Shown here in pieces: positions 1 to 64,000 of a stretch of DNA of 64,000 nt. Position 1 is the first letter of the stretch, and the number at the start of each line of letters is the position of its first letter. Origin of the DNA: a virus (Duplodnaviria > Caudoviricetes); the IMG/VR virus record IMGVR_UViG_3300048998_000202; one strand, given 5' to 3'. Below the pieces are notes generated by a model. That model did no database searches. It was not told the DNA's origin and saw nothing but the letters and a program-made list of their open reading frames with translations. Position numbers and translations under genes: made by a program.

Positions 1-583
1 TGGCGAAGGCGTAGAAGGCGTCGGTCTTGTTGATCCGGTTGGCCCGGGAGGTGTCGCCGTTGAGGAAGAATGACTGCCGCAGAGCCAAGGTGAGTTCGAG
101 CTGTACCCCCATGCTGCGCAGGTTCTTCTGGGTGATGTTGGCCGGGTCGTTGCCGTCCAGCTCGGTGGAGGCAACCGAGGTGGTGAATCCCGCAGCGGTC
201 AGCGCCGTGGCGATCTTGTCCCGCAGGACGGTGTCCGCACCACCCATGAAGACCTGCGGGGTACCCCCGGAGGCCCCGTGCCAGGAGATCGTGTACTGCG
301 ACTCCCCCACGATCCGCAGCGCATTGGGCTCGTCGAAATGGGTGCTGGTCAGGTGCAGGACGGAGTTCCCTGAAGGCTTCTTGCCGTCGAAGGTGTAGTA
401 GTTCACCCCCTGGAGGCCCGCCATGTAGTCGGCGATCTCGGTGGTGCCCGACTCGATACCGCCGCCGTGGATGGCGATGTGGACCAGCGGGTTGTAGATC
501 CCCTCGCGGAAGGTGATCAGGTAGTCCGTGCCCAGGACCTGGTGCGCCGCCAGGTCAGCGTAGTTGGTGTAGGTATCGACCAT
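1..583 (-). CDS. pghP: Poly-gamma-glutamate hydrolase family protein (PghP/DUF867), truncated by window edge
   Basis: Manual translation from ATG at 583: MVDTYTNYADLAAH...HIAIHGGGIESGTTEIA...LHLTSTHFDEP...ISWHG...GVQLEL. HGGGIE, TSTHFDEP and S(W/L)HG are family motifs. Not in the ORF track. Confidence 0.88.
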   Translation of the reverse strand, partial: MVDTYTNYADLAAHQVLGTDYLITFREGIYNPLVHIAIHGGGIESGTTEIADYMAGLQGVNYYTFDGKKPSGNSVLHLTSTHFDEPNALRIVGESQYTISWHGASGGTPQVFMGGADTVLRDKIATALTAAGFTTSVASTELDGNDPANITQKNLRSMGVQLELTLALRQSFFLNGDTSRANRINKTDAFYAFA

Positions 584-598
584 CAGTGGGTTTCCTCG

Positions 599-1945
599 TC
601 ACTCATGGACCGGTACCGCCTTGCGGTCCCCGGTGTAGGGATGGGCAACGAGAGCACCGTCGGACACTGCCTGGGCGGCCAGAGCGTGCTGAGCCCCGAG
701 GATGCCCTTCTTGGCGGTGTAGAAGATCTCCGTGCCGTCCCGATACACCACGAACTGATCATCGGTCAGTGGAGAGGGTGTGCCGTCCTGGGGTGTTGCG
801 AAGTCCAGCGTGTCCGATGCCGGGAAGGTGTACGACGTCACCGCAGAAAACTGGCTGTTATACGTCCAGGAGCTGCCCTGGGATCCTGTGAACGGCGGCC
901 GGGGCAGCACTCGACGTGTCGCCGGGTCCACCCCCTGCATGGCCTGGATGGTCGAGACCGGGTACACCGTCGCGATGCCCCCGGTGATCGTGGCCTTCGG
1001 CTGCACCTTGGGAGTGATCTCCCAGTACTCGCTGTCGGCCTGGAGACCGGAGATTGGTTGAGCGACGTGGGGAGAACCCAGACCCGAGTCCACGGTGATG
1101 ATCGTCCCGGCCGGACGCAGCTTCTGGAGTACCCGCACCAAGGCGTTCTCGTCCCGGGCGTAGTCGCTGGCGTGGTCCGGCGAGCTGGAGTAATCCTTGC
1201 GCGGCCGGACGACGATCTCCGAGCGCGTGAGGGTGTTGGTACGGCCCACCTCGATCGTGCCCTCCACCCGGTTCCAGGTGTCGGACGCCGCGAAGCTCCC
1301 CCACGTCGGAAACAGTGACTCGACGTCACTCCAGGTGTTGGGGTCGGAGAGCACCAAAGACCCGTAAGAGTCCAGGAGCTGCCAGGACTCGTAGATGTCC
1401 ACCGGGGCCTGCACGAGAGCCTCAGCGACCTGCTGGAGCCCCGGGACGGTACCTCCCATGGCGATGGCCTTGGCCAGCTCGGCGATGCGCTCCCGGTAGG
1501 AGGCGTCGGCCGTCAGGATCGTGTCCCACTCGTCCGGAGTGGCCGTGTCGTCCATGGGGTTGATCGGCAACGCCTCCGACGGTTGCCGCAGAGCCCCGAA
1601 GATGGCGCCGTAGAAGCGGTCCAAATCGAAGAAGTTCGCCCCGGACAGGTCGTTTTCCAGGCGGGTGACCAGCGTGCGCTTGCGGAGCTGCCCAGCCCCA
1701 GAGTCGCCCAGAAGGACCTTCATCAGCCGCACCAGATAGCTGGAGTTGCGCAGGTCGTACAGGCTCTCGGGGAAGTTCTGGAGCTGCTGCATCGTCGGAG
1801 CGTCCGGCAGCAGCATGTTGGTGGCGCGCTGGACCCCCGACACCAACGGTCCGGCCGGATCGGACTGGAGGGGTATCAGGCCGGTGTTGGGCGCAGAGGA
1901 GACATCGAAGAACGAGGTGGTCTGGTTGAAAATCGGTGTCGTCAT
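599..1945 (-). CDS. Baseplate wedge protein (downstream of baseplate J)
   Basis: 448-aa ORF overlapping the baseplate J stop; DLDRFYGAIFG and YRERI segments; synteny. Confidence 0.6.
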   Translation of the reverse strand: MTTPIFNQTTSFFDVSSAPNTGLIPLQSDPAGPLVSGVQRATNMLLPDAPTMQQLQNFPESLYDLRNSSYLVRLMKVLLGDSGAGQLRKRTLVTRLENDLSGANFFDLDRFYGAIFGALRQPSEALPINPMDDTATPDEWDTILTADASYRERIAELAKAIAMGGTVPGLQQVAEALVQAPVDIYESWQLLDSYGSLVLSDPNTWSDVESLFPTWGSFAASDTWNRVEGTIEVGRTNTLTRSEIVVRPRKDYSSSPDHASDYARDENALVRVLQKLRPAGTIITVDSGLGSPHVAQPISGLQADSEYWEITPKVQPKATITGGIATVYPVSTIQAMQGVDPATRRVLPRPPFTGSQGSSWTYNSQFSAVTSYTFPASDTLDFATPQDGTPSPLTDDQFVVYRDGTEIFYTAKKGILGAQHALAAQAVSDGALVAHPYTGDRKAVPVHE

Positions 1946-3771
1946 CAGTAGGCCCCCCAGGAATTCTGGGCACGCTGCTGGTACAGCGAAGCACCGAACT
2001 GCGGTATCTGGGAGTCGGTGAAGACCACGTCCTTGGGACGCCCGGTGGTGTCGACGTATGAGGTCAACACCGTGCCGGTGGTGGAGATCTGCTGGATCCC
2101 GACCTGGAAGCTGTTGGCGGCGCCGAAGGTGAATCCAGACCAGTCTGAGCCGTTGAGGAACCGAACGTTGTCCACGCCGGGCACGTTGTGCAGCACCTGA
2201 AGAGCGTCGGAGACCTGAACGATGGCGTTGATGCCCAGAGAGTTCAGCCAGCTCGCCAAGGCCGCATCCAGAGACTGGTTGACCTGGGGCGGATAGGCGA
2301 CCCGGTCATACATCACGGCCAAAGAGAACCTCAGCAGAACGGACTGGGCCTGGTGGGCCTGGGCATCGGTCCCGGCCAACCGCCAGGAGTCGATCTCCTT
2401 CTGAATCGACAGTGGCACCTCGTTGTAGGTGTAGGCACCATCAGATCCCACAGTGAAAACCGCGTTGTTGGCCGGGAGGTTGGCGGCGTTCCATTCCAGG
2501 CCGAAATTGCTCGACGGCGTCCAGCCGCTGGCGGTGTTGTCGTGGACGATCTGATAGGCGTACGTGATGCTGCCGACCACGGTGCCCAGAGGATTGGTCG
2601 GGGTGGCCAGTCCGTACGTGGTAGAGCCCACGACGATCGTCGGGGAGACGGTCAAGATCGGCCCGAAGGCCAGCGGGAGAAAGACGTTGCCGCTGACCGG
2701 ATGGCTGCCGTCCGGGCGCACGTAGTTGGCCAACGGGTAGGCCGAACTGCCGAAGATCTTGGCGTTCTGGAAGATCATCGACTGCTGGGCAGAAACCGCC
2801 CTGGACCCGGCACACCACACGTCGATGCGGTTGATGATGCCGGTGGAAGGATTGGACCGGCTCGCAATCGGCGTGTACTCGTACTCCAGGTCGGCGATGG
2901 TCCCGTTGGGGATAGCCGCGCTGTTGGTGACGGTGACGGTGGGCGGCAGCGTGGGCGTGAAGGTGTAGTCGTGCCCGGCGACGAAGACCACGCCGTTGTC
3001 GATGTCGGTGCCGAACGAGACGGGTGTACCGAACACGTACTTGGCGTCGTTCACCGTGCTGGTCGCCGTGCCGGAGGCCACCTGGATCTGCTCGCGTACG
3101 AGCTTGGTCGCGGTGACGACGTTGGCCGCGAAGCAGTCCGGGTCATTCAGGGCGATGCCCAGGAACATATCCTCGGTCCCCGCCATCGAGCGGAACACGG
3201 TCGCCTTCCAGCGGGCCCGCAGAGCAGAGTCCGTCTCCTGGTCCATGCCGCCCGAAGTGGCCGAGACGTTGATCGCAGCCGCCACCCCCTGGATGGGGGT
3301 GGAGAGGTTGTTGATCAAGTTCGGCCCGAGGTTGCCCGCAGGGCCCGCGTCCACCGCCTGGACGGGAACCGCCACCGACTGGATGCCGACATCCATGATG
3401 GCGCCGGTCACCGTCTGGAAGATCACCGGAGTGTCAGTGGAGGAGGTGATCTGGAAGTTGATGGGGATGAAGACGATCGAGTCGGTGTTGTCGACGCCCC
3501 GACTGAAGGTGACCGTTCCCGAAGCCCGTTTGGCCGGAAGCCGGGCGATACCGAAGAGCTGGCAGAACGAATCCAGGTCCGCATCGGTCTTGGAGTCGAT
3601 GTCGTAGGTGTAGGTCAGGAGCTGGTTGTCCACATAGGCGTCGGCAATGGATGCCGCCAGGGCGTCCATGATTTTGGCCATGGGGGTGCCGACCGAGGTA
3701 TCCAGCTCGGGCATCGAGGCCGCGAGGGCAGCCTTCATCTGAGAGGCGATATCCGCCTGGGTGGTCGCCAC
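1945..3771 (-). CDS. Baseplate J-like protein
   Basis: KRASGTVTFSR, VQAVDAGPAGN and SGGMDQETDSALRAR motifs. Confidence 0.9.
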   Translation of the reverse strand: MATTQADIASQMKAALAASMPELDTSVGTPMAKIMDALAASIADAYVDNQLLTYTYDIDSKTDADLDSFCQLFGIARLPAKRASGTVTFSRGVDNTDSIVFIPINFQITSSTDTPVIFQTVTGAIMDVGIQSVAVPVQAVDAGPAGNLGPNLINNLSTPIQGVAAAINVSATSGGMDQETDSALRARWKATVFRSMAGTEDMFLGIALNDPDCFAANVVTATKLVREQIQVASGTATSTVNDAKYVFGTPVSFGTDIDNGVVFVAGHDYTFTPTLPPTVTVTNSAAIPNGTIADLEYEYTPIASRSNPSTGIINRIDVWCAGSRAVSAQQSMIFQNAKIFGSSAYPLANYVRPDGSHPVSGNVFLPLAFGPILTVSPTIVVGSTTYGLATPTNPLGTVVGSITYAYQIVHDNTASGWTPSSNFGLEWNAANLPANNAVFTVGSDGAYTYNEVPLSIQKEIDSWRLAGTDAQAHQAQSVLLRFSLAVMYDRVAYPPQVNQSLDAALASWLNSLGINAIVQVSDALQVLHNVPGVDNVRFLNGSDWSGFTFGAANSFQVGIQQISTTGTVLTSYVDTTGRPKDVVFTDSQIPQFGASLYQQRAQNSWGAY

Positions 3772-3772
3772 G

Positions 3773-4198
3773 TCAGCTCACCGTCCTGGAGATCTGCAAG
3801 GTCTGTCCGGCCATGGTCGTCAAGCTGATGACGACCACCACAGAGTCGTACAGCACCGAAACGTCAATGGAGTTCACGGTCTGAATGATCTCGGACGTGG
3901 TGATGGTGTGTTGCTGGTTGTTGACTGCGGCCGTGGCGAGCTGCTGCTGCTGGTTGGCCATGTACTGCTGAAGGATCCGGTTGACCTCTGCCTGCACGAG
4001 CATCGGGGTATCGGTGTCGATCGGCTCGCCCAGGTACTGCCCCAGAACGGAGCCCCATCCGGAGTGGTAGGGGTCCGCTCCGTAATCCTCTCCGAGTGCC
4101 AGGGCCAGATCCTGGCGGATCTTCGCCGCTCCGCTCTGCGTCTGCAATCCGCCGGGTCCCACCACCAGGTCGCCGCCGGACAAGGCCAAGGTCTCCAC
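3773..4198 (-). CDS. Baseplate wedge protein, gp25/W-like
   Basis: True start is GTG at 4198 after GAGGAGG; KIRQDLALALGE..G.DPYH..WGS motif; upstream of J. Confidence 0.75.
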   Translation of the reverse strand: METLALSGGDLVVGPGGLQTQSGAAKIRQDLALALGEDYGADPYHSGWGSVLGQYLGEPIDTDTPMLVQAEVNRILQQYMANQQQQLATAAVNNQQHTITTSEIIQTVNSIDVSVLYDSVVVVISLTTMAGQTLQISRTVS

Positions 4199-4242
4199 GG
4201 CCACCTCCTCACTACTTCCTCGGTTAGGAGGTGGAGCCGACA

Positions 4243-4938
4243 TCAGGCCACAGAGAACCGGCAGGAGATCGTGGCCGAAGTGACAGTGGCGTTGGGCATC
4301 GCCGTGAACTGGACCACCCCGGCGCTGGTGATCTCCATCGAATGGGCTGTCGTGCCGGAGATCTGGGAGAAGGGCTGCGTCTTCAGCGGCCGGTAGCCCG
4401 GAGGCAGTGTGAAGACGGGGGAGGTCCCGGCGGCGATGGTCGTGGTGGTCTTGACCGCTCCCTCGATCACGACGAAGCCGCCGTAGTCGAGCAGGTAGCG
4501 GGCGCTCTGGTAGGCGCCGGAGAAGTCGGCCCAAGGGGAGGTGTAGACCGCTGGGGCCCAGACCCCCACAGGGACCGTCTGGGAGGTCGTCTGATCGTCG
4601 ATCAGGCCGAGCCCCTCCAGCACCCCCAGCAAGGTCACGAAGGCCGAGGGAATGGCGTTCCTGGAGCCCGTGAAGACCGGGGCGCTGGTCGCGGTGATCC
4701 GGCATCGCAGTGCCCAGTGACCGAGGGACCGGTCGATGATCCAGCGATCTCCGACCTGCGGCCACGCGACAGAGTCCCGCTTGTCCAGACCGACCTGGAT
4801 GGACTCGGCGGTCTGGACGTCTGCCACCAGGCAGATGTTGGCGTCCGGGTGCAGCTCTTTGATGTCCACGAGCTTGAAGGCGAAGCCGATGCCGGACGAT
4901 CCACTGCCCTGCTGCTTGGCCAGAACGGACTGGTACAT
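4243..4938 (-). CDS. Baseplate spike/puncturing-like virion protein
   Basis: WPQVGDRW (OB-fold-like N-terminus) and C-terminal VFTLPPGYRP fibre-type domain; synteny. Confidence 0.55.
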   Translation of the reverse strand: MYQSVLAKQQGSGSSGIGFAFKLVDIKELHPDANICLVADVQTAESIQVGLDKRDSVAWPQVGDRWIIDRSLGHWALRCRITATSAPVFTGSRNAIPSAFVTLLGVLEGLGLIDDQTTSQTVPVGVWAPAVYTSPWADFSGAYQSARYLLDYGGFVVIEGAVKTTTTIAAGTSPVFTLPPGYRPLKTQPFSQISGTTAHSMEITSAGVVQFTAMPNATVTSATISCRFSVA

Positions 4939-4948
4939 GGTGCTCCGA

Positions 4949-7498
4949 TCAGCCGAGCAGGCCACCCGCGCGGGGCAGCCCGATGAGGACGTTGGCCGAA
5001 CTACCGGTGTCGTTGAGTTTGGCCGGGGCCGAGATGTTGATCGTGGTGGCGAAAGAGCCGCCGTCGCCCATCTGGAAGGTGTGGACGACCTGGTTGACGT
5101 ACGCCTGGAAGGAGAAGGCGGGAATCTGGATCAGCATCCCCGGATACAGCTCCGGCATGAAGGTCAGAGGAATGTCGGCGTCGTACTGGTAGGCCCACTG
5201 CCGCATGAAGAAATAGATGGCGGAGAAGAACTGGGCGCTGGGTCCGACCAGGTTGGGCAGTTGCTGGAAGTCTGGCCGAGCACCGAACCGCTGGTAGATG
5301 AACTTGGTGAAGGCCGACGCCTGGGCCGTGGTCGGCTCGACCTTGAACAGCGCGTACATCAGCGCGGGTATGTCGATCGAGGCGATACCCCGGGTGTAGC
5401 TGAGGCTCTGAGCGACGACCAGGGGATCCAGGGAGGAGCTCACCAGGGAGGAGACCTGACCGGTCGCCAGGTCCAGCGCGTTCTGCCCGGCGCCCCCTTG
5501 CGGGGTGGTGGCGGTGAACTGGTGGGTGACGAAGAAGCTGTCGTCCCAGTCGACGTTGAAGTCCTTGATCTCGATGGGCTCGACGACCATCTTGGCCGCT
5601 GTCCCCCATAGCCCGTAGTAGTCCGGGAACCAGGAGATCAGGTCACCATTGGGGGCCGAACTGAACGACCGCATTCCCGAGGCGAAGAGGTTTTTCAGGT
5701 ACGGCAGCAGGGGCTGGTCGTTCAGCAGACTCTTGATGCCGGTAAGGGACTGACTGAGAATGTAGTTCGGGTCGGACTGCTGGGAGGCCAGGGGCTGCCA
5801 GGCGGTATCTCCGAAAAGCTTATCGAATGGGTCATTCGGGTTATAGCCAGGCGTGTCGCTGTAGTTGTCGGTGTAGATCGAGGAAGTATCGGACGCGCTG
5901 GAGCCAGGGGTATCGGTCGTGAGACCGCCACTGGTTGACCCGTTCCCCTGGCCCAGCTTCCCGTAATTCACCCGTGGGATCAGGCCCCCTGCATCCCAGT
6001 AACTGGCCGAGGTGGGCGTAACCGAGGCGAAGGTCCCGGTGTGATGGGCGCCCACCGAATGGGTGCCGTCCCCGATGCTCATCTCGACGTGATGAGGAGG
6101 AGATCCCTTGAAGAGAAGCGCTCCCGGCGTCTTCAGGGCGGTCGCCACGCTGACCTTCGAGCATGCCGGGAGCTGCTCCTCCGAGGTCCGGGGGAAGTTG
6201 TACAGGCCGCCCAGAGCCCGCAGGATGACTGACTGGACGAAGGAGGAGCAGTCCAGTCCGGGCGGGGGGTTGGCGCCGATGATCGAGACCTGAGTGCCCC
6301 CATACTTCTGGGTATACGGGATGGACGGGTAGGTCGTCACCAGATCCTTAGCCACCTGGATGAGCTGCAAATTCGAGCAGGTTCCCGTGGCGTTGGCCCC
6401 CGAGACCCCGGAGGTGACGATGCTGTTGGTGCCGCCCGCCTTCTTCAGGTCGTTGACCATCTGGGTCGCGTCGTTCTGCCACTTGGCGTACGCCTGCGGA
6501 TAGGCCGATCGCTGCACCGCCTGCGCCGCTTGGGACATCGTCATCTTGTCCCGGCTCTTGACGTTGAACAGTGCGGTGAAGAACCGCTGTGAGGCGTAGA
6601 CGGGATCGAGGATCTGAGACTTGGTGCCCCACCCCTGGGAGGGGCGCTGCTGGAACAGGCCGACCGAGTCCCGGTCTCCATGGTCCAGGTTGTGCAGGGA
6701 CGACTCCTGCATGGCCGTCATCAGGGCGATCGTCTCGTCCCGGTCGGTGGCGCCCATGGTGCGGCCCGTGTTGTAGATCGTGGTTGCGTTCTGCTTCTGA
6801 TCGGTCGCGTTGAAGCCGCCGTAGTCACCGGTCAGTGCCGCCGAAGTGGTCTGTCCCCCGTTGGTCCCGACGGTCCCGGCACCGCCCAGGGACTGGAAGA
6901 ACTGCTGGGCGAGCTGATCGGACTCGGCGGCGCTCTTGTCGACGGACTCGGCGATCTTGTAGGCGATCTTGAACCAGTCATCGGGGATCTTGGCGATGTG
7001 GACCTTGCTCTCCGGCCAGCCCACGACGTTCTTCAAGATCGACAAAACGACATTGGTCATGCCGCCGTCCGAGGTCTGCCCCGTGCCGCTGGCCGCCGAC
7101 AAGGCGTCCATGATCATCTGCTGGGTGAAGGCCGACTCCGGGTCCCAGTACCAGTACTGAAGCCGCTTCAGCGAGCACGATGCCGTGAGTGAGACGTTGC
7201 GCGGCCATGCCGTCAGCAGTGGAACCCGGTTCAGATATCCGGTGAACACCCTGACCCAGGTCACCCGCTTCATCAGCACGGTGATCCGGTCGTTGGGCGT
7301 GAACACCTCGTCGTATTTTCTCCTCGGATTTATCAGAGAAAACTGGAAGTCGCTCACCCCGTCAACACGCCTCGTGAGCTGACCACTTACGAGGTCATCC
7401 GAGACATCGATCACCGTGGTCTTTGTGCTACCCGCGTTAAGATTGCCGCCCGTCTCCACCAGAACTTGCACCTGTGGGGCATATATGAAGCTAGGAAT
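4949..7498 (-). CDS. Baseplate hub / tail-associated lysin (lysozyme-like plus NlpC/P60 domains); probable ATT start
   Basis: TAMQESSL...DSVGLFQQRPSQGWG and GLDCSSFV...HVEM motifs inside hub-like sequence; RBS GAGGGGG precedes an in-frame ATT at 7498. Confidence 0.8.
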   Translation of the reverse strand: MPSFIYAPQVQVLVETGGNLNAGSTKTTVIDVSDDLVSGQLTRRVDGVSDFQFSLINPRRKYDEVFTPNDRITVLMKRVTWVRVFTGYLNRVPLLTAWPRNVSLTASCSLKRLQYWYWDPESAFTQQMIMDALSAASGTGQTSDGGMTNVVLSILKNVVGWPESKVHIAKIPDDWFKIAYKIAESVDKSAAESDQLAQQFFQSLGGAGTVGTNGGQTTSAALTGDYGGFNATDQKQNATTIYNTGRTMGATDRDETIALMTAMQESSLHNLDHGDRDSVGLFQQRPSQGWGTKSQILDPVYASQRFFTALFNVKSRDKMTMSQAAQAVQRSAYPQAYAKWQNDATQMVNDLKKAGGTNSIVTSGVSGANATGTCSNLQLIQVAKDLVTTYPSIPYTQKYGGTQVSIIGANPPPGLDCSSFVQSVILRALGGLYNFPRTSEEQLPACSKVSVATALKTPGALLFKGSPPHHVEMSIGDGTHSVGAHHTGTFASVTPTSASYWDAGGLIPRVNYGKLGQGNGSTSGGLTTDTPGSSASDTSSIYTDNYSDTPGYNPNDPFDKLFGDTAWQPLASQQSDPNYILSQSLTGIKSLLNDQPLLPYLKNLFASGMRSFSSAPNGDLISWFPDYYGLWGTAAKMVVEPIEIKDFNVDWDDSFFVTHQFTATTPQGGAGQNALDLATGQVSSLVSSSLDPLVVAQSLSYTRGIASIDIPALMYALFKVEPTTAQASAFTKFIYQRFGARPDFQQLPNLVGPSAQFFSAIYFFMRQWAYQYDADIPLTFMPELYPGMLIQIPAFSFQAYVNQVVHTFQMGDGGSFATTINISAPAKLNDTGSSANVLIGLPRAGGLLG

Positions 7499-7509
7499 GA
7501 CTGCCCCCT

Positions 7510-8196
7510 CTACTGCTGTGTGCCGTTGTTGATGGGATTGACCCCGGTGACCGGGTCGACGTCTCCGATATCAGAGCCGCCAGCGGTACCGCCGTTGACG
7601 ATGTTCTGGATGTCCTGGATCGAGGTGACCTTATCGAAGGCTCCCACGTCTGGGACCTGACTTCCTGAGAGCTGGATACCGCTGGGGTAGAAGTACTTGA
7701 TCTCCGGAGATGCGCTCACGCTCTGCGCGCTCATGGAGAAGTAGGAGATCCACCGGTAGTCGGTGGTGGACTGCCCCAGGCTCTGATCGACGTGGGTCTC
7801 GAAAGAAACTGTCGGGGTCCAGATCATCGAGCCGACGTGGTTTCCCCATTCGATGCCGTTCAGGGGCACCCCCCACCGGATGAATTTCCGGTTGGGCATC
7901 GTCACCAGCATGGTGGGGAAGTTGCTGACCGACAGCGAGGGGTCCAGGGCCCTGCTGACGTAGTCGCTGAGGAAGTTGCTGAACTGCACGCGCTCCTTGT
8001 AGCCCTTGATGATCACCGTCAGGGCGAACGGGATGGCGGTGACCTGGTGGGGGTAGTACGCCCGGCGTGTACGGGCCTGGGCCTCGTCGGATACGAGCTG
8101 GGAACCGTGGGCGACCTGGGAGGCCCGGACGGAGAACTTGTAGGTCTTCCCGCCGTACTGGTAGCTCAGGCTCGTGTTGAGTCCGCTGCGGGCCAT
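7510..8196 (-). CDS. Putative tail/baseplate protein
   Basis: 228-aa ORF in the tail operon, tightly packed. Confidence 0.6.
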   Translation of the reverse strand: MARSGLNTSLSYQYGGKTYKFSVRASQVAHGSQLVSDEAQARTRRAYYPHQVTAIPFALTVIIKGYKERVQFSNFLSDYVSRALDPSLSVSNFPTMLVTMPNRKFIRWGVPLNGIEWGNHVGSMIWTPTVSFETHVDQSLGQSTTDYRWISYFSMSAQSVSASPEIKYFYPSGIQLSGSQVPDVGAFDKVTSIQDIQNIVNGGTAGGSDIGDVDPVTGVNPINNGTQQ

Positions 8197-8415
8197 CTAC
8201 AGCCCCTCGTCATAGTTGACGACCTGCTGCTTGGCCTGCACGGGGGCGTACGAGGGCGTGGCCATCTGCTGGTAGTCGGCCGTCGAGAGGTCGAAGAACA
8301 GTCCATTGGCGGTGAAGCAGAACCCGTCCATGGGGATCACGCCGGGGTTGTCGTCGCTCAGCGGCTGAGGAAGCGAGACCGGTACGTCGGCTCCCCAGTG
8401 CACAGGATCGGTCAT
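8197..8415 (-). CDS. Small hypothetical protein
   Basis: ATGA overlap with the upstream gene; abuts the downstream gene. Confidence 0.6.
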   Translation of the reverse strand: MTDPVHWGADVPVSLPQPLSDDNPGVIPMDGFCFTANGLFFDLSTADYQQMATPSYAPVQAKQQVVNYDEGL

Positions 8416-9113
8416 GGGCTCCCCAGCGTGGTGTTCGGAGTGGCAGTCGGATTCGACTGCTGGAACTGAGAATTCCAGGATGCACTAGGTGTGGATCCAC
8501 CGTTGTAAGCGGTGAACTTCCACCCGATTCCCTGCGATATACGTCCGATATACGCGTCGATCGCAGCGGCCTTCGCCTTGTCCAGGACGCCGTTGGACGT
8601 CCCGGCCTTCACCAGGCTCGTCGACCCCTCCTGAACGGGGAAGAGCGTCAGCGTGTACCGGTAATTGGCGCGGCCCACCTTGTGGACGACACCGGCCGAC
8701 CCGTCGCCGTCCGAGTCGGTGATCGACTTGATGTAGCACTGGAACCGGATGCTCAGGGGCGAGTAGAGGAAGGTCACCGGCTGGATCGAGGTCGAGCCGA
8801 TGGCGGAACCCGGCGTGGAGGCCCCTTGGGCCGACACCTGCTGGATCTGTTGGATCTTCTGGAAGAACTGCTCCGCCAGCTTCCAGGAGACGCCCTTGTG
8901 GGATCCATCGGTGTCCCGACCCCGGGTGTGGTCTTCTCCGATGGACCCCTGCACGGTGAAATCCGAGATGGAGGTTCCCAGGAGCTGGATGACGGTTCCA
9001 CCGACCGTCTGGGTCACCGATGTGTGAACGGTGATGTTGTAGTCGATGGATTCCGGGTCTATCCGGAAAGTGATGGACGGCCCCTTGGAGAAGCCGAGCG
9101 ATGCCACTCCCAT
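8412..9113 (-). CDS. Putative tail tube initiator/baseplate protein
   Basis: Immediately downstream of the tape measure; ITFRIDPESI motif. Confidence 0.55.
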   Translation of the reverse strand: MGVASLGFSKGPSITFRIDPESIDYNITVHTSVTQTVGGTVIQLLGTSISDFTVQGSIGEDHTRGRDTDGSHKGVSWKLAEQFFQKIQQIQQVSAQGASTPGSAIGSTSIQPVTFLYSPLSIRFQCYIKSITDSDGDGSAGVVHKVGRANYRYTLTLFPVQEGSTSLVKAGTSNGVLDKAKAAAIDAYIGRISQGIGWKFTAYNGGSTPSASWNSQFQQSNPTATPNTTLGSP

Positions 9114-9117
9114 GCCG

Positions 9118-11685
9118 TCACCTACTCGCGTTGTAGTTGTAGGAGTTCAGCGGAGGAGCCGCCTCCCCGTTGGCCCCGGCGATACCGGTGGCCGAGGAGA
9201 TCTTCAGAAGCTGCTTGGCCGCGTCGGTCAAGTCCACGACGACCTGTCCGTTGGATCCGGTGCTCGTACCGGTGCCGAAGGTGGAGGCGTCGTCGGGGTT
9301 CTTCTTCTCCCAGTCGCTGAGGGACTGCCCGGTCTTTCCCGAAGACTTCGATGCCTCGGTGGTCCAGTCGGCCGAGGTGTTCACGCTGCCGGTGCCCAGA
9401 AGATCCTGGACCGTCTTGCCCTTCTCGTCGCCGGACACGAATTCCACCGACCCCGAAGACAGTTCGTTGGGGTGGTTCTTGATCGCGTCCGACAGGCTCA
9501 TGACCCGCTCGCCGGTAGAGGTGTGCACCAAGACCTTGGCCTTGTCCGGGTCGCTGACGCTCTGAAGCAGGTTTTCGAGCACCGGGTTGCGCTGACCGGA
9601 CTTCTGGTCGACGGACTTCTTGTACGCCTGGAGGGCCTTGCTGTCGCCCTTGTCTGTGCCGACGTCGCCGACAAGACCGGCGGTAGCGGCCTCCAGGAGA
9701 CTGCCGCCGATCTTCGCGGCGGTACTGGAGCCGGTGTCGACCTTTGTGCTGAAGTTCTGGTAGAGGCCGCTGCTGGAGTCCTTCGATGCCGTCTTGGCTG
9801 CCGACGACGACATCGGTGAGGTGCTGGAGGAGTTCTTCTGGGCGTTGGCCAGGTCCCCGTTGTTGCCCGCGATGAGGTTGAAGGCGTATCCCAGCGCCTC
9901 GGTGGGGTCGGAGGAGGTGACGATGCCGAAGGCCGAGAGCTGCTGCTGGATGACCGAGAGATTGTGATTGGGGAACGCCTGAAGGAAGGCGGGCACGATG
10001 CTCAGCGCCGAGTTCGGATCCAGCTTGCCACCGAGGCTTTTCGCCTTCGCGTTGACCCAGTCGATCTCGTCCTGGGTGAAGATCTGGCTCAGCAGGGCCA
10101 GGTTCTCCCCCGCGCGGGCCTGGGAGGCCGCCAGCGGGTTGGTGGTCTGCATGGCCGTGTACTGGTTGTAGGTCATCCCCGCGTTGGAGGAGGCCATGTA
10201 GGTGTACTGCTGAGACATCTGGCCGCTGAGGTCGATGCTCTCGTAACTGCGGCCCAGAGAAGTCTTGCCCATCTGGAGGTTCGCAGCAGTGGGGACGGAC
10301 CCGGCGCCGTAACCGGCCTGCAAGCCGGTCTGCATCAAACTCATGAGTTGGGAGCGGGCCATCTGGGCGTTGACGCCCGCGCTACCAGCCGTATCGGAGA
10401 TATCCTTGAGGGCCTTGTTCAGTTCGTTGAGGTTGACGGTGGAGTTCTTGGACGCCTTCTCCAAGGTGCTGAGCGATTCGTTGACCGAAGCGCCGTAGCT
10501 GGATTTGGCATGGTAGGCGAAGTCCAAAGCGTCCTGCCGACCACCCTGGGAGGAAAAGGCGTCGTCCACCCGGTTGTTGTATCCCAGCCGGGTGACGCCC
10601 TTGAATGCCGTACGCGCCTCGTCACCGCTGAAGATGGACTGCGCGCTGAGTGCGTACGCCTCCTCGTGGCCCCGCTCGGCGAATCCGCTGAAGTTCGAAC
10701 CGCCTTCGACGTTCTGGTAATAGGCGTTCTTGTCCCGCTGGTTCCGCATTTCCCCGATGCCACCAGTGACCAGGGAGGCCCCGGGAATGTTGCGGCCGAG
10801 CCACCCCATGACTCCGCCACCCCCGCCGCCACTGTGGCTTCCTCCACCGCCAGCGCCATAGCCGCCGACTCCCCCGCCGCCACCTCCGCCATGACCTCCT
10901 CCGCCACCCGGGCCAGCTCCCGCTGCACCGTAGGGCCCGTACGGGCCGTACGGGCCGAGGGGGGATCCGTTGCCGCCGAAATAGATGGGGTTGGGGGGCA
11001 TACCCGCCGGTCCCATGCCGTACGGGCCGGAGCCCAACTGGCCTCCGTTGCCGTTGCCCCCTCCGTTGCCTCCTCCACCGCCCTGGTTGCCACCGCCCTG
11101 CCCGGCCCTCCAGAACGGGGACCAGACCCCCAGGGCCGCCCTGCTGAGGGACTGGTGGACCTGCTGAGTGGTCTGGTTGCCCAGCGTGGAGAAGGTGGTG
11201 CCCCATCCGGCTGCCGTCATCGGGAAACGGGTGTGGGTCTGGATCAGGTTCTGAATCGTGGTCATGCCCGGAGTCGGGCCGCTGGGAGGAGCCGTGGAAG
11301 GCCCTCTGCCGGTCGTGGAGCCCGCCGGAGGCCCGGGAGGCAGCACGACGCCGGAGATGACGTTCTGGCCCCCCACGGGGGGCGTGACGATGCCCTGACC
11401 GGAGACGCTCCATGCGCCTGCGCCGCCCATGCTCTGGTTGGTGGTCTGCCCGGCCTGGAAGCCGCCTCCGAGGTTCTGCCGGGCCTGGGCCGCCTGGGCC
11501 GCCACCCCGGGACCGGTGGCGAAGGTCTGCGCCATGTGCAGGGACTGCTGGGCGGAACTGCGCAGGTCGTTGAGTACCCGCTGTTGGGCGGCCTGTCCCC
11601 GGATGAACAGTTCGAAGAAGCGCCCCAGGTCCAGGTTGTCCCCGCTGACGCCGGAATCCGGCTCTCCGTTGGCCATTACAGCCAC
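9118..11685 (-). CDS. Tape measure protein (Gly-rich N-terminus)
   Basis: 855 aa, Ala/Gly/Ser/Gln-rich, directly follows the frameshifted chaperone. Confidence 0.7.
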   Translation of the reverse strand: MAVMANGEPDSGVSGDNLDLGRFFELFIRGQAAQQRVLNDLRSSAQQSLHMAQTFATGPGVAAQAAQARQNLGGGFQAGQTTNQSMGGAGAWSVSGQGIVTPPVGGQNVISGVVLPPGPPAGSTTGRGPSTAPPSGPTPGMTTIQNLIQTHTRFPMTAAGWGTTFSTLGNQTTQQVHQSLSRAALGVWSPFWRAGQGGGNQGGGGGNGGGNGNGGQLGSGPYGMGPAGMPPNPIYFGGNGSPLGPYGPYGPYGAAGAGPGGGGGHGGGGGGGVGGYGAGGGGSHSGGGGGGVMGWLGRNIPGASLVTGGIGEMRNQRDKNAYYQNVEGGSNFSGFAERGHEEAYALSAQSIFSGDEARTAFKGVTRLGYNNRVDDAFSSQGGRQDALDFAYHAKSSYGASVNESLSTLEKASKNSTVNLNELNKALKDISDTAGSAGVNAQMARSQLMSLMQTGLQAGYGAGSVPTAANLQMGKTSLGRSYESIDLSGQMSQQYTYMASSNAGMTYNQYTAMQTTNPLAASQARAGENLALLSQIFTQDEIDWVNAKAKSLGGKLDPNSALSIVPAFLQAFPNHNLSVIQQQLSAFGIVTSSDPTEALGYAFNLIAGNNGDLANAQKNSSSTSPMSSSAAKTASKDSSSGLYQNFSTKVDTGSSTAAKIGGSLLEAATAGLVGDVGTDKGDSKALQAYKKSVDQKSGQRNPVLENLLQSVSDPDKAKVLVHTSTGERVMSLSDAIKNHPNELSSGSVEFVSGDEKGKTVQDLLGTGSVNTSADWTTEASKSSGKTGQSLSDWEKKNPDDASTFGTGTSTGSNGQVVVDLTDAAKQLLKISSATGIAGANGEAAPPLNSYNYNASR

Positions 11686-12670
11686 TCCCTGTCCTGCTCG
11701 ATGTCGGCACGGGCGATCTCACGCGGGGCGGAGAGCATGGTCGACGTCTCCGGAGGATCGGGAGGACCCGTCAGGCCAGAGACCGTCACCGTGTTGTCGG
11801 CCAGCATCCGCTGGAGGATCTCCAGCTCGTCTTCGGCCGGAACTCCGAACTGCACGTCGCTGTAGTCCAGGTCGGTGTCTGCGTCATTGACGGCGGTCCC
11901 CTCAGGCACCTCTGAGGACGAGAAGTAGTCCCGGAAGACGATCTTCTCTTCGTACCCACCACTGGCGACGAGAGACCCTCGCACCACCGCGTCCAACAGC
12001 GCCGTATGCCGGGCTTCCCGCTGGCCCTGGCGCTGCATGGCGGCCAAACCGTCGGCGTAGGTGAGATAGGACAGCCCGAGTACGGCGACCTCCGAGAGGT
12101 TGTCGCCGGTCAGTAGCCCCCGGGCCTGAGCCAGTCTCAGATGTCGCTCGACGAAAGGTTCGAGTCCTCGGGGGCCGATGCTTTTCCCATGGCGTCAAGC
12201 ACCCTCATCGCCAGGTCCTCAAGGATCAGGTAGCGGTTGAAGACCACGTCGATGGTGGACGAGTACCAGTTGTCCTTGACGTAATCGAAGCGCTGGCGCC
12301 CCCATTCGTGGGCACGCTTGGTTTCGCCGATGGGTATCGGGAGATCGTCCCCGTCCACTCCCGTGATGCACATGCCGACCATGGCGTTGGCGTAGGCGCG
12401 GTCCGCACCCATCGTCTCGATGTAGGGCTTGATGATCGTGGCGACAGCCAGCTTCTCACCATCCCGCAGGGTCCGGATGTCGAAGGAGTGCCCGAGCCAG
12501 TCGAAGTTGTCCGCGAGCGCGCCCAGGTACAGCAGTCCCTTGAAGGGCTCCGCGTGCTTGGCGTCGAACGTCGGCAGAACGTTGCCCTCCGCATCACGGA
12601 GGGTGTCCGGTTCATCCTCCGAAGGGACCCCGAGTGTCGTCGGATCGTAGGACTTTGGTCCCGAATTCAT
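11676..12670 (-). CDS. Tail assembly chaperone, long form (G-T) made by -1 frameshift
   Basis: G-GGA-AAA at 12182-12188; the -1 frame reads KSIGPRGLEPFVERHLRLAQARG... continuously into the 11676..12047 ORF. Confidence 0.85.
12137..12670 (-). CDS. Tail assembly chaperone, short form (G)
   Basis: 177 aa, between tube and tape measure, slippery site near the 3' end. Confidence 0.85.
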   Translation of the reverse strand: MNSGPKSYDPTTLGVPSEDEPDTLRDAEGNVLPTFDAKHAEPFKGLLYLGALADNFDWLGHSFDIRTLRDGEKLAVATIIKPYIETMGADRAYANAMVGMCITGVDGDDLPIPIGETKRAHEWGRQRFDYVKDNWYSSTIDVVFNRYLILEDLAMRVLDAMGKASAPEDSNLSSSDI

Positions 12671-12705
12671 TTCACTCCCCGCATTTCCATGGTAACCATC
12701 CGCTT

Positions 12706-13179
12706 ATGACCAAGACTGCGAGCTCCTTCATCCGGGGGGACGACGAGGCCCGCTTCTGGTCCCACGTGGACCGGCGCGGCCCTGAGGAGTGCTGGCCCTG
12801 GACGGCGGGCACCGATCGGTGGGGATACGGCCAGTTCCGCGTGGAGGGACGTATCTGGCCCGCCCACCGCTGGGGCTACCACCACTTCGTCAAGCCCGTC
12901 CCGGACCATCTGACCATCGACCATGTAAAGGCATGGGGCTGCACCATAAGGCACTGCACCAACTTCCTGGCCCATATGGAAGTCGTCCCCGGCGACGTGA
13001 ATGTCATAAGGGGAAACGGCGTGTGCGCGATCAACGCGCGGAAGACGCACTGCAAACGCGGTCATCCGTTTTCCCCTTCCAACACCTTGATCCGCACCGA
13101 TGGGAGCCGGTACTGCCGTACCTGCAAATCCTTGCGTGAGCAGGGGCGCCTGGATCCCCTGCGCTTCGCCTCCTGCTGA
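12706..13179 (+). mobile_element. Free-standing HNH homing endonuclease
   Basis: RFWSHVD..ECWPW..GYGQF..AHRWGY..IDH..C.N..H plus KTHCKRGH and CRTC; opposite strand to its operon. Confidence 0.9.
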
Positions 13180-13183
13180 AGGG

Positions 13184-13690
13184 CTACTGGTTGAGGGCGC
13201 TCGTGTGGGTGTAGGCCACAGTGATGCCCTTGGTGACCGCCAGGCTGCCCACCGTGATGGTGTCGCCGTCGTTGATGTCCACGACGGTGCAGTTGTGGTA
13301 GTTCTTGCCGCGCCACGCCCCGGGGTTGTTCGTGGTTCCCGGAGGCTTGATCACCGTCTGGCAGGTGACGTAGTTCGGGTCGTTGGCCAGAGCAGCGAAG
13401 ATATCCACGATGTTCTTGGATCCGGCCAGACCCGAGAGCTGCTCCCACACGAAGGCGTTCCACAGTTCACGGATGGTCAGCATCAGGGTGCCGCCCTGGA
13501 GGACGCGGGAGGTCGCGATCTCCACGGGATGGGTGGCACCCAGGGGGTGGATGAACTGATAGGGCTGGCCGAGGTCGCTGAAGGCGCGTTGGCCGGAGTC
13601 CTCGACCCCCTCGCAGAAGGCGATGGCCTTCCCCTTGTAGAAGAACGTCGTGTAGCCACTTCCGACTACACGCACCTTCGTCTGAGGCAT
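13184..13690 (-). CDS. Tail tube protein
   Basis: 168 aa directly after the sheath gene. Confidence 0.8.
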   Translation of the reverse strand: MPQTKVRVVGSGYTTFFYKGKAIAFCEGVEDSGQRAFSDLGQPYQFIHPLGATHPVEIATSRVLQGGTLMLTIRELWNAFVWEQLSGLAGSKNIVDIFAALANDPNYVTCQTVIKPPGTTNNPGAWRGKNYHNCTVVDINDGDTITVGSLAVTKGITVAYTHTSALNQ

Positions 13691-13716
13691 TTTAAAATCT
13701 CCTAGTCAGCCGGAGG

Positions 13717-15276
13717 TCACGGAGTAGTCGTCGTGTCACTGGTGTCGGTGAGCGTCCCCGACGTCAGATCGATGGCGAACGTGACGGTGATGTAGTTCGC
13801 CGGGATCGCGGGCTCGTAGGAGAACTGGGCCTCGATGATCGAGGGATCCCCCTGCGGAGTGGCCTGCTGGCGAACCGCGACGTTGCCGTAACTGAGGATC
13901 ACGTTGTTGCTGATGGCGGTCTCCAGGATCCCCGTGAGGGCCCCCTTGACCTTGGTCGTCATGTCGGCGTCGATCGGCTGGCCGATGAGCCCGGCCGACT
14001 CCATGCCGGTCTGCACCAACTGGAAAAGGACGTCACCGATCCGGACCAGCGAGATCTCCCGGCTGGTCAGATCCGACATGTCCGTGGTGACCCCGTGCCG
14101 GATCTGGAGGACACCGCTCTGGGTCTGCTCCAGGACGGCCACACCAGCACTGGACAGCGAGTCCTTGAACACCCGAGTCTGCTGCTGGGCCAGGACGGCG
14201 GGCAGGCCGTTGAATCCGGTGACCGAGACGTGGGTCAGCCCGCGTTCGACATCTCCTCCGGCCAGGCGCCCGGCCATGGCCGCAGCCAGGTAGTAGCCGG
14301 AGACCGTGGTGGTCTGGGCCAGCAAGGAGTTGTAGAAGGAAAGCTGGTTGGGGTAGGCCAGCACGGTGCGCTTGGAGTGGATCGTGGTGGCCAGGACATC
14401 GAACCCCCGGGTGACCACGTCGTAGTTCGTCTCCACACCGACGAAGGCCATCCGGCCGAAGCCGTCGGCCGAAGCGTTCACACAGTGCGTGTTGACGTCC
14501 TGGACCAGAGCCAGGACGGCGTCTGCGCTGTGCGCGTTGGCCGCATCCCCTCCGTCCTCCGGAGACCCGTCCACGAACAGGGGGACGATCAGCGACGCCT
14601 CGTACCTCGCCTGAAGCTTGGCGTACGCCGCGAGGAACTGGTCCTTGATCGTGCCATCGGCCGGATTGGTGGCCAGCGCGAGCACCGTGGAGGCGCCATT
14701 GGCCATGGCCATCTGGGCGGCCAGGGTCAGCGCACAGATCACCTGGGAGGTGTTCGGGTTGGTTGGGGCCGAGGCCGTCAGGGCCGAGCCGTACGTCGCC
14801 GAGATCTGGCTGGGGTCGGTGAACTTCTGCGGGCTGTAGTAGTTCGTGTCGGCATAGCTGTAGGTCACGTAGACCACGGCGCCGTCGGTCAGGCCGTTCG
14901 GGGAGGGCCCTGACGGGGTTCCTGTGGTGCCCAGGCGGTGGATGTAGGTCACGGCGTTGGCCGCTCCCCCACCGCCGGAGGTGTCGACCACGAAGGTGTA
15001 GTCGGTGCCGTAGACCATGGTCGCCCCGGCGACGTTCTTCACCACGGGGGCGCCGATGGCCGGGGGGCCGGTGACTGCGGTGACGAAGATGCCCCGCTTG
15101 GACAGTGCCGTGTTCGAGTTCCAGTAGACCTGGACCACATCGGTGCTGGTTTGGTAACCCTGTGCCGGACCGACCACCGTCACGATGCCCGTGGGGACGG
15201 TGGTCGGTGTCACCACCGGTAGGGACGTGTCCTGCACGTACACGCCAGGCGGTACGTACGAAGTGAAGTCCGGCAT
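13717..15276 (-). CDS. Tail sheath protein
   Basis: YVPPGVYVQD N-terminus; IRHGVTT..REISLVR and PANYITVTF C-terminal sheath motifs. Confidence 0.92.
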   Translation of the reverse strand: MPDFTSYVPPGVYVQDTSLPVVTPTTVPTGIVTVVGPAQGYQTSTDVVQVYWNSNTALSKRGIFVTAVTGPPAIGAPVVKNVAGATMVYGTDYTFVVDTSGGGGAANAVTYIHRLGTTGTPSGPSPNGLTDGAVVYVTYSYADTNYYSPQKFTDPSQISATYGSALTASAPTNPNTSQVICALTLAAQMAMANGASTVLALATNPADGTIKDQFLAAYAKLQARYEASLIVPLFVDGSPEDGGDAANAHSADAVLALVQDVNTHCVNASADGFGRMAFVGVETNYDVVTRGFDVLATTIHSKRTVLAYPNQLSFYNSLLAQTTTVSGYYLAAAMAGRLAGGDVERGLTHVSVTGFNGLPAVLAQQQTRVFKDSLSSAGVAVLEQTQSGVLQIRHGVTTDMSDLTSREISLVRIGDVLFQLVQTGMESAGLIGQPIDADMTTKVKGALTGILETAISNNVILSYGNVAVRQQATPQGDPSIIEAQFSYEPAIPANYITVTFAIDLTSGTLTDTSDTTTTP

Positions 15277-15349
15277 TACATACCCTCCGGGACCGGTTAG
15301 ATCGCGCTTCCACCCCTTCCGAGGAGCGGGGTCCGAGAGGACAGGAGGG

Positions 15350-16012
15350 TCAGTGCCACTCGGAGAACTGGCCTCCGGTGAGGTCCACTCCGTCTACCGG
15401 GGTGTACGTGAGCTCTCCCGGCAGCTCTTCTACGGGGATCATCACGATCTTGGAGAGGTTGATCAAAGTGCCTGCCGCCGGATCCGGGACGAACTCTCCG
15501 ATGATCTCCAGATTCAGGGACTTCTCGTACATGATCTCGTCGGTGCCCCAGGGGGTACCGGGAGCGGCCCCGTTGCCGCGCCCTTCGATCTTGTCCGTGT
15601 TGAGGGTCGCGGCGATCAGATCGTTGGAGGCGATGGTGTTCTTGAAGCGGCCGACGATGCCGTCTTCATTGCTGAAGGCCACCACTCGCACCAGCTCGTC
15701 ATAGAGCCGGTCTCGCTCCAGTGACGTCATGGCCACCGCCGTGAGGGAGACGTAGCCCTGAAACCGCCAGCGGGTGAAGGGGGCGACCGGAGTGGTGTCG
15801 TCGTTGGGATTGACGTACTCCAGGTGCCCGATGCCCGCACGCAGCAGTGGTTGGGTGTCCTCGAAGTCGATCCAGACCGAGGGGTAGTCCTGCTCGGCGA
15901 CCGGGTATTCCAGACCGATACGGATCCCCCGGAACTCCGGTACCGGATAGGACTCGTCGAAGGTCAGCGTGAGGGCCTCGTCCAAGAGGGTTTTCAGCGG
16001 GGCGACGTACAT
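15350..16012 (-). CDS. Tail terminator/completion protein
   Basis: Position upstream of the sheath; ERDRLYD motif. Confidence 0.6.
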   Translation of the reverse strand: MYVAPLKTLLDEALTLTFDESYPVPEFRGIRIGLEYPVAEQDYPSVWIDFEDTQPLLRAGIGHLEYVNPNDDTTPVAPFTRWRFQGYVSLTAVAMTSLERDRLYDELVRVVAFSNEDGIVGRFKNTIASNDLIAATLNTDKIEGRGNGAAPGTPWGTDEIMYEKSLNLEIIGEFVPDPAAGTLINLSKIVMIPVEELPGELTYTPVDGVDLTGGQFSEWH

Positions 16013-16016
16013 GGGA

Positions 16017-16724
16017 TCAGCTCACCTTCAGCCGGGACCGCCAGGTGCCGTCGGCCAGATAGACACGGGTGGGGAGAATGCCGTTCCACTGTGCGGCCAA
16101 AGTGACCGCATTATTCAAGAACAGCCGGGGTTCGATACCCGGGTGCCGCCAGCGCACGCCGACGTTCCCCCGGGAGATCTGGCCGCCCTGTTTCCCGTTC
16201 CTGGTCCAGGGGGCTGATGCTTCCCGGTTGGCGATCCGGCCCGGGGCACCGGGGTAGGACGCGGGCTTGTCGGAGATGACGACGCGGTTGCCCTGCCGGT
16301 CCTTGCCGTACTTGGTGATCCGCTGGCCGATGTTGGCCACCTTGCGGAAGATCAGCACCTGCGTCTTGCCGGACATGGTGACCCGGACCTTGGCCTTGGG
16401 GTTCTTCGCCCGCTCCTGGCCAGTGGGGTCGTTGATCCACATGGGAATGGTCTTACCGGCGAGATTCCTCATGGTGAAGGGACGAATTCCGTGGTCCTGA
16501 AAGAACACATAGGAGTCGGCCCACCAAATTCCGAAATACCCTTTTCCGTAGATCGGCTGGAGCCGGGCTGCGCTGGAACCGGACATCTTCGGCATTTTTC
16601 TACGGCATTCCCGTACGGCTGCAAGCGCGCACGATCGGGCCCGGCCCGGCGTCATCTTGGGGACGACCATGATGATTCGGTCCGGATTTTCCGCGATTCT
16701 CAGTTCGGCCGTTTCCAAAAGCAA
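16017..16724 (-). CDS. Basic neck/virion morphogenesis protein
   Basis: YVFFQDHGIRPF and WRHPGIEPRLFL resemble HK97 gp10-like proteins. Confidence 0.55.
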   Translation of the reverse strand: MLLETAELRIAENPDRIIMVVPKMTPGRARSCALAAVRECRRKMPKMSGSSAARLQPIYGKGYFGIWWADSYVFFQDHGIRPFTMRNLAGKTIPMWINDPTGQERAKNPKAKVRVTMSGKTQVLIFRKVANIGQRITKYGKDRQGNRVVISDKPASYPGAPGRIANREASAPWTRNGKQGGQISRGNVGVRWRHPGIEPRLFLNNAVTLAAQWNGILPTRVYLADGTWRSRLKVS

Positions 16725-16753
16725 TATTATCGCCCACCCAAGTAGGTCAGTCC

Positions 16754-17509
16754 TCAGTCCAGGCCCGAGTCGTGATGCTCGTTCCAGTCGTCCTCGTCCT
16801 CGTAGTTGTCCGAGTCGTCGTGTCCGAGGTCCTCTTCGCCCACCACGGAGAAGCCGTGCTTGGACCGCATGTCATCGTCGAAATTGCCCCGCAGATTGCC
16901 GTGCTCGTCGCGAGCGGGGTCCTTCTCTACTGGTCCCCTGGGCTCAACCTGATAGACGTGGGGACGCACGCCATCATGCATTTCGGCTGCACGATCGGCG
17001 TAGTGCTCAGCCCACTTCCGGCTGGTGGCGTAGGCATAGCCGGGCTCATGGATACCGCCGTTGTTGCCGAAGGTCCCCCTGGTCCCGTGGTTGGGGTGGA
17101 TGTGCTCCAGGTCTGCTTCGGTGCTGCCGTGGTAGTACATCGGGGCGGTGCCGGACTCGTTCGAGGACTGGTCGTGGATGTGCACCGGCACCTCGCCGTG
17201 CCCGGCGTCGCGCAGGGCGTGCAGCAGGTGCTCGTGGTGGTCGTTCGGGTGGTCCGGGTGGGCCTCGGTCCCGCGCGAGTGCGTGTAGAGGTTCTCTCCG
17301 TTGTCGGTGACGTTGATCCCGAGCTGGCCGTGTCGTTTCGGGTTGTAGCCGTGCTGCTTGATCGAGCTGGCCAGCTCGTCGATGTGCTTGCCGTTCAGCT
17401 CGTACCGGCTCTTGTCCCCCTCCATGTCCCCGGGGTGGATGTGCTCCTCGGAGTCCTGGGGAGCCCAGGAGGCCGTACGGACCATGGCAGTACGCCAGAG
17501 AAGGCTCAT
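16754..17509 (-). CDS. His/Asp-rich protein with an Arr-like ADP-ribosyltransferase domain and a degenerate ParB-like N-terminus
   Basis: YYHGS...YAYAT...A..YA...VYQVEPRGPVEKDP resembles Arr (HGT...Y.T...VEP.G.IEDDP). Confidence 0.65.
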   Translation of the reverse strand: MSLLWRTAMVRTASWAPQDSEEHIHPGDMEGDKSRYELNGKHIDELASSIKQHGYNPKRHGQLGINVTDNGENLYTHSRGTEAHPDHPNDHHEHLLHALRDAGHGEVPVHIHDQSSNESGTAPMYYHGSTEADLEHIHPNHGTRGTFGNNGGIHEPGYAYATSRKWAEHYADRAAEMHDGVRPHVYQVEPRGPVEKDPARDEHGNLRGNFDDDMRSKHGFSVVGEEDLGHDDSDNYEDEDDWNEHHDSGLD

Positions 17510-18270
17510 CAGTGGTAGTCCCCGTAGTGCTCGTAGTCCTCGTGGTCGGGCATGAGACCCTCGGAGTCGGGCAGGCCGCCGTGCTTGTCGGCGTTGAAGT
17601 GCCAGGCGTCGATGTGGTGGTCACCGCGCTGGAGGGCGGCTCCGACCCGGTGGTGGCCTTCGATGGTGTGCAGGCGTCCCCCGTGGGTGACCATCAGAGG
17701 CGCCTCGTCCCCCAGGTACCGGCCGCTGCCGTTGTCGTTGTGGGTGGGGGCGCTGGGATGAAACTTGTACTTGTCCAGGTGGTTCTGGGAGACGTGGCTC
17801 TGGGTGGCGTAGACCGGCTGGCTCTTGATGTCCACCGGCTCATGGGTGGCGTGCTGGTGCCAGAAGGACTTGTTGGTGCCGTGGTTGCCCACGAAGTCCA
17901 TCAACTCGTCATCCTCGTGGTCCGGAGTGCTCTCCTGCCGGGACTTGCGCTTCTTCTCGTCGATGGCGTTGTCGTACGCCTCGTTGTGCCGGTCCTGGTA
18001 CTCCTCCGGGTACTCCCCGTGTTCCTCGTTGTGGGCCTCCTCCTCCGGCGTGGGCTCTGGCCGGGTGCTGTCGTGGAGGTCCTCGTCGAAGCCGTCATTC
18101 TCCTCGTCATCGTCCTCGTCGTGTCCATAGTCCTCGGCTCGCTCCGGAGACATGTCCACGTATCCGGCGAACCCGGCGTTACGAACGGAGTGCACGACGG
18201 GATGGTGCTCACCGTTCTCGGTGTGCCACGCCATGGCCTCCCGTTGAACCCGAGCAAAGAGCAAGCTCAT
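17509..18270 (-). CDS. His/acidic protein with a ParB/Srx-like domain
   Basis: PLMVTHGGRLHTIEGHHRVGAA motif. Confidence 0.65.
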   Translation of the reverse strand: MSLLFARVQREAMAWHTENGEHHPVVHSVRNAGFAGYVDMSPERAEDYGHDEDDDEENDGFDEDLHDSTRPEPTPEEEAHNEEHGEYPEEYQDRHNEAYDNAIDEKKRKSRQESTPDHEDDELMDFVGNHGTNKSFWHQHATHEPVDIKSQPVYATQSHVSQNHLDKYKFHPSAPTHNDNGSGRYLGDEAPLMVTHGGRLHTIEGHHRVGAALQRGDHHIDAWHFNADKHGGLPDSEGLMPDHEDYEHYGDYH

Positions 18271-18282
18271 TTTAAAATCTTT

Positions 18283-18990
18283 CTAAGCGAGGTCGTCAAC
18301 GGGGATGAGTGGAGAGCGGATGATTTCGTAGGCGGAGAATGACACCGGCTCGGTCACGGAGACGCTGAGGATCTGGACAAGATCATCGGCGTTCGGGGGG
18401 ATCAGGTACGCCACGGTGCTGTAGTCCTCCAGCGACGCCCTGGCGTGGTTGTATCCCACGGCCATGGAGCGCTGGTAGGGGGTGGCGAAGCCGGTGCGGA
18501 GGGTGATGCGCTCGGGCACCCGCAGGAAGAACCGGTGTCCGGTGGAGCGGAAGCAGTAGTCCCCCGTACGGACGCGGAAGTCGGGCGTGGATTCCATGTC
18601 CAGGTCGTCACTGGAGACCACACCACGCGCCTGGTACTTCATGTCCTCGTCGGTGTCGCCGAAGATCGCCGGGCGCACGATGATCGCCTTGAATCCGCCC
18701 TCGAAGGTCGTCCCGAAGCAGTCGGGGCATTTGTTGCGTTCGCCCTGCTGGTACGCCTGCGAGAAGCGGTTGTAGCAGACCGAGCAGCGCGCCACGAGGC
18801 CGTTCTGGAAGTCCTCCAGGTGCCACATGAGCGTGAACATCGTCCACTCACCCACCGTGTACAGGGCCTGGAGGTGCCGCTGGCGCTCCTGGTCCACCGC
18901 CCAGCGCTGCGGCTGGCGGATGTAGTAGGGCTGGAGGGTTGCGCGACTGTGCGGCACCATCCCGTTCGGCTGAGGGATCCCCAGGGGCAT
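18283..18990 (-). CDS. Head closure/head-tail joining protein with Zn finger
   Basis: CSVC and CPDCFGT motifs; synteny. Confidence 0.55.
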   Translation of the reverse strand: MPLGIPQPNGMVPHSRATLQPYYIRQPQRWAVDQERQRHLQALYTVGEWTMFTLMWHLEDFQNGLVARCSVCYNRFSQAYQQGERNKCPDCFGTTFEGGFKAIIVRPAIFGDTDEDMKYQARGVVSSDDLDMESTPDFRVRTGDYCFRSTGHRFFLRVPERITLRTGFATPYQRSMAVGYNHARASLEDYSTVAYLIPPNADDLVQILSVSVTEPVSFSAYEIIRSPLIPVDDLA

Positions 18991-18998
18991 GGTGTCTC

Positions 18999-19244
18999 CT
19001 ACTCGACCGGACGCAAGGTGACCTGGGACGGAGTCACTTCGAGCTGCATTCCGTATCGGGCGAGCACCTCGGAGATCTCCTGAGAACAGGCGACCATGCG
19101 CTGCTGCTGCTCTTCGGCGAGGAGCTGGCGAGCCGCCGTCAGTGCGTCGCCTTCGACGGCGGATGCCGAAGGCGACCCTTCCTCCAGGTGGTTGCTGTGC
19201 ATTCCGTCCTCCGGGGTCATGCGATCTTCGTGACGCGCAGCCAC
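18999..19244 (-). CDS. Small hypothetical protein (fibre chaperone-like)
   Basis: Coiled-coil ORF overlapping the end of the fibre gene. Confidence 0.5.
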   Translation of the reverse strand: MAARHEDRMTPEDGMHSNHLEEGSPSASAVEGDALTAARQLLAEEQQQRMVACSQEISEVLARYGMQLEVTPSQVTLRPVE

Positions 19245-21970
19245 GAGTTGGCGAACAAGGTGGTGGCTGTGGCGCTGGACGTGGCCTGGGCCCAGCGCAG
19301 GGTCAGACTCCCGGCGGTGCTCCCGACCGTCAGCAGCCCTCGGGGAAGGGCGACGGCCTTGACTCCGGCTCCGGAGGCTCCCACTGTGTCCTCGACCCCG
19401 AGAGGCTGCCGGGCGAGTTTGATGCTGCCGGTGCCGCCGGTCTGACTGGCCGAGGCCCCGTTGACGGTCCAGTCCATGAGGGCGCCGGTCGGACCGGTGA
19501 AGGTGACGCGCAGGTCTCCTGCGGTGTCGCCGTCGTAGAGCAGGAAGGCGTCCATGAGGTAGATGCCGTTGGCGGCGACTGATACGACAAGTTGGTCATC
19601 GTCCTGGACGGTGATGCTGCTCGTCACCGTCTCGTCTGCGGTCTTGCGGACGACTGTGATTGGCTGCTGTCCGTGGGCAAGGTCGTAGTCCGTGCCGTCG
19701 GAGCCCTTCCAGCGGGGCAGGCCGGACGAGGAGTACATGACGCCGCCGCCGGTAGGGGTTCCTGCCGGAGGGGTCGTGGCGTCGGCCATGCCCAGGACCC
19801 CGATGCCGCCGCCCAGTGAGGTGGTGTTCAGGCGCAGTGCGGTGGTGGCCTGGAGGGCCCCGTCGGTCTTGAGGACAGCGACGTTGGAGCGGTAGAGGTT
19901 GGTGTCCCGGGTGGCCGCCCCGGTGCCCCACTCCTGCTTGCCGTCCACGTACGTGACGTGCCGGGTGGTGGTGTCCCCCGACACCTGGCCCTGCCAGGAG
20001 CGGGCCGTGGTGTCCGTACCCGTCACCATGGCCCCCTGGCCGCCGGTAGCGGTCGGCAGGATCGTCAGGGCTATACCGCTGGCGCGGGTGAGGGACAGGC
20101 CGCCAGCGGTGCCTGAGGAGCCTCCGATGGACACCAGGCCCGTGGAGCGGGTCACGGCGATCGGGGCGTCCAGGAGGGTGCCTGCATCGTCGTAGCGCAG
20201 GATCTGGAGGTCGGTGCCGGTGTCACCGCCAGCTTCGGTGGTGTTGTTGGCCCGCAGGATCCAGCGGCGGCCCGTGGTGCCCATGTCGCTAGAGATCGAC
20301 AACTGGAGGTCCTTGTGGACCGTGTTGTTGCCGCCGACACGCAGGGCGGTGTTCTGGCCCGCGTAGGTCCCGGTGGCCATGTTCTGGGCCCGGACCGAGA
20401 AGTCCGCCAAGTTGGTGCGGATGTTGGTGTAGTCGATACCGATCGCCACGTTGTCGATCGCGTGGGCGCCGTCCACGGCCTGATTGATGAACGGCACCTC
20501 CAAGCGGCCCTGGAGGGCGCCTGTGGAGTCCGCGATCTCCAGTTCCCAGTGCCCGTGTACCGAACCGTGGTCGTTCGCCTCGTAGTGCGCGCCCGTCCAC
20601 ACCACGGGCTTCCAGCCGATGCCGCTCGACATCGGATTCCGGGTGGCCGGGTCGTAGCCGCCCTTCTTCGTGGAGGTCTGGACGGGAAGGTAGAACGCCA
20701 GCATGGTCTTGGCGTCGCTGCGCATGGCGAAGTTGCGAATGGTCTCGCCGAAGGAGCTGAAGTTGGCCCGCTGATACGAGTACAGATTCAGGCGGCCCGT
20801 GGTGTCGGTGCCGGTGCCGTCGTCGTCGCCTCCGGTGTAGGTGGAGGGGATGCTGACGGAGTCCACGGCCCCGGTGCTGCCGATGGGGTATCCCGACACG
20901 GCTCCGAAGCGGTTGAGGACGAGCTGTCCTGCAACCGTGCCACCGGCAAGCGGCAAGTAGGTGCTGGCGGCATTCGCCCGATCCCCATGAGGATCACTGG
21001 CGGCCACATGCGAGGCCACCACGGCCGCCGGGGCGTCTCCGGCAGCCACGGTGGTGGAGGACGTCCCCACATTCTTGGTGGCAGCGCCCCCCAGACCCAG
21101 GCTGGTACGCGCTGTCGCGGCATCATCGAGGTCGGAGAGGTTCGAGTCGGCCTGGAGAGCGCCCGTGATGCGGGAGTCGTCTCCGGCCGCGATCTGGTTG
21201 GTGGAGGTACCGACGTTGCGGGTGGAGGAGTTACCGAGGCCGAGGTTGGTGCGTGCGGTAGGGGCGTCGAGGTCAGAGAGGTTCGCGGACTTCTGAGCGG
21301 CTCCGGTGATGCGGGCGTCCCCGCCGTCGGCCACGGTGCCGCTCGTGGTGCCCACGTTGCGCAGGGCTGCCGCGCCCAGCCCGAGGTTGATGCGGGAGGC
21401 GCCCGCGTCGTCGAGGTCGGAGAGGTTGTTCTCGACCAGCAGGCGACCGGATTCGACATCCGTGACCCGACTGGCCAGCGTGGCTCCGGAAGAGGCCGAA
21501 TAGGCACCTACGTCGCTTGAGGTCAGCGTCACCGGACCGGTCTTGGTGTTGACCGATGTCACTGCGGAGGAGGGCGCCGGAGGGAGTTGGCCCGAGGGCA
21601 CCTTGCCGTCACTCCCGAGCGAGGCCACGCCGTTGGCTGCGCCCTTCGCGCTGACCGGAACGTAGGAGCCGCTCAGCGACTGCACGATCTGGCCGGTCTG
21701 GGCGTACAGGGTGGTGAGGGCCCCGGCGCTGTTCCTGGCGTAGACCTGGGTGAGGCCGTCAGGGCCGAGGAACTGCGGGATCAGGCAGTCCGAACCGATG
21801 TCCAGAGTGGAGCCGATGGGAGTGCCGTTGGGCGCCTGGATGCTGGCGAGGGTAGTCCCGGCCGAGTCGGTGTAGATGGTGACCGTGTCGCCCTGGGGGC
21901 TGTACAGGGGTGTTCCGGGCGTACCGTACCGAAAGACCAGGCGGTCCTGGGGGAACAGCCAGCGCGTCAA
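19217..21970 (-). CDS. Fibre-like virion protein with internal repeats
   Basis: 917 aa; three NLSDL..A.AR..LGLG..A.RNVGT repeats; GVASLGSDGK repeat. Confidence 0.7.
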   Translation of the reverse strand: MTRWLFPQDRLVFRYGTPGTPLYSPQGDTVTIYTDSAGTTLASIQAPNGTPIGSTLDIGSDCLIPQFLGPDGLTQVYARNSAGALTTLYAQTGQIVQSLSGSYVPVSAKGAANGVASLGSDGKVPSGQLPPAPSSAVTSVNTKTGPVTLTSSDVGAYSASSGATLASRVTDVESGRLLVENNLSDLDDAGASRINLGLGAAALRNVGTTSGTVADGGDARITGAAQKSANLSDLDAPTARTNLGLGNSSTRNVGTSTNQIAAGDDSRITGALQADSNLSDLDDAATARTSLGLGGAATKNVGTSSTTVAAGDAPAAVVASHVAASDPHGDRANAASTYLPLAGGTVAGQLVLNRFGAVSGYPIGSTGAVDSVSIPSTYTGGDDDGTGTDTTGRLNLYSYQRANFSSFGETIRNFAMRSDAKTMLAFYLPVQTSTKKGGYDPATRNPMSSGIGWKPVVWTGAHYEANDHGSVHGHWELEIADSTGALQGRLEVPFINQAVDGAHAIDNVAIGIDYTNIRTNLADFSVRAQNMATGTYAGQNTALRVGGNNTVHKDLQLSISSDMGTTGRRWILRANNTTEAGGDTGTDLQILRYDDAGTLLDAPIAVTRSTGLVSIGGSSGTAGGLSLTRASGIALTILPTATGGQGAMVTGTDTTARSWQGQVSGDTTTRHVTYVDGKQEWGTGAATRDTNLYRSNVAVLKTDGALQATTALRLNTTSLGGGIGVLGMADATTPPAGTPTGGGVMYSSSGLPRWKGSDGTDYDLAHGQQPITVVRKTADETVTSSITVQDDDQLVVSVAANGIYLMDAFLLYDGDTAGDLRVTFTGPTGALMDWTVNGASASQTGGTGSIKLARQPLGVEDTVGASGAGVKAVALPRGLLTVGSTAGSLTLRWAQATSSATATTLFANSWLRVTKIA

Positions 21971-22040
21971 CTCTGCCTCCAGCAGTCGGCCCGGGAAGGG
22001 GTTCTCACCCCTTCTTCGGACTCAGGAGATCCAGGACATG

Positions 22041-22151
22041 GCTGAGGGCGCCACCCCGAAGGATGACGCCCTCCCCTGCCGCGCCGCGCCTCGCCCTGCC
22101 ATGCCGAGCCTAGCCGTGCCGTGCCGCGCCGTGCAAAACCTGACTCTATCA
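22041..22151 (-). ncRNA. Solo GGY-NN pentamer small-RNA cassette (11 units, 22076-22130)
   Basis: TGATAGAGTCA leader, then GGCGC GGCAC GGCAC GGCTA GGCTC GGCAT GGCAG GGCGA GGCGC GGCGC GGCAG, then a GAGGGCG/CGCCCTC hairpin. Confidence 0.8.
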
Positions 22152-22159
22152 GGTCCTGG

Positions 22160-23923
22160 TCAGCGGACGACCCAGTTGCCCGCAGGGGTCGGTAGGTACT
22201 CCTTGGCGCTCCACTGGGTGCTGATGGCGACCGGGGTGGTGCCGTTGATGGTCTGGCTGGAAGTGGTGGCGATGTTGACCGCGTTGGCGGAGGCGTCGGT
22301 CTTGACCACCACGATGTTCTTGTTGCGTCCGACGGCTGTCGGCAACGTGACGGTGTGAGCGGCGGCCGTGCAGTTGACGAGAATCATCTCGTCGAACGAA
22401 CTCACCGCGTAGTCGGCCGCGACCGAGATCGCCGGGTAGGACCGCTGGCCGTCGATGATGTCGAATCCGACGGGGTTGTCCAGGGCCAGGTTGGCCGAGG
22501 TGTACAGCCCCATGATCGCCACCTCGCCCCGGGTGGCGATCAGACCCTGACCGGAATTGTTGTCGCCGAACTTGGGCGTGCCCTCGGTGTCGATCTTCAG
22601 GTAAATGAAGGGGCCGATCCCTCCGGCGCCCTGGCCGAGGATGTAGACCAGGTAGCTACAGCTCTCGATCGACAGCATCGTGGCCACGATGGCGTGGGAG
22701 GACCCCGCCGACCCGTAGTAGCCGCCGACCGGGCAGAAGGCTGCCCAGCAGTACAGGATCCGCATGGCATAGATGTCGGAGTGCTCGGTCACGAAAAATC
22801 CGTAGGTGTATCCCCCGTGACAGGTCACGTTGCGGATCAGGCAACTGTCGTTGTTGCCCGAGGAGGGGAAGAGCACGCCGATCGACAGGCCCGAGGAGAA
22901 AGAGCCGAAGGCCGTGTAGTCGCCGCCCGTGACCGATCCGGCGGTGCCGTAGGCGAAGTCGCTCAAGGTGGCGTTGGCGACGCCGGACAGGTCCAAGGCC
23001 GACATGGTCAGGCCGCTGGCACTGTGAGCGGTCAGGATGGACATGTTGCGGAAGTTCACGGCGAGGTTGGTGTAAAGCAGGGCGGAGGTGCCGTAACCAC
23101 TGGGCTGGGACGGGCCGCCGATGACCGCCGAGTTGCCGTTGTCGTTGATGCTGTTGATCTGTGCAGCGGGCGAAGCATGCACCAGGAACGACACCAGGGT
23201 GGCGCCGCCGGTCTGCGGGACGAGTTGGAGCCAGTGCTGGACGGAGGAGCCGTCGACCGGGCCCTCGAAGGTGAGGGTCAGCTTGTTCCCGGCGACCGGC
23301 AGTACCGGCAACGTGAGCTGACTATTGCCCTTACTGGAGCCTCCGGTGCGCAGGGCACCACCGATGCCGTAGAACCGCCCCTGAGCCGCCGGTATCTGGA
23401 CGATGGCGTTATAGCTGTGCGCCAGACCGTAGGCCACCGCCGCGTCGATGGCGGCCTGGAACGCCACGGTGTCGTCGGTTGCCCACAAGACCATCGCACC
23501 CGAGATCGAGGTGGAGGCGTTGGCGCTGAGGACCGCGTGTCCGGAGTTGGTGACGCTCTGGATGAGGGCGATATGACAGGTGGCGGCAGCAGTCCCCGCG
23601 CCCTTGACCATGACGAGCTTGCCCGCGTCCCCGGGGACGAACTTCAAGCTAGTGGCGCAGGCCAGGATGGGTGAGCCCGACGTCATGGCGCCGTCGGTGA
23701 CGATCTGCCCGTCTCCTTTGGCGCCGTAGGCCGTGGGGTCGAACACCCCTGGCGCGGCTCCTCCGATCTGGGAGAACGAGGAGAACAGCGCCGCTGCGGC
23801 CGTGGGACTCAGGGCCAGGTACTGATCATCGGTAAGGGTGTAGGGCAAGCCACCCTGGGCAACGATGCCGCCGGGCAGCATGACATCGACCAGACCGGGC
23901 TTGAGCGTGACGCTGTACGGCAC
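22160..23923 (-). CDS. Tailspike/depolymerase-like beta-helix virion protein
   Basis: FDPTAYGAKGDG...TDDTVAFQAAIDAA pectate-lyase-3-like start. Confidence 0.7.
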   Translation of the reverse strand: MPYSVTLKPGLVDVMLPGGIVAQGGLPYTLTDDQYLALSPTAAAALFSSFSQIGGAAPGVFDPTAYGAKGDGQIVTDGAMTSGSPILACATSLKFVPGDAGKLVMVKGAGTAAATCHIALIQSVTNSGHAVLSANASTSISGAMVLWATDDTVAFQAAIDAAVAYGLAHSYNAIVQIPAAQGRFYGIGGALRTGGSSKGNSQLTLPVLPVAGNKLTLTFEGPVDGSSVQHWLQLVPQTGGATLVSFLVHASPAAQINSINDNGNSAVIGGPSQPSGYGTSALLYTNLAVNFRNMSILTAHSASGLTMSALDLSGVANATLSDFAYGTAGSVTGGDYTAFGSFSSGLSIGVLFPSSGNNDSCLIRNVTCHGGYTYGFFVTEHSDIYAMRILYCWAAFCPVGGYYGSAGSSHAIVATMLSIESCSYLVYILGQGAGGIGPFIYLKIDTEGTPKFGDNNSGQGLIATRGEVAIMGLYTSANLALDNPVGFDIIDGQRSYPAISVAADYAVSSFDEMILVNCTAAAHTVTLPTAVGRNKNIVVVKTDASANAVNIATTSSQTINGTTPVAISTQWSAKEYLPTPAGNWVVR

Positions 23924-23980
23924 AGGTCCTCCAGGGGTGCGTCTTCACCCCTTCCCGGGCCTGAACCGGGTCTGGACATG

Positions 23981-24013
23981 ACGAAGGCCCGCTCCCCACG
24001 GGCGGGCCTTCGT
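23981..24013. terminator. Intrinsic terminator hairpin
   Basis: ACGAAGGCCCGC...GCGGGCCTTCGT inverted repeat. Confidence 0.7.
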
Positions 24014-24083
24014 GCACACTCATCAGGATTTTAAAATCCTGTCTCCTGCTGCTGCGCTGCTCCACGCTGCGGAGCGGACTCTA

Positions 24084-24674
24084 TCAGGACGTGGGGGTCT
24101 GCGACCGCTCGGTCAGCATCTGCTGGAGACGGTTCAGGGCCTGCTCCTGCTTCTCGACCTTGTCCGCCAGTTCGGCAGTGGTCTCCTTGGTCTCCCGGCG
24201 GACGGCCTGGGTCTCCTTGCGGGCGGCCTTCAGCCCCTCCTCCAGCCGATCCTGCCGCCGCGACAGACGCCGGGTGATGTCCGAGACGGCCTGGAGAGCC
24301 CCGGCCTGAGCGTCGTACACCTGCCCCTGCTGCGGAGTCAGCTCGTTGCGGTCGGCCTTGGTCAGAAGATCTATGGCCGTACGGATCCGGCGGTTGGCCT
24401 TCTTGGTCTGGTACCGGGCCGCGCCCCCGTGCTCGGAGGCGTGCATGACGCGGTAGCCCACTTCCCGCTCGTTGGTCAGAGCCCGCTGGTGCTTGTCCAG
24501 CAGCTCCTTCTCCGCACGTCTCACCGGGCTGCGGTCGAGCCGGATGTTGATTCCGGCCCACTCCGAGAGCTCCTCGTACGTGACGACGGTGTCCGGATCG
24601 AGGTCGCGCAGACCCTCATAGATCAGGACCCAACGGGCGACGTCGCCCTTGGGCTCGAACGGCTTGGTGCCCAT
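24084..24674 (-). CDS. Accessory protein co-transcribed with the RAMP gene (possible winged-HTH plus coiled coil)
   Basis: 196 aa; VVTYEELSEWAG and REVGYRV segments; long charged coiled-coil C-terminus. Confidence 0.7.
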   Translation of the reverse strand: MGTKPFEPKGDVARWVLIYEGLRDLDPDTVVTYEELSEWAGINIRLDRSPVRRAEKELLDKHQRALTNEREVGYRVMHASEHGGAARYQTKKANRRIRTAIDLLTKADRNELTPQQGQVYDAQAGALQAVSDITRRLSRRQDRLEEGLKAARKETQAVRRETKETTAELADKVEKQEQALNRLQQMLTERSQTPTS

Positions 24675-24718
24675 TCGTTCGTTCTCCTTGTTGTCGGTGC
24701 TGCTGATACTGGCGGAAA

Positions 24719-25297
24719 TCAGCCCTGGATCTGGGTGACCTCGACGTCGAACCGCCCGAACCGGGGACGGTAGTCACCCAGTCCGATCATCTGGCCCGCC
24801 TTCTCGGCGATGCTGGTGATCTGGTCCAGGTCGAGCTGGCCGTCGTCCACGATCAGGTCGGCCTCCAGCGCCCACTGCGGGAACTTGGGCCGGGTGCGCA
24901 TGACGCGCGAGGTGGTGACCCCCACGGAGAGCCGGGAGACGAAGTTCTTGTCCTTCCACAGTCCCTCGACCGTACGGGATCCGCTGTAGCCCAGGGGGTG
25001 GATCTCGTTGACGACGACGACACCTCGCTCGACGGCCGGGCCCTGCCGGGTCATCTTGGCCGCCTTGATCAGGCAGGCGTGGATGTTGGCGCCGGGGATG
25101 TACGGACCGGTCTCCTCGTCGAAGTACAGGCCGCCCTCGAACTCGATGCGGGCCATCTCCTCGTGGTCGGACTCGGTCTTGATGCGCTTGCCGGAGACCT
25201 TTTTGAGCTGCTTGGTGATGGTCGCCAGCGGGTCGGACAGTTGCGCGTTGTGCATCAGCAGCGACGTGGTTCCGATGATGGTCAGGCGGACCTGCAT
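24719..25297 (-). CDS. Stand-alone Cas7/Csm3-like RAMP protein (Vipr-like RNA-binding effector)
   Basis: beta1 VRLTIIGTTSLLMH; GPYIPGANIHACL (cf. Csm3 PYIPGSSLKG); C-terminal G-loop IGLGDYRPRFGRF; ATG at 25297 after GGGAGA; adjacent to the pentamer array. Confidence 0.75.
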   Translation of the reverse strand: MQVRLTIIGTTSLLMHNAQLSDPLATITKQLKKVSGKRIKTESDHEEMARIEFEGGLYFDEETGPYIPGANIHACLIKAAKMTRQGPAVERGVVVVNEIHPLGYSGSRTVEGLWKDKNFVSRLSVGVTTSRVMRTRPKFPQWALEADLIVDDGQLDLDQITSIAEKAGQMIGLGDYRPRFGRFDVEVTQIQG

Positions 25298-25334
25298 GAG
25301 TTCTCCCTGGTGTCGGTACTCTCTGGCGCCACCG

Positions 25335-25364
25335 AACATACTCCAAGGATTGTTGGAGTGTCAA
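25335..25364 (-). promoter_or_regulatory. Sigma70/HrdB-type promoter with a palindromic operator in the spacer
   Basis: TTGACA-CTCCAACAATCCTTGGAG-TATGTT. Confidence 0.75.
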
Positions 25365-25374
25365 CGGGGCAAAA

Positions 25375-25874
25375 CGAAGGGCCCGGGATCCGAAGATCCC
25401 GGGCCCTTCTCCATGCCTCGCCGTGTCGAGCCTTGCCATGCCGGGCCATGCCCGACCAAGCCGTGCCACGCAAGACTTGACTCTGTCAGTTCCACCACGA
25501 TCTGTCAAACGACGAAGGGGACCACCCGGAGGTGATCCCCTTCTCCCTGCCGTGCCTTACCCGGCCCTGCCTAGCCATGCCACACCGCACCACGCCCCGC
25601 AGGTCTTGACGTTATCAAGACCCTTCGGAGCCGTCAATGACGAAGGGGCCCTCCGTAGAGGACCCCTTCTCCTATGCCAAACCTAGCCATACCCTACCCT
25701 GCCACGCCAAACCTAGCCAAGCCATGCCCTGCAAGACTTGACTCTGTCAGCTCCTACGGCATCTGTCAACGACGGAGGGGCCCCACCGTAGTGGAGCCCC
25801 TCTCCCATGCCCGGCCTTACCCAGCCCTGCCTTGCCTCACCTCGGCCAGCCGTACCGAGACCTTGACTGTATCA
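25375..25874 (-). ncRNA. Array A: four GGY-NN pentamer small-RNA cassettes (10, 11, 10, 11 units)
   Basis: Pentamer tracts at 25807-25856, 25674-25728, 25547-25596 and 25413-25467, each with a TGAYAnnGTCAAG leader, TTGAC -35 (three of four) and a GC-rich terminator hairpin. Confidence 0.85.
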
Positions 25875-25877
25875 GGA

Positions 25878-26747
25878 TCAGTAGAACCGGGACCAGTACC
25901 GGGGCCGCGCCGCCACCGAGCCCGCCATGCGGGTAGGCCCGTACCTGCCGTAGACGCCGCCCGAGATCAGGACGGCCGGGCGTCCGAGACCCATCTGGCT
26001 GATCTTGAAGACATCGAGCTGGGACTTGGCGGCCTGCTCCTCCTCCATGAGGACGTCCCGCCAGCGCTGGACGTAGTCCCGGCGGTCCAGTCGGGAGACG
26101 TTGCCGGAGCCCTGGAACATGGGCTGCTCGGTGTAGGAGCGGATCAGGTGCTTGAGGGTCTCGATCCAGGTCATGGCCTCCAGCAGCGGGCCCCACTGGG
26201 GATAGGGGAACTGCGCTCCCCCGTCGCCGTCCACGGTGAAGGTCTGGAAGGGCTGCGCGATGGTGTTCATGCGCCCGAGCGCGATGCGCATCAGTTCGGC
26301 GATCCGGCCCCGGCCGAACTTCGACTGGACGTAGGTCGTCAGGTTGGGGCCGCCACCTGGGGAGTCGATGGTGTCGGCGATGCGGACCATGACGCGCTCG
26401 ATGATGTCTTTCATCGGGACCACCAGGCCGTCGTACGACGGGGCGGCCGGGCCGATCTCGATGCCGGACTCGTAGTACTCCTGCTGACCGGTCAGCAGGT
26501 ATGTCCAGGCCAGGGTGTAGGAGCCCGGGACGGAGGTCTCCACGCTGTTGAAGGTCGCCGAGTAGTCGCCGGTCGCGTTGTGGGTGGCCAGCCGGGAGAA
26601 GATCTCGTTGCCGGTGTTCTCGGAGACCATGGTGAGGGTGACCCCGGCGTCGGCATCTATCGGGACCTGGTTCTGGAGGATCTTCAGTCCCACCACGTCC
26701 ACGGCGTACTGCGATACGTACTGCCGATCGTTCCAGTACAAGGCCAT
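25878..26747 (-). CDS. Head-tail adaptor/neck protein
   Basis: 289-aa ORF in the head-completion region. Confidence 0.55.
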   Translation of the reverse strand: MALYWNDRQYVSQYAVDVVGLKILQNQVPIDADAGVTLTMVSENTGNEIFSRLATHNATGDYSATFNSVETSVPGSYTLAWTYLLTGQQEYYESGIEIGPAAPSYDGLVVPMKDIIERVMVRIADTIDSPGGGPNLTTYVQSKFGRGRIAELMRIALGRMNTIAQPFQTFTVDGDGGAQFPYPQWGPLLEAMTWIETLKHLIRSYTEQPMFQGSGNVSRLDRRDYVQRWRDVLMEEEQAAKSQLDVFKISQMGLGRPAVLISGGVYGRYGPTRMAGSVAARPRYWSRFY

Positions 26748-26756
26748 GGTCGAGTC

Positions 26757-27410
26757 CTAGCGGTCGGTCGCGTTGACGAACATGGCCAGGATGCGGCTGG
26801 TGCTCAGCGTCATGGAAGAGCCGGTGGGCGAAGCGGTGATCTGGATGCCGACCGAGTGGGAGCCCGCGCTGATGTTGCGTACGCCCAGGACCGGGATGGT
26901 CGTGGACCAGTGACCGGTGCCGAAGGTGGAGTTGTCGGGCCAGTTGGTCAGGACGTACTCCGCCATGGTGGCGTCGAAGGCCGACACCGCGCCGTCGATC
27001 AGGATGCGGTTGGTACCGCCGATGAAGCCCCGGGTGGGCAGGCTGAACTCGTTGGTACCGATGCACAGCAGGCTACCGGGCCGGTTCACGGTGAAAGTAC
27101 CGATGGTGTAGCTGACGACGGTGTTGTGGTTGATGGTGGCGTTGGGCCGCAGAGCGCCCCACCACACGGCCGGGCCGTAGAGCATCTCGCGCCAGGTGGT
27201 GCCGTTCCACATCAGGGTACGGCGGGTGTCCGTCTCGATGATCTGCATGCCCGTCTGGCCCGCACCCCAGGACGGCCGGGTGGTGGACGTGCATATCCAG
27301 TCGCCCGTGTGCTGGTCCAGGATGTTGAAGTTCTGGACGAAGTCGGTCCGCAGGAACGGGTCCGACCCGTCGGGGATCTTGATCCCCATGTGCTGGCTGG
27401 TGGTGGACAT
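26757..27410 (-). CDS. Virion protein
   Basis: 217 aa, beta-rich, preceded by the late-promoter-like motif. Confidence 0.55.
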   Translation of the reverse strand: MSTTSQHMGIKIPDGSDPFLRTDFVQNFNILDQHTGDWICTSTTRPSWGAGQTGMQIIETDTRRTLMWNGTTWREMLYGPAVWWGALRPNATINHNTVVSYTIGTFTVNRPGSLLCIGTNEFSLPTRGFIGGTNRILIDGAVSAFDATMAEYVLTNWPDNSTFGTGHWSTTIPVLGVRNISAGSHSVGIQITASPTGSSMTLSTSRILAMFVNATDR

Positions 27411-27502
27411 CCGCTCCCGATCCTCTCGTGGTGACCTTCACCCCTTCCGGGGCGACCTGCGGTAGCCGACAGGACCGGTCGGGGCGACTACCAATAGATG
27501 TG

Positions 27503-27541
27503 CGAGGAGCCCCGTACGTCAGGTTCGTACGGGGCTCCTCA
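27503..27541. terminator. Intrinsic terminator hairpin
   Basis: GAGGAGCCCCGTACG...CGTACGGGGCTCCTC. Confidence 0.7.
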
Positions 27542-27550
27542 CGTCCGACA

Positions 27551-28936
27551 TCAGGAAACGGTGACGTTGCCCGACGCGGCGGAGGTGGTCGTGGAGACCG
27601 ATCCCTGGGCCCCCACGGTGGCGGTGTCCACATGGCCGGTGGTCAGCGCGGTGAAGTCGTTGCTCAAGACGTTGCCCGCCACGGTGTGGACGGTGGTGTC
27701 CTGGCCTCCCAGGGTGACGATGTAGTTGATCGGGGCGCCCGAGGACGGTGCGGACCACACGACGTGGATGGTGCCCGCCGACGGGCTGGTGACCGTCGGG
27801 GCCGCCGGGGCGGTGGGCTTGCCGAAGGCCGCCGAGGCACTGGAGGTGGCGTTGGCGACCGCGCCGTTGGAAGTGACCGTGGCCGTGATGGCGGTGGCGC
27901 TGGCGACTCCGGTGAAGGTGGTCGTCAGAGTCCCGGCGGCCACGGTCTTGGTCTGGCCGGACGACAGGGTCACCGTGTAGCTGAGCACGGTGCCGCCGGA
28001 CGTCGGGGCGACCCAGGTGGCCACCACGCCGCCCACGGTGGCGTTGCCGGACAGGACGACGCTCGTGGGGGCGCCGGGGCGACCCTGGAGGCCGGAGCCC
28101 GACTTGATGGTGCCGTCGGCGCCGTAGATGGGGTTCTGGGCCCAGTAGGGGTCCAGGCCGCCGGGCTTGCCGACGTCCGGCTCATCCGGGTTGTACGGCG
28201 TCACGGAGGCCGAGGCGGTGCCCAGCGGGCCGTTGCCGTTGCGGTTCCGGGCCAGCACCTGGAAGGTGTACGCCTGGTCGGGGACCAGGTTCTGGACGGT
28301 GACGGTGGTGACGCCCCGGCCGGTGTAGGTGGTGCCGCCGGTCGAGCCGACCACCACGTATCCCAGGACGGGCGCGGTGGCATGCGGGTCGGCCACGGTG
28401 GCCCACGTGACGCTCGCCGTACGGGCTCCGGCGGCCACGGTGGGGGTACCGGCGGGGGCGACCGGTACGAGGGCGCTGACGGGCCCGATGGCACCGATGT
28501 TGCCCGACTCCAGGGTGCCGCTGAGGTTCTGGGCGTAGTCGGTGCGCACCGATCCGTCGGAGATCGGGGTGTCGGTCCGAGTGGTGTCGGCGCCTCCTGC
28601 GGCGCCCACGAGGCCGACGGTGAGGGTCGGGGCCCGGTACGCCTGGGTGACTCCGGAGGTCTGGGGCCAGCCGATCATGCCGGTCTCGACGGTGCCCGCC
28701 AGCAGAGGCGGAGGGGTCGGGGTGTACGGGCCGTTGGTGGCGTTGGTCGCTGAGGTGTCCGGAGTGCCGGTCAGCGTGCCACCGGTCTGGACGTTGCTGC
28801 CGCCGCCGCCAGCGCCGGAGTTGGCGGTGTCGGTGTTGGACGCGCGGTCTTGGGTTCCACGGGGGGCAGCACCGGCATTTCCGGTCACACCCTCGGTGTC
28901 GATCTCCTGACCCGAGTATCCGGGCGGTGTGGTCAT
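27551..28936 (-). CDS. Fibronectin type III repeat virion (decoration) protein
   Basis: VTW...GYVV...VQNLVPDQAYTFQVLARN and two further FN3-like units. Confidence 0.8.
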   Translation of the reverse strand: MTTPPGYSGQEIDTEGVTGNAGAAPRGTQDRASNTDTANSGAGGGGSNVQTGGTLTGTPDTSATNATNGPYTPTPPPLLAGTVETGMIGWPQTSGVTQAYRAPTLTVGLVGAAGGADTTRTDTPISDGSVRTDYAQNLSGTLESGNIGAIGPVSALVPVAPAGTPTVAAGARTASVTWATVADPHATAPVLGYVVVGSTGGTTYTGRGVTTVTVQNLVPDQAYTFQVLARNRNGNGPLGTASASVTPYNPDEPDVGKPGGLDPYWAQNPIYGADGTIKSGSGLQGRPGAPTSVVLSGNATVGGVVATWVAPTSGGTVLSYTVTLSSGQTKTVAAGTLTTTFTGVASATAITATVTSNGAVANATSSASAAFGKPTAPAAPTVTSPSAGTIHVVWSAPSSGAPINYIVTLGGQDTTVHTVAGNVLSNDFTALTTGHVDTATVGAQGSVSTTTSAASGNVTVS

Positions 28937-28964
28937 GGTGCTGCTCCCTCGGGGACTCGGTGTA

Positions 28965-29585
28965 CTACTGCTTTGCGGCGGTGGAGGACGAGGTGGTCTT
29001 CTTCGCTGCGGTCTTCTTGGCGGGAGTCGCTTCGCGGCGCTCCTGGCCCTTCTGGGCGGCTACGGCCTCGTCCTGCGGGTTGGAGGCCCCGGCGATGACC
29101 TGCTGCCCGTAGGACTCGCTCTGGCCGCTGTCAGGGACCTGGGTGATTCCGGCGTCCACTCCGCTGGCGTCCCCCGCCACGTTGGGACTGCGGGGAGCGT
29201 CCGGGGCCGCCCCGGTGTCGTTCCCCGGCGCGATGATGTTCCCGCCGTGCTCGGGGACGCCGCCGTTTTCGACGGTCTGCTGCGGGAGGTTCTGGGCGAC
29301 GGCGGTGGCCTCCTCGTGCTTGAGCAGGCCGCGCACCTCCTCCACGATGTCGGCGGTGCGCTCGCGCACGACGGCCTCCACCTTGGCCACGACCCGTTCC
29401 ACATCACCGAAGATGCGAGTGGTGCCGGACACGCGCTCGTTGTGGCCGCCGCCGGTACCGGAGGTCTCCAGGGTGCCGGTCATGGCCGTAGGGTCCGGGA
29501 TGTGATCGACGGATTCCTGGTAGCCAGTGGCCGCCGGGGAGTCCTCCGGGATCTCGGAGTTCTGGTTCTCAGGCTGTTCTGTCAT
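28965..29585 (-). CDS. Hypothetical protein
   Basis: 206 aa, with RBS; AKKTAAKK tail. Confidence 0.6.
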   Translation of the reverse strand: MTEQPENQNSEIPEDSPAATGYQESVDHIPDPTAMTGTLETSGTGGGHNERVSGTTRIFGDVERVVAKVEAVVRERTADIVEEVRGLLKHEEATAVAQNLPQQTVENGGVPEHGGNIIAPGNDTGAAPDAPRSPNVAGDASGVDAGITQVPDSGQSESYGQQVIAGASNPQDEAVAAQKGQERREATPAKKTAAKKTTSSSTAAKQ

Positions 29586-29598
29586 GTGTCGCCCCTTC

Positions 29599-30135
29599 TC
29601 AGTCGCGCTCGCGGTTGCCGATGTTCACTCGGACCCACTTGGTCTTGGCCTGCTCGCCCGTGGTGTCCACCTCCGGCACGTACTGAAGCGCGAGCCCCTT
29701 GTGGCGGGGGCACAGCGGGGGGATGTCCTTCAGCAGCTTCTCGGAGATGGCCACGGCTTCTTCACAGGTACCGATGCCCCGCGAATCCGGGCCGACGCAG
29801 AACGCGCTGACGGTGTCCCGGCTGGTCGGCTTCTCGATCGTTGCCTGGATGTTCTCCTTGGCCCCGTCCTGACGCCGACGGAAGGCGTCCACCTGACGGC
29901 TCAGAGCCTCGACCACCTCGGGGTCGGACTCCTCGTCCATCAGCTCCACGACGCCACGGGCCAGGGCGCGCTTGAACGCGACCGACTCCAGGACGGCTTC
30001 GGGGATGTACTGGATGTCGTCTCCGGAGGGGTCGCCGCTGGCGGCCCACTCCACGGAGTGGGTCCCCTTGACGTCCGAGGCGAGGACGGTGACGCCGTCC
30101 ATCAGGTTGCGGGCAACGATCGAGCCGACAGGCAT
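29599..30135 (-). CDS. Hypothetical protein
   Basis: 178 aa, preceded by the late-promoter-like motif. Confidence 0.65.
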   Translation of the reverse strand: MPVGSIVARNLMDGVTVLASDVKGTHSVEWAASGDPSGDDIQYIPEAVLESVAFKRALARGVVELMDEESDPEVVEALSRQVDAFRRRQDGAKENIQATIEKPTSRDTVSAFCVGPDSRGIGTCEEAVAISEKLLKDIPPLCPRHKGLALQYVPEVDTTGEQAKTKWVRVNIGNRERD

Positions 30136-30358
30136 GAGGGTCTCCGTTCGTGAAGGTCTTCTCGTCCTTTACGCGGAGTCGTCACGGGTCCAACAGGAAA
30201 GGCCCCGGCCCGGGGGTACCGGGGCCAGGGCCTTTCGTGGACGATCGGCGCCACGACTCAGGTCCGTGGGGGACGGAAGGAATCGGCGCCGCCTCGTGCA
30301 CGGGGAGCGTGGCACGGTGGGGTAGACGCTGTCAAGGCGAATGTGTTCCACTGGAGAG

Positions 30359-30598
30359 ATGGAAGATCAGCACACGATGCAGACAGACACCCCCACCGAC
30401 GACCTGAAGCTGTACGGGATCTCCGAGCTGGCGGATCGCTGGAAGGTCTCTAAGCAGCGGGCTGACGAGATCGCCTCCAAGCGCCTCCCACAGCCCCTCA
30501 CGCTCAAGATGGGCCGCATCTGGACAGAACTCCAGGTGGAGAACTTCGAGAGAGGGTGGGTCCGTAAGACGGGGCGTCACATCGTCCCCAGGACTTGA
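30359..30598 (+). CDS. Small HTH DNA-binding protein (AlpA/excisionase-like)
   Basis: LYGISELADRWKVSKQRA..LPQP..GRIW..QVE; start may be 30377; its stop codon overlaps the first cassette leader of array B. Confidence 0.75.
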   Translation: MEDQHTMQTDTPTDDLKLYGISELADRWKVSKQRADEIASKRLPQPLTLKMGRIWTELQVENFERGWVRKTGRHIVPRT

Positions 30599-31362
30599 TA
30601 TCGTCAGGGGTTACTGGGCTCGGCAGGGCTAGGTAGGGCAGGACTGGGCACGGCATGGGAGGGGCTTCCTACGGGGAGCCCCTCAGCCGTTGACAGGCGC
30701 TCTTGGGAGTGACAGAGTCAGGTCTTGCAGGACCACACGTGGGCGTGTGGAGAAGGGGCGCTTCTTCCAGGAGGCGCCCCTTCGTCGTTTGACAGACCGG
30801 CACGGGGGTGACAAAGTCAGGTCTTGCATGATGGGAAGGACACACGGTTGGTTTCTGAGGCCGGAACCGTGTGGATGCGATCGGCCCTCAAGGCCGTGGA
30901 CGCGTCCGAAGGCCCCCTCTGAAGATTCCTGGAGGGGGCCTTCGTTCGTTTGACCGGACGACATTAGGGCTGACAGGGTCAGTTCTTACAGGGCACCGTC
31001 TGGTTGGGCACGGTAAGGCATGGTGGGGTAAGGCACGGCTGGGCAGGGGAGGGCGACCATCTTCGGATGGTCGCCCTCAGCCGTTTGACAGGTGCGGGTG
31101 GAGCTGACAGAGTCAAGTCTTGCAGGGCCGGGCCCGGTAGGGCGTGGTTTGGCGTGGTGTGGTTGGGCAACGCATGGCATGGCATGGCAGGGGAAAGGCC
31201 CCAGGATTTTAAAATCCTGGGGCCTTTCGTTACGCCCTGAAGGAACTGATAGAGTCATGGTCTCGGCAGGCCGAGGCTAGGTAAGGCACGGCGGGGCAAG
31301 GCACCGCCCGGTAGGGCAAGGCATGGGGAAGGCCCCCTCGGATTCTCCCGAGGGGGCCTTCC
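30596..31362 (+). ncRNA. Array B: six promoter-terminator cassettes, four with GGY-NN tracts (8, 11, 13, 12 units) and two with non-pentamer hairpin cargo
   Basis: TTGAC...TGACAGAGTCAAGTCTTGC leaders; e.g. GGCCG GGCCC GGTAG GGCGT GGTTT GGCGT GGTGT GGTTG GGCAA; a hairpin follows each unit. Confidence 0.85.
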
Positions 31363-31387
31363 GTTGTCCTGAAGCGACTACTCTCCG

Positions 31388-32377
31388 TCACGCCTTGGTG
31401 ATCGTCGCGATGCCCCTGGGGTTCAAAATGGACATATTGACCATTTCGTCAAATACCCATCCCTTCCAGAAGGCTTCGACCATGTGGTTCTCTTCCACGT
31501 CCAAACTGTACAGAACGGGGAAAACGCCCAAGAAGTTGGGCTCCGGGGTGAGGAAGACCTTGCCCTGCGGGACGATGATCGACCGCTGGATCTGGAACTC
31601 GCCGAACGAGGTGATGGTCTCGCCCGCGACGACCCGGTCCTTGAAGGCCCAGCCCGTCTGGTTGATGTCCCACCGGTACAGGTCCCGGAAGTCGAACGGG
31701 TTGATCAGGATCCGCGCCGACTGGAGCTCGTGCATGTCCGTCATGGCGACGGCCGAGTACAGCGAGCCCGGCGTCAGGTAGCCCGACGCCTCGGTGATGT
31801 TGTGGTTCGGGGTGACCGTGTGGTCCGGGCGGGTGGCGTAGTCCGTCAGCGCCGCCTGGAGCAGTACGAGCAGCCGGGTGTCCTCCTGCTTGAGGATCGC
31901 CTGCTTGGTCTCGTCCTGGGCCTGCTCGACTGCGTTGATACGCAGGTAGAACAGGTCCTCCTTGCGGATCGCGGGGCGCGAGGCGATACGGAAGAACCGC
32001 ACCGGAACGCGCTTGCCCTCGAACGGAGTCACACGGACTTCGCCCTCGGTGCCGGACATGATGTACGCCTGGCCCAGGTCGTCCCACACGTCGTACTCGA
32101 CGGGGGTACCCGGGGTGACCGGGTCCTCCACGAGCACGTTGCGGGTGATGCCCTGGTAGCGGAGCTTGAGCTGGATGGGACCGACCATCCCGACGCCCAG
32201 ACGGCGGATGCCGCCGGTCTCGTCGGAGAGGATCAGCGCCATCTTCTTGACCTTCGCCTCATGCGTGAGAGGCGCGGCCTTCTCCCGGCGGGCGAGGATC
32301 GCGGAGGCGTAGTCGTCGGACTTCTTGGCCACACGGCCACGGAGCGACGAGGTTGCGGCGAGAGTCTGAGTCGGCAT
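31388..32377 (-). CDS. Major capsid protein
   Basis: 329 aa after the scaffold and decoration genes; PIQLKLRYQGITRNVL and FDEMVNMSILNPRGIA resemble actinobacterial myophage capsid proteins. Confidence 0.88.
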   Translation of the reverse strand: MPTQTLAATSSLRGRVAKKSDDYASAILARREKAAPLTHEAKVKKMALILSDETGGIRRLGVGMVGPIQLKLRYQGITRNVLVEDPVTPGTPVEYDVWDDLGQAYIMSGTEGEVRVTPFEGKRVPVRFFRIASRPAIRKEDLFYLRINAVEQAQDETKQAILKQEDTRLLVLLQAALTDYATRPDHTVTPNHNITEASGYLTPGSLYSAVAMTDMHELQSARILINPFDFRDLYRWDINQTGWAFKDRVVAGETITSFGEFQIQRSIIVPQGKVFLTPEPNFLGVFPVLYSLDVEENHMVEAFWKGWVFDEMVNMSILNPRGIATITKA

Positions 32378-32387
32378 CAGTCAGCTC

Positions 32388-32912
32388 CTAGTACTTCTGA
32401 CGAAGGCCACCGATGGTGATCTTCGTGGCGGAGTTGACCTTGAGGAGCCGGGCGACCGGCTGCACCGTCAGAGCGGTGACGACGCTGCCGTTGGTGGCCA
32501 GCGCGAGCTTCCCGCGACCGGTGCCGGTGGCGGCGCCGTAGATGAGCGTCTCGGTACCGTCACCCGGCTCGGTCCAGCTCTGGGTGGATTCGAAGGCCGG
32601 GGCGAGGATCTCGAACTCGGCGTCCGGGGCGAGCTTCCACACCGCGAAGGTGTTGATGCCCGACTCCAGTGGTTCGTCGATGCCGTCGCCACCCACGTAC
32701 AGGGCGCCCAGGCCGTAGGGGATGCTGCTGGTCGCGCCCACGAGAGACACGTTCTCCCCGGCGGTCTTCATGAAGACCATTCCCGGCCAGATCGGGACAC
32801 TGCGGTCCCAAGCGGCGTCCAGGAAGCAGCTCGCGGGCGTGGATTGGGTCCAGCCGTAGAGCGGTCGGATCGTGCGCTTGATGTACGACGTTGCCATCTT
32901 CGTACGAAGCAC
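32388..32912 (-). CDS. Capsid decoration/stabilising protein
   Basis: Between scaffold and capsid genes; GTG start after GGAGGGG. Confidence 0.6.
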   Translation of the reverse strand: MLRTKMATSYIKRTIRPLYGWTQSTPASCFLDAAWDRSVPIWPGMVFMKTAGENVSLVGATSSIPYGLGALYVGGDGIDEPLESGINTFAVWKLAPDAEFEILAPAFESTQSWTEPGDGTETLIYGAATGTGRGKLALATNGSVVTALTVQPVARLLKVNSATKITIGGLRQKY

Positions 32913-33105
32913 TACAACCCCTCCCATCTCATCTATTCGGACATATGGGCCGTCTGCTCGATGTCCGATACGAGACGGGCCCTTCTCACCCCTTTCGGGG
33001 GCTCAGACCGGGGAAGACAGGATCAAGGGGGACGGAAACATGCCGCAGCCCCCTCCCGGGATGACGGGAGGGGGCTGACGGGAGCTAGTTGAAGAAGTCG
33101 GGGTC

Positions 33106-34014
33106 CTAGTCGAAGAGGGACTCGGCGTCTTCGTCGGTCAGGCCCACCGCTCCGGCGACGGAGGTGATGGGCGCGGGCTGGGTCACCAGGGAGGGCATGG
33201 TGCGCTGGACACCCGGGGCGTTGGACGCGGCCCGGGGCACCAGGCCCTGCGGACGGGCCTGGCGTGCGGCGGCCTTGGTCACCTGCGACAGGGTGGCGAT
33301 CTCGTGGCGGATCATCGCCTCGCTCATGTTCCGGTCGGACTCGATCGAGGCGGCCACCGCGAACTCGTCGCCTCGGGCCAGTCCGGCGGTGATGCGGTGG
33401 CGGGCCAGCCGCATGGAGGCCAGGGTCCGGTTGCGGGAGCCGGTCTGGCTCATCTCGCCCGAACGCGGCGGGGTGGTGCCCTGCTGCGCGGACGGTCCGA
33501 AAGCCGGGTTCAGCGGGTAGGCGGTCTCGGGGTTCATCGGGTCGCCCACGCGCACGTCGGTCTCGATGCGGGTGGTGTCCGGCGGGGTGTGGGTCTCGGT
33601 CCCGGCGACCGGCGCACTCACGTTGAGGAGCTGATTGAACGGCGCGGTCGGCAGCGTGACGCCCGGGTCCATGGGGGTGGCGGTCGTCTCGGCCGCGACG
33701 CCCTGGTTGGCACCGGGGGTCTGCCCGATCTGGTTCGGGTTGTCGTACGCCTCCGGGGTGGCGGCCTGCTCGGTGGTCTCCACCGGGGCCTCGGAGGGCG
33801 GGTTGGGCACCGGCTGGGCAGGGTTGTCGATGTCGGCCTGACGCTTGATCGCGTCGACCTCCTTCGTGACACCGGCCAGCCGGGCGACGTAGGCGAGCTG
33901 GAGGCCCTGGATGGTGAGCTGGCGCTCCAGTTCGGTGTTGCGGGCCTCCACGGTGCGGAGGTTCTTCTGCTGGCTCGCCATGGCCTGCATGAGCGGGCGG
34001 TTGCCACTTGCCAT
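33106..34014 (-). CDS. Scaffolding protein
   Basis: Coiled-coil and Pro-rich; between protease and capsid genes. Confidence 0.6.
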   Translation of the reverse strand: MASGNRPLMQAMASQQKNLRTVEARNTELERQLTIQGLQLAYVARLAGVTKEVDAIKRQADIDNPAQPVPNPPSEAPVETTEQAATPEAYDNPNQIGQTPGANQGVAAETTATPMDPGVTLPTAPFNQLLNVSAPVAGTETHTPPDTTRIETDVRVGDPMNPETAYPLNPAFGPSAQQGTTPPRSGEMSQTGSRNRTLASMRLARHRITAGLARGDEFAVAASIESDRNMSEAMIRHEIATLSQVTKAAARQARPQGLVPRAASNAPGVQRTMPSLVTQPAPITSVAGAVGLTDEDAESLFD

Positions 34015-34092
34015 GAGATGTACTTCCTCTGGTCGGGCTCGCGGCAAGCCGAGAGCTTTACGTCTTCACCCCTTACGGGGACTACTGGCAGA

Positions 34093-37000
34093 TCAGACAG
34101 GCATCGGCAGCGGCGTTTCGCCCTGCTCTTCGGCGGGGCTCATGAGCTGCCCCTGACCACAGTTGGGGCAGACGTCGCCCGCCTGGACTCCGTCGGGGGT
34201 GGCCTCTCCCGTCGGCGGCAGGATCGAGGTGTCCATGTCGACGCTCACCGGGTTGGTGGCGTCGGCCTGGAATCCGCACGCCGGACATTCGAGGTCCGGT
34301 ACGCCATCGCCGGGGGTACCGGGGACTCCCTGGCCCGCGTCCGGGTTGGGGATCTGTCCGTCGGTGTCCAGGTCCTGAGGTCCGGCCGGGCCCTCGGGAC
34401 CTGTCGGCTGGCCGGGTCCCTGGGGCGTGTCGGGCCCTGGGGTGAACGGCTGGCCGTCACTGCTGACCGCGTCGGCCGGGAGGGCCTGCGGTCCGATCGG
34501 CATTCCGTCGGGTCCGACCATCATCTGCTGGCCGGGCTGCTGGAGCGGCTGTCCGTCGGGTCCGAGCATGGCCGGGTCGACTGGTGCCCCCAGCTCGTTC
34601 GGATCCTGCGGCTGGCCGTCCGGGCCGAGCGCGTTGGGATCCTGGGGCGAGTCTCCGCCCATCGGGTCGCCGCCCGGCTGTACCTCGGCCTGTACTTCAC
34701 CGGGGAGTGTGCCGGGCTGCTGACCCTGGTCCGCAGCGTCGGGGTTGACGGGGTTGCCGTTCTCGTCCAGGGCCGCCGGGTCGGCCGGGTTTTCGACCGG
34801 CTGTCCGTCAGGTCCGATCTGATTGGGGTTGGCCGGATCCTGGAACTCTGCGACGTCCTTCCGCAGGTCCATCTGTCGGGCCTTCTCCAGGTCGGGGTCC
34901 TGGAACATCTTGGGGGGTGCGACGTAGCTGCACACCTGGCAGGTGGCGCCGTCGAAGGTGTCGCGGTCACCGCACACCGGGCAGGCGTCCTCGCGCAGGG
35001 TGTCCACGTCCTCGGGGGCCTTCGTCTCGCCGTAGGCCAGTTTGCGGCCCAGCAGGCGACGAGAATCCTCGGGGGGAGTAGCCCCCCGGCCCGTCTGGAG
35101 ACCCTTGCCGTTCTCGGTGGCGAACGGGGAGTGCACCGGGGCTGGGTCGTAATGGGCCGCAGCGTGATCCAGCATGGCGGAGGCCACTCCTCGTCGCTTG
35201 AGGTTGTCGTCCACACCGATCCAGTTGATATGGCCAGCGGGCTTGACGTGCCAGGAGTCCGCGTGGCCATTCATGCCGCAGTGGTCGCAGTGCTGATCGG
35301 GCCGGAAGTCGTCAGGTCCCTTCTCGTCCCAGTACTCCTCGCGCTTCTTGGTCCACTCCAGCTTCCCGACCTGCTGCCTGTCGGGAGTGTGGGCGCGCAG
35401 CACGTGGTACTTGTAGTCCGGTCCACCGTGGTACGTGAAGTGCAGGCCCTCCGGCAGATCACCACTGGCCCCGGCCACATGGGAGTTCGCCGGGGGCTGG
35501 TGCAGGTCCGGATTGTGCTCGCGGCTGAGGTCCTGCCAGGTCTTGCGCTGGTTGCGCTGCACGGTGTTGCGGCCCTTCTGACCGCCTGAGGTGTCACCCT
35601 CGGCGTTCAGGCGCTGCCGGGCGAGCCAGGTGACGGCCTGCACCTCGTGCGGGGGCACTTCGCGGCCCTCACGGTCGGAGATGACCGCTGCGGCCTTGCG
35701 GTAGTGGTTGGCCACGACCTCGTAGTGCTTGCGGTTCTGCGAAGGGAAGCCCTTGACGTCGTCGGCGTTCAGACGGCGCCCGGCGGCGACGGACAGGGCA
35801 TGACGATCCACGACGACCTTGTCCGAAGGCTCCTTGGGCTTTCCTGCCGCCGCGTCCTCAGGGCTCTGGGGCTTGTTACCGCCGTGCTCGATCAGGGAGG
35901 CGAAGTCCTGCGTCTTGGGCCCCTTGAGGGCTTCCTGGTGGTTCATGCCGTCCATGACCTTCTGGGCGGCGTTGGCGTGACTGCCCATCACCATGATGCC
36001 CTCGCCCTTGCCGACGGCCCGCTGCTCGTGGAAGGCCCGCGCGGCGTTGTGCTGGTTGGCCCACCAGCCCTGCTGCGGGGAGTAGGCGGAGAGGACGCCT
36101 GCGCCCTTGTGGGCGGCTTCGGCGTCGCTCTTGATGCGGGGATCCAGTTTGGCGATGGACTTGGCCACCAGGTGGGCGTCGGGGTACCAGCGTTTGCCCT
36201 GCGCCTTCTCCTCGCTGGTGGCCTGGTCCCAGTGGTCCACGACGTGGTGGTGGGACAGGCCCATCTCCTTGAACCACGGATGGTCCTCGGGTGGCGTGGC
36301 CGCCGCACCCTCGGCCATCAGATCGGCCAGGGTGACGCGGGAGCCGGTGGCGGCAATCTGCCTCACCACGGAGTCCGGGATCTCCTCCGGAGTGGGGTAC
36401 GACTTCGAACGCGCCCTGTGGGTGGTGACGAAGTGGCCGTCACCGTCCTGCTTGAGACCGACCTCGGCGAAACGCGGGTCCTTCTTGGCGGCCTCGAACA
36501 TCCGGTCCTGGGCGTACCCGGAGCCCTCGGGAGTCTTCCCGGGGTCTTTGGCCTTGGGCGGCCAGTTGGTGGCGCGTGCCCCGTGATAGGGAGCCTTCTC
36601 GCCGTATTCATCCGGGGTGTCGGAGAGGGGGGACTTCGCCACGTAGGCGTGGATCTTCTTGATCCCTGCGGCCTTGGCCGCCTCGGTCCGGTGGTGGCCG
36701 TCGGCGACCTGGAAGACGCCGTGCCGGTGTACGAGGACGACCGGTGGCATCTGCTCGGGGTTGTCCCGGTACCCCTCGGCAGCGTGCTGGACGCGGTAGT
36801 CACCGGCCTCGTGGCGCTTGTGGTCGATGGCGCTCGGGCTGACCATCGCGTGATGGAAGGTCAGGTCATCGATCGAACGCTCGTTGGCGTCAGGGTCGTC
36901 GGGGGTGGAGTGGGCCAAGTTGCTGGCTGCCCATCCGATCATCTCCCCGTCGGCGTGCTCGGCCCGATCGCCGTGGATCTCGGGGTCCCCGTAGATCTCC

Positions 37001-37848
37001 GGGTGCCGCTCGCCTACCTCGTCCCAGGACAGGCCCCGCCCGGCAGTGGTGTTGATGGAGTCAAGACTTGCGGTACTCTGGATCTCGCTCGGCTCGGCTC
37101 GGATTGGCTTGGTTGGGCTTGGCACGGCAAGGTACGGCATGGCATGGGTGGCGGTCTCTCCGGAGGCCGCCACAGCCATTTTCATACCCCGGTCATCGAT
37201 CCCGGTGAAAAACGCCGTCGGATCCGCCGGGGGCTCCACCAGCAGCGAGTTCTCGAAAAACCGCAATCCGTAGCAGGTCTCACGGATGATCTCGCCGATC
37301 TTCTGCCCGGAAGCCGTCGTCCGGTAAAGCGTCATTCCCTTTGATCCAGGGATGTGGGCGCAGTATTCGGCAGGGGTAGTGGCCTTGTTGCCACAGGCGG
37401 AGCAGACGGAGAAGGCGACGTCGGTGCCCATGCTGGTTCTGGCGATGTTGCCGTTCATGATCTCGGCGGCCAGCTTGGGAAAGCGCAGCGCATCGACCTC
37501 TTGGAGGACCTCGACCCACCAGTCCCGGCTGCCGTCGCGGTTGCTGTCCTTGTGCAAAACCGCGTCGATGATCACACCACGGGCGCGCTTGTGATCTTCG
37601 TTCGCGTGATTGACGAAGACGGGCTTACCGATAAACGTCCGGTATCCCTTCTCCAGTTCCTCAGCGGGGAACTCGTCGAAGTTGTCGTTGCACCGGCTGG
37701 AGATGGCGCGGGAGCGCACGTACAGGTAGCCGGGGCGCACCTCATACGAAAAGTGGTGCCGGTGGGCGAAGCGGCGCAGCTCACGGGCACCCGCGTCCGT
37801 GGGGACGAGGGCCTTGGTCATGATCTGGGCGCTCGCGTACTTGAGCAT
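34093..37848 (-). CDS. Capsid maturation protease polyprotein (protease, ParB/Srx-like, glycosylase-like, GNAT-like and Zn-ribbon segments)
   Basis: NDNFDEFP..TFIGKPVFVNH..TSMG..FFENSLLVEPPADPTA; VADGHHR; WYPDAH..SAYSPQ..VVVDRHA..EVQAVTW; INWIGVD..KRRGVASAML; CPVC/CPAC. Confidence 0.8.
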   Translation of the reverse strand: MLKYASAQIMTKALVPTDAGARELRRFAHRHHFSYEVRPGYLYVRSRAISSRCNDNFDEFPAEELEKGYRTFIGKPVFVNHANEDHKRARGVIIDAVLHKDSNRDGSRDWWVEVLQEVDALRFPKLAAEIMNGNIARTSMGTDVAFSVCSACGNKATTPAEYCAHIPGSKGMTLYRTTASGQKIGEIIRETCYGLRFFENSLLVEPPADPTAFFTGIDDRGMKMAVAASGETATHAMPYLAVPSPTKPIRAEPSEIQSTASLDSINTTAGRGLSWDEVGERHPEIYGDPEIHGDRAEHADGEMIGWAASNLAHSTPDDPDANERSIDDLTFHHAMVSPSAIDHKRHEAGDYRVQHAAEGYRDNPEQMPPVVLVHRHGVFQVADGHHRTEAAKAAGIKKIHAYVAKSPLSDTPDEYGEKAPYHGARATNWPPKAKDPGKTPEGSGYAQDRMFEAAKKDPRFAEVGLKQDGDGHFVTTHRARSKSYPTPEEIPDSVVRQIAATGSRVTLADLMAEGAAATPPEDHPWFKEMGLSHHHVVDHWDQATSEEKAQGKRWYPDAHLVAKSIAKLDPRIKSDAEAAHKGAGVLSAYSPQQGWWANQHNAARAFHEQRAVGKGEGIMVMGSHANAAQKVMDGMNHQEALKGPKTQDFASLIEHGGNKPQSPEDAAAGKPKEPSDKVVVDRHALSVAAGRRLNADDVKGFPSQNRKHYEVVANHYRKAAAVISDREGREVPPHEVQAVTWLARQRLNAEGDTSGGQKGRNTVQRNQRKTWQDLSREHNPDLHQPPANSHVAGASGDLPEGLHFTYHGGPDYKYHVLRAHTPDRQQVGKLEWTKKREEYWDEKGPDDFRPDQHCDHCGMNGHADSWHVKPAGHINWIGVDDNLKRRGVASAMLDHAAAHYDPAPVHSPFATENGKGLQTGRGATPPEDSRRLLGRKLAYGETKAPEDVDTLREDACPVCGDRDTFDGATCQVCSYVAPPKMFQDPDLEKARQMDLRKDVAEFQDPANPNQIGPDGQPVENPADPAALDENGNPVNPDAADQGQQPGTLPGEVQAEVQPGGDPMGGDSPQDPNALGPDGQPQDPNELGAPVDPAMLGPDGQPLQQPGQQMMVGPDGMPIGPQALPADAVSSDGQPFTPGPDTPQGPGQPTGPEGPAGPQDLDTDGQIPNPDAGQGVPGTPGDGVPDLECPACGFQADATNPVSVDMDTSILPPTGEATPDGVQAGDVCPNCGQGQLMSPAEEQGETPLPMPV
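37053..37173 (+). ncRNA. GGY-NN pentamer cassette nested antisense in the protease gene
   Basis: TGATGGAGTCAAGACTTGC leader, 11 pentamers at 37091-37145, GTGGCGG/CCGCCAC hairpin. Confidence 0.75.
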
Positions 37849-37894
37849 GTGCCACCTCCACCCCTTCGCGGCACTGGGCCGGAGCAGGACAGCA

Positions 37895-37938
37895 GAAGGC
37901 CCCAGGGATCGGGGGTGACGAGGGTCCCTGGGGCCTTC
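37895..37938. terminator. Intrinsic terminator hairpin
   Basis: GAAGGCCCCAGGGA...TCCCTGGGGCCTTC. Confidence 0.7.
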
Positions 37939-37947
37939 AGGACGACG

Positions 37948-38190
37948 CTAGCTGTCGGTGGATGCTCGCGGCGTGTGCTTGGCGAGATAGCCACCCAGGA
38001 AGGTGACGACCGTCGGGGCGATGATGAGGATCAGCGTCTGGTCCGTGGCGGGTACCGGGCCGAGCAGATCGTGGTCGGCCTGCACGGCGTTGAGGACGGA
38101 GATCAGGATCGAGACGCCGAAGGTGGCGGCCGTAGCGGCCCAGACCTTCGCCTCGACCTTGAGCTTGGAGATCATCGAGAGCACGGCCAT
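37948..38190 (-). CDS. Holin
   Basis: 80 aa with two TM segments (VEAKVWAAT...FLGGYLAKHT); TGATG overlap with the endolysin. Confidence 0.75.
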   Translation of the reverse strand: MAVLSMISKLKVEAKVWAATAATFGVSILISVLNAVQADHDLLGPVPATDQTLILIIAPTVVTFLGGYLAKHTPRASTDS

Positions 38191-39149
38191 CACGCCACCA
38201 CCGTGAACTTGCCGGACTCCGAGGCCAGGCCCTTCAGGCTGGTCTGGCCCGGGATGCCGTTCACGTCGGTGCCGGTCCAGCCCAGCTTGTGCTTCTTGCT
38301 GTACGCCTTCTGGTACGCGCTGTAGGCCGCGATCGTGGTCGTGCCGTAGGCCCCGTCGGCGGCGTACTTGCTGGAGAGGTAGCCGAGTTTGAGCAGAGCG
38401 GCCTCCACCGGCTTCACATCGGCCGGGTGGGAGGCGTGACCCTGGGACGCCTTGGGGTCGGCCTTCGCCGCCGTGATCAGGTTCTTCAAGGACACCGTGG
38501 GCTTGACCGCGCCCGTGACCGGGGTGGTGACGGTGTTGGGTCCGGCCTTGAGCAGGATCGAGGCGATCGGGAAGGCGCCGGGGTCGCCGTGCAGGTTCTC
38601 CGGGACGTGCTGGTGGCCGCAGTGGCCGGAGAAGGACTGCCACTTGGAGCCGGACATCCGGACGCCGTTGCCGGTGCCGTAGGCGGCCGGGTACGCCTTG
38701 AACGTCACGACCGACGTCAGGGGGACGCCGTTGGCGTCGTGCGCCCACTTGGCGAAGACGGCCAGGTCCCGGACCGCCCAGTCGGGCAGTTCCGCCATGT
38801 ACAGGTGGGGGGTGGTGCCCCACTTGGTGTGGGTGGCGGGGTCGCAGGTGCCGACGATCTCCACCTGGACGACGTTGAGGGTGTTGGTCTCCACGCCGCC
38901 GGTCAGGTTGACCAGGGCCCGGCTGGAGCGGTCGAAGTCGAAGTGCTGGTACCAGACCAACTTCTTGTTGGTGAAGTCCGGTACGGCGGTGAGGTTGGGG
39001 GCTACGGCACCGCTGGAGTAGTCGGGCAGCGAGGTGCCCTCGGTGGAGTGCCAGACGACGACCCTGGTCTCCATGACGCTGCTGGAGTACTTGTCCTGAT
39101 ACCAGTGGGCGGTGCTCGCGCCCGGGTACTTCTGAGGCCCTGTGGACAT
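38190..39149 (-). CDS. Endolysin (N-acetylmuramoyl-L-alanine amidase with peptidoglycan-binding domain)
   Basis: VVWHSTEG, VEIVG and GHQHVPENLHGDPG motifs; DGAYGTTT and NGIPGQTS binding motifs. Confidence 0.9.
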   Translation of the reverse strand: MSTGPQKYPGASTAHWYQDKYSSSVMETRVVVWHSTEGTSLPDYSSGAVAPNLTAVPDFTNKKLVWYQHFDFDRSSRALVNLTGGVETNTLNVVQVEIVGTCDPATHTKWGTTPHLYMAELPDWAVRDLAVFAKWAHDANGVPLTSVVTFKAYPAAYGTGNGVRMSGSKWQSFSGHCGHQHVPENLHGDPGAFPIASILLKAGPNTVTTPVTGAVKPTVSLKNLITAAKADPKASQGHASHPADVKPVEAALLKLGYLSSKYAADGAYGTTTIAAYSAYQKAYSKKHKLGWTGTDVNGIPGQTSLKGLASESGKFTVVA

Positions 39150-39221
39150 GGGCGCTCCTCTCCTCACCCTTTCAAAGGGGTTGAGGGGGTTCGAACAGGA
39201 TTCCGGCGTGGGGATCTGGTC

Positions 39222-40046
39222 CTACAGGCGTCGTCTTTCGAAGACTGTCGCGTAGAGCGCGGATGCCATGAACGGCAAGTCCTGGGGCCGGGTGGGGGTG
39301 CCCGAGGCGAGGAACCCGGCTCCGGTGGCCGTAGCGGGCGGACTGACGGAGTCGGTGGGTGTCGGTTCGGGGGGCGAAGAGGTGCAGGTGTAGGACGCTG
39401 ACGAGGTGTCGGAACCGTCGTCGGTGGTGCAGGTCTCCGTGGTTCCGTCACTGTGGTGGTAGGTGACGGTGCTGGGCATCGTTCCGGCTGGTCCGGGATC
39501 CCCTTGGGGTCCTGCCGGGCCCGGGTCGCCTTGCGGTCCTGCGGGCCCGGCCGCTCCGGTGGGTCCTGCCGGGCCCTGGGATCCGGGGTCTCCGGCGGTG
39601 CCGTCGGCTCCGCTGTTGCCATTCGCCCCGGGTGCGCCGGTAGGGCCAGCTTGACCGGCGGCACCCAGGGACCCCTCCGGGCCCGGATTACCGGCCGGAC
39701 CCGTGGGACCGGGAGGGCCGGTAGGGCCTGGAGGACCTGTTGGGCCCGGGATTCCCTGGGCTCCGTTTTGACCAGCAATACCGGCCGCGCCCGGTATTCC
39801 CTCGATGATCTTCTCCGCTGGTGGAGCGGAGGGGGTGATGCCGTTATCGGTGAGCTGCTTGCGGGATGAATCCAGGCTCTGGGACAGCTTCGTCACAGCC
39901 GTGGCGTTGTCGTTGGCTCGTTGGGTGGCGACCCGGATCTCGTGGGAGATGTAGATCCCACCCAGCACCATCATGAGGAAGACCGAGATGATGCTGATCT
40001 TGAGGATCCGCATCTGATGCCGGTCGAACCAGGTCGCCTTGTGCAT
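39222..40046 (-). CDS. Membrane-anchored collagen-like protein
   Basis: N-terminal TM segment, coiled coil, long Gly-X-Y tract. Confidence 0.75.
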
Positions 40047-40047
40047 C

Positions 40048-40386
40048 TCATGTACCGCCCTTGGAGGAGAAGTAGGCGCTCACGACGATGCCCAATAGCG
40101 TCAGCCCAAGTCCAGCCACCGCGAGGAGATAGTTCCGCACACTGGTCGGGCGACCCTCAAGGACCCCAACGCGGACCTTGAGGGCATTGTGCTCGCTCTG
40201 GTTCGCCTTGTCGTTGGTGTCCCGCTCCAGCTCGGTGAGGCGTCTCTCGTTGGCCCGCTGGTCAGCCATGTAGAGGGCCATCGGCACCATGTCCCGGGCG
40301 AGGCGTCCGTCCAGGGCGGCGTGCTGGTTGTCGTGACGGTCGACGTACCGGTTGAAGTCGTCCTTGCTCAGTGGATCAGTCGGCAC
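40048..40386 (-). CDS. Coiled-coil membrane protein (lysis-associated)
   Basis: C-terminal TM segment; in the lysis cassette. Confidence 0.65.
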
Positions 40387-40768
40387 GATGACCTCCGCTG
40401 GCGAACCGGCGGGACAGGGCGTAACGGAAGCAAGTCATGGCCCTCCCCCATCGGTCTAAACGGCTGGCCCTTCAATCTTTCAAGGCGCTGGATCGGTTGC
40501 TGACAGTACGACGAAGCCCCCGCACCAGAGGGTACGGGGGCTTCGTCTGTGGTGTCCTGCCAGAGATCACCAGGTCCTCCACCACTGTAGACCCGGTACC
40601 AGAGAAGAGAGCAAGGCAATCGGTACGGACGTGGTCAAGGACACCCACGTACCTATCGGAAATAGGTGCCGTTAATGTGACGCGTCGTGAGTCATCGTTT
40701 CCGACGGTGGCGGTCGGGGATTTAAAAATCTCTTGTAGGAGATGCTCCGGTAATCGTTGGTTTTTAGT

Positions 40769-40963
40769 TCAACCTCTCCAGTGCCGACGCGGGTTGATGG
40801 GGATCCGATAACCGTCGGCCTCCTCCTGGAGGATCTTGTCCCCACGCCTGCATCTGTCCCGCACGTAGCGCAGGGCCGCATCCTGGGTGGGAAACTCCTC
40901 CCGGATGCGGCCCTGCGTCACCGACCACTGGCCGCCGTCCTCTTTGATCACCCAGGCGGCCAT
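40769..40963 (-). CDS. Small hypothetical protein
   Basis: RBS GGAAGGA; 64 aa. Confidence 0.6.
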   Translation of the reverse strand: MAAWVIKEDGGQWSVTQGRIREEFPTQDAALRYVRDRCRRGDKILQEEADGYRIPINPRRHWRG

Positions 40964-40976
40964 GGCGTCCTTCCGT

Positions 40977-41168
40977 TCAACAGGCGAGGTGGTAGACCCT
41001 CCAGGCCCCGGCGGCCTTCTCCAGGCGCCCCGTCCCGGCGTCCACGCGGTGGCCGCAGCCCTTGTCGCAAAGCTTGGCGAACTTGTTCGGCACGATCTTG
41101 GCCGTCACCGTACGCGGTGCATTGCCCTCGGCGAGAGCGGCCAGTTCGGGATCGAGAAAGAACGCCAT
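40977..41168 (-). CDS. Small Zn-binding hypothetical protein
   Basis: RBS GGAGG; own promoter at 41201-41230; CDKGC and HLAC. Confidence 0.6.
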   Translation of the reverse strand: MAFFLDPELAALAEGNAPRTVTAKIVPNKFAKLCDKGCGHRVDAGTGRLEKAAGAWRVYHLAC

Positions 41169-41234
41169 GATGGCCTCCAGTGGAGTCGGGTACTGCTCCC
41201 AGCGTACTCCAAGGATTCTTGGAGTGACAAGGGG

Positions 41235-41633
41235 TTAGAGCATGGCGCGCAGGAGGGTGTTGAGGTCGGCCGGGGACAGGTCCTCCCCGTTGCCCAGGCG
41301 CTCGCGCAGCTCACTGACCTTGCGGTCGGTGTCGCTCATCCCGTAGTAGGGGTCGGGGGTGTGAGCAGTCACGACATCCTGTACGGCGTCCATGTCGGTG
41401 TCGCCGAGAATGTACAAGGCCCGGCCGCTGTCGTCACCGGTCAGTACGACCTGGTAGGCGTTGCGATCGCCGAGGTGGGCGTAGACCTCTTCGATGAGCT
41501 GGCGCTGGTGGACGTCTCCGGTGACCTCCAGGACCTGGGCGTGGCCGTCGAAGGGGATGTGGCCGTCCTGTGGCGGGACGAGCATGCCCTCGACGTCCTC
41601 TTCGACGGCGTCTTTGTCGATGTTCACGGCCAT
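41235..41633 (-). CDS. Hypothetical protein
   Basis: 132 aa, overlaps the polyprotein stop. Confidence 0.65.
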
Positions 41634-44600
41634 GTCGGGTCCTCGTCTTCGTCAAGGGCGGCGTAATGGGTGTCGGCGATGTCGAGCCGGTCCAGGTTGG
41701 CGGCCTGCACGCTCGCGCCCTCGTTGATGATCGCAGCCTGCTCGTGGGGGCTGTAGTTCTTCAGCGCCAGCTTGGAGAGCATCGCACGGGCCTGGAGTGC
41801 GATCTCGGCCCCGTCTCCGGTGCCCCGTACGGGGCTTGAGGAGCCGTCAGAGGACAGGTAGGAGGCGTGGCTCTGGAACTGGGCGATGAGGTCCTCCAGG
41901 GACCCCACAGCGGCCGTACGGGGCGGGGTGAGGGATTCGTCGTCGGTCAGGTCCAGGCCGTCGCCGTCGGTGAAGGGCAGGGCGCCTTCGGGTTCCATGT
42001 GAAGGGTGGCCTCGGCGCCAGGGGTGAGCTCCTGGTGCTCGGGCATACCGGGGTGTCCCGGGGGCATGGCGCCGCCCTCCCCTCCCTTGGGGCCGGAGGG
42101 GCGGGGCGGTCCGAATCCCTCCCCGAGCATGGAGATCGCCTCCGAGGTCATCGGGACGTCCCTCAGGGCCCGCCAGTACGCCGTCACGCCGTTCTCCAGG
42201 GGGGTGTCCTCGGTGCCGGGGCTGGAGGCCAGGGGGTCGTCGGACTGGGCGATCTGCTGGGGGATGGACGCGATCCGGTCGCCCAGTTCGTTGGGGGTGA
42301 TGGATCCCCAGTTGTCGGGGTCGGACTGGGAGGCCCAGCCGGTGGAGCCGGGGTTCTCGGCGAGGTTGCGGGGCTTGGTGGGACCCGGGGTGTAGTTCGG
42401 TGCGGCCGGAGTGGGCTCTCCCCAGGGGGAGTTGATCGCGGCCTCGTGGTGGGCGCCGTCAGGGAAGTCGTGCCGCACCCAGTCCCCGTTGCCGCGAGGG
42501 CGCCAGGAAACGCCCTTGAGGTGGACGGGAGCACCGGCTTTCAGAGGGACCTCGGCGTCGTCGTGGTCACCCATGGAGATGACGTCTTGTGCGACCAGTT
42601 CTTCGGGGTCGGTCTCGATGTGCTTCTTGGCCGGGGTGTGGGCGTGCAGCACCACATGGGTGTTGTTGTCACGACTGTCGCTGACGCCTGAGTAGTGGGC
42701 GGCCTGGTCCTTGTCCGGCGTCCAGTGCGTCCCGAGTCCCTGGTCCGAGAGATGCGTCGAGAGGGCCTGGGCTCGCTCCGCGACCGGCCGGGAATCGTCG
42801 TGCACCACGCTGTGCACGTCCGACGGCAAGTGGACCGCCATGCCCCGGTGCAGGGTGTCCCCCAGGCGTGGGTGGATGGAGTCCCAGTCGGTGTAGACGG
42901 ACTCGTGGGCCCGCTTGGTCTCGCCGTCGGAGTGCTCACCGTCGTAGCAGTGCTTGTTGTGGCACTGGTAGACGGGATCGCCCCATTCGTCACGGTGGAA
43001 GCGAGACCCCTCCTCGTCCTCCTCATACTCCGGTTCGTGGTGGTCGGGTTCGTCTTGCTCTTGGGCTGCCGTCAGGCCGTGCATGCCCAGCAGGAACGCG
43101 AACTCCTCGGGGTCGTGACCCTGGGCGCGGGACCACTGGGCGAGCGCCACCAGCGGAGTGACCTCGATCTCCCGGGCAGAAGACCGCACCAGCTTGTTGT
43201 CGCCGGAATCGATGTCGTAGCGAAGGACGACCTTCTTCGGCACCCACTCCGGCTTGGCCGAGTCCTCGGTGACGTCCCTGCCGAACATCCCCCGGGACTG
43301 GGCCTCGTACTGGAGGGCCAGAGCGTGGGAGCACATGCGCCCGGCGAACCGCGAGAAGTCGTCGTTGGCGCCCCAGTGGTAAGCGCCCCACTTGCAGCCG
43401 CAGGTGTACGTGGCCACCGAGTGCCGGGAGCCGGGGAAGCGCTGTACCCCGGTCTCGTAGACATGGTGGTCCCCCTGGACCTCGCCGAAGACCACGCCGT
43501 CCGAGGCGAGGGTGATGCGGACCTTGCCCTCGGAGCGGATGCGCTTGGCCTTGCGCTGGACATCGGCCCACGCCGAGGTGAAGTGGAACCGGAACTCGGG
43601 GTCGATTCCGGCTTCGGCGATCAGCGCGTACGGATTGAACGCGGCCTTCTTGCGGCCGTTAGTCGGGCGCCCGTCCTCGTCCCACTCGGTGCCGTCGTCA
43701 TAGGTACCGCCGGAGCCCGTCATGGCGTCGGCGTCAGTAGACCCCTGAGAGATGATCTCCTCCTCCGGGGCCTCGTCGGCTATGTCGGCGAACGAGCCGT
43801 CCTGCTGGTTGGCCTGCTTACGCTGCACCTTCGGGGGCTCGTAGTCCTCGTCCCCCGGGTCCCGGGCCAGGCGGTGCGGTTTGGCCCCGGGGAAGAACAG
43901 GTGCTTGTGGTCGATCCAGTCCCCGACGCGCTTGACGTTGTTCAACAGCGGCTCGCCATCGTGGCCCACCCCCACCATGTGACCCTGGACGAGGTGGCCC
44001 GTCTCCGAGGGCCGGTCATTGCCGTTGAACCTGTTTCTCTCGGCACGAGCAGCCCGACCCTGCATCTCCTCGTGGGTGTCATTGCCGTACTCGTCGTTGA
44101 AGGCGTCCATATTGCAGTTGTCGTCGCAGTACTCGTCGTGCTCGTGCCCACGGGAGTAGTTCGAATCCGGGTCCACGGGGTGTCCATGGTGGTCCAGGTC
44201 GTAGACGCTGACGCCGTCTTCCTTGGCCCCGGTGACATTGTTGGTGGACCGCTCGTCCGCGCGCCAGTCCCCGAAGCGAAGGTAGGTCGGCGAGGGTTCC
44301 GCCGCTCCCAGACGACGCTCGGCGGTGCCGTAGTCGTGCAGGTTCACCGCCCCGATGTGCAGAGCACCGTCGTCGGTGACCTTGTGCACGATGCGGTGAC
44401 CCCGGGACGCCTTGGTGGCGTACCAGCCCTTCAGCGGATGCCGCAGATCATGCGTCTGAAGGTTCGGGGCCCCAGCGGCCAGGGCGTCGATGGTGGCGCC
44501 GATCTGCTTCTGGGAGGGCTTGTCGAGCTTGCCCAGCTCCTTGGCGGCAGCCGGGTGGAAGGTTACAGGCCGAGATTCAGCCGGAGCTGCTCCCACTTCA

Positions 44601-47251
44601 CCGGGGGCTCCTGGCTGTTCTCCCGCTCCTGCATCGTCTTGACCAGATCCGGGTCGGGTTCGAGGCTTCCCACGACCCGCAGTCCGTCCTCCGTCATGTA
44701 CGCCATGGGGCTCGCCTCCGCTCTGCTCATCAAGTCCACCCTCCAGGGTACTCCAGGAATTGTTGGGGTGCAACGTCTCCACGAAGGCACCCTCGGCCGA
44801 CATCTGCCCGTAGTGCGACCCGTCCACCAGGTGGTGGTGGGTGTACTGGCTCGGGTACGACGGCGGGTACTGGGTGTCCGGGTCGGCCGCGCCCTCGGCC
44901 CACGAGATGCCGTGGTGCAGGCCGCCGTTGCCCTCGTGGCCGTGCAGGATCACGTGCGTGGGCGGGTGCGGGTGCGCCCCCTGCTCGTGCAGGGCGTCCG
45001 CATCCACGTCCGCGTCGATCTCCGCGTCGGAGGGGTCCTCGTGGTCGTCGTTGAACAGGTGCGCGTTGCCGACCTTGGAGTACAGGTGCCGCGCCCGATC
45101 CACCATCGGCTTGGACTTGTCGTGGACGAAGGCGTGGTCCTCGGGGCTCAGGTGCACCGCCGCGCCCGTGTGGGTCTCCGGGGCGGGCTTGGGCTCCAGC
45201 AGGTGCACGCCCTGCGCCTGGTGCTCCTCCTGGAGGGCCTGGGCGTCGGAGTGCGAGACGTGCTCGCCCGAGGGCAGGTGGAAGTCCGCCTTCTTGATCG
45301 GCGGCCCGTGGTAGCCCTGCTCGTTCGGGTCGTTGTGGTCGGTCCACACGTGCTCGCCCGGCACGTGTGCGGTCAGCACCGGCCAGTCGTTCTCCGGGTC
45401 GTTGTCGTTCGCGGCGTGCTCGTGGGCGTAGTCGGGGCTGGTGGAGACCCAGTCGCCCTTGTTGATGTCGTGTATCCCGTGCGGGACGGCCCGGTAGATC
45501 TGGATGTGCCCGTGGTCCCCGAAGTGGCTGTGGCCCTCGTCCGGACCGGGCGCCTGGTGCATCATCGAGTACTCACCGGCCGTGACGTGGTGCGCCCAGG
45601 GGGCATCCGTCTCCCGGCCCTCGTGTCCCCACACCGGCTTGGACACCGCCGTCACCCCTGTGATGTGCACCGGAGCGCCCGTACGGACCGTGCGCTCCTG
45701 CTCGTGGCCACCGTCGAAGATCTCGTGCTGATCAGCGTAGTCCTGCCACTCCGGAGTGCCGTGCTGCACGACGTGCTCGGGATCCACCCGGCCGTGCAGG
45801 ATCACCCCGTGGGTGTGCGGGGTGGCGTCGTCCTCGTCCTCCTCGTGGGCCAGGGCGAAGTTGTGCGAGGTGTACGGGTCGGTGGACCAGTGGATGCCCG
45901 CCTCGTGCCCCCGGAAGCCCTTCTGGTTCAGGTAGCCGACCGGATCGGCGTGCAGGCGCTCCACGTCCTCGTCGCTGGCCAGCCCCAGGTTCAGCCCCCG
46001 GTGGACCTCCTCGCCGCCGACGGAGCCGTGGACCGTACGTCCCTTCTGCACAGTCTTGCCCCGGGTGTAGCTGTCCCACCACGCCTTGCCGTCGTTCGTA
46101 CGCTCGCCGTGGTCGATCGCGTGGGGGTGACGACGCTGCATCTCATCCATGAGTGCGGACGCGACCCCCTTGCCCCGGTGCGCCTCGGCAGTGTCGAGAC
46201 CCTCCACCCGGACCTTCTGGTTCTTCTTGAACGGCACCAGGTAGGTCAGCGTGCCCATGTGCTCGCCGGTCTCCGGGTGCAGCGCGTGGAGCTTGACCCT
46301 GTCGTCGAAGGTGCTGCCGCCATAGTCGGCGGTATCGGCAGTGAAGGTCGGCTGCACCTTCTCGGCCGCCGCGTATTTGGCTACACTCGCAGTACCCCGA
46401 AGAAAGGCGCTGTCGTGGCCCGCTCCCCCATGCCCATCCTCGAACGCTTCCTGAGCCACGTCGATGCGTCGCCTGATCCCGAAACCTGCGACATGTGGAA
46501 CGCCCGGACGAACCGCCTCGGGTACGGCCAGTTCTGGGACGGCACCTACACCGCCTCCGAACGCCCCCGGATGGTCGATGCCCACCGATGGATCTACCTC
46601 CACACCCATGGACCCACGCGCCTGCATGTACGCCACACGTGCGACATACGCGCCTGCGTCAAGCTCGGGCATCTCATATCCGGCACCCAAGCCGACAACA
46701 TGCGAGACCGCGACTCCCGAGGCCGGGGCGTCGTACCCGACATGCGGGGTTTCGCCCGAGGCCACGGCACCAAACTCACCGCTGAGCAGGTGCTGGAGAT
46801 TCGCACTCGCGCCACCGGCCAGTGGGGAGAACAGCGCCGCCTCGCCCGGGAGTTCGGAGTGGGTCATCAGACCATCAGCGCGATCCTCTCCGGAAGGCGC
46901 TGGGCGGAGTGATCCCATGTGGACGGGCAGCGCGATGTCGGGCCTGTCGCGCAGTACGTCCGTGAGTTCTTCGTAGTCCTCAGAGGCCAGATGCCCCCCT
47001 GCCGCCTGCCGGGTGCCAGTGGAGTACGGAGAGAGCTGTGAAGGCCCGTACAGGCCCCGTCCAGCCCCACCGTCCAGGATGACGTCATACTCCTCCCCCA
47101 AGGCCGGGGAGTAAGTGACCTCCTCCACCCGCCCGGGGATCCCGTCAACCGTCATCACCCGCTGACCTTGGGAGTACTCGGTGGGGTAGTCCCCCGCCGC
47201 CATGCGCGACAGCGCGGTGTCGTGTGCGCTTTCGCGGCGTCCCAGCCCCAT
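41624..47251 (-). CDS. Polyvalent head-associated polyprotein (GNAT, 3-4 ART-like, RelE-like, SWIM domains)
   Basis: [11 protein letters not shown]; VHRG..HWST..EQE; IYRA..WVSTS..NEQ; LHRG..HWT..DAEV; RelE-like segment; YTCGC..MCSH. Confidence 0.75.
44563..44730 (-). CDS. Overprinted antitoxin-like small protein (alternate frame inside the polyprotein)
   Basis: [12 protein letters not shown]...[14 protein letters not shown]; alternative start 44706 with GGAGG; promoter motif at 44745-44774; ends at the start of the RelE-like domain. Confidence 0.55.
46415..46912 (+). mobile_element. HNH homing endonuclease nested antisense in the polyprotein gene
   Basis: [33 protein letters not shown] plus C-terminal HTH; GTG start after AGAAAGG. 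Confidence 0.85.
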
Positions 47252-47312
47252 GCGTCCTCCTACCGATCCTCACACCTTCCCGGCACTGGACGTGACTAGG
47301 ACAGCAGCGCCC

Positions 47313-48707
47313 TCAACCCACACGACCGCCGACGTTGGCGTGACGGACCACGGTATTACTGGCGCTGGCCGCGCTCCACTGCCACGTGATCACCAGATCG
47401 TTCGAAATCGTGGTGTTGAACGTTGACGTCGCCGTGGGAAAGATGATCTGGTTCGCCCCGATCGAGCCGACAACGGTCAGCGTCTGGTTCTGCCAGAAGG
47501 CATTCGTGCACGTGCCCGATCCCCCGGTCGTCAAGCATACGAAATCGGCCTCCGCGATCACGCCCTTGTTCGCCACGTTGGACGAAGTGACGGTCGGGCC
47601 CATCGTCGACAGAAGTGTCCCGGCGATTCCCCCCAGATACAGCCGCAGCGTGTAGGAGGGAGTACCCGTGACAGAACCCCGCAGCAACGTCCTCATGTGG
47701 TAGACGGCGCCTGCCGTCGCGTCGTTCGCAGGAATCGTCAACGTGGCCACCACCGTCTCCGTGATGGAGTTGCTGATGGTCTGCATCGACGCAGGAGACG
47801 GCACAGTGAACTGCCGGATCTGAGTGGCGAGGACCTTACTGTCCGTATCCAACGTGGCCACCCCGGAAGCGACCGCGAGCTGACTGGTGGGGACGGCATT
47901 GATATTCGCAGGAGTGACCGAAACAACGCCCTGCGACCCGTTGACCGACGTGACCCCAGCATGAACGTGATCACCCCGCGCCGCGCTGTTCGTCGCACCG
48001 GCCGCATTGGCCGACCCGATGGCCACGATGGTGCCGGTAGAGCTGTAGAGCTGCTGGGCGCCGTTGAGCTTGCTGGCGCCGTCCAGCCCCGGCACACCAC
48101 CCGAAGCGTTCTTCGAGGCGCTCGCAATATACAGAGTGGTCAGATCCGGAATCTGCGACAGAGGGATCTTGGTACTGCCGTCCAGAGAGGCGACGCCACT
48201 GGCCGCCGCCTTCTGGGTCACCGCCACGTACATACTGCTCAGGTCCGGAATCTGGGCAGTAGGCACCTTCGTGGAACCGTCCAGAGAGGCGACGCCGCTC
48301 GCTGCCGCCTTCTGGGTCGTCGCGATGTACGTCGCCGATAGATCCGGGATGCGGGCCGTGCCGAAGGTCCCCGAGGAGACCTGGGACGCCGGGAGGGGCG
48401 GCACCTGGGCCACGGGGACCAGCGTGCCGGAGTCCAGGGATGCCACCCCATTGGCCGCCGCCCGGGACGTCTTGGCGACATAAGTGGCATCGGTGAAGAT
48501 CTGGTCCACCGCGCCGACGGTGCTCGCGTCCAGTTCGACGTTCCCGATCAGTCCGTTGACGGAGGTGACGCCCTCTACGATCGTCGAAGGCAGCTCCGAG
48601 GACGGGATCTTCCCGTCCGATCCGAGACTGGCCACACCGCTCGCCGCACCGATCTGGGCGGAAGTAACGAAATCCGATGTGTCGTCCACCGTCAGGTGCT
48701 TAGGCAT
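47313..48707 (-). CDS. Fibre-like virion protein with GVASLD repeats
   Basis: About six AASGVASLDGSTK(V/I)P..QIPDL repeats. Confidence 0.7.
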   Translation of the reverse strand: MPKHLTVDDTSDFVTSAQIGAASGVASLGSDGKIPSSELPSTIVEGVTSVNGLIGNVELDASTVGAVDQIFTDATYVAKTSRAAANGVASLDSGTLVPVAQVPPLPASQVSSGTFGTARIPDLSATYIATTQKAAASGVASLDGSTKVPTAQIPDLSSMYVAVTQKAAASGVASLDGSTKIPLSQIPDLTTLYIASASKNASGGVPGLDGASKLNGAQQLYSSTGTIVAIGSANAAGATNSAARGDHVHAGVTSVNGSQGVVSVTPANINAVPTSQLAVASGVATLDTDSKVLATQIRQFTVPSPASMQTISNSITETVVATLTIPANDATAGAVYHMRTLLRGSVTGTPSYTLRLYLGGIAGTLLSTMGPTVTSSNVANKGVIAEADFVCLTTGGSGTCTNAFWQNQTLTVVGSIGANQIIFPTATSTFNTTISNDLVITWQWSAASASNTVVRHANVGGRVG

Positions 48708-48767
48708 GAGCTGCCACCTCCGGGCAGGTGTGCTGGTCGCGGGGTTGGTCGGGAGTGCGGGAGTGCA

Positions 48768-50882
48768 TCAGACCTCCTGAAGTCCGGAGGCGTAGAACGT
48801 CTCGGGGTCGACCTCGATGTGGCGGCGTACGCCGACCACCTTGGGGTCGGCGAACTTGCCGATGGGGTCCCACTCGCTCAGCGGCACGTCCTCGGGACGC
48901 TCGCGCGGCTGGTGATGCTGGCGGGCGGCCGTACGGGTGCGTTCGGACTGCCGGAAGAGTGCGGCGGGCTTGGGCATCCCCGCGCGCATCTCGTCGGACT
49001 CGGGCGGGCGCTGGCTGCCCTCTGCGGGGGCCTCACCGCCGGTCTCGGTGCCGTCCACGGGGGTGGCGGGCATGCCGGGCATGGGGACGCCTCCGGCGGG
49101 CTGGTCGCCCATGAGGTCCATCTGGGTGGGGGCGAGGTTGGGGGTGGGGACGACGTCATCGGTGCCGAGCATGGGGGCGCGCATGCCCTCCATGGCGGGG
49201 TTGGCGGGAGCCATGGCCTGCTGGGCTTGGGGCTGGAAGTCCGTCTTGAGGTCGAGGGGGATGGGCAGGCCCTTGTCCTTGAGGCCCTGGTAGATCTTTT
49301 TGCGGGTCTCCTGCTCGGCGATGGCGAGCTGGACCTGTTCGTCCTGGGTGCGTTCCACCTCGTCGTCGAAGTCGATGCCGGAGGCGGTGAGGCGGGTCTT
49401 CATCGAGACGGGGACGCCTGCGGCACGCAGGGCCTCGAAGAACTCGCGTTCGGCGGACTCGTCGGTGAGGGACATGGTCTGCATGACCAGCTCGGGGACG
49501 AGGAGCTTGGGCTGCTCTACGATGCGCTCGTTGCCGGTCTCCTCGTCGATTTCGAGGATCTCTTCCATCTTGACGTAGCGCTTGCCGTTGCGTTCGTCGT
49601 AGTCGTAGTGCTCCTGGGCTTCGGCGACGACCAGGGCGCGCTGGTGGAAGTGGCGCTTGATCATGTCCTGGTAGGTGGTGAGGAGCTGGGAGACCAGGTC
49701 GCGGTTGAGGGCGTCGGCGGCGTAGGTCTCGCCGGAGGAGGCGCCGTTGAGCATGGTCTGGGACAGGCCGAAGGACTGGAGTATGCGATCTTCCAGGCGT
49801 TCGAAGTCGGCCGTCATGTCGGGCATGTTCTCCCGGCCGAAGACGGGTTCCATGGTGACGGCGAAGTTGTGGACGAGGGCGCGGAAGTCGGCGGCGAGGG
49901 CGGCGTCCAGGGACTCCATGAACTCTTCGAGGTCGTCCGGGGTGGGGATCCAGGGGACCTGGGTGCCGAGGTCGGTGGCGGAGGCGCCGAGTTTGACCAG
50001 GACCAGAGGGGTGTAGAGGCGGTCGGCGATGGCGTCCTGGGCGGCGTTGAGCATCTCTTCCTGCATGACGGCTCGCATGGCGCGCATGAGGATGGGGATG
50101 CCGCGTTTGGAGAAGGTGTCGGCCTTGAACTTCATCTGGCGGAGCAGGATGTTGCTGACGGGCATCATGTCGTCGGCCCCGGCGTAGCGGCTGAGCTCGG
50201 GGTAGACCTGCATGAGCTTCTCGTACTCCCAGGCGGGGGAGCGCTTTTGCATGACCTCGCGGATCGTCTCCGGGAGGCGTATGAGGAAGCGGGGGTCCTT
50301 GAGGAAGGCGCTGCGCTGGACCATGACGTCGTCGGGGTTGAGGAGTTCTTCGTCGTCCCAGATGCCCAGGGACTCGTTGAAGGTGGCGAAGGGCCATGCT
50401 TCGCCGACGGTCCAGTATTCGCGGCCGACGTCGAGGAGGAATTCGTCGTAGTTGAGGCCGTCTTCGGTGAAGAAGAGGTCTTCGTAGAACTGGGTGACCT
50501 GTTCGTCCTTGCAGCGCAGTTCCATGCCGAGCAGGGGGTACTTGGTGTAGATGTCGATGCATGAGGCGATGACGGGGTGGGTCTGGTAGAGCAGGCGGCA
50601 GTAGGTGCGGAGTTGCCGGAGCTGGGATTCGTCGTCGACCTCGTAGGGGAGGTTGTTCTGCTTCCAGTAGAACAGCGGGTCGCGGGGGCGGCCGGTGGCG
50701 AAGGCGGTGCTGGGGGTGGCTGCGGATCCTTGCTTGCGCATGGAGACGCGGCGGTTGGCCTTCATCTGCTGGGCTTCTGGGGTGCCGTCGGTTTGTGCTG
50801 TTGCCCCTCGGGTCATGGCCTTGCCGAGGCGCGCGAAGGCGGCCTGCTGGTAGGCGTCGGGCTCGGAGGGGGTGTCAGGCAC
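48768..50882 (-). CDS. Portal protein
   Basis: 704 aa; HPVIASCIDIY, REYWTVGEA, RGIPILMRA; upstream of head genes. Confidence 0.85.
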   Translation of the reverse strand: MPDTPSEPDAYQQAAFARLGKAMTRGATAQTDGTPEAQQMKANRRVSMRKQGSAATPSTAFATGRPRDPLFYWKQNNLPYEVDDESQLRQLRTYCRLLYQTHPVIASCIDIYTKYPLLGMELRCKDEQVTQFYEDLFFTEDGLNYDEFLLDVGREYWTVGEAWPFATFNESLGIWDDEELLNPDDVMVQRSAFLKDPRFLIRLPETIREVMQKRSPAWEYEKLMQVYPELSRYAGADDMMPVSNILLRQMKFKADTFSKRGIPILMRAMRAVMQEEMLNAAQDAIADRLYTPLVLVKLGASATDLGTQVPWIPTPDDLEEFMESLDAALAADFRALVHNFAVTMEPVFGRENMPDMTADFERLEDRILQSFGLSQTMLNGASSGETYAADALNRDLVSQLLTTYQDMIKRHFHQRALVVAEAQEHYDYDERNGKRYVKMEEILEIDEETGNERIVEQPKLLVPELVMQTMSLTDESAEREFFEALRAAGVPVSMKTRLTASGIDFDDEVERTQDEQVQLAIAEQETRKKIYQGLKDKGLPIPLDLKTDFQPQAQQAMAPANPAMEGMRAPMLGTDDVVPTPNLAPTQMDLMGDQPAGGVPMPGMPATPVDGTETGGEAPAEGSQRPPESDEMRAGMPKPAALFRQSERTRTAARQHHQPRERPEDVPLSEWDPIGKFADPKVVGVRRHIEVDPETFYASGLQEV

Positions 50883-51177
50883 GGTTGGGCTCCTGGGGGA
50901 CGATGGCTCGGATGGTGTTGCCGAAGCAGCGGCGGGCGGGCCAGGGGACGCTGGTGGTGTGTTCCAGGGCGGTGAGCAGGCGGTAGTTGTCTGCGCAGGT
51001 GCCGCAGAGGTAGATGTGCTCCCCCGGCTGCTGGGGCACTTCCACGCGATGGACGATCATGGGCCGGGGGCTGTGGAACTTGCTTCCCTGGCAGTCGTGG
51101 TCGTGGGTGGCGGGGGTGCCGGGCAGGATGGCCGTGGGAGTGTCCTGGATGAGCTGGAGGACCTCCCGGGTGATCAC
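50875..51177 (-). CDS. Hypothetical protein (Cys/His)
   Basis: Overlapping operon packing. Confidence 0.55.
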   Translation of the reverse strand: MITREVLQLIQDTPTAILPGTPATHDHDCQGSKFHSPRPMIVHRVEVPQQPGEHIYLCGTCADNYRLLTALEHTTSVPWPARRCFGNTIRAIVPQEPNRA

Positions 51178-51353
51178 TGCGGGGTTTCTCCTGCCTGGCG
51201 CCGGATGGGCTTGGGGCTGAGTACTCCTCTGCGGAGGAGTTCGTTGGCCTCGGGGTCGTCGGGGGTGAATTGGACGGCTTCACCTCGGGTGTGGGTGGCG
51301 GTGGCGTCGGTGTAGTCCACGAGGACGTAGAGGGTGCGGGGGGTGTCGGTCAT
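51174..51353 (-). CDS. Small hypothetical protein
   Basis: MTDTPRTLYVLV...; ATGA overlap with the upstream gene. Confidence 0.55.
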   Translation of the reverse strand: MTDTPRTLYVLVDYTDATATHTRGEAVQFTPDDPEANELLRRGVLSPKPIRRQAGETPQ

Positions 51354-52006
51354 CGTCGGCCTTCCCGGATGCGGTCGAGCACGGTGTCCCGCTGGGCTGG
51401 GGTGGCGTGCTTGATGGCGAGGTGGCGGAGGTAGTTGTCCCAGTTCATGGGGGTTCCGCTGGCGGTGTGGAGGGTGGAGCCCTTGGCGAAGGGGGGTGCG
51501 TTGCCGCCGGAGTCGTCGGGGTCTTCTTCGGGGTCGTCGGGGTCTTGGTCGTCGCCGAAGGGGTTGGCGTCGTCTTGCTGGTCGTCGCCGGGGGGTATGC
51601 CGCCTGCCATGGGGTCGGCCATGGGGTCTTGGCCGGGGGCGGCTGGGGGGCCGCCGATCTGGCCGGGCATGCCGGGGACCTGCATGGGCATGCCGTCGAT
51701 GGTCTGGGGGAAGGCCGGGAACTGCGGCTGGACCTGGACGGTGAAGGTGGTGTGGCAGTACTCGCATTCGGTGGTGCGGTCGCTGCGGGCGATGACCTGT
51801 CCGGAGCCGCAGAAGGGGCAGTGGAAGATCGTGGCGCCGTCGCCGGAGTCGTGGGCGGTCTTCTGGTGGGCCACGTGGGGTTCCTTCCGCTCCCGGGCTA
51901 CTGCTTGGTTGCAGCCCTGGCAGACCATGCGGCCGTCGTCCAGGCGGGTGCGGGGGATGTGGGGGGATGCTTTGCCCCCGCATCGGTCGCAGAATCTGTC
52001 GGCCAC
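51350..52006 (-). CDS. Zn-ribbon protein
   Basis: CDRC, CQGC, CPFC and CEYC motifs. Confidence 0.7.
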   Translation of the reverse strand: MADRFCDRCGGKASPHIPRTRLDDGRMVCQGCNQAVARERKEPHVAHQKTAHDSGDGATIFHCPFCGSGQVIARSDRTTECEYCHTTFTVQVQPQFPAFPQTIDGMPMQVPGMPGQIGGPPAAPGQDPMADPMAGGIPPGDDQQDDANPFGDDQDPDDPEEDPDDSGGNAPPFAKGSTLHTASGTPMNWDNYLRHLAIKHATPAQRDTVLDRIREGRR

Positions 52007-52049
52007 GGTCCACCTCCACTCTTTCGGCGGAGAGGGGGCGGGGTGGACA

Positions 52050-52532
52050 TCAGGAGCTGGTGAAGGCGTCTCGGATGAGGGCGGCTGAGGCGAGGCGGAT
52101 CATCTCGTCGGCTTCGTCTTCGTCGAGGTGGCTGGCGAGGGAGGTGAAGGAGGTGCTGGTGCGGATGCGTTCGGCGACGAGGGCGAGGGCGTCTTCGGCG
52201 ATTTCCTGGAAGGAGGCGAGGCGGCCGGAGTCGGCCATGGCGTTGAGGAGGGCTTCTGAGCCGCCTTCGTCGTATATCTGGCGGGCGGTGAAGGTGCCGA
52301 GTCCGGAGACTTCCAGGGAGTCGTCCAGGGCGTCTTCTACGGCTCCTTGGCGGGGGGTGAGGGGTTCGAGGTCGGTGGTGTCGTGGGGGTGGACTTGGCC
52401 TGTGAGGTTGCCGGTTTTCCATTGGACGTGGGCGCAGTGGCCGGAGACGGCCAGGACGGACCCCTGGTCGCCGGGGGTCAGGGGTCCGTCGGGTGGGCCG
52501 GTGTAGCGGATGCGGGAGCCGTCGTGGATCAC
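52050..52532 (-). CDS. Hypothetical protein (SH3-like N-terminus)
   Basis: 160-aa ORF in the operon. Confidence 0.6.
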   Translation of the reverse strand: MIHDGSRIRYTGPPDGPLTPGDQGSVLAVSGHCAHVQWKTGNLTGQVHPHDTTDLEPLTPRQGAVEDALDDSLEVSGLGTFTARQIYDEGGSEALLNAMADSGRLASFQEIAEDALALVAERIRTSTSFTSLASHLDEDEADEMIRLASAALIRDAFTSS

Positions 52533-52538
52533 AGGCGG

Positions 52539-53942
52539 TTACAGGGCGAGGAGGGGAAGGAGTTCTGCGGCGGCTTCTCCTCCGGCGGCGAGTTCACCTG
52601 CTGCGCCTGCTTCTCCGGCGCCGATGCCCTTGGCGGCTCCCCCGGCTCCGCCTGTTCCGCCTGTTCCGCCTCCGGGGAGTTTGGGCGTGCCGCCGCTGCC
52701 GGGGGGCTTCATGTCGGGCGGGGTCCAGTTTTTGATGGGGCCGGAGATGGGGCCGTCGCCGACGGGTGGGCGGTCACCGTACAGGAGGGGGTTGACGTCC
52801 TCGGCGTGTTTGCTGAGGTAGGTGTCGTAGACCTGTTGGGCGACCTTGCGGCACTGGTGGGCGGAGAGGGTGGGGTTGTACTGGCGGACTTCGGCGGCGA
52901 TGGCGTCGATCTTGCCGGTGTCGTCGTCGGGGGGCTGGGCTCCGGTGGGGGTGGAGTTGGCGCCCTGTTGGATGTCGCCACCGTTCATGGCGGGGTCGAA
53001 CTGGTTGGTGATGCCGTCCATGGCCATGCCGGGGCTGCCGATGCCGCCGTCTTCGGGGAATTGGCGGGGTTTGGTGGTTTCGGCGATGCCGCCCTCCATG
53101 CCGGGGACGGTGGTGGGGCCTTGGGGTCCTGCGGGGCCTTGGGGGGTGTCGTCGGGCTGGCCGGTTTGTCCGGGCGGTCCGTCGGGTCCCTGGGGGCCGT
53201 CGGGGCCTTGGGGTCCTGGGGGTTGCTGGCCGGTCGGGTCGGTGGTGGTGTCGTCCTGGATGTCCTCGCCGGGCGTGCCCGGGGCCCCGTCCGCTGCGTG
53301 CTTGCGGGCAGGGCTAGGGGCGAAAGGGGTGGCACCACCCCACGTGAGGGGGTTTTCTCCTGCGGCGATCTTGGCGGCGAGGGTGGAGAACTTTCCGGCC
53401 CAGGACAGATGGCTGTCTCCGGTGTCGTCCTTGTTCCCGTTGTCGTCGGAATCGGAGTCGTCGGAGTCGCTACTGCTGTCTTCGTCGTCACCGTCTCCGG
53501 TGTCGTCGCTGTCCTCGTCGGCGTCGGAGTCGTCGTTGTTGCCGTCTCCGTTGTTGTCGTCGGAGTCGTCATCAGAGGAGTCGTCATCGTCATGGGACTC
53601 GTCATGCGAGTCGTCATGGGAGTCGTCGTCCTTGGATTCCTTGGAATCGTCCCCGGAGTCGTCCTGAGAATCGTCGGCGAAGGGGTTGTCCTTGGCCTCC
53701 ATCAGCAGGGCGAAGCGCTGATCGAAGACGGCGAGGAGGTCTTCGACGGGGACGTTCGCGGCGGTGGCGTGAAGGGTGATGGGTTCGACGGCCAGCGCGA
53801 CGCGGTCGGTGTATTCCTCGGGGGATTGGGCCTGGGCGAGGAAGGTCCACAGGCCGGAGCTGGCGTGCTTGGCCATTTCCAGGTTGCGGGCCTTGGTCTC
53901 GGCCTCGGCGTCGTAGGACGCTTCGGTCCAGAGGTCGCTCAT
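52539..53942 (-). CDS. Acidic low-complexity putative internal virion protein
   Basis: Long D/S tract; GAGGATTTTAAAATG start context. Confidence 0.65.
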   Translation of the reverse strand: MSDLWTEASYDAEAETKARNLEMAKHASSGLWTFLAQAQSPEEYTDRVALAVEPITLHATAANVPVEDLLAVFDQRFALLMEAKDNPFADDSQDDSGDDSKESKDDDSHDDSHDESHDDDDSSDDDSDDNNGDGNNDDSDADEDSDDTGDGDDEDSSSDSDDSDSDDNGNKDDTGDSHLSWAGKFSTLAAKIAAGENPLTWGGATPFAPSPARKHAADGAPGTPGEDIQDDTTTDPTGQQPPGPQGPDGPQGPDGPPGQTGQPDDTPQGPAGPQGPTTVPGMEGGIAETTKPRQFPEDGGIGSPGMAMDGITNQFDPAMNGGDIQQGANSTPTGAQPPDDDTGKIDAIAAEVRQYNPTLSAHQCRKVAQQVYDTYLSKHAEDVNPLLYGDRPPVGDGPISGPIKNWTPPDMKPPGSGGTPKLPGGGTGGTGGAGGAAKGIGAGEAGAAGELAAGGEAAAELLPLLAL

Positions 53943-53952
53943 TTTAAAATCC

Positions 53953-56217
53953 TCACTTCCCCTGGCGGTCGGCCAGGAGACCGGCCTGGACGCGCTGCCG
54001 AAAGGCCAGAGTCTGGGCCGCCATCACTTGATTGTTGGTGGACATGCCGCCGCCCCCGGTGAGGGCGTCGGCGGGGTTGGGCTGTTCGACGGCCTGTCCG
54101 GCGCCGGGGACGACGGGGGTGCCGAAAGGCTCAGCGCCGTTGTAGGGGGACGGGCCGCCGGGGGCGGCTGCGTTCTGTTCTCCGGCGAGGGGGCCGGGGT
54201 GGCCGGGGCCGTTGATGGGGGTGGAGCCGTCGGCGGCCGGAGAGGTGTTCGGGGCCATGGTGGCGAGGTCCATGGAGGTGGAGGCCGTCAGGTACAGGCC
54301 GGTGCTGGGGACCTCGTTCTTGGCCACTACGCGGGCGGTGACGCGCTTGTGGGCGACGATGCGCTCCCCCAGGGCCGGGAACGCCTGTGCGGCGGTCCTG
54401 TGGGCTTCTACGAACGCGCCCTGGTGGTCGGAGTTGTCGGAGATGCCCGCGTACAGGCCCGCCTCGAACTCCTTGGTGCCGGTGGTGACCAGGCGGGTGC
54501 CGGGAGTCCAGCGAGAGGCGTAGCCGTAGCCCTTGCGGAAGTCGGCGTGCTCGCGCTCGGTGGCGGTGGTGATCAGGGAGCTGATCTTGGTTCCGGCGTG
54601 GGTGACGCCGTTGCCGGGTCCGGCCAGGGAGGCGGGGACGTCGGCGGCCGGGGCCTGGGTGGTCTGGTCCACGCCGGAGTAGCCCTGGGCGTACTGCTGG
54701 GCCGGGGCGGGGATGGCGCTGGAGTTGTCGGCGAAGGTGGGGGCCTGCTGGCCGTTGGCGTCAGCGGTCCCGGCTGCTGCTCCCCCGGCGTTGTCCGCTG
54801 TGGGCGGGGTGGTGGTGGGGGTGTTGGCGACGTTCGGCTGCACCACGGCGTGCGGGGTGTCGGAGTTGCCGAACATGTCGGCCTGCTTGCGGCTGGCGGC
54901 CTTGGGCTGCTGGGGGGTGCCGGGGGCGGCGTTGCCGGTGCCGTTGGTGGTCCACTCGTCCTGCATTTCGCCGTCCAAGGGGAAGGCGACGTCGGGCGGG
55001 ATCGGGGAGGGGGTGTGCGGCTGGTTGTTGGCGTCCACCGTCTCCTGGATCATCGGCAGGCCGGAGGCTGCCGTCTTGCCCTTGGCGCATCCCTTGCAGA
55101 CCATGCCCTCGCGGTCGGCCGCGTTTCCGACGCTGAGGTCAGTCCCGCAGCCGACGCATTTTCCCAGGGAGGCGGCCTTGCTCGCAGTGCGGGCGGCCTG
55201 GGCCTGGGTGGCGAGGTACTGGTCCATGGTCATGGTGTGGCTGATGGCCATGCCGGGTCGGAAGTCCAGGGACGCGGCCTTGGTGTAGTCGGGGCGGTTG
55301 CCGCCCTGTTCGGGGGTGCCGGGGTCGCCGTCGGCCCAGCCGGGGGCGGTGTCGGCCTGCATGCCCTGCGGGGGTGCCCAGGACAGGTCGTTGGTCTCGG
55401 AGTGGCCGCCGGGCTTTTCGGGGGCGCCGCCGTCCGTGCCGGAGCCGCCGCCGACGATCTCCTGGATGAGGGGGGCGCGGTTGGAGTCCTCGGTGCCGGA
55501 GACGCCCTGGTTGATGGGGTCGATCTCGGGGGCGAAGTTGTCGAAGACCTCGGGGTTGAGGGGGGTGGTCTTGGGCTGGTTGTTGCCGTCGATGGTCTGC
55601 TGGATCTGGTCCAGGCCGGAGGCGGCGCTCTTGTGGAGGAACTGGGCGTAGTCCAGGAAGGCGTTCTGGGCGGCTTCGGCCTGGAGGCCGTAGGGTCCGG
55701 CGACGCGGCGGGCCATGCCCTGGGCCTGGATGCCGAATTCCTGGGGGTCGGCCTTGACCATCTGCGGGACGCGGTTGAACCACATGGCGGCTTCGGCGAC
55801 GACCTTGTTCTGCCACTGGTGGTCGGGGGCCTCTTCGGTGCCCAGCCAGTCGGTGGCGGCCGTGTGGTGTTCGTGGACCCGTACGGGGGTGAGGGTGTGG
55901 GAGACCACGGTGTCGGCGAGGTCCAGTTCCCGGTCCTGGGCGGCTTGGGCCCGGATCCCGGTGTCGATCTTGGCGATTTCGTCCAGAAGGCGCTCCTGCT
56001 CCGAGAAGCTCGAAGCCTTCGTGAGCGCCCGGACGAGTTCAGCGCGCTTCTGCACAGCTCCTCCAGCAGTAGTCCGGCGGTTGCGGTGCCGGACCTTTCG
56101 GTCTTCGGGTGACGGATTGGTCCGCACCTTGTGACGGCTGCCCATGGGTTCTTGGGCGCGAAGGTCTTGGGCTCCTGTGGGGAGCAGCCAGTACTCGTCG
56201 TCGTCCAGGTCGTCCAT
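53953..56217 (-). CDS. Putative internal head/structural polyprotein
   Basis: Start MDDLDDDEY after GGAGGAGG and a late-promoter-like motif; repeated AASGL..IQ.T.D.NNQP. Confidence 0.65.
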   Translation of the reverse strand: MDDLDDDEYWLLPTGAQDLRAQEPMGSRHKVRTNPSPEDRKVRHRNRRTTAGGAVQKRAELVRALTKASSFSEQERLLDEIAKIDTGIRAQAAQDRELDLADTVVSHTLTPVRVHEHHTAATDWLGTEEAPDHQWQNKVVAEAAMWFNRVPQMVKADPQEFGIQAQGMARRVAGPYGLQAEAAQNAFLDYAQFLHKSAASGLDQIQQTIDGNNQPKTTPLNPEVFDNFAPEIDPINQGVSGTEDSNRAPLIQEIVGGGSGTDGGAPEKPGGHSETNDLSWAPPQGMQADTAPGWADGDPGTPEQGGNRPDYTKAASLDFRPGMAISHTMTMDQYLATQAQAARTASKAASLGKCVGCGTDLSVGNAADREGMVCKGCAKGKTAASGLPMIQETVDANNQPHTPSPIPPDVAFPLDGEMQDEWTTNGTGNAAPGTPQQPKAASRKQADMFGNSDTPHAVVQPNVANTPTTTPPTADNAGGAAAGTADANGQQAPTFADNSSAIPAPAQQYAQGYSGVDQTTQAPAADVPASLAGPGNGVTHAGTKISSLITTATEREHADFRKGYGYASRWTPGTRLVTTGTKEFEAGLYAGISDNSDHQGAFVEAHRTAAQAFPALGERIVAHKRVTARVVAKNEVPSTGLYLTASTSMDLATMAPNTSPAADGSTPINGPGHPGPLAGEQNAAAPGGPSPYNGAEPFGTPVVPGAGQAVEQPNPADALTGGGGMSTNNQVMAAQTLAFRQRVQAGLLADRQGK

Positions 56218-56372
56218 GTGCCTCCTCCACCCCTTCCCGGCCGGTGGGGGATGTGGGACAGCAAGGAGGGGCTGGAAACGCACTGCGGCCCCCTCCCAGG
56301 GGGTGGGAGGGGGCCTGTGTTAGCAGCGCATCTACGGCGCGTCCCCAGGATCGGGGGTGGGCTGATGGTCTG

Positions 56373-56954
56373 TCAACGGGTGAAGCGGTAGCGGGATTCG
56401 GTGGGTCCGGTCTGGCCCTGGTAGTGGCCGGTCTTGGAGTAGTCGTACATGGGCGGGGTGATGGGTTCGAAGACGATCTGGGCGATGGGCATGCCGGGGT
56501 AGAGCAGGACGGAGACCGGGGCGAGGTTGGCGATCTCCAGGGTGATCTGGCCTTCGAAGCCGGGGTCGATGAATCCGGCGGTGATGTGGACGGCGATGCC
56601 CAGGCGGCCGAGGGAGGACTTGCCTTCCACGCGGGCGGCCATGGCCGGGGACAGGGTGATGGTCTCGGCGGTGGAGGCCAGGATGAACTCGCCGGGGCGC
56701 AGGGTGTGGCCGGTGTGCGGCAGGGTGTGGCCGGTGGTGTGGGTCTGCCAGGAGGGCACCCGGCCGTAGTGGGTGGCGTCGTCGTAGGAGCCGTCGTCGC
56801 GGGTGTCGATGGTGTGGACGTCGGAGCGGAAGATGCGGTAGCCGTCTCCCAGGGTGAGGTCGTAGGAGACGGGTTGGAGGCGGTGGGGGTCGTAGGGGCG
56901 GATGCCTATCCAGTCGTCCTGGACGGCCTTGGCGATCTCGAAGTCATTCAGCAT
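56373..56954 (-). CDS. dcd: dCTP deaminase
   Basis: LQPVSYDLTL, EGKSSLGRLG, AGFIDPGFEGQITLEI and YQGQ motifs. Confidence 0.95.
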   Translation of the reverse strand: MLNDFEIAKAVQDDWIGIRPYDPHRLQPVSYDLTLGDGYRIFRSDVHTIDTRDDGSYDDATHYGRVPSWQTHTTGHTLPHTGHTLRPGEFILASTAETITLSPAMAARVEGKSSLGRLGIAVHITAGFIDPGFEGQITLEIANLAPVSVLLYPGMPIAQIVFEPITPPMYDYSKTGHYQGQTGPTESRYRFTR

Positions 56955-56961
56955 GTGCTTT

Positions 56962-57177
56962 TTAAATTCCTCTTCTGGCGGGATCGGTGATGCGGGCGGC
57001 TTTCTCGGCGAGCTGCCCCTTGCGGGTGCGGGCCTTTTCGGGCAGGGGCTCCGGTTCCGGGAAGGGTTCGCCGGGCCACACAAGATGGAGGGGGGCGTTG
57101 GCGTGGTAGCCGTAGCAGGGGGCGGTCTTGTCGCACCGTACGTAATGGTGGTGGGGGTGCGGTTCGCAGCAGTTCAC
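56962..57177 (-). CDS. Small Cys/His-rich protein
   Basis: GTGA overlap with the upstream ORF. Confidence 0.5.
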   Translation of the reverse strand: MNCCEPHPHHHYVRCDKTAPCYGYHANAPLHLVWPGEPFPEPEPLPEKARTRKGQLAEKAARITDPARRGI

Positions 57178-57383
57178 AGTCGGTAGAGCCCCTCGGTGAC
57201 CTGGTCCAGGACGCCCTGCATGTTGGCGACCTCCAGGTACTGGACGGCGAGCATGATCTTGTCGGCCGGGGTGATGGTGGCGGGGTCGTTGCCGTGGAGC
57301 GTCAAGATGGCGTCCATCCGGGCCAACAGGGCGAGCAGGGGGATGGAGAGCGAGGCGGGAGGGGTCGGAGCGGCGGTGTCCAT
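57174..57383 (-). CDS. Small hypothetical protein
   Basis: RBS GAGGAGG; promoter at 57412-57441. Confidence 0.6.
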   Translation of the reverse strand: MDTAAPTPPASLSIPLLALLARMDAILTLHGNDPATITPADKIMLAVQYLEVANMQGVLDQVTEGLYRL

Positions 57384-57539
57384 GGGGACCTCCTCGTGGC
57401 GAGATCCCTTCACCGTACTCCAAGGTTTCTTGGTAGGGCAAGACTTAGCGGGCATCCCAGACACCCTGGGGTGGCGCTGTACGACTCACCCTCGAAATCG
57501 GGTTGCTCCAACCTTGCTTGGTAGTGCATAGTGAGGCCC

Positions 57540-57611
57540 GGAGCCGGTGCCCAGGCTGGGGTTACTTCACTCTGGTTGGATCGTTCCTCAGCCGCCCGAG
57601 AACTCGGCTTC
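57540..57611 (+). ncRNA. Y RNA-like unit 1 (short)
   Basis: CGGTGCCCAGGC...TACTTC...GAACTCG conserved blocks; closing stem GGAGCCG/CGGCTTC; upstream of Ro60. Confidence 0.65.
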
Positions 57612-57646
57612 ACCCTTGACAACTCCATACGCTCCACAGCGGTGAT

Positions 57647-57786
57647 GGACATCCGGTGCCCAGGCGCGGGTTACTTCACCTGTTAAGTGAGAGGTCGCCG
57701 GTTCGAATCCGGCCCCCGGCTTCGGCCGGGGTAGCTCAGTGGCTAGAGCGCTAACGTCTCCTGCACCGACTCGAACTCGGATGTCC
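57647..57786 (+). ncRNA. yrlA: YrlA-like Y RNA with a circularly permuted tRNA module
   Basis: T arm GGTTCGAATCC precedes a loop-closed acceptor stem and D arm TAGCTCAGTGGCTAGAGC; closing stem GGACATCCG/CGGATGTCC. Confidence 0.8.
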
Positions 57787-57810
57787 TTCTCCGCTGTGGA
57801 TCACGCACCG

Positions 57811-57890
57811 CCTTCCCGGTGCCCAGGCCAGGGCTACTTCCACACGAATCACTCCGTGTTCACGCCTCCGCCGAACTCGAACTCGGGAGG
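57811..57890 (+). ncRNA. Y RNA-like unit 3 (short)
   Basis: Same conserved blocks; closing stem CCTTCCCG/CGGGAGG. Confidence 0.65.
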
Positions 57891-57899
57891 GACCAGCTT

Positions 57900-58044
57900 T
57901 CACGGTCGGTGCCCAGGCAGTGGTTACTTCAATGGGACCGTCGGTCGCAGGTTCGAATCCTGTCCTCCCGGCTCTTCGGGAGGTAGCTCAGTTTGGTTGG
58001 AGCAGCGGTAGTAAGCCCCATCGCCGATTCGAACTCGACCGTGA
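57900..58044 (+). ncRNA. yrlA: YrlA-like Y RNA with a permuted tRNA module
   Basis: GGTTCGAATCC then CCTCCCG..CGGGAGG then TAGCTCAGTTTGGTTGGAGC; closing stem TCACGGTCG/CGACCGTGA. Confidence 0.8.
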
Positions 58045-58047
58045 CTC

Positions 58048-58084
58048 AAGGCCCCTCCTCACCTTTACCGAGGAGGGGCCTTTT
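58048..58084 (+). terminator. Intrinsic terminator
   Basis: AAGGCCCCTCCTC...GAGGAGGGGCCTTTT. Confidence 0.8.
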
Positions 58085-58120
58085 GCATGCCCTCCTCCAT
58101 CCCGCCAGAGAGGATCCACC

Positions 58121-59791
58121 ATGTCCAAGTTCAACGACGGCAAGGCCAAGGCGGCCGGGCCCAAGTCCCCGATGACCACGACCGGCACCGTCACCAATCA
58201 CGCGGGCGGTGACGCCCTCACCCGCGACGTGCGCTCGGAGCTGTTCCTGACGGCCGTGACCAACATGGTCGGTGAGGACACCTTCTACGAGTCCGCCAAG
58301 GACCGCGACGACCGCTTCAGCGCCCTGGTGCGCCAGGTGGCCGTCACCGACCCCGGGTGGCTGTACCTGTTCCTGGGCTGGCTGCGCAACAGCGCCAACA
58401 TGCGGTCGGCGTCGGTGGTCGTGGCGGCCGAGGCGATCAAGGCCCGTCTGGACGCGGGGATCACCTCCACCTTCCAGGTCCTGGACGTTGACCAGATGCA
58501 CACGATCGGCTCCAAGGACTTCATCGCGCAGGCCATGGCCCGTGCGGACGAGCCCGGCGAGTTCCTCGCGTACTGGACGTCCAAGTACGGCAGCGGCGGC
58601 CCCACCATGGGGCTGCCCAAGCCGGTCAAGCGCGGTCTGGCGCTGGCGGTGCAGAAGCTGTTCAACGAGTACACCTACGCCAAGTACGGGCAGGCCGACG
58701 GCGGTTTCGGGCTGGGCCGGATCGTGGATCTCGTCCACCCGGCTCCGAAGGCCCCGTGGCAGGGGGAGTTGTTCGAGCACGCCCTGGACGAGCTGCACAA
58801 GCGGGACAAGCCGATCCCGGAGCACCTGTACATGCTCCAGGAGCGGGCGAAGTTCCTGGCCATGCCGCAGGCGGAGCGCAAGGCGTTCCTGGAGCGTCCC
58901 GGGGCGAGTGAGGTGCTCTCCAAGGCGGGCATCACCTGGGAGGCGCTGTCGGGCTGGCTGGGCGGTGAGCTGGGTGCGAAGTTCTGGGAGAGCCTGATCC
59001 CGACCATGGGGTACATGGCACTGCTGCGGAACCTGCGCAACTTCGAGAAGGCCGGGATCTCCAGGAGCGCCCGCAAGGCGGTCCAGGAGCGGCTGAGCGA
59101 CCCGGCGCAGGTGGCCAGGTCCCGGCAGTTCCCCTTCCGGTTCCTGAGCGCGTACCGGGCCGTACAGAGCGACTGGTGGAGTGAGGCGCTGTCCGAGGCG
59201 CTGGACGCCTCCGTGGGCAACCTGCCGGAGTTCCGGGGCCGGACGCTGATCCTGGTGGACACCTCCGCTTCGATGCGGAACAAGATCAGCGAGAAGTCCT
59301 CGGTGTCGCACGCGGATATCGGTGCGCTGTTCGGTGTGGCACTGGCCAAGGCCGGGGCCGAGGTGGATCTGTACGGGTTCGCCGACGGCGTCTTCGGGCA
59401 CAACCTGGCGCAGGGCGGCTCGGTGCTACGGGGTATCGAGGCGTTCACCGACCGGATCGGCATCGTCGGCCACGGCACCGAGACCGTCAAGTCCCTCAAG
59501 CAGACCTACGACGGCCACGACCGGGTCGTCCTGGTCACCGACATGCAGGCGTTCGCGGACTACGGCCGCACCTCCTGGGGTGGCTATGCCATGGGCAACC
59601 GAGGGTCCAGCCCCACCGTCACCACCGCCGTTCCGGCCGGGATCCCGATGTACGGGATCAACCCGAGCGGGTACGCCTCCACGGCGCTGGACCTGTCCAT
59701 GCCCAACCGGTACGAGATCGGCGGGTTCTCCGACCAGGTATTCCGGATGATCTCTCTGATCGAGGCCGGGAACGCGGGCTGGCCCTTCTGA
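58121..59791 (+). CDS. rsr: Ro60/TROVE-domain RNA-binding protein (with vWA domain)
   Basis: EDTFYES, LR..ANMRS, MGYMALLRNLRNF, SRQFPFRFLSAY, LVDTSASM and VTDMQ motifs. Confidence 0.93.
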   Translation: MSKFNDGKAKAAGPKSPMTTTGTVTNHAGGDALTRDVRSELFLTAVTNMVGEDTFYESAKDRDDRFSALVRQVAVTDPGWLYLFLGWLRNSANMRSASVVVAAEAIKARLDAGITSTFQVLDVDQMHTIGSKDFIAQAMARADEPGEFLAYWTSKYGSGGPTMGLPKPVKRGLALAVQKLFNEYTYAKYGQADGGFGLGRIVDLVHPAPKAPWQGELFEHALDELHKRDKPIPEHLYMLQERAKFLAMPQAERKAFLERPGASEVLSKAGITWEALSGWLGGELGAKFWESLIPTMGYMALLRNLRNFEKAGISRSARKAVQERLSDPAQVARSRQFPFRFLSAYRAVQSDWWSEALSEALDASVGNLPEFRGRTLILVDTSASMRNKISEKSSVSHADIGALFGVALAKAGAEVDLYGFADGVFGHNLAQGGSVLRGIEAFTDRIGIVGHGTETVKSLKQTYDGHDRVVLVTDMQAFADYGRTSWGGYAMGNRGSSPTVTTAVPAGIPMYGINPSGYASTALDLSMPNRYEIGGFSDQVFRMISLIEAGNAGWPF

Positions 59792-59816
59792 TCGCACGGT
59801 CCGCCACCGCATGACC

Positions 59817-59852
59817 AAGGCCCCCTCTCCACCGCCGTGGAGAGGGGGCCTT
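59817..59852. terminator. Bidirectional terminator between convergent genes
   Basis: AAGGCCCCCTCTCCAC...GTGGAGAGGGGGCCTT. Confidence 0.75.
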
Positions 59853-59861
59853 GACGGTGTC

Positions 59862-60107
59862 TCAGGTGTCGCTGCGCGGTACCTGGGTGGGGTGCTCGTC
59901 CTGCCACGCGCGAACGGTCTGGATCGTGGTCGAGATCGGGTCCAGGTGCTTTTCCGGAGAACCGTGTTCGCGGCACAGTTCCTGGTAGTGCTCCAGAACC
60001 TGCGGCAGCAGGAGGTCCTGCGACCGGAAGACCACAACGGGCTCGTCCTCCCCGATGGTGCCCTTCTCCAGGGTGACGCGTCCGTACTTCCCGTCGATCG
60101 CCATCAA
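59862..60107 (-). CDS. Hypothetical protein
   Basis: EDEPVVVFRSQD motif of small phage proteins. Confidence 0.65.
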   Translation of the reverse strand: MMAIDGKYGRVTLEKGTIGEDEPVVVFRSQDLLLPQVLEHYQELCREHGSPEKHLDPISTTIQTVRAWQDEHPTQVPRSDT

Positions 60108-60709
60108 GCGGTCGGCGGCTGGTCGCCCGGGGCCGGGGCGGCCGGAGCCTGCGGGGTGACGGCACCCTCGGTGAGGGTGATGGTGGCGACGCCGCCCGGG
60201 ACGACGTCCACGGCCTCGGTCACGGTGATCTGGTTGCCCTGGTCGTCCTGACCGGCGTCGAAGGTGATGACGGCCGAGCCGGGGACGCCCGCCTTGACCA
60301 CGTAGGTGACACCGGGGGTGGTGGCCGAGGCGGGGTCGAGCTCGACGGTCGCCACGGTCTCGTCGTCCACGGTCACGGTGATCTGGTCGTCGTTGACCGG
60401 GTAGCCCTTGGCGTCGTCGGCCTCGACGGTCACGCTGAACTGCTCGTTGTCGTGGATCTGCATCGGTGCATCCTCCTGCGGCTGCTGCGTGGTGACGTCA
60501 CCGATGGTGACGATCCTGATGGTGGCGGGAGTCCGCTTGGTGACCCACGCGTAGATCTCCTCGGCGATGTCGTATACCGACTCGCTGCCGAAGGTCTGCG
60601 GGTTGTGGTTCTTGCGGGCCATGTCCAGGCAGGCCAGCCGGAGCTGATTCTCGTGCAGGTTGTCGTCCCACGCGGAGACGAGTTCCGCCTCCATGCCGTC
60701 CACGTCCAC
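60104..60709 (-). CDS. Hypothetical protein with Ig-like C-terminal half
   Basis: 201 aa; internal GGAGGA-ATG (MQIHDNE) may be a second start. Confidence 0.6.
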   Translation of the reverse strand: MDVDGMEAELVSAWDDNLHENQLRLACLDMARKNHNPQTFGSESVYDIAEEIYAWVTKRTPATIRIVTIGDVTTQQPQEDAPMQIHDNEQFSVTVEADDAKGYPVNDDQITVTVDDETVATVELDPASATTPGVTYVVKAGVPGSAVITFDAGQDDQGNQITVTEAVDVVPGGVATITLTEGAVTPQAPAAPAPGDQPPTA

Positions 60710-60808
60710 GGATCTCCCTTGTTCGGCCAGAGTGCAGGGTAAAACACCGCACCCCCTCTAGGCGAGGCCGGGAGGGGGTGCGGTGGGAAACAACAGGTGG
60801 CGCACCCG

Positions 60809-61225
60809 TTACAGACGGCGCGGTCCGCGCCAGTCGAGGTCCTTATCCGGACAAGATTGGCGTACACCGTTGTCGTCGCGTTCGGCGTAATGCTGGCCGC
60901 ACGTGCACTCGACGCGGATATTGCCCAGCATCATCTCGTTGCGGTGCAGGGGCTTGTGTTCCAGCGGCCCCACGTACTTGGGGCATCCCATCTGGTGCAG
61001 GAGCAGCTTGCGGGGTTGGGAGGGCCGTAAGGCCAACGGGTGGACGGCCCGACAGGAGAAGCACTGTCCGCGCGGCCACTGCTGAGTGACCCTCAGGCGG
61101 TCGTACATGGGCGCCAGCAGCTCTTTCCAGACCGGCTCGACCAGTTCTCCGGGTATGAGCTCCTGGAGACGCTCCAGGGCCTCCAGGCGCTTGCGGACCG
61201 TGGGCCAGTTCCGGTCGATGTTCAT
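60809..61225 (-). CDS. Cys-rich hypothetical protein
   Basis: MNIDRNW start; CFSC and CTC motifs. Confidence 0.55.
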   Translation of the reverse strand: MNIDRNWPTVRKRLEALERLQELIPGELVEPVWKELLAPMYDRLRVTQQWPRGQCFSCRAVHPLALRPSQPRKLLLHQMGCPKYVGPLEHKPLHRNEMMLGNIRVECTCGQHYAERDDNGVRQSCPDKDLDWRGPRRL

Positions 61226-61236
61226 CGGCTCGTCGA

Positions 61237-61941
61237 TCACCCGACCAGCACCCCCGCCTTGGCGGTGTCCACCGAGACCCCGGGGCGGCCGAACTTCTTG
61301 TCGAACTGGTGGATGCCCCAGCAGATGCCGTGCAGCGCCCACAGGTACCACCAGTCGTACTCGGTGCACGTGGTGATCCACTCGTAGCACTCGTCGAACT
61401 CGAAGTCCGGCGTCTTCGTGGAGTCGTAGCGGTCGGGCTCGTTGAAGTAGAAGTCGAATTCCAGCAGGGTCCTGATGGCCAGGTCGGCCGCGTGCAGATC
61501 CTCGTACATCAGGTGGTTCTCGACCTCCTGCCGCAGGCGCTCCTCGTGCTCCTTGGGCACGACGTCCTGCTCCACCATGTCGGTGATGTACTGCGCGAGG
61601 TCCTCCTGGAAGGTGTCGGTGTCCCACTTCTCGGCCTGCTCGGAGGAGGACAGCTTCTGCGTCCAGTAGCCGGGGTCGGGGTGCAGCGAGCCGTTCTTTC
61701 CGATGCTGTTGCGGAAAGACCGGAACATGTCCTGGTCTCCGTTGGAGAAGACGTAGGAGTCGCCGTCGCCCCGGAACAGCAGGAAGTTCGGGCCGGTGTG
61801 GATCTCGAACCAGTAGGCGCTGTTCTTGGGGTCCATGAAGCGCAGGTGCCGGTACACCTTGTCGTTGCGCAGCACCTTCATCTTGTGGTCGCGGACCTCA
61901 GAGGTGAACCGCTTGCGACTCTTGGTGAGCTGATCTTTCAT
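61237..61941 (-). CDS. Conserved phage hypothetical protein
   Basis: HKMKVLR..VYRHLRF..YWFEI..GD..YVF..YW.QKL. Confidence 0.7.
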   Translation of the reverse strand: MKDQLTKSRKRFTSEVRDHKMKVLRNDKVYRHLRFMDPKNSAYWFEIHTGPNFLLFRGDGDSYVFSNGDQDMFRSFRNSIGKNGSLHPDPGYWTQKLSSSEQAEKWDTDTFQEDLAQYITDMVEQDVVPKEHEERLRQEVENHLMYEDLHAADLAIRTLLEFDFYFNEPDRYDSTKTPDFEFDECYEWITTCTEYDWWYLWALHGICWGIHQFDKKFGRPGVSVDTAKAGVLVG

Positions 61942-61946
61942 GCTGG

Positions 61947-63152
61947 TCACGAGGTCGCCGATCCGTTCTGGAAGATGCGGGCAGCGGCCAAGACATCCTC
62001 GAAAAAGCCGCCACCGATACGGGTCGCCGGGGCGAGGTCGTCCAGGAACGGATTCATCCCGATGATCCAAGCGCGGGCCAGATCGTCGTTCCCGATGATC
62101 TCGAAGACCTGTCGGACGCACTCCTCCTTCTCGGGGGTGTCCATCAGGCCGACAAGGCCGGGCCACATCGGGGAGTCGCCTACCGCCAGCTCCTTCTCGC
62201 GCTCCACGACCTCGTCCAGCCGGAAGAAGTGGCCGCAGTCCAGGCACGAGCGCGGCGTACGGCCACGGATGGAGATCCACTTCTCGTGCGGGCAGTCGGC
62301 CATCGGGATCATGTCCGGCTGGAGGGCGTCAGTGGGCTCCTGCGGGATCTGGAGGGCCAGGAAGCCCCCGTTGTCCAGGGAGAAGTCCGGGGCCGCCTGG
62401 AAGGCCCACGAGGAGCGCTCCACGGTCGTGTAGTCGTCCGGGCCCGGCCTGGCATCGAAGGCGGCGATGTGGGTCTTCTGCCACTCCCAGGAGACCCGCT
62501 GTTCAGAAGAGGTCTCACGGACCACCACTCCCCCACGCCGCGCCCGGTCGCTGTACGTGGTCTTGAAGTTGATGTTCTTCTTGTCCCAGAGCAGCTCCTG
62601 CATCTCGGAACTGCTCACGCCCTGGAGGGTGTGGTGGGAGAAGTGCGCCTGAGCGGCCATGCTGACCGCGTTGCGAATCGCGTCCTTCTGCCGCCACAGG
62701 AAGTAGTTGGCCACCTCGATCCGGGAGGGGATCGTGTAGACCCGACCGTCGAAGACGGCGGGCTTGTTGCCCCGGGGAAGACTCTCGACGTTCTGGCAGG
62801 AGCGGTACATGTCGGTGAATTCACCGGAGGCGATGCTCGCGGCCACCGAGGCCATCTTCTGCACCGAACCACCGAACCAGGGCTCGCTCTGCGGCTCCAG
62901 GTCGGCGAGCAGAATCGAGATCTCGTCAGACTGGGTGTAGGCGAAGCAGACACCGGACAGCTCCCGACACAGCGCAACGGCGGCCGTGTCCATGGCAGCG
63001 ATCACGTTGGCGTCGAAGGGCTTCCCGGCGTTGCGCAGGTGGGTGTGGAAGGCCCGACCATCCACGCGGATGATCGTGTACGTACGGGGCGGCAGGGCCT
63101 GTCGGCTCGCCTGCTCGTACCGCTTCATTCTGTCCCCGAACTCATCGGGCAT
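61947..63152 (-). CDS. thg1: Thg1-like tRNA(His) guanylyltransferase with C-terminal extension
   Basis: RMKRYE, RVDGRAFH, YTQSDEIS, FDGRV and WRQKDAIRNAVS motifs. Confidence 0.92.
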   Translation of the reverse strand: MPDEFGDRMKRYEQASRQALPPRTYTIIRVDGRAFHTHLRNAGKPFDANVIAAMDTAAVALCRELSGVCFAYTQSDEISILLADLEPQSEPWFGGSVQKMASVAASIASGEFTDMYRSCQNVESLPRGNKPAVFDGRVYTIPSRIEVANYFLWRQKDAIRNAVSMAAQAHFSHHTLQGVSSSEMQELLWDKKNINFKTTYSDRARRGGVVVRETSSEQRVSWEWQKTHIAAFDARPGPDDYTTVERSSWAFQAAPDFSLDNGGFLALQIPQEPTDALQPDMIPMADCPHEKWISIRGRTPRSCLDCGHFFRLDEVVEREKELAVGDSPMWPGLVGLMDTPEKEECVRQVFEIIGNDDLARAWIIGMNPFLDDLAPATRIGGGFFEDVLAAARIFQNGSATS

Positions 63153-63210
63153 GAGGGCTCCTCATCTCTGGCGGGATGTCAAGACTGTACTACACATGGG
63201 ATTGACGATG

Positions 63211-63411
63211 TCAGGGCATCAGGGGCATCATGCGGCGGATGGCCATCCGCCGCAAGGTCTCGCGGGCCTCCTGCTCCCGCAGAGCCTTCTCGAAGACCGC
63301 GTCCAGTTCAGCGCGGCTCAGACCCTCCATGAGCGTGTAGGCCCGACCACCGTCGTGCTCCAGCAGCGCCTCCAGCAGCGAGGCGTAGATGTTCTCCAGT
63401 TCCTCGGTCAC
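63211..63411 (-). CDS. Small hypothetical protein
   Basis: GTGA overlap; RBS GGAGGGGG. Confidence 0.55.
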   Translation of the reverse strand: MTEELENIYASLLEALLEHDGGRAYTLMEGLSRAELDAVFEKALREQEARETLRRMAIRRMMPLMP

Positions 63412-63668
63412 GTCTCCCCCTCCATCGCTTCCAGGATCACAGCCGTGGTGACGCTCTTGCCGGGCGCGATGGCGTTGACGCGGCGCTGCATCGTCTCCAG
63501 CATCCCGTCGTCCGTTCCGGCCAGAACCAGGCCCACGATGATCAGGCAGGCGTCCCGGTCTTCCAGGATGACCGGCAGCCACACCTGGTCGTACGACATC
63601 GCCCAGCCGCCCATGCGGGTGTCCAGCGGGCGCAACGCGAACGCCCCTATCTGCTCGTCCTCACCCAT
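63408..63668 (-). CDS. Small hypothetical protein
   Basis: Operon packing. Confidence 0.5.
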   Translation of the reverse strand: MGEDEQIGAFALRPLDTRMGGWAMSYDQVWLPVILEDRDACLIIVGLVLAGTDDGMLETMQRRVNAIAPGKSVTTAVILEAMEGET

Positions 63669-63984
63669 GCTGGGACCTCCATACGCATTCCCGGCTGTGC
63701 CAGGTGACGCCCATGCCCTCGTGGCCGCAGTCGCAGTCCACGGTCTTCACTCCGTTCTGATCCAGACCGTGACCGCTCATGCCCTGCCCGCAGGCGCATG
63801 TGCAGCTCTCATCGGCCCCCAGCGGCTCGCACTCGGCATGGCGGCCCGCCCAGCACCTCCAGCCCGGCGCAGGCCCCCACAGCCCCAGGGGATCGTTCAG
63901 CTCCCGGTCGGTCCTTATCGTGTCCGGCTCCCAGGGCATCCTCAGCATCACCACCAGCCGGTCGTGGGCGGCCTTGGAGGACAC
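63661..63984 (-). CDS. Small Cys-rich hypothetical protein
   Basis: RBS GGAGGG; CTCAC and CDC motifs. Confidence 0.55.
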   Translation of the reverse strand: MSSKAAHDRLVVMLRMPWEPDTIRTDRELNDPLGLWGPAPGWRCWAGRHAECEPLGADESCTCACGQGMSGHGLDQNGVKTVDCDCGHEGMGVTWHSRECVWRSQHG

Positions 63985-64000
63985 ATTGCGCGGTCCCTCC

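Follow-up and report, generated by a model that had tools for sequence, protein, structure and literature searches.

The giant gene P0001 of a Streptomyces-type phage encodes, in frame with its other modules, a domain predicted to have the fold of RelE/YoeB toxins, and directly upstream of this domain, in the +1 frame, lies a small open reading frame (ORF) with its own start codon and ribosome-binding site. This arrangement recurs across related loci, where both reading frames bear the marks of selection. We consider it rather probable that the arrangement is a self-contained module derived from a toxin-antitoxin (TA) system and built into a giant cargo protein, and that the overprinted acidic peptide is the cognate antitoxin, which would silence the RelE-type domain. 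Coordinates (Table 1) refer to the window, i.e., the whole 64,000-nt stretch of viral DNA that was analyzed.

Table 1. Positions of P0001 and of the module features within it
Feature	Coordinates	Strand	Remarks
Giant stop-free ORF P0001	41624..47251	(-)	1875 aa; polyvalent cargo protein in head gene module
Left linker of module, QMSAEGA, aa 816-822	44786..44806	(-)	Homology to upstream module ends here
Promoter-like site within coding frame	44745..44773	(-)	TTGCAC-N17-TACCCT
Shine-Dalgarno (SD) GGAGG	44715..44719	(-)	8 nt upstream of ATG 44706
Small ORF, +1 frame relative to giant ORF	44563..44706	(-)	47 aa + TAA; candidate minimal antitoxin
Polyprotein-frame motif AGRGKPR, aa 858-864	44660..44680	(-)	Overlaps N-terminal part of small ORF
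In-frame GTG, 10 codons before toxin domain	44594..44596	(-)	Possible internal start of a toxin-plus-C-terminal isoform
Junction GTAA	44563..44566	(-)	Small-ORF stop TAA overlaps first toxin-domain codon (GTA, Val896)
Predicted RelE/YoeB-fold domain, aa 896-985 (VTFHP...RRLG)	44297..44566	(-)	In frame with flanking modules; without own stop codon
Right linker RRLGAAE, aa 979-985	44297..44317	(-)	Joins YLRFGDW...DERSTNN module

Anatomy of the module

P0001 is preceded by the portal gene (48771-50882), and a protease-domain protein (34096-37848) and the major head protein (31391-32377) are encoded after it. Its profile matches include a GNAT domain and a ParB-C-like PHROG, and a SWIM-like CxC...CxH motif was read by eye in a conserved core region; searches of Pfam and PHROG profiles detected neither an MPTase or other processing peptidase domain nor a MuF domain. 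Relatives of P0001 are conserved at their N and C termini and vary in their set of middle modules, and other proteins hosting the toxin module carry GNAT, Arr-like ART, ParB_N, NUDIX, and 2H domains. As a single polypeptide that joins many unrelated conflict-type domains and has its gene among virion or late genes, P0001 belongs to the polyvalent proteins. Long spurious ORFs are common in the window (e.g., a 1405-aa frame on the + strand).

The AF2 model of the toxin domain (pLDDT 86.9; elements H5-13, H16-31, E38-40, E49-52, E57-63, E69-76, and H80-87) has two N-terminal helices, a four-stranded antiparallel sheet, and a C-terminal helix, which corresponds to the RelE/ParE (BECR) fold. The best 50 Foldseek matches to this model are all RelE/ParE-superfamily toxins, with TM scores of 0.67 to 0.75 to YoeB, YafQ, RelE, RelK, and HigB (0.73 to 0.75 for YoeB 7bwf_A). 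A preliminary description of this DNA had called the segment RelE/ParE-like, and the model agrees with this reading. Profile matches are weak (ParE_toxin, E = 3e-3; phrog_1213 “RelE-like toxin,” E = 4e-6; also YafQ and YoeB) and miss the curated cutoffs: 18.5 bits versus 23 for Pfam ParE_toxin, 16.2 versus 87 for TIGR00053 (YafQ), and 13 versus 51.8 for TIGR02116 (YoeB).

The catalytic residues of YoeB are Glu46, Arg65, His83, and Tyr84. In the HMMER alignment of the putative catalytic residues, R58 of the domain corresponds to YoeB R65, and H39 stands opposite E46 (a Glu-to-His change); H77 and Y79 lie near H83 and Y84, one residue out of register with the C-terminal H-Y of YoeB. Across the toxin-domain family, H39, W48, T51, H61, H77, and R85 are invariant, and H57, R58, and Y79 are nearly so. 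The family comprises 90 cluster representatives (E < 1e-3, among 1.84e9 proteins), most of them embedded at varied positions in proteins of 500 to 3300 aa; stand-alone homologues are few (P0002, 98 aa; P0040, 87 aa). No stop codon closes the toxin domain in any of the examined loci, and a conserved start codon is likewise missing, the window having GTA. The in-frame GTG before the domain has AGGAG ahead of it, and the database entries of relatives P0022, P0029, and P0032 begin at the corresponding site; not every locus keeps this codon.

The 47-aa product of the small ORF (55 aa from an alternative ATG at 44730) is acidic, with a pI of 4.44 versus 9.46 for the toxin domain, and its AF2 model combines a disordered N terminus with helices at residues 19-31 and 38-45. 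Database homologues are likewise 47 aa long and 77 to 100% identical, and related small ORFs span 42 to 57 aa. Exactly over the small-ORF stretch, third-codon-position GC content (GC3) drops to 0.38-0.50 in the giant frame and climbs to 0.76-0.86 in the small-ORF frame. An SD-like purine run stands 5 to 9 nt before the ATG in 11/11 related small ORFs examined. At the junction with the toxin domain, L024 and L028 have GTGA, the classic start/stop overlap, and L029-L031 have GTAG; in others, the small-ORF stop is 11 to 14 nt upstream of the domain.

The promoter-like site consists of a -35 element (TTGCAC, 44773-44768), a 17-nt spacer holding an imperfect palindrome, and a -10 element (TACCCT, 44750-44745). 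It matches two truly intergenic sites of the window, 41230->41200 (TTGTCA-N18-TACGCT) and 25353->25334 (TTGACA-N18-TATGTT, directly after a terminator hairpin), at 21 to 23 of 30 positions, and the palindrome CTCCAAnAATCCTTGGAG occurs in the spacer of all three sites (44773, 41230, and 25353). Scored against the Escherichia coli consensus, the site is weak (6/12), and it was not among the hits of a generic promoter scan. Comparable TTGnnn-N16/17-TAnnnT sites, also with palindromes in the spacer, stand 26 to 38 nt upstream of the small-ORF ATG in five loci (L024, L029, L030, L031, and L033).

The preliminary description had proposed a peptide of 47 to 55 aa in another frame with its own ribosome-binding site, for which the two ATGs (44706 and 44730), the GGAGG, and the GC3 switch all argue, as well as a copy of an operator-containing promoter ahead of it, with which the match to the intergenic sites and their shared palindrome agree. 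Its further suggestion, that the C terminus is typical of RelB-like antitoxins, found no backing in these searches: the small-ORF family profile matched no known antitoxin in Pfam, NCBIfam, or PDB profile searches, and a search of the ESM Atlas with the small ORF gave weak leads. Because no search tied the small ORF to antitoxins, the assignment rests on position, size, charge, and strict co-occurrence with the toxin domain, by which it is probably the domain's antidote.

Conservation, selection in two frames, and movement

The small-ORF profile matches solely sites directly upstream of toxin domains, doing so at 16 of 18 such loci, and has no match in 22 homologous giant loci without a toxin domain or elsewhere in the window. 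The combination first proposed from this window, an in-frame RelE-type domain in a giant protein with an overprinted, separately initiated small gene, is a recurrent one: 16 of the 18 related toxin-domain loci have the module, in which an SD, an ATG, and the small ORF, often with a promoter ahead of them, precede the in-frame toxin domain. The upstream small ORF is missing at toxin-bearing loci L034 and L035 and in P0047. Given the polyprotein sequences, the joint probability over 10 loci of a +1 ORF of at least 40 codons that starts with ATG and ends at the toxin start is ~5e-11; given the small ORFs, that of a polyprotein frame open in all 10 loci is ~1e-3. At every locus, the polyprotein frame runs without a stop through the overlap and up to the toxin. 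These figures confirm that the two-frame arrangement goes beyond chance.

Over the AGRGKPR stretch, identity among nine loci is 0.68 in the polyprotein frame versus 0.25 in the small-ORF frame, and pairwise differences at the three codon positions of the polyprotein frame are 0.19/0.29/0.66, so changes fall mainly at third positions; by this pattern, the motif is under purifying selection in the polyprotein frame. Toward its C terminus, the small ORF shows conservation in its own frame (PEL..L.ER...PV.WE.V...LGL), the BLOSUM score of its C-terminal 33 aa being 2.61 there versus 1.84 in the polyprotein frame. The conserved frame thus changes within the overlap, being that of the polyprotein in the 5′ half (AGRGKPR) and the +1 frame in the 3′ half, and, judged from these alignments, both reading frames are under selection.

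The upstream module, whose homology ends at the left linker, terminates in ...VDGSH(L/Y)KTAAAEGP in relatives. In loci without a toxin module, the downstream module comes directly after KTAAAEP (L005) or starts at the same point (L019). Linkers of the form x[T/S/K]A[A/G][E/Q] recur at module borders, where the head protease may cut. Copies of the module occupy different positions and lie in giant polyvalent proteins that themselves differ, encoded by ~150-kb Streptomyces phages or “plasmids,” and these differing contexts show, at the sequence level, that it has moved between different giant genes.

A proposed built-in antitoxin and other explanations

According to the explanation that we favor, ribosomes on the giant gene would read frame 0 straight through the small ORF, giving a Gly/Ala/Pro/Arg-rich linker that contains the selected AGRGKPR motif and joining the YoeB/RelE-fold domain covalently to the rest of the cargo protein. 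The internal sigma-70-type promoter, the SD, and the ATG would independently yield a 47-aa acidic helix-loop-helix peptide in the +1 frame, presumably the cognate antitoxin cut down to its toxin-binding piece, without a DNA-binding domain. This peptide would keep what we infer to be a RelE-type mRNA endonuclease silent in the phage-producing cell and might quench it after injection as well; the toxin domain would act on host translation once the cargo protein is delivered. Delivery with the virion is suggested by gene position and by analogy with polyvalent proteins, which Iyer et al. (2017, J Bacteriol, PMC5512222) predicted to be packaged and injected and to act early in infection.

An extension of this scheme, which we put forward only tentatively and regard as unlikely, makes the injected toxin a timer. 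The RelE-type mRNase would enter within the capsid cargo protein and stop host translation at once; host RNA polymerase would then start from the promoter that the newly entered phage DNA carries within the toxin gene and produce the overprinted antidote, which would end the shutoff and render phage messages translatable. The dual-coded cassette (promoter, antidote, and toxin) would shift as a unit between giant cargo genes via recombination at the short shared linkers.

The small ORF might encode a real protein that is not an antitoxin, either a chaperone or regulator of the cargo protein or a translation-coupling device, in which termination at the domain boundary would lead to re-initiation and so give a shorter isoform that starts at or near the RelE domain. 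We think this improbable, although the small ORF is without homology to known antitoxins, and coupling would fit the start/stop overlap of L024 and L028, the in-frame GTG at 44596, and the database proteins P0011, P0013, P0022, and P0029, which begin at VTFHP or ~11 codons upstream. Most loci, however, no longer have a start codon where the domain begins (GTA, GTC, or a stop 11 to 14 nt upstream), and therefore coupling is not the general function; moreover, strict co-occurrence with a RelE-fold domain, acidic/basic pairing, and upstream position are hallmarks of type II antitoxins. Also quite improbable is an addiction or exclusion cassette of a plasmid-like carrier state, in which the internal promoter would supply the antitoxin and a toxin-bearing C-terminal isoform while the late gene is silent, such that loss of the element or a rival phage would free the toxin. 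Such a state would accord with the ~150-kb relatives recorded as circular “plasmids” from Streptomyces isolates (pRLB1-9.1, 154,158 bp; Streptomyces sp. cg35; and a 152-kb S. albidoflavus contig), with the operator-like palindrome in the promoter, and with the AGGAG ahead of GTG 44596. In every case, however, the toxin continues into hundreds of further residues, and it has no conserved start; purifying selection on the upstream polyprotein frame implies synthesis of the domain within the giant protein.

The switch of conservation from the polyprotein to the +1 frame is also the pattern expected of a frameshift site. By a programmed +1 frameshift, ribosomes on the giant gene would enter the small-ORF frame and stop, so that an upstream half would end in ...WE..LGL and the toxin half would be made separately. 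This is highly improbable: an ATG with an SD heads the +1 ORF wherever examined, and a promoter is present in several loci, neither of which a frameshift needs; an informal rather than systematic look noticed no shared slippery or +1-prone site; and the polyprotein frame is open right to the toxin in all loci. A functionless small ORF, open by chance in GC-rich DNA, would be in keeping with the frequency of spurious frames such as that of 1405 aa on the + strand, but this idea is effectively refuted by the joint probability of ~5e-11, the GC3 switch over the small-ORF stretch, and an ATG, SD, and C-terminal motif that are conserved in loci with toxin identity of just 50 to 70%.

Relation to known systems

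Like the polyvalent proteins described by Iyer et al. (PMC5512222), P0001 is a giant multimodule protein encoded among virion genes, and the hosts of the module similarly pair a BECR-fold RNase domain with GNAT, ParB-like, ART, 2H, and NUDIX domains. Unlike the PBECR families of that paper, the domain here resembles a classical YoeB/RelE-type toxin, and, unlike polyvalent proteins with an in-built peptidase, P0001 has no detected MPTase processing domain. Within the text of PMC5512222 reached by term searches, no antidote gene for such domains, including one overprinted in a polyvalent gene, was found.

Resemblance to yefM-yoeB and relBE extends to the antitoxin-then-toxin order, the 4-nt overlap of start and stop that L024 and L028 retain, the small acidic upstream product and basic RelE-fold downstream product, and the nearest structures (YoeB, YafQ, and RelE). 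As in type II TA systems, a small candidate antitoxin gene lies immediately upstream of or overlaps the toxin coding sequence. Unlike in these systems, the toxin is not encoded as a small free-standing protein bounded by start and stop codons: it forms one domain within a protein of 640 to 3300 aa, has no stop codon, and mostly lacks a start codon of its own. The candidate antitoxin (42 to 57 aa) also departs from them in belonging to no known antitoxin family, in lacking a DNA-binding domain and any detectable resemblance to YefM, RelB, or DinJ, and in being encoded wholly inside another translated reading frame.

The MuF polymorphic toxins of temperate phages (Jamet et al. 2017, BMC Biol, PMC5576092) likewise fuse a head-associated phage protein to a toxin domain and have a small cognate protective protein encoded adjacently (here, a candidate). 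In contrast to their N-terminal MuF domain, C-terminal toxin, and separate downstream immunity gene, the toxin here occupies an internal position and is preceded by an overprinted candidate protective ORF. Multidomain RelE/ParE-superfamily proteins (Gerdes 2025, mBio, PMC11980606) similarly hold BECR-fold toxin domains inside larger architectures; that survey concerned bacterial defense proteins and explicitly set aside multidomain proteins without an identifiable antitoxin gene or domain, and an overprinted ORF such as the one found here would escape a screen of this type.

The giant gene and its RelE-fold domain

The gene for P0001, the 1875-aa polyvalent and putative cargo protein, is preceded on the same strand by portal and collagen-like genes and followed at its 3′ end by small genes, a second collagen-like (tail-fibre) gene, a protease-domain protein, and the major head protein (see the table). 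With portal, protease, and major head protein as neighbours, the DNA is that of a phage, and the P0001 gene lies within its head module. The GC content of the window is 63 to 71%, and in a GC3 plot of the three minus-strand frames, the P0001 frame is the coding frame nearly throughout (GC3 of 0.8 to 1.0), with two exceptions: one (~46950 to 46450) is the codon-aligned antisense of a plus-strand HNH endonuclease gene, and the other (~44790 to 44600), where the giant frame drops to 0.38 to 0.50 and the +1 frame climbs to 0.76 to 0.86, coincides exactly with a small ORF. The HNH gene is intact, encodes a C-terminal HTH, and pairs codon for codon with the P0001 frame, which stays open throughout it; it is an insertion, as relatives join the N-terminal ~116 aa straight to later modules. 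Among 50,697 phage records, blastn returned no match to the stretch, and tblastn with the whole of P0001 matched only a conserved core (query aa 1200 to 1325, with a CxC...CxH motif) in cluster C mycobacteriophages, Gordonia phages, and Rhodococcus phages.

Coordinates of the giant gene, its embedded elements, and related sites
Feature	Position	Strand	Details
Portal gene, upstream of P0001	48771-50882	-	phrog_2833, E 1e-159
P0001, giant frame without stops	47251 to 41624	-	1875 aa
HNH endonuclease gene, antisense inside P0001	46430-46912	+	Pfam HNH_3, 27.2 bits, above cut-off; several PHROG HNH families
P0001 module borders, aa 292, 554, 816, 979	46378, 45592, 44806, 44317	-	KYAAAE, VTAGE, MSAEG, LGAAE
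P0001 module borders, aa 1201, 1392, 1602	43651, 43078, 42448	-	KKAAF, LTAAQE, HEAAIN
Promoter-like site upstream of small ORF	44773->44745	-	TTGCAC, 17 nt, TACCCT
Small ORF, +1 frame	ATG 44706 (or 44730) to TAA 44565-44563	-	GGAGG ribosome-binding site 8 nt before ATG 44706; another in-frame ATG at 44697
AGRGKPR motif, giant frame, aa 858-864	44680-44660	-	
RelE-fold domain, P0001 aa 896-985	44566-44297	-	
Intergenic site between stop of 132-aa gene and next gene	41230->41200	-	TTGTCA-N18-TACGCT
1251-aa protein, after P0001	34096-37848		head-maturation-protease domain
Major head protein, after P0001	31391-32377		
Intergenic site directly after terminator-like hairpin	25353->25334	-	TTGACA-N18-TATGTT

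Profile searches place the toxin-like domain of P0001 weakly: Pfam ParE_toxin matches with an E value of 3e-3 (18.5 bits, under the cut-off of 23), the YafQ and YoeB NCBIfam models score far under their cut-offs, phrog_1213 ("RelE-like toxin") reaches 4e-6, and E. coli YoeB from the PDB reaches 0.012. Where profiles stay weak, predicted structure settles the assignment to the RelE/YoeB fold: an AlphaFold2 model with 19 homologues as input (mean pLDDT of 86.9) has the alpha-alpha-beta4-alpha order of that fold, and its best Foldseek matches are, without exception, RelE/ParE-superfamily toxins, headed by S. aureus and E. coli YoeB (TM of 0.68 to 0.75 and rmsd of 2.2 to 2.4 Å over ~82 columns) and followed by YafQ, RelE, M. 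tuberculosis RelK and RelE1, and HigB. The modelled fold is thus RelE-type, in keeping with the preliminary description, which had called this polyprotein segment RelE/ParE-like. When HMMER aligns the domain to YoeB, R58 corresponds to R65, H39 stands in place of E46, and the C-terminal LHDY adjoins the YHY of YoeB. Because H39, W48, T51, H61, H77, and R85 are invariant across the family, and H57, R58, and Y79 nearly so, we infer that the embedded copies may still be enzymes. A stop codon belonging to the domain itself is never present; it is a true in-frame domain and not an independent gene in a chance open frame.

A small ORF in the second frame

Small ORFs of 42 to 57 codons lie in the +1 frame directly upstream of the domain in the window and in the related toxin-domain loci L024 to L033, L036/L037, L038, L039, and L040. 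An ATG with an SD-like purine run 5 to 9 nt upstream is present in the window's copy and in all 11 related copies examined. N-terminal halves diverge between loci, the final ~33 residues share the pattern P-E-L...L.ER......P-V.W-E.V...L-G-L, and the end of the ORF coincides with the domain boundary: stop and domain overlap as GTGA in L024 and L028 and as GTAA or GTAG in the window and L029 to L031, and in the remaining loci the stop is 11 to 14 nt upstream of the domain. A single G-to-A change separates the classic GTGA, in which a GTG start of the toxin overlies the TGA stop of the candidate antitoxin, from the GTAA of the window, keeping the small-ORF stop and losing the toxin start; the change probably ran in this direction.

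When the whole window and all 40 loci (347 kb), translated in six frames, are searched with a profile of the small ORF, matches occur solely at sites upstream of the domain, in 16 of 18 toxin-domain loci (four of them left out of profile building) and in none of the 22 toxin-less homologues; the two loci that lack the ORF are L034 and L035. If the polyprotein sequences are kept fixed and synonymous codons are drawn at random, such ORFs would arise at ten non-redundant loci with a joint P of ~5e-11, and we reject the view that the ORF is open by chance. Codon-position variation in the C-terminal block is not decisive by itself. We likewise reject +1 frameshifting from the giant frame as an account of the second frame. 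Gene callers working on other assemblies have yielded 17 database clusters of the small ORF (42 to 79 aa), listed, where the source names them, as "hypothetical protein" (one from a 152-kb Streptomyces albidoflavus contig). The single public annotation of a relative that we inspected has no gene at this site, and a metagenome scan with the small-ORF alignment A1 gave no match. We are highly confident that the small ORF is a real, translated gene.

The promoter-like site upstream of the small ORF is unique in a search allowing up to three mismatches and resembles the two intergenic sites at 23/30 and 21/30 positions. In both intergenic sites, the spacer consists of the palindrome CTCCAAnAATCCTTGGAG, with a start codon 32 to 37 nt further on; the two look like members of a class of phage promoter that has its operator built in. 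(At ~25400 to 25700 on the minus strand, upstream of the promoter at 25353, runs of GGC-A/T-N-type pentamer repeats, ggcatggctaggcagggccgg..., lie between terminator-like hairpins.) Counterparts with spacer palindromes occur upstream of the small ORF of L033 (TTGACT-N16-TACTCT, with a perfect 18-bp palindrome) and in L024, L029, L030, and L031; six other loci have no equivalent site there. As a generic promoter scan of 41000 to 48000 lists none, the site at 44773 included, the promoter call rests on the two intergenic sites and the relatives, and by this analogy and conservation, the site is well supported as a putative promoter. The 38 nt between the end of its −10 element and ATG 44706 argue for the 47-aa start rather than the 55-aa one. 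The preliminary description had proposed an overprinted ORF with its own ribosome-binding site, which the GC3 switch and the ATG and SD of the relatives confirm, and a copy of an operator-containing promoter, which holds as to its likeness to the intergenic sites and its recurrence in relatives but less so as to its sequence, which matches the E. coli consensus at 6/12 positions.

At no locus does a stop interrupt the giant frame across the small ORF (joint P of ~1e-3, given the small-ORF proteins). Within the giant frame, the AGRGKPR motif retains 68% identity over nine loci, versus 25% when this DNA is translated in the small-ORF frame, and differences fall on giant-frame codon positions 1, 2, and 3 at 0.19, 0.29, and 0.66 (for example, GCG/GCA/GCC, GGT/GGG/GGC/GGA, and CGT/CGG/CGA/CGC), a pattern that points clearly to purifying selection in the polyprotein frame. 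The motif looks like an AT-hook or basic nucleic-acid-binding patch, or is perhaps a processing site. Its extended form, (R/H)x-A-G-R-G-K/R-P-R-(R/H), is always ~30 residues upstream of the RelE-fold domain (window, L024 to L033, L038, and L039); in L034 (positions 1 to 200) and the database relative P0047, the domain comes straight after a ..RTAAAD.. or ..TKTAAD.. linker, with neither overprinted ORF nor AGRGKPR. The final 16 codons of the small ORF have a mean BLOSUM62 of 2.61 when read in that ORF's frame and 1.84 when read in the giant frame; together with AGRGKPR, this indicates that constraint on the overlap comes mainly from the giant protein in the 5′ half and mainly from the small protein in the 3′ half. 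The SD and ATG leave traces in the giant frame, as ..GG..H-G.. or, in several relatives, YFGGGH.

A portable cassette in giant phage proteins

Searched exhaustively with HMMER, 1.84 billion cluster representatives yielded 90 relatives of the toxin domain (63 below 1e-10), most of which carry it at varying positions in host proteins of 500 to 3300 aa. The near relatives of P0001, namely P0008 (2140 aa), P0009, and P0010, carry the domain at 86 to 93% identity, along with the same read-through sequence upstream of it; P0011 and P0013 start precisely at VTFHP; and a few relatives stand alone at 87 to 108 aa (P0040, P0002, P0062, and P0069). The 22 IMG/VR homologues of the giant gene (L001 to L022, mostly on ~155-kb contigs) have the N-terminal ~110 aa and the C-terminal core in common with P0001 and differ in their middle modules, and none contains P0001 residues ~849 to 980. 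Searches with toxin-domain alignments added 17 loci that possess the domain (L024 to L040). In three phages with a P0001 homologue, the domain resides in a separate giant gene at another place in the genome (L024 with L019, L025 with L017, and L027 with L007), in proteins that also bear GNAT, Arr-like ADP-ribosyltransferase, ParB_N, NUDIX, and 2H-phosphoesterase domains.

The RelE-fold module and a C-terminal 2H phosphoesterase (LigT-like) occur in one giant protein in L025, L026, L027, L038, and L040, and public annotation labels such a protein "2'-5' RNA ligase family protein"; a RelE-type RNase would pair logically with a 2H enzyme that acts on 2',3'-cyclic phosphate ends. L040 (2501 to 3100, plus strand) encodes two tandem RelE-like domains, the first degenerate at the conserved TKASRGHR stretch, with one small +1-frame ORF only, upstream of the first. 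Two loci give the host genus, Streptomyces: L038 (NZ_CP191269.1; Streptomyces sp. cg35), deposited as a 151-kb "plasmid," and L001/L040 (NZ_CP041653.1; Streptomyces sp. RLB1-9), deposited as the circular "plasmid" pRLB1-9.1 of 154,158 bp. With P0106, these 151- to 154-kb relatives are deposited as circular plasmids of Streptomyces isolates, and such phages may have a phage-plasmid persistence or carrier state.

By inspection, the borders of shuffled modules in P0001 coincide with short x-[T/S/K]-A-[A/G]-[E/Q/I/F] linkers, and those of relatives with KTAAAE or (D/E)(Y/F)F..TA. KTAAAE was rejected as a linker common to all borders, since it is rare as an exact string; the looser x[TSK]A[AG][EQ] pattern matches the P0001 borders by eye. 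Such linkers may mark joints left by recombination, or the head protease may cleave at them as A-x-E-type sites. The cassette (SD, ATG, small acidic +1 ORF, in-frame YoeB/RelE-fold domain, and often a promoter) is portable, sits between the standard short linkers of giant polyvalent proteins, and is maintained in both frames.

Probable antitoxin function and known systems

The small protein is probably an antitoxin, a reading that rests on its relBE- and yefM-yoeB-like position and overlap, its strict co-occurrence with the RelE fold, the contrast in pI (4.44 versus 9.46 for the toxin domain), and its predicted form: a disordered N-terminus and short helices at residues 19 to 31 and 38 to 45 (pLDDT of ~82 in the helices), which we take, as a lead only, to be like the toxin-wrapping tails of known antitoxins. 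ESM Atlas neighbours are weak (0.79 to 0.84), among them an RHH-antitoxin cluster at 0.82 and DUF6290 at 0.79, and again serve only as leads. The competing view, that the small protein has a role other than that of an antitoxin, draws on the searches: no similarity to any antitoxin family was detected, a profile search of Pfam gave no meaningful match, and no DNA-binding domain was found. The sole PDB matches, to zinc-finger linkers, were dismissed as noise. The "RelB-like antitoxin C-terminus" of the preliminary description was accordingly not backed by either profile search. A further rival concerns purpose: within a plasmid-like carrier state, the pair might serve addiction or exclusion.

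Polyvalent phage proteins are thought to bring harmful enzymes into the host, and we know of no general answer so far to how the producing cell survives while making them. Under the antitoxin reading, P0001 would be a capsid cargo protein whose toxin domain acts as a ribosome-dependent mRNase directed at the next host; the separately made peptide would silence that domain in the cell that makes the phage and perhaps once more after injection. A predicted, classical-type RNase toxin within a polyvalent protein, with a probable antidote encoded by the same DNA in a second frame under its own putative promoter, constitutes a concrete and testable solution. The locus is also a clean natural example of dual coding that has been sustained, in which selection can be measured in both frames, and the cassette, being small and portable, could find use as a genetic tool. 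Surveys of annotated genes overlook the partners of embedded toxins, since the relative's annotation that we checked is empty at this site and database copies are named only as hypothetical.

A literature search for overprinted antitoxins in phages gave nothing relevant. Immunity genes of MuF polymorphic toxins lie downstream (PMC5576092), and in a 2025 survey of RelE/ParE proteins with several domains, those lacking an identifiable antitoxin were put to one side (PMC11980606). Position and overlap of the small ORF are typical of relBE and yefM-yoeB; the pair is nonetheless not a classical type II toxin-antitoxin system, because the toxin is not delimited as a separate gene and the candidate antitoxin neither belongs to a known family nor has a DNA-binding domain. 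BECR-fold RNases of the PBECR families are described as parts of polyvalent proteins in PMC5512222, where term searches found no mention of an antidote for such RNases and where the same domain repertoire appears as in the host proteins of this module (GNAT, ART, ParB_N, NUDIX, and 2H). The cassette fits the polyvalent-protein concept, to which it adds a dual-coded, probable antidote.
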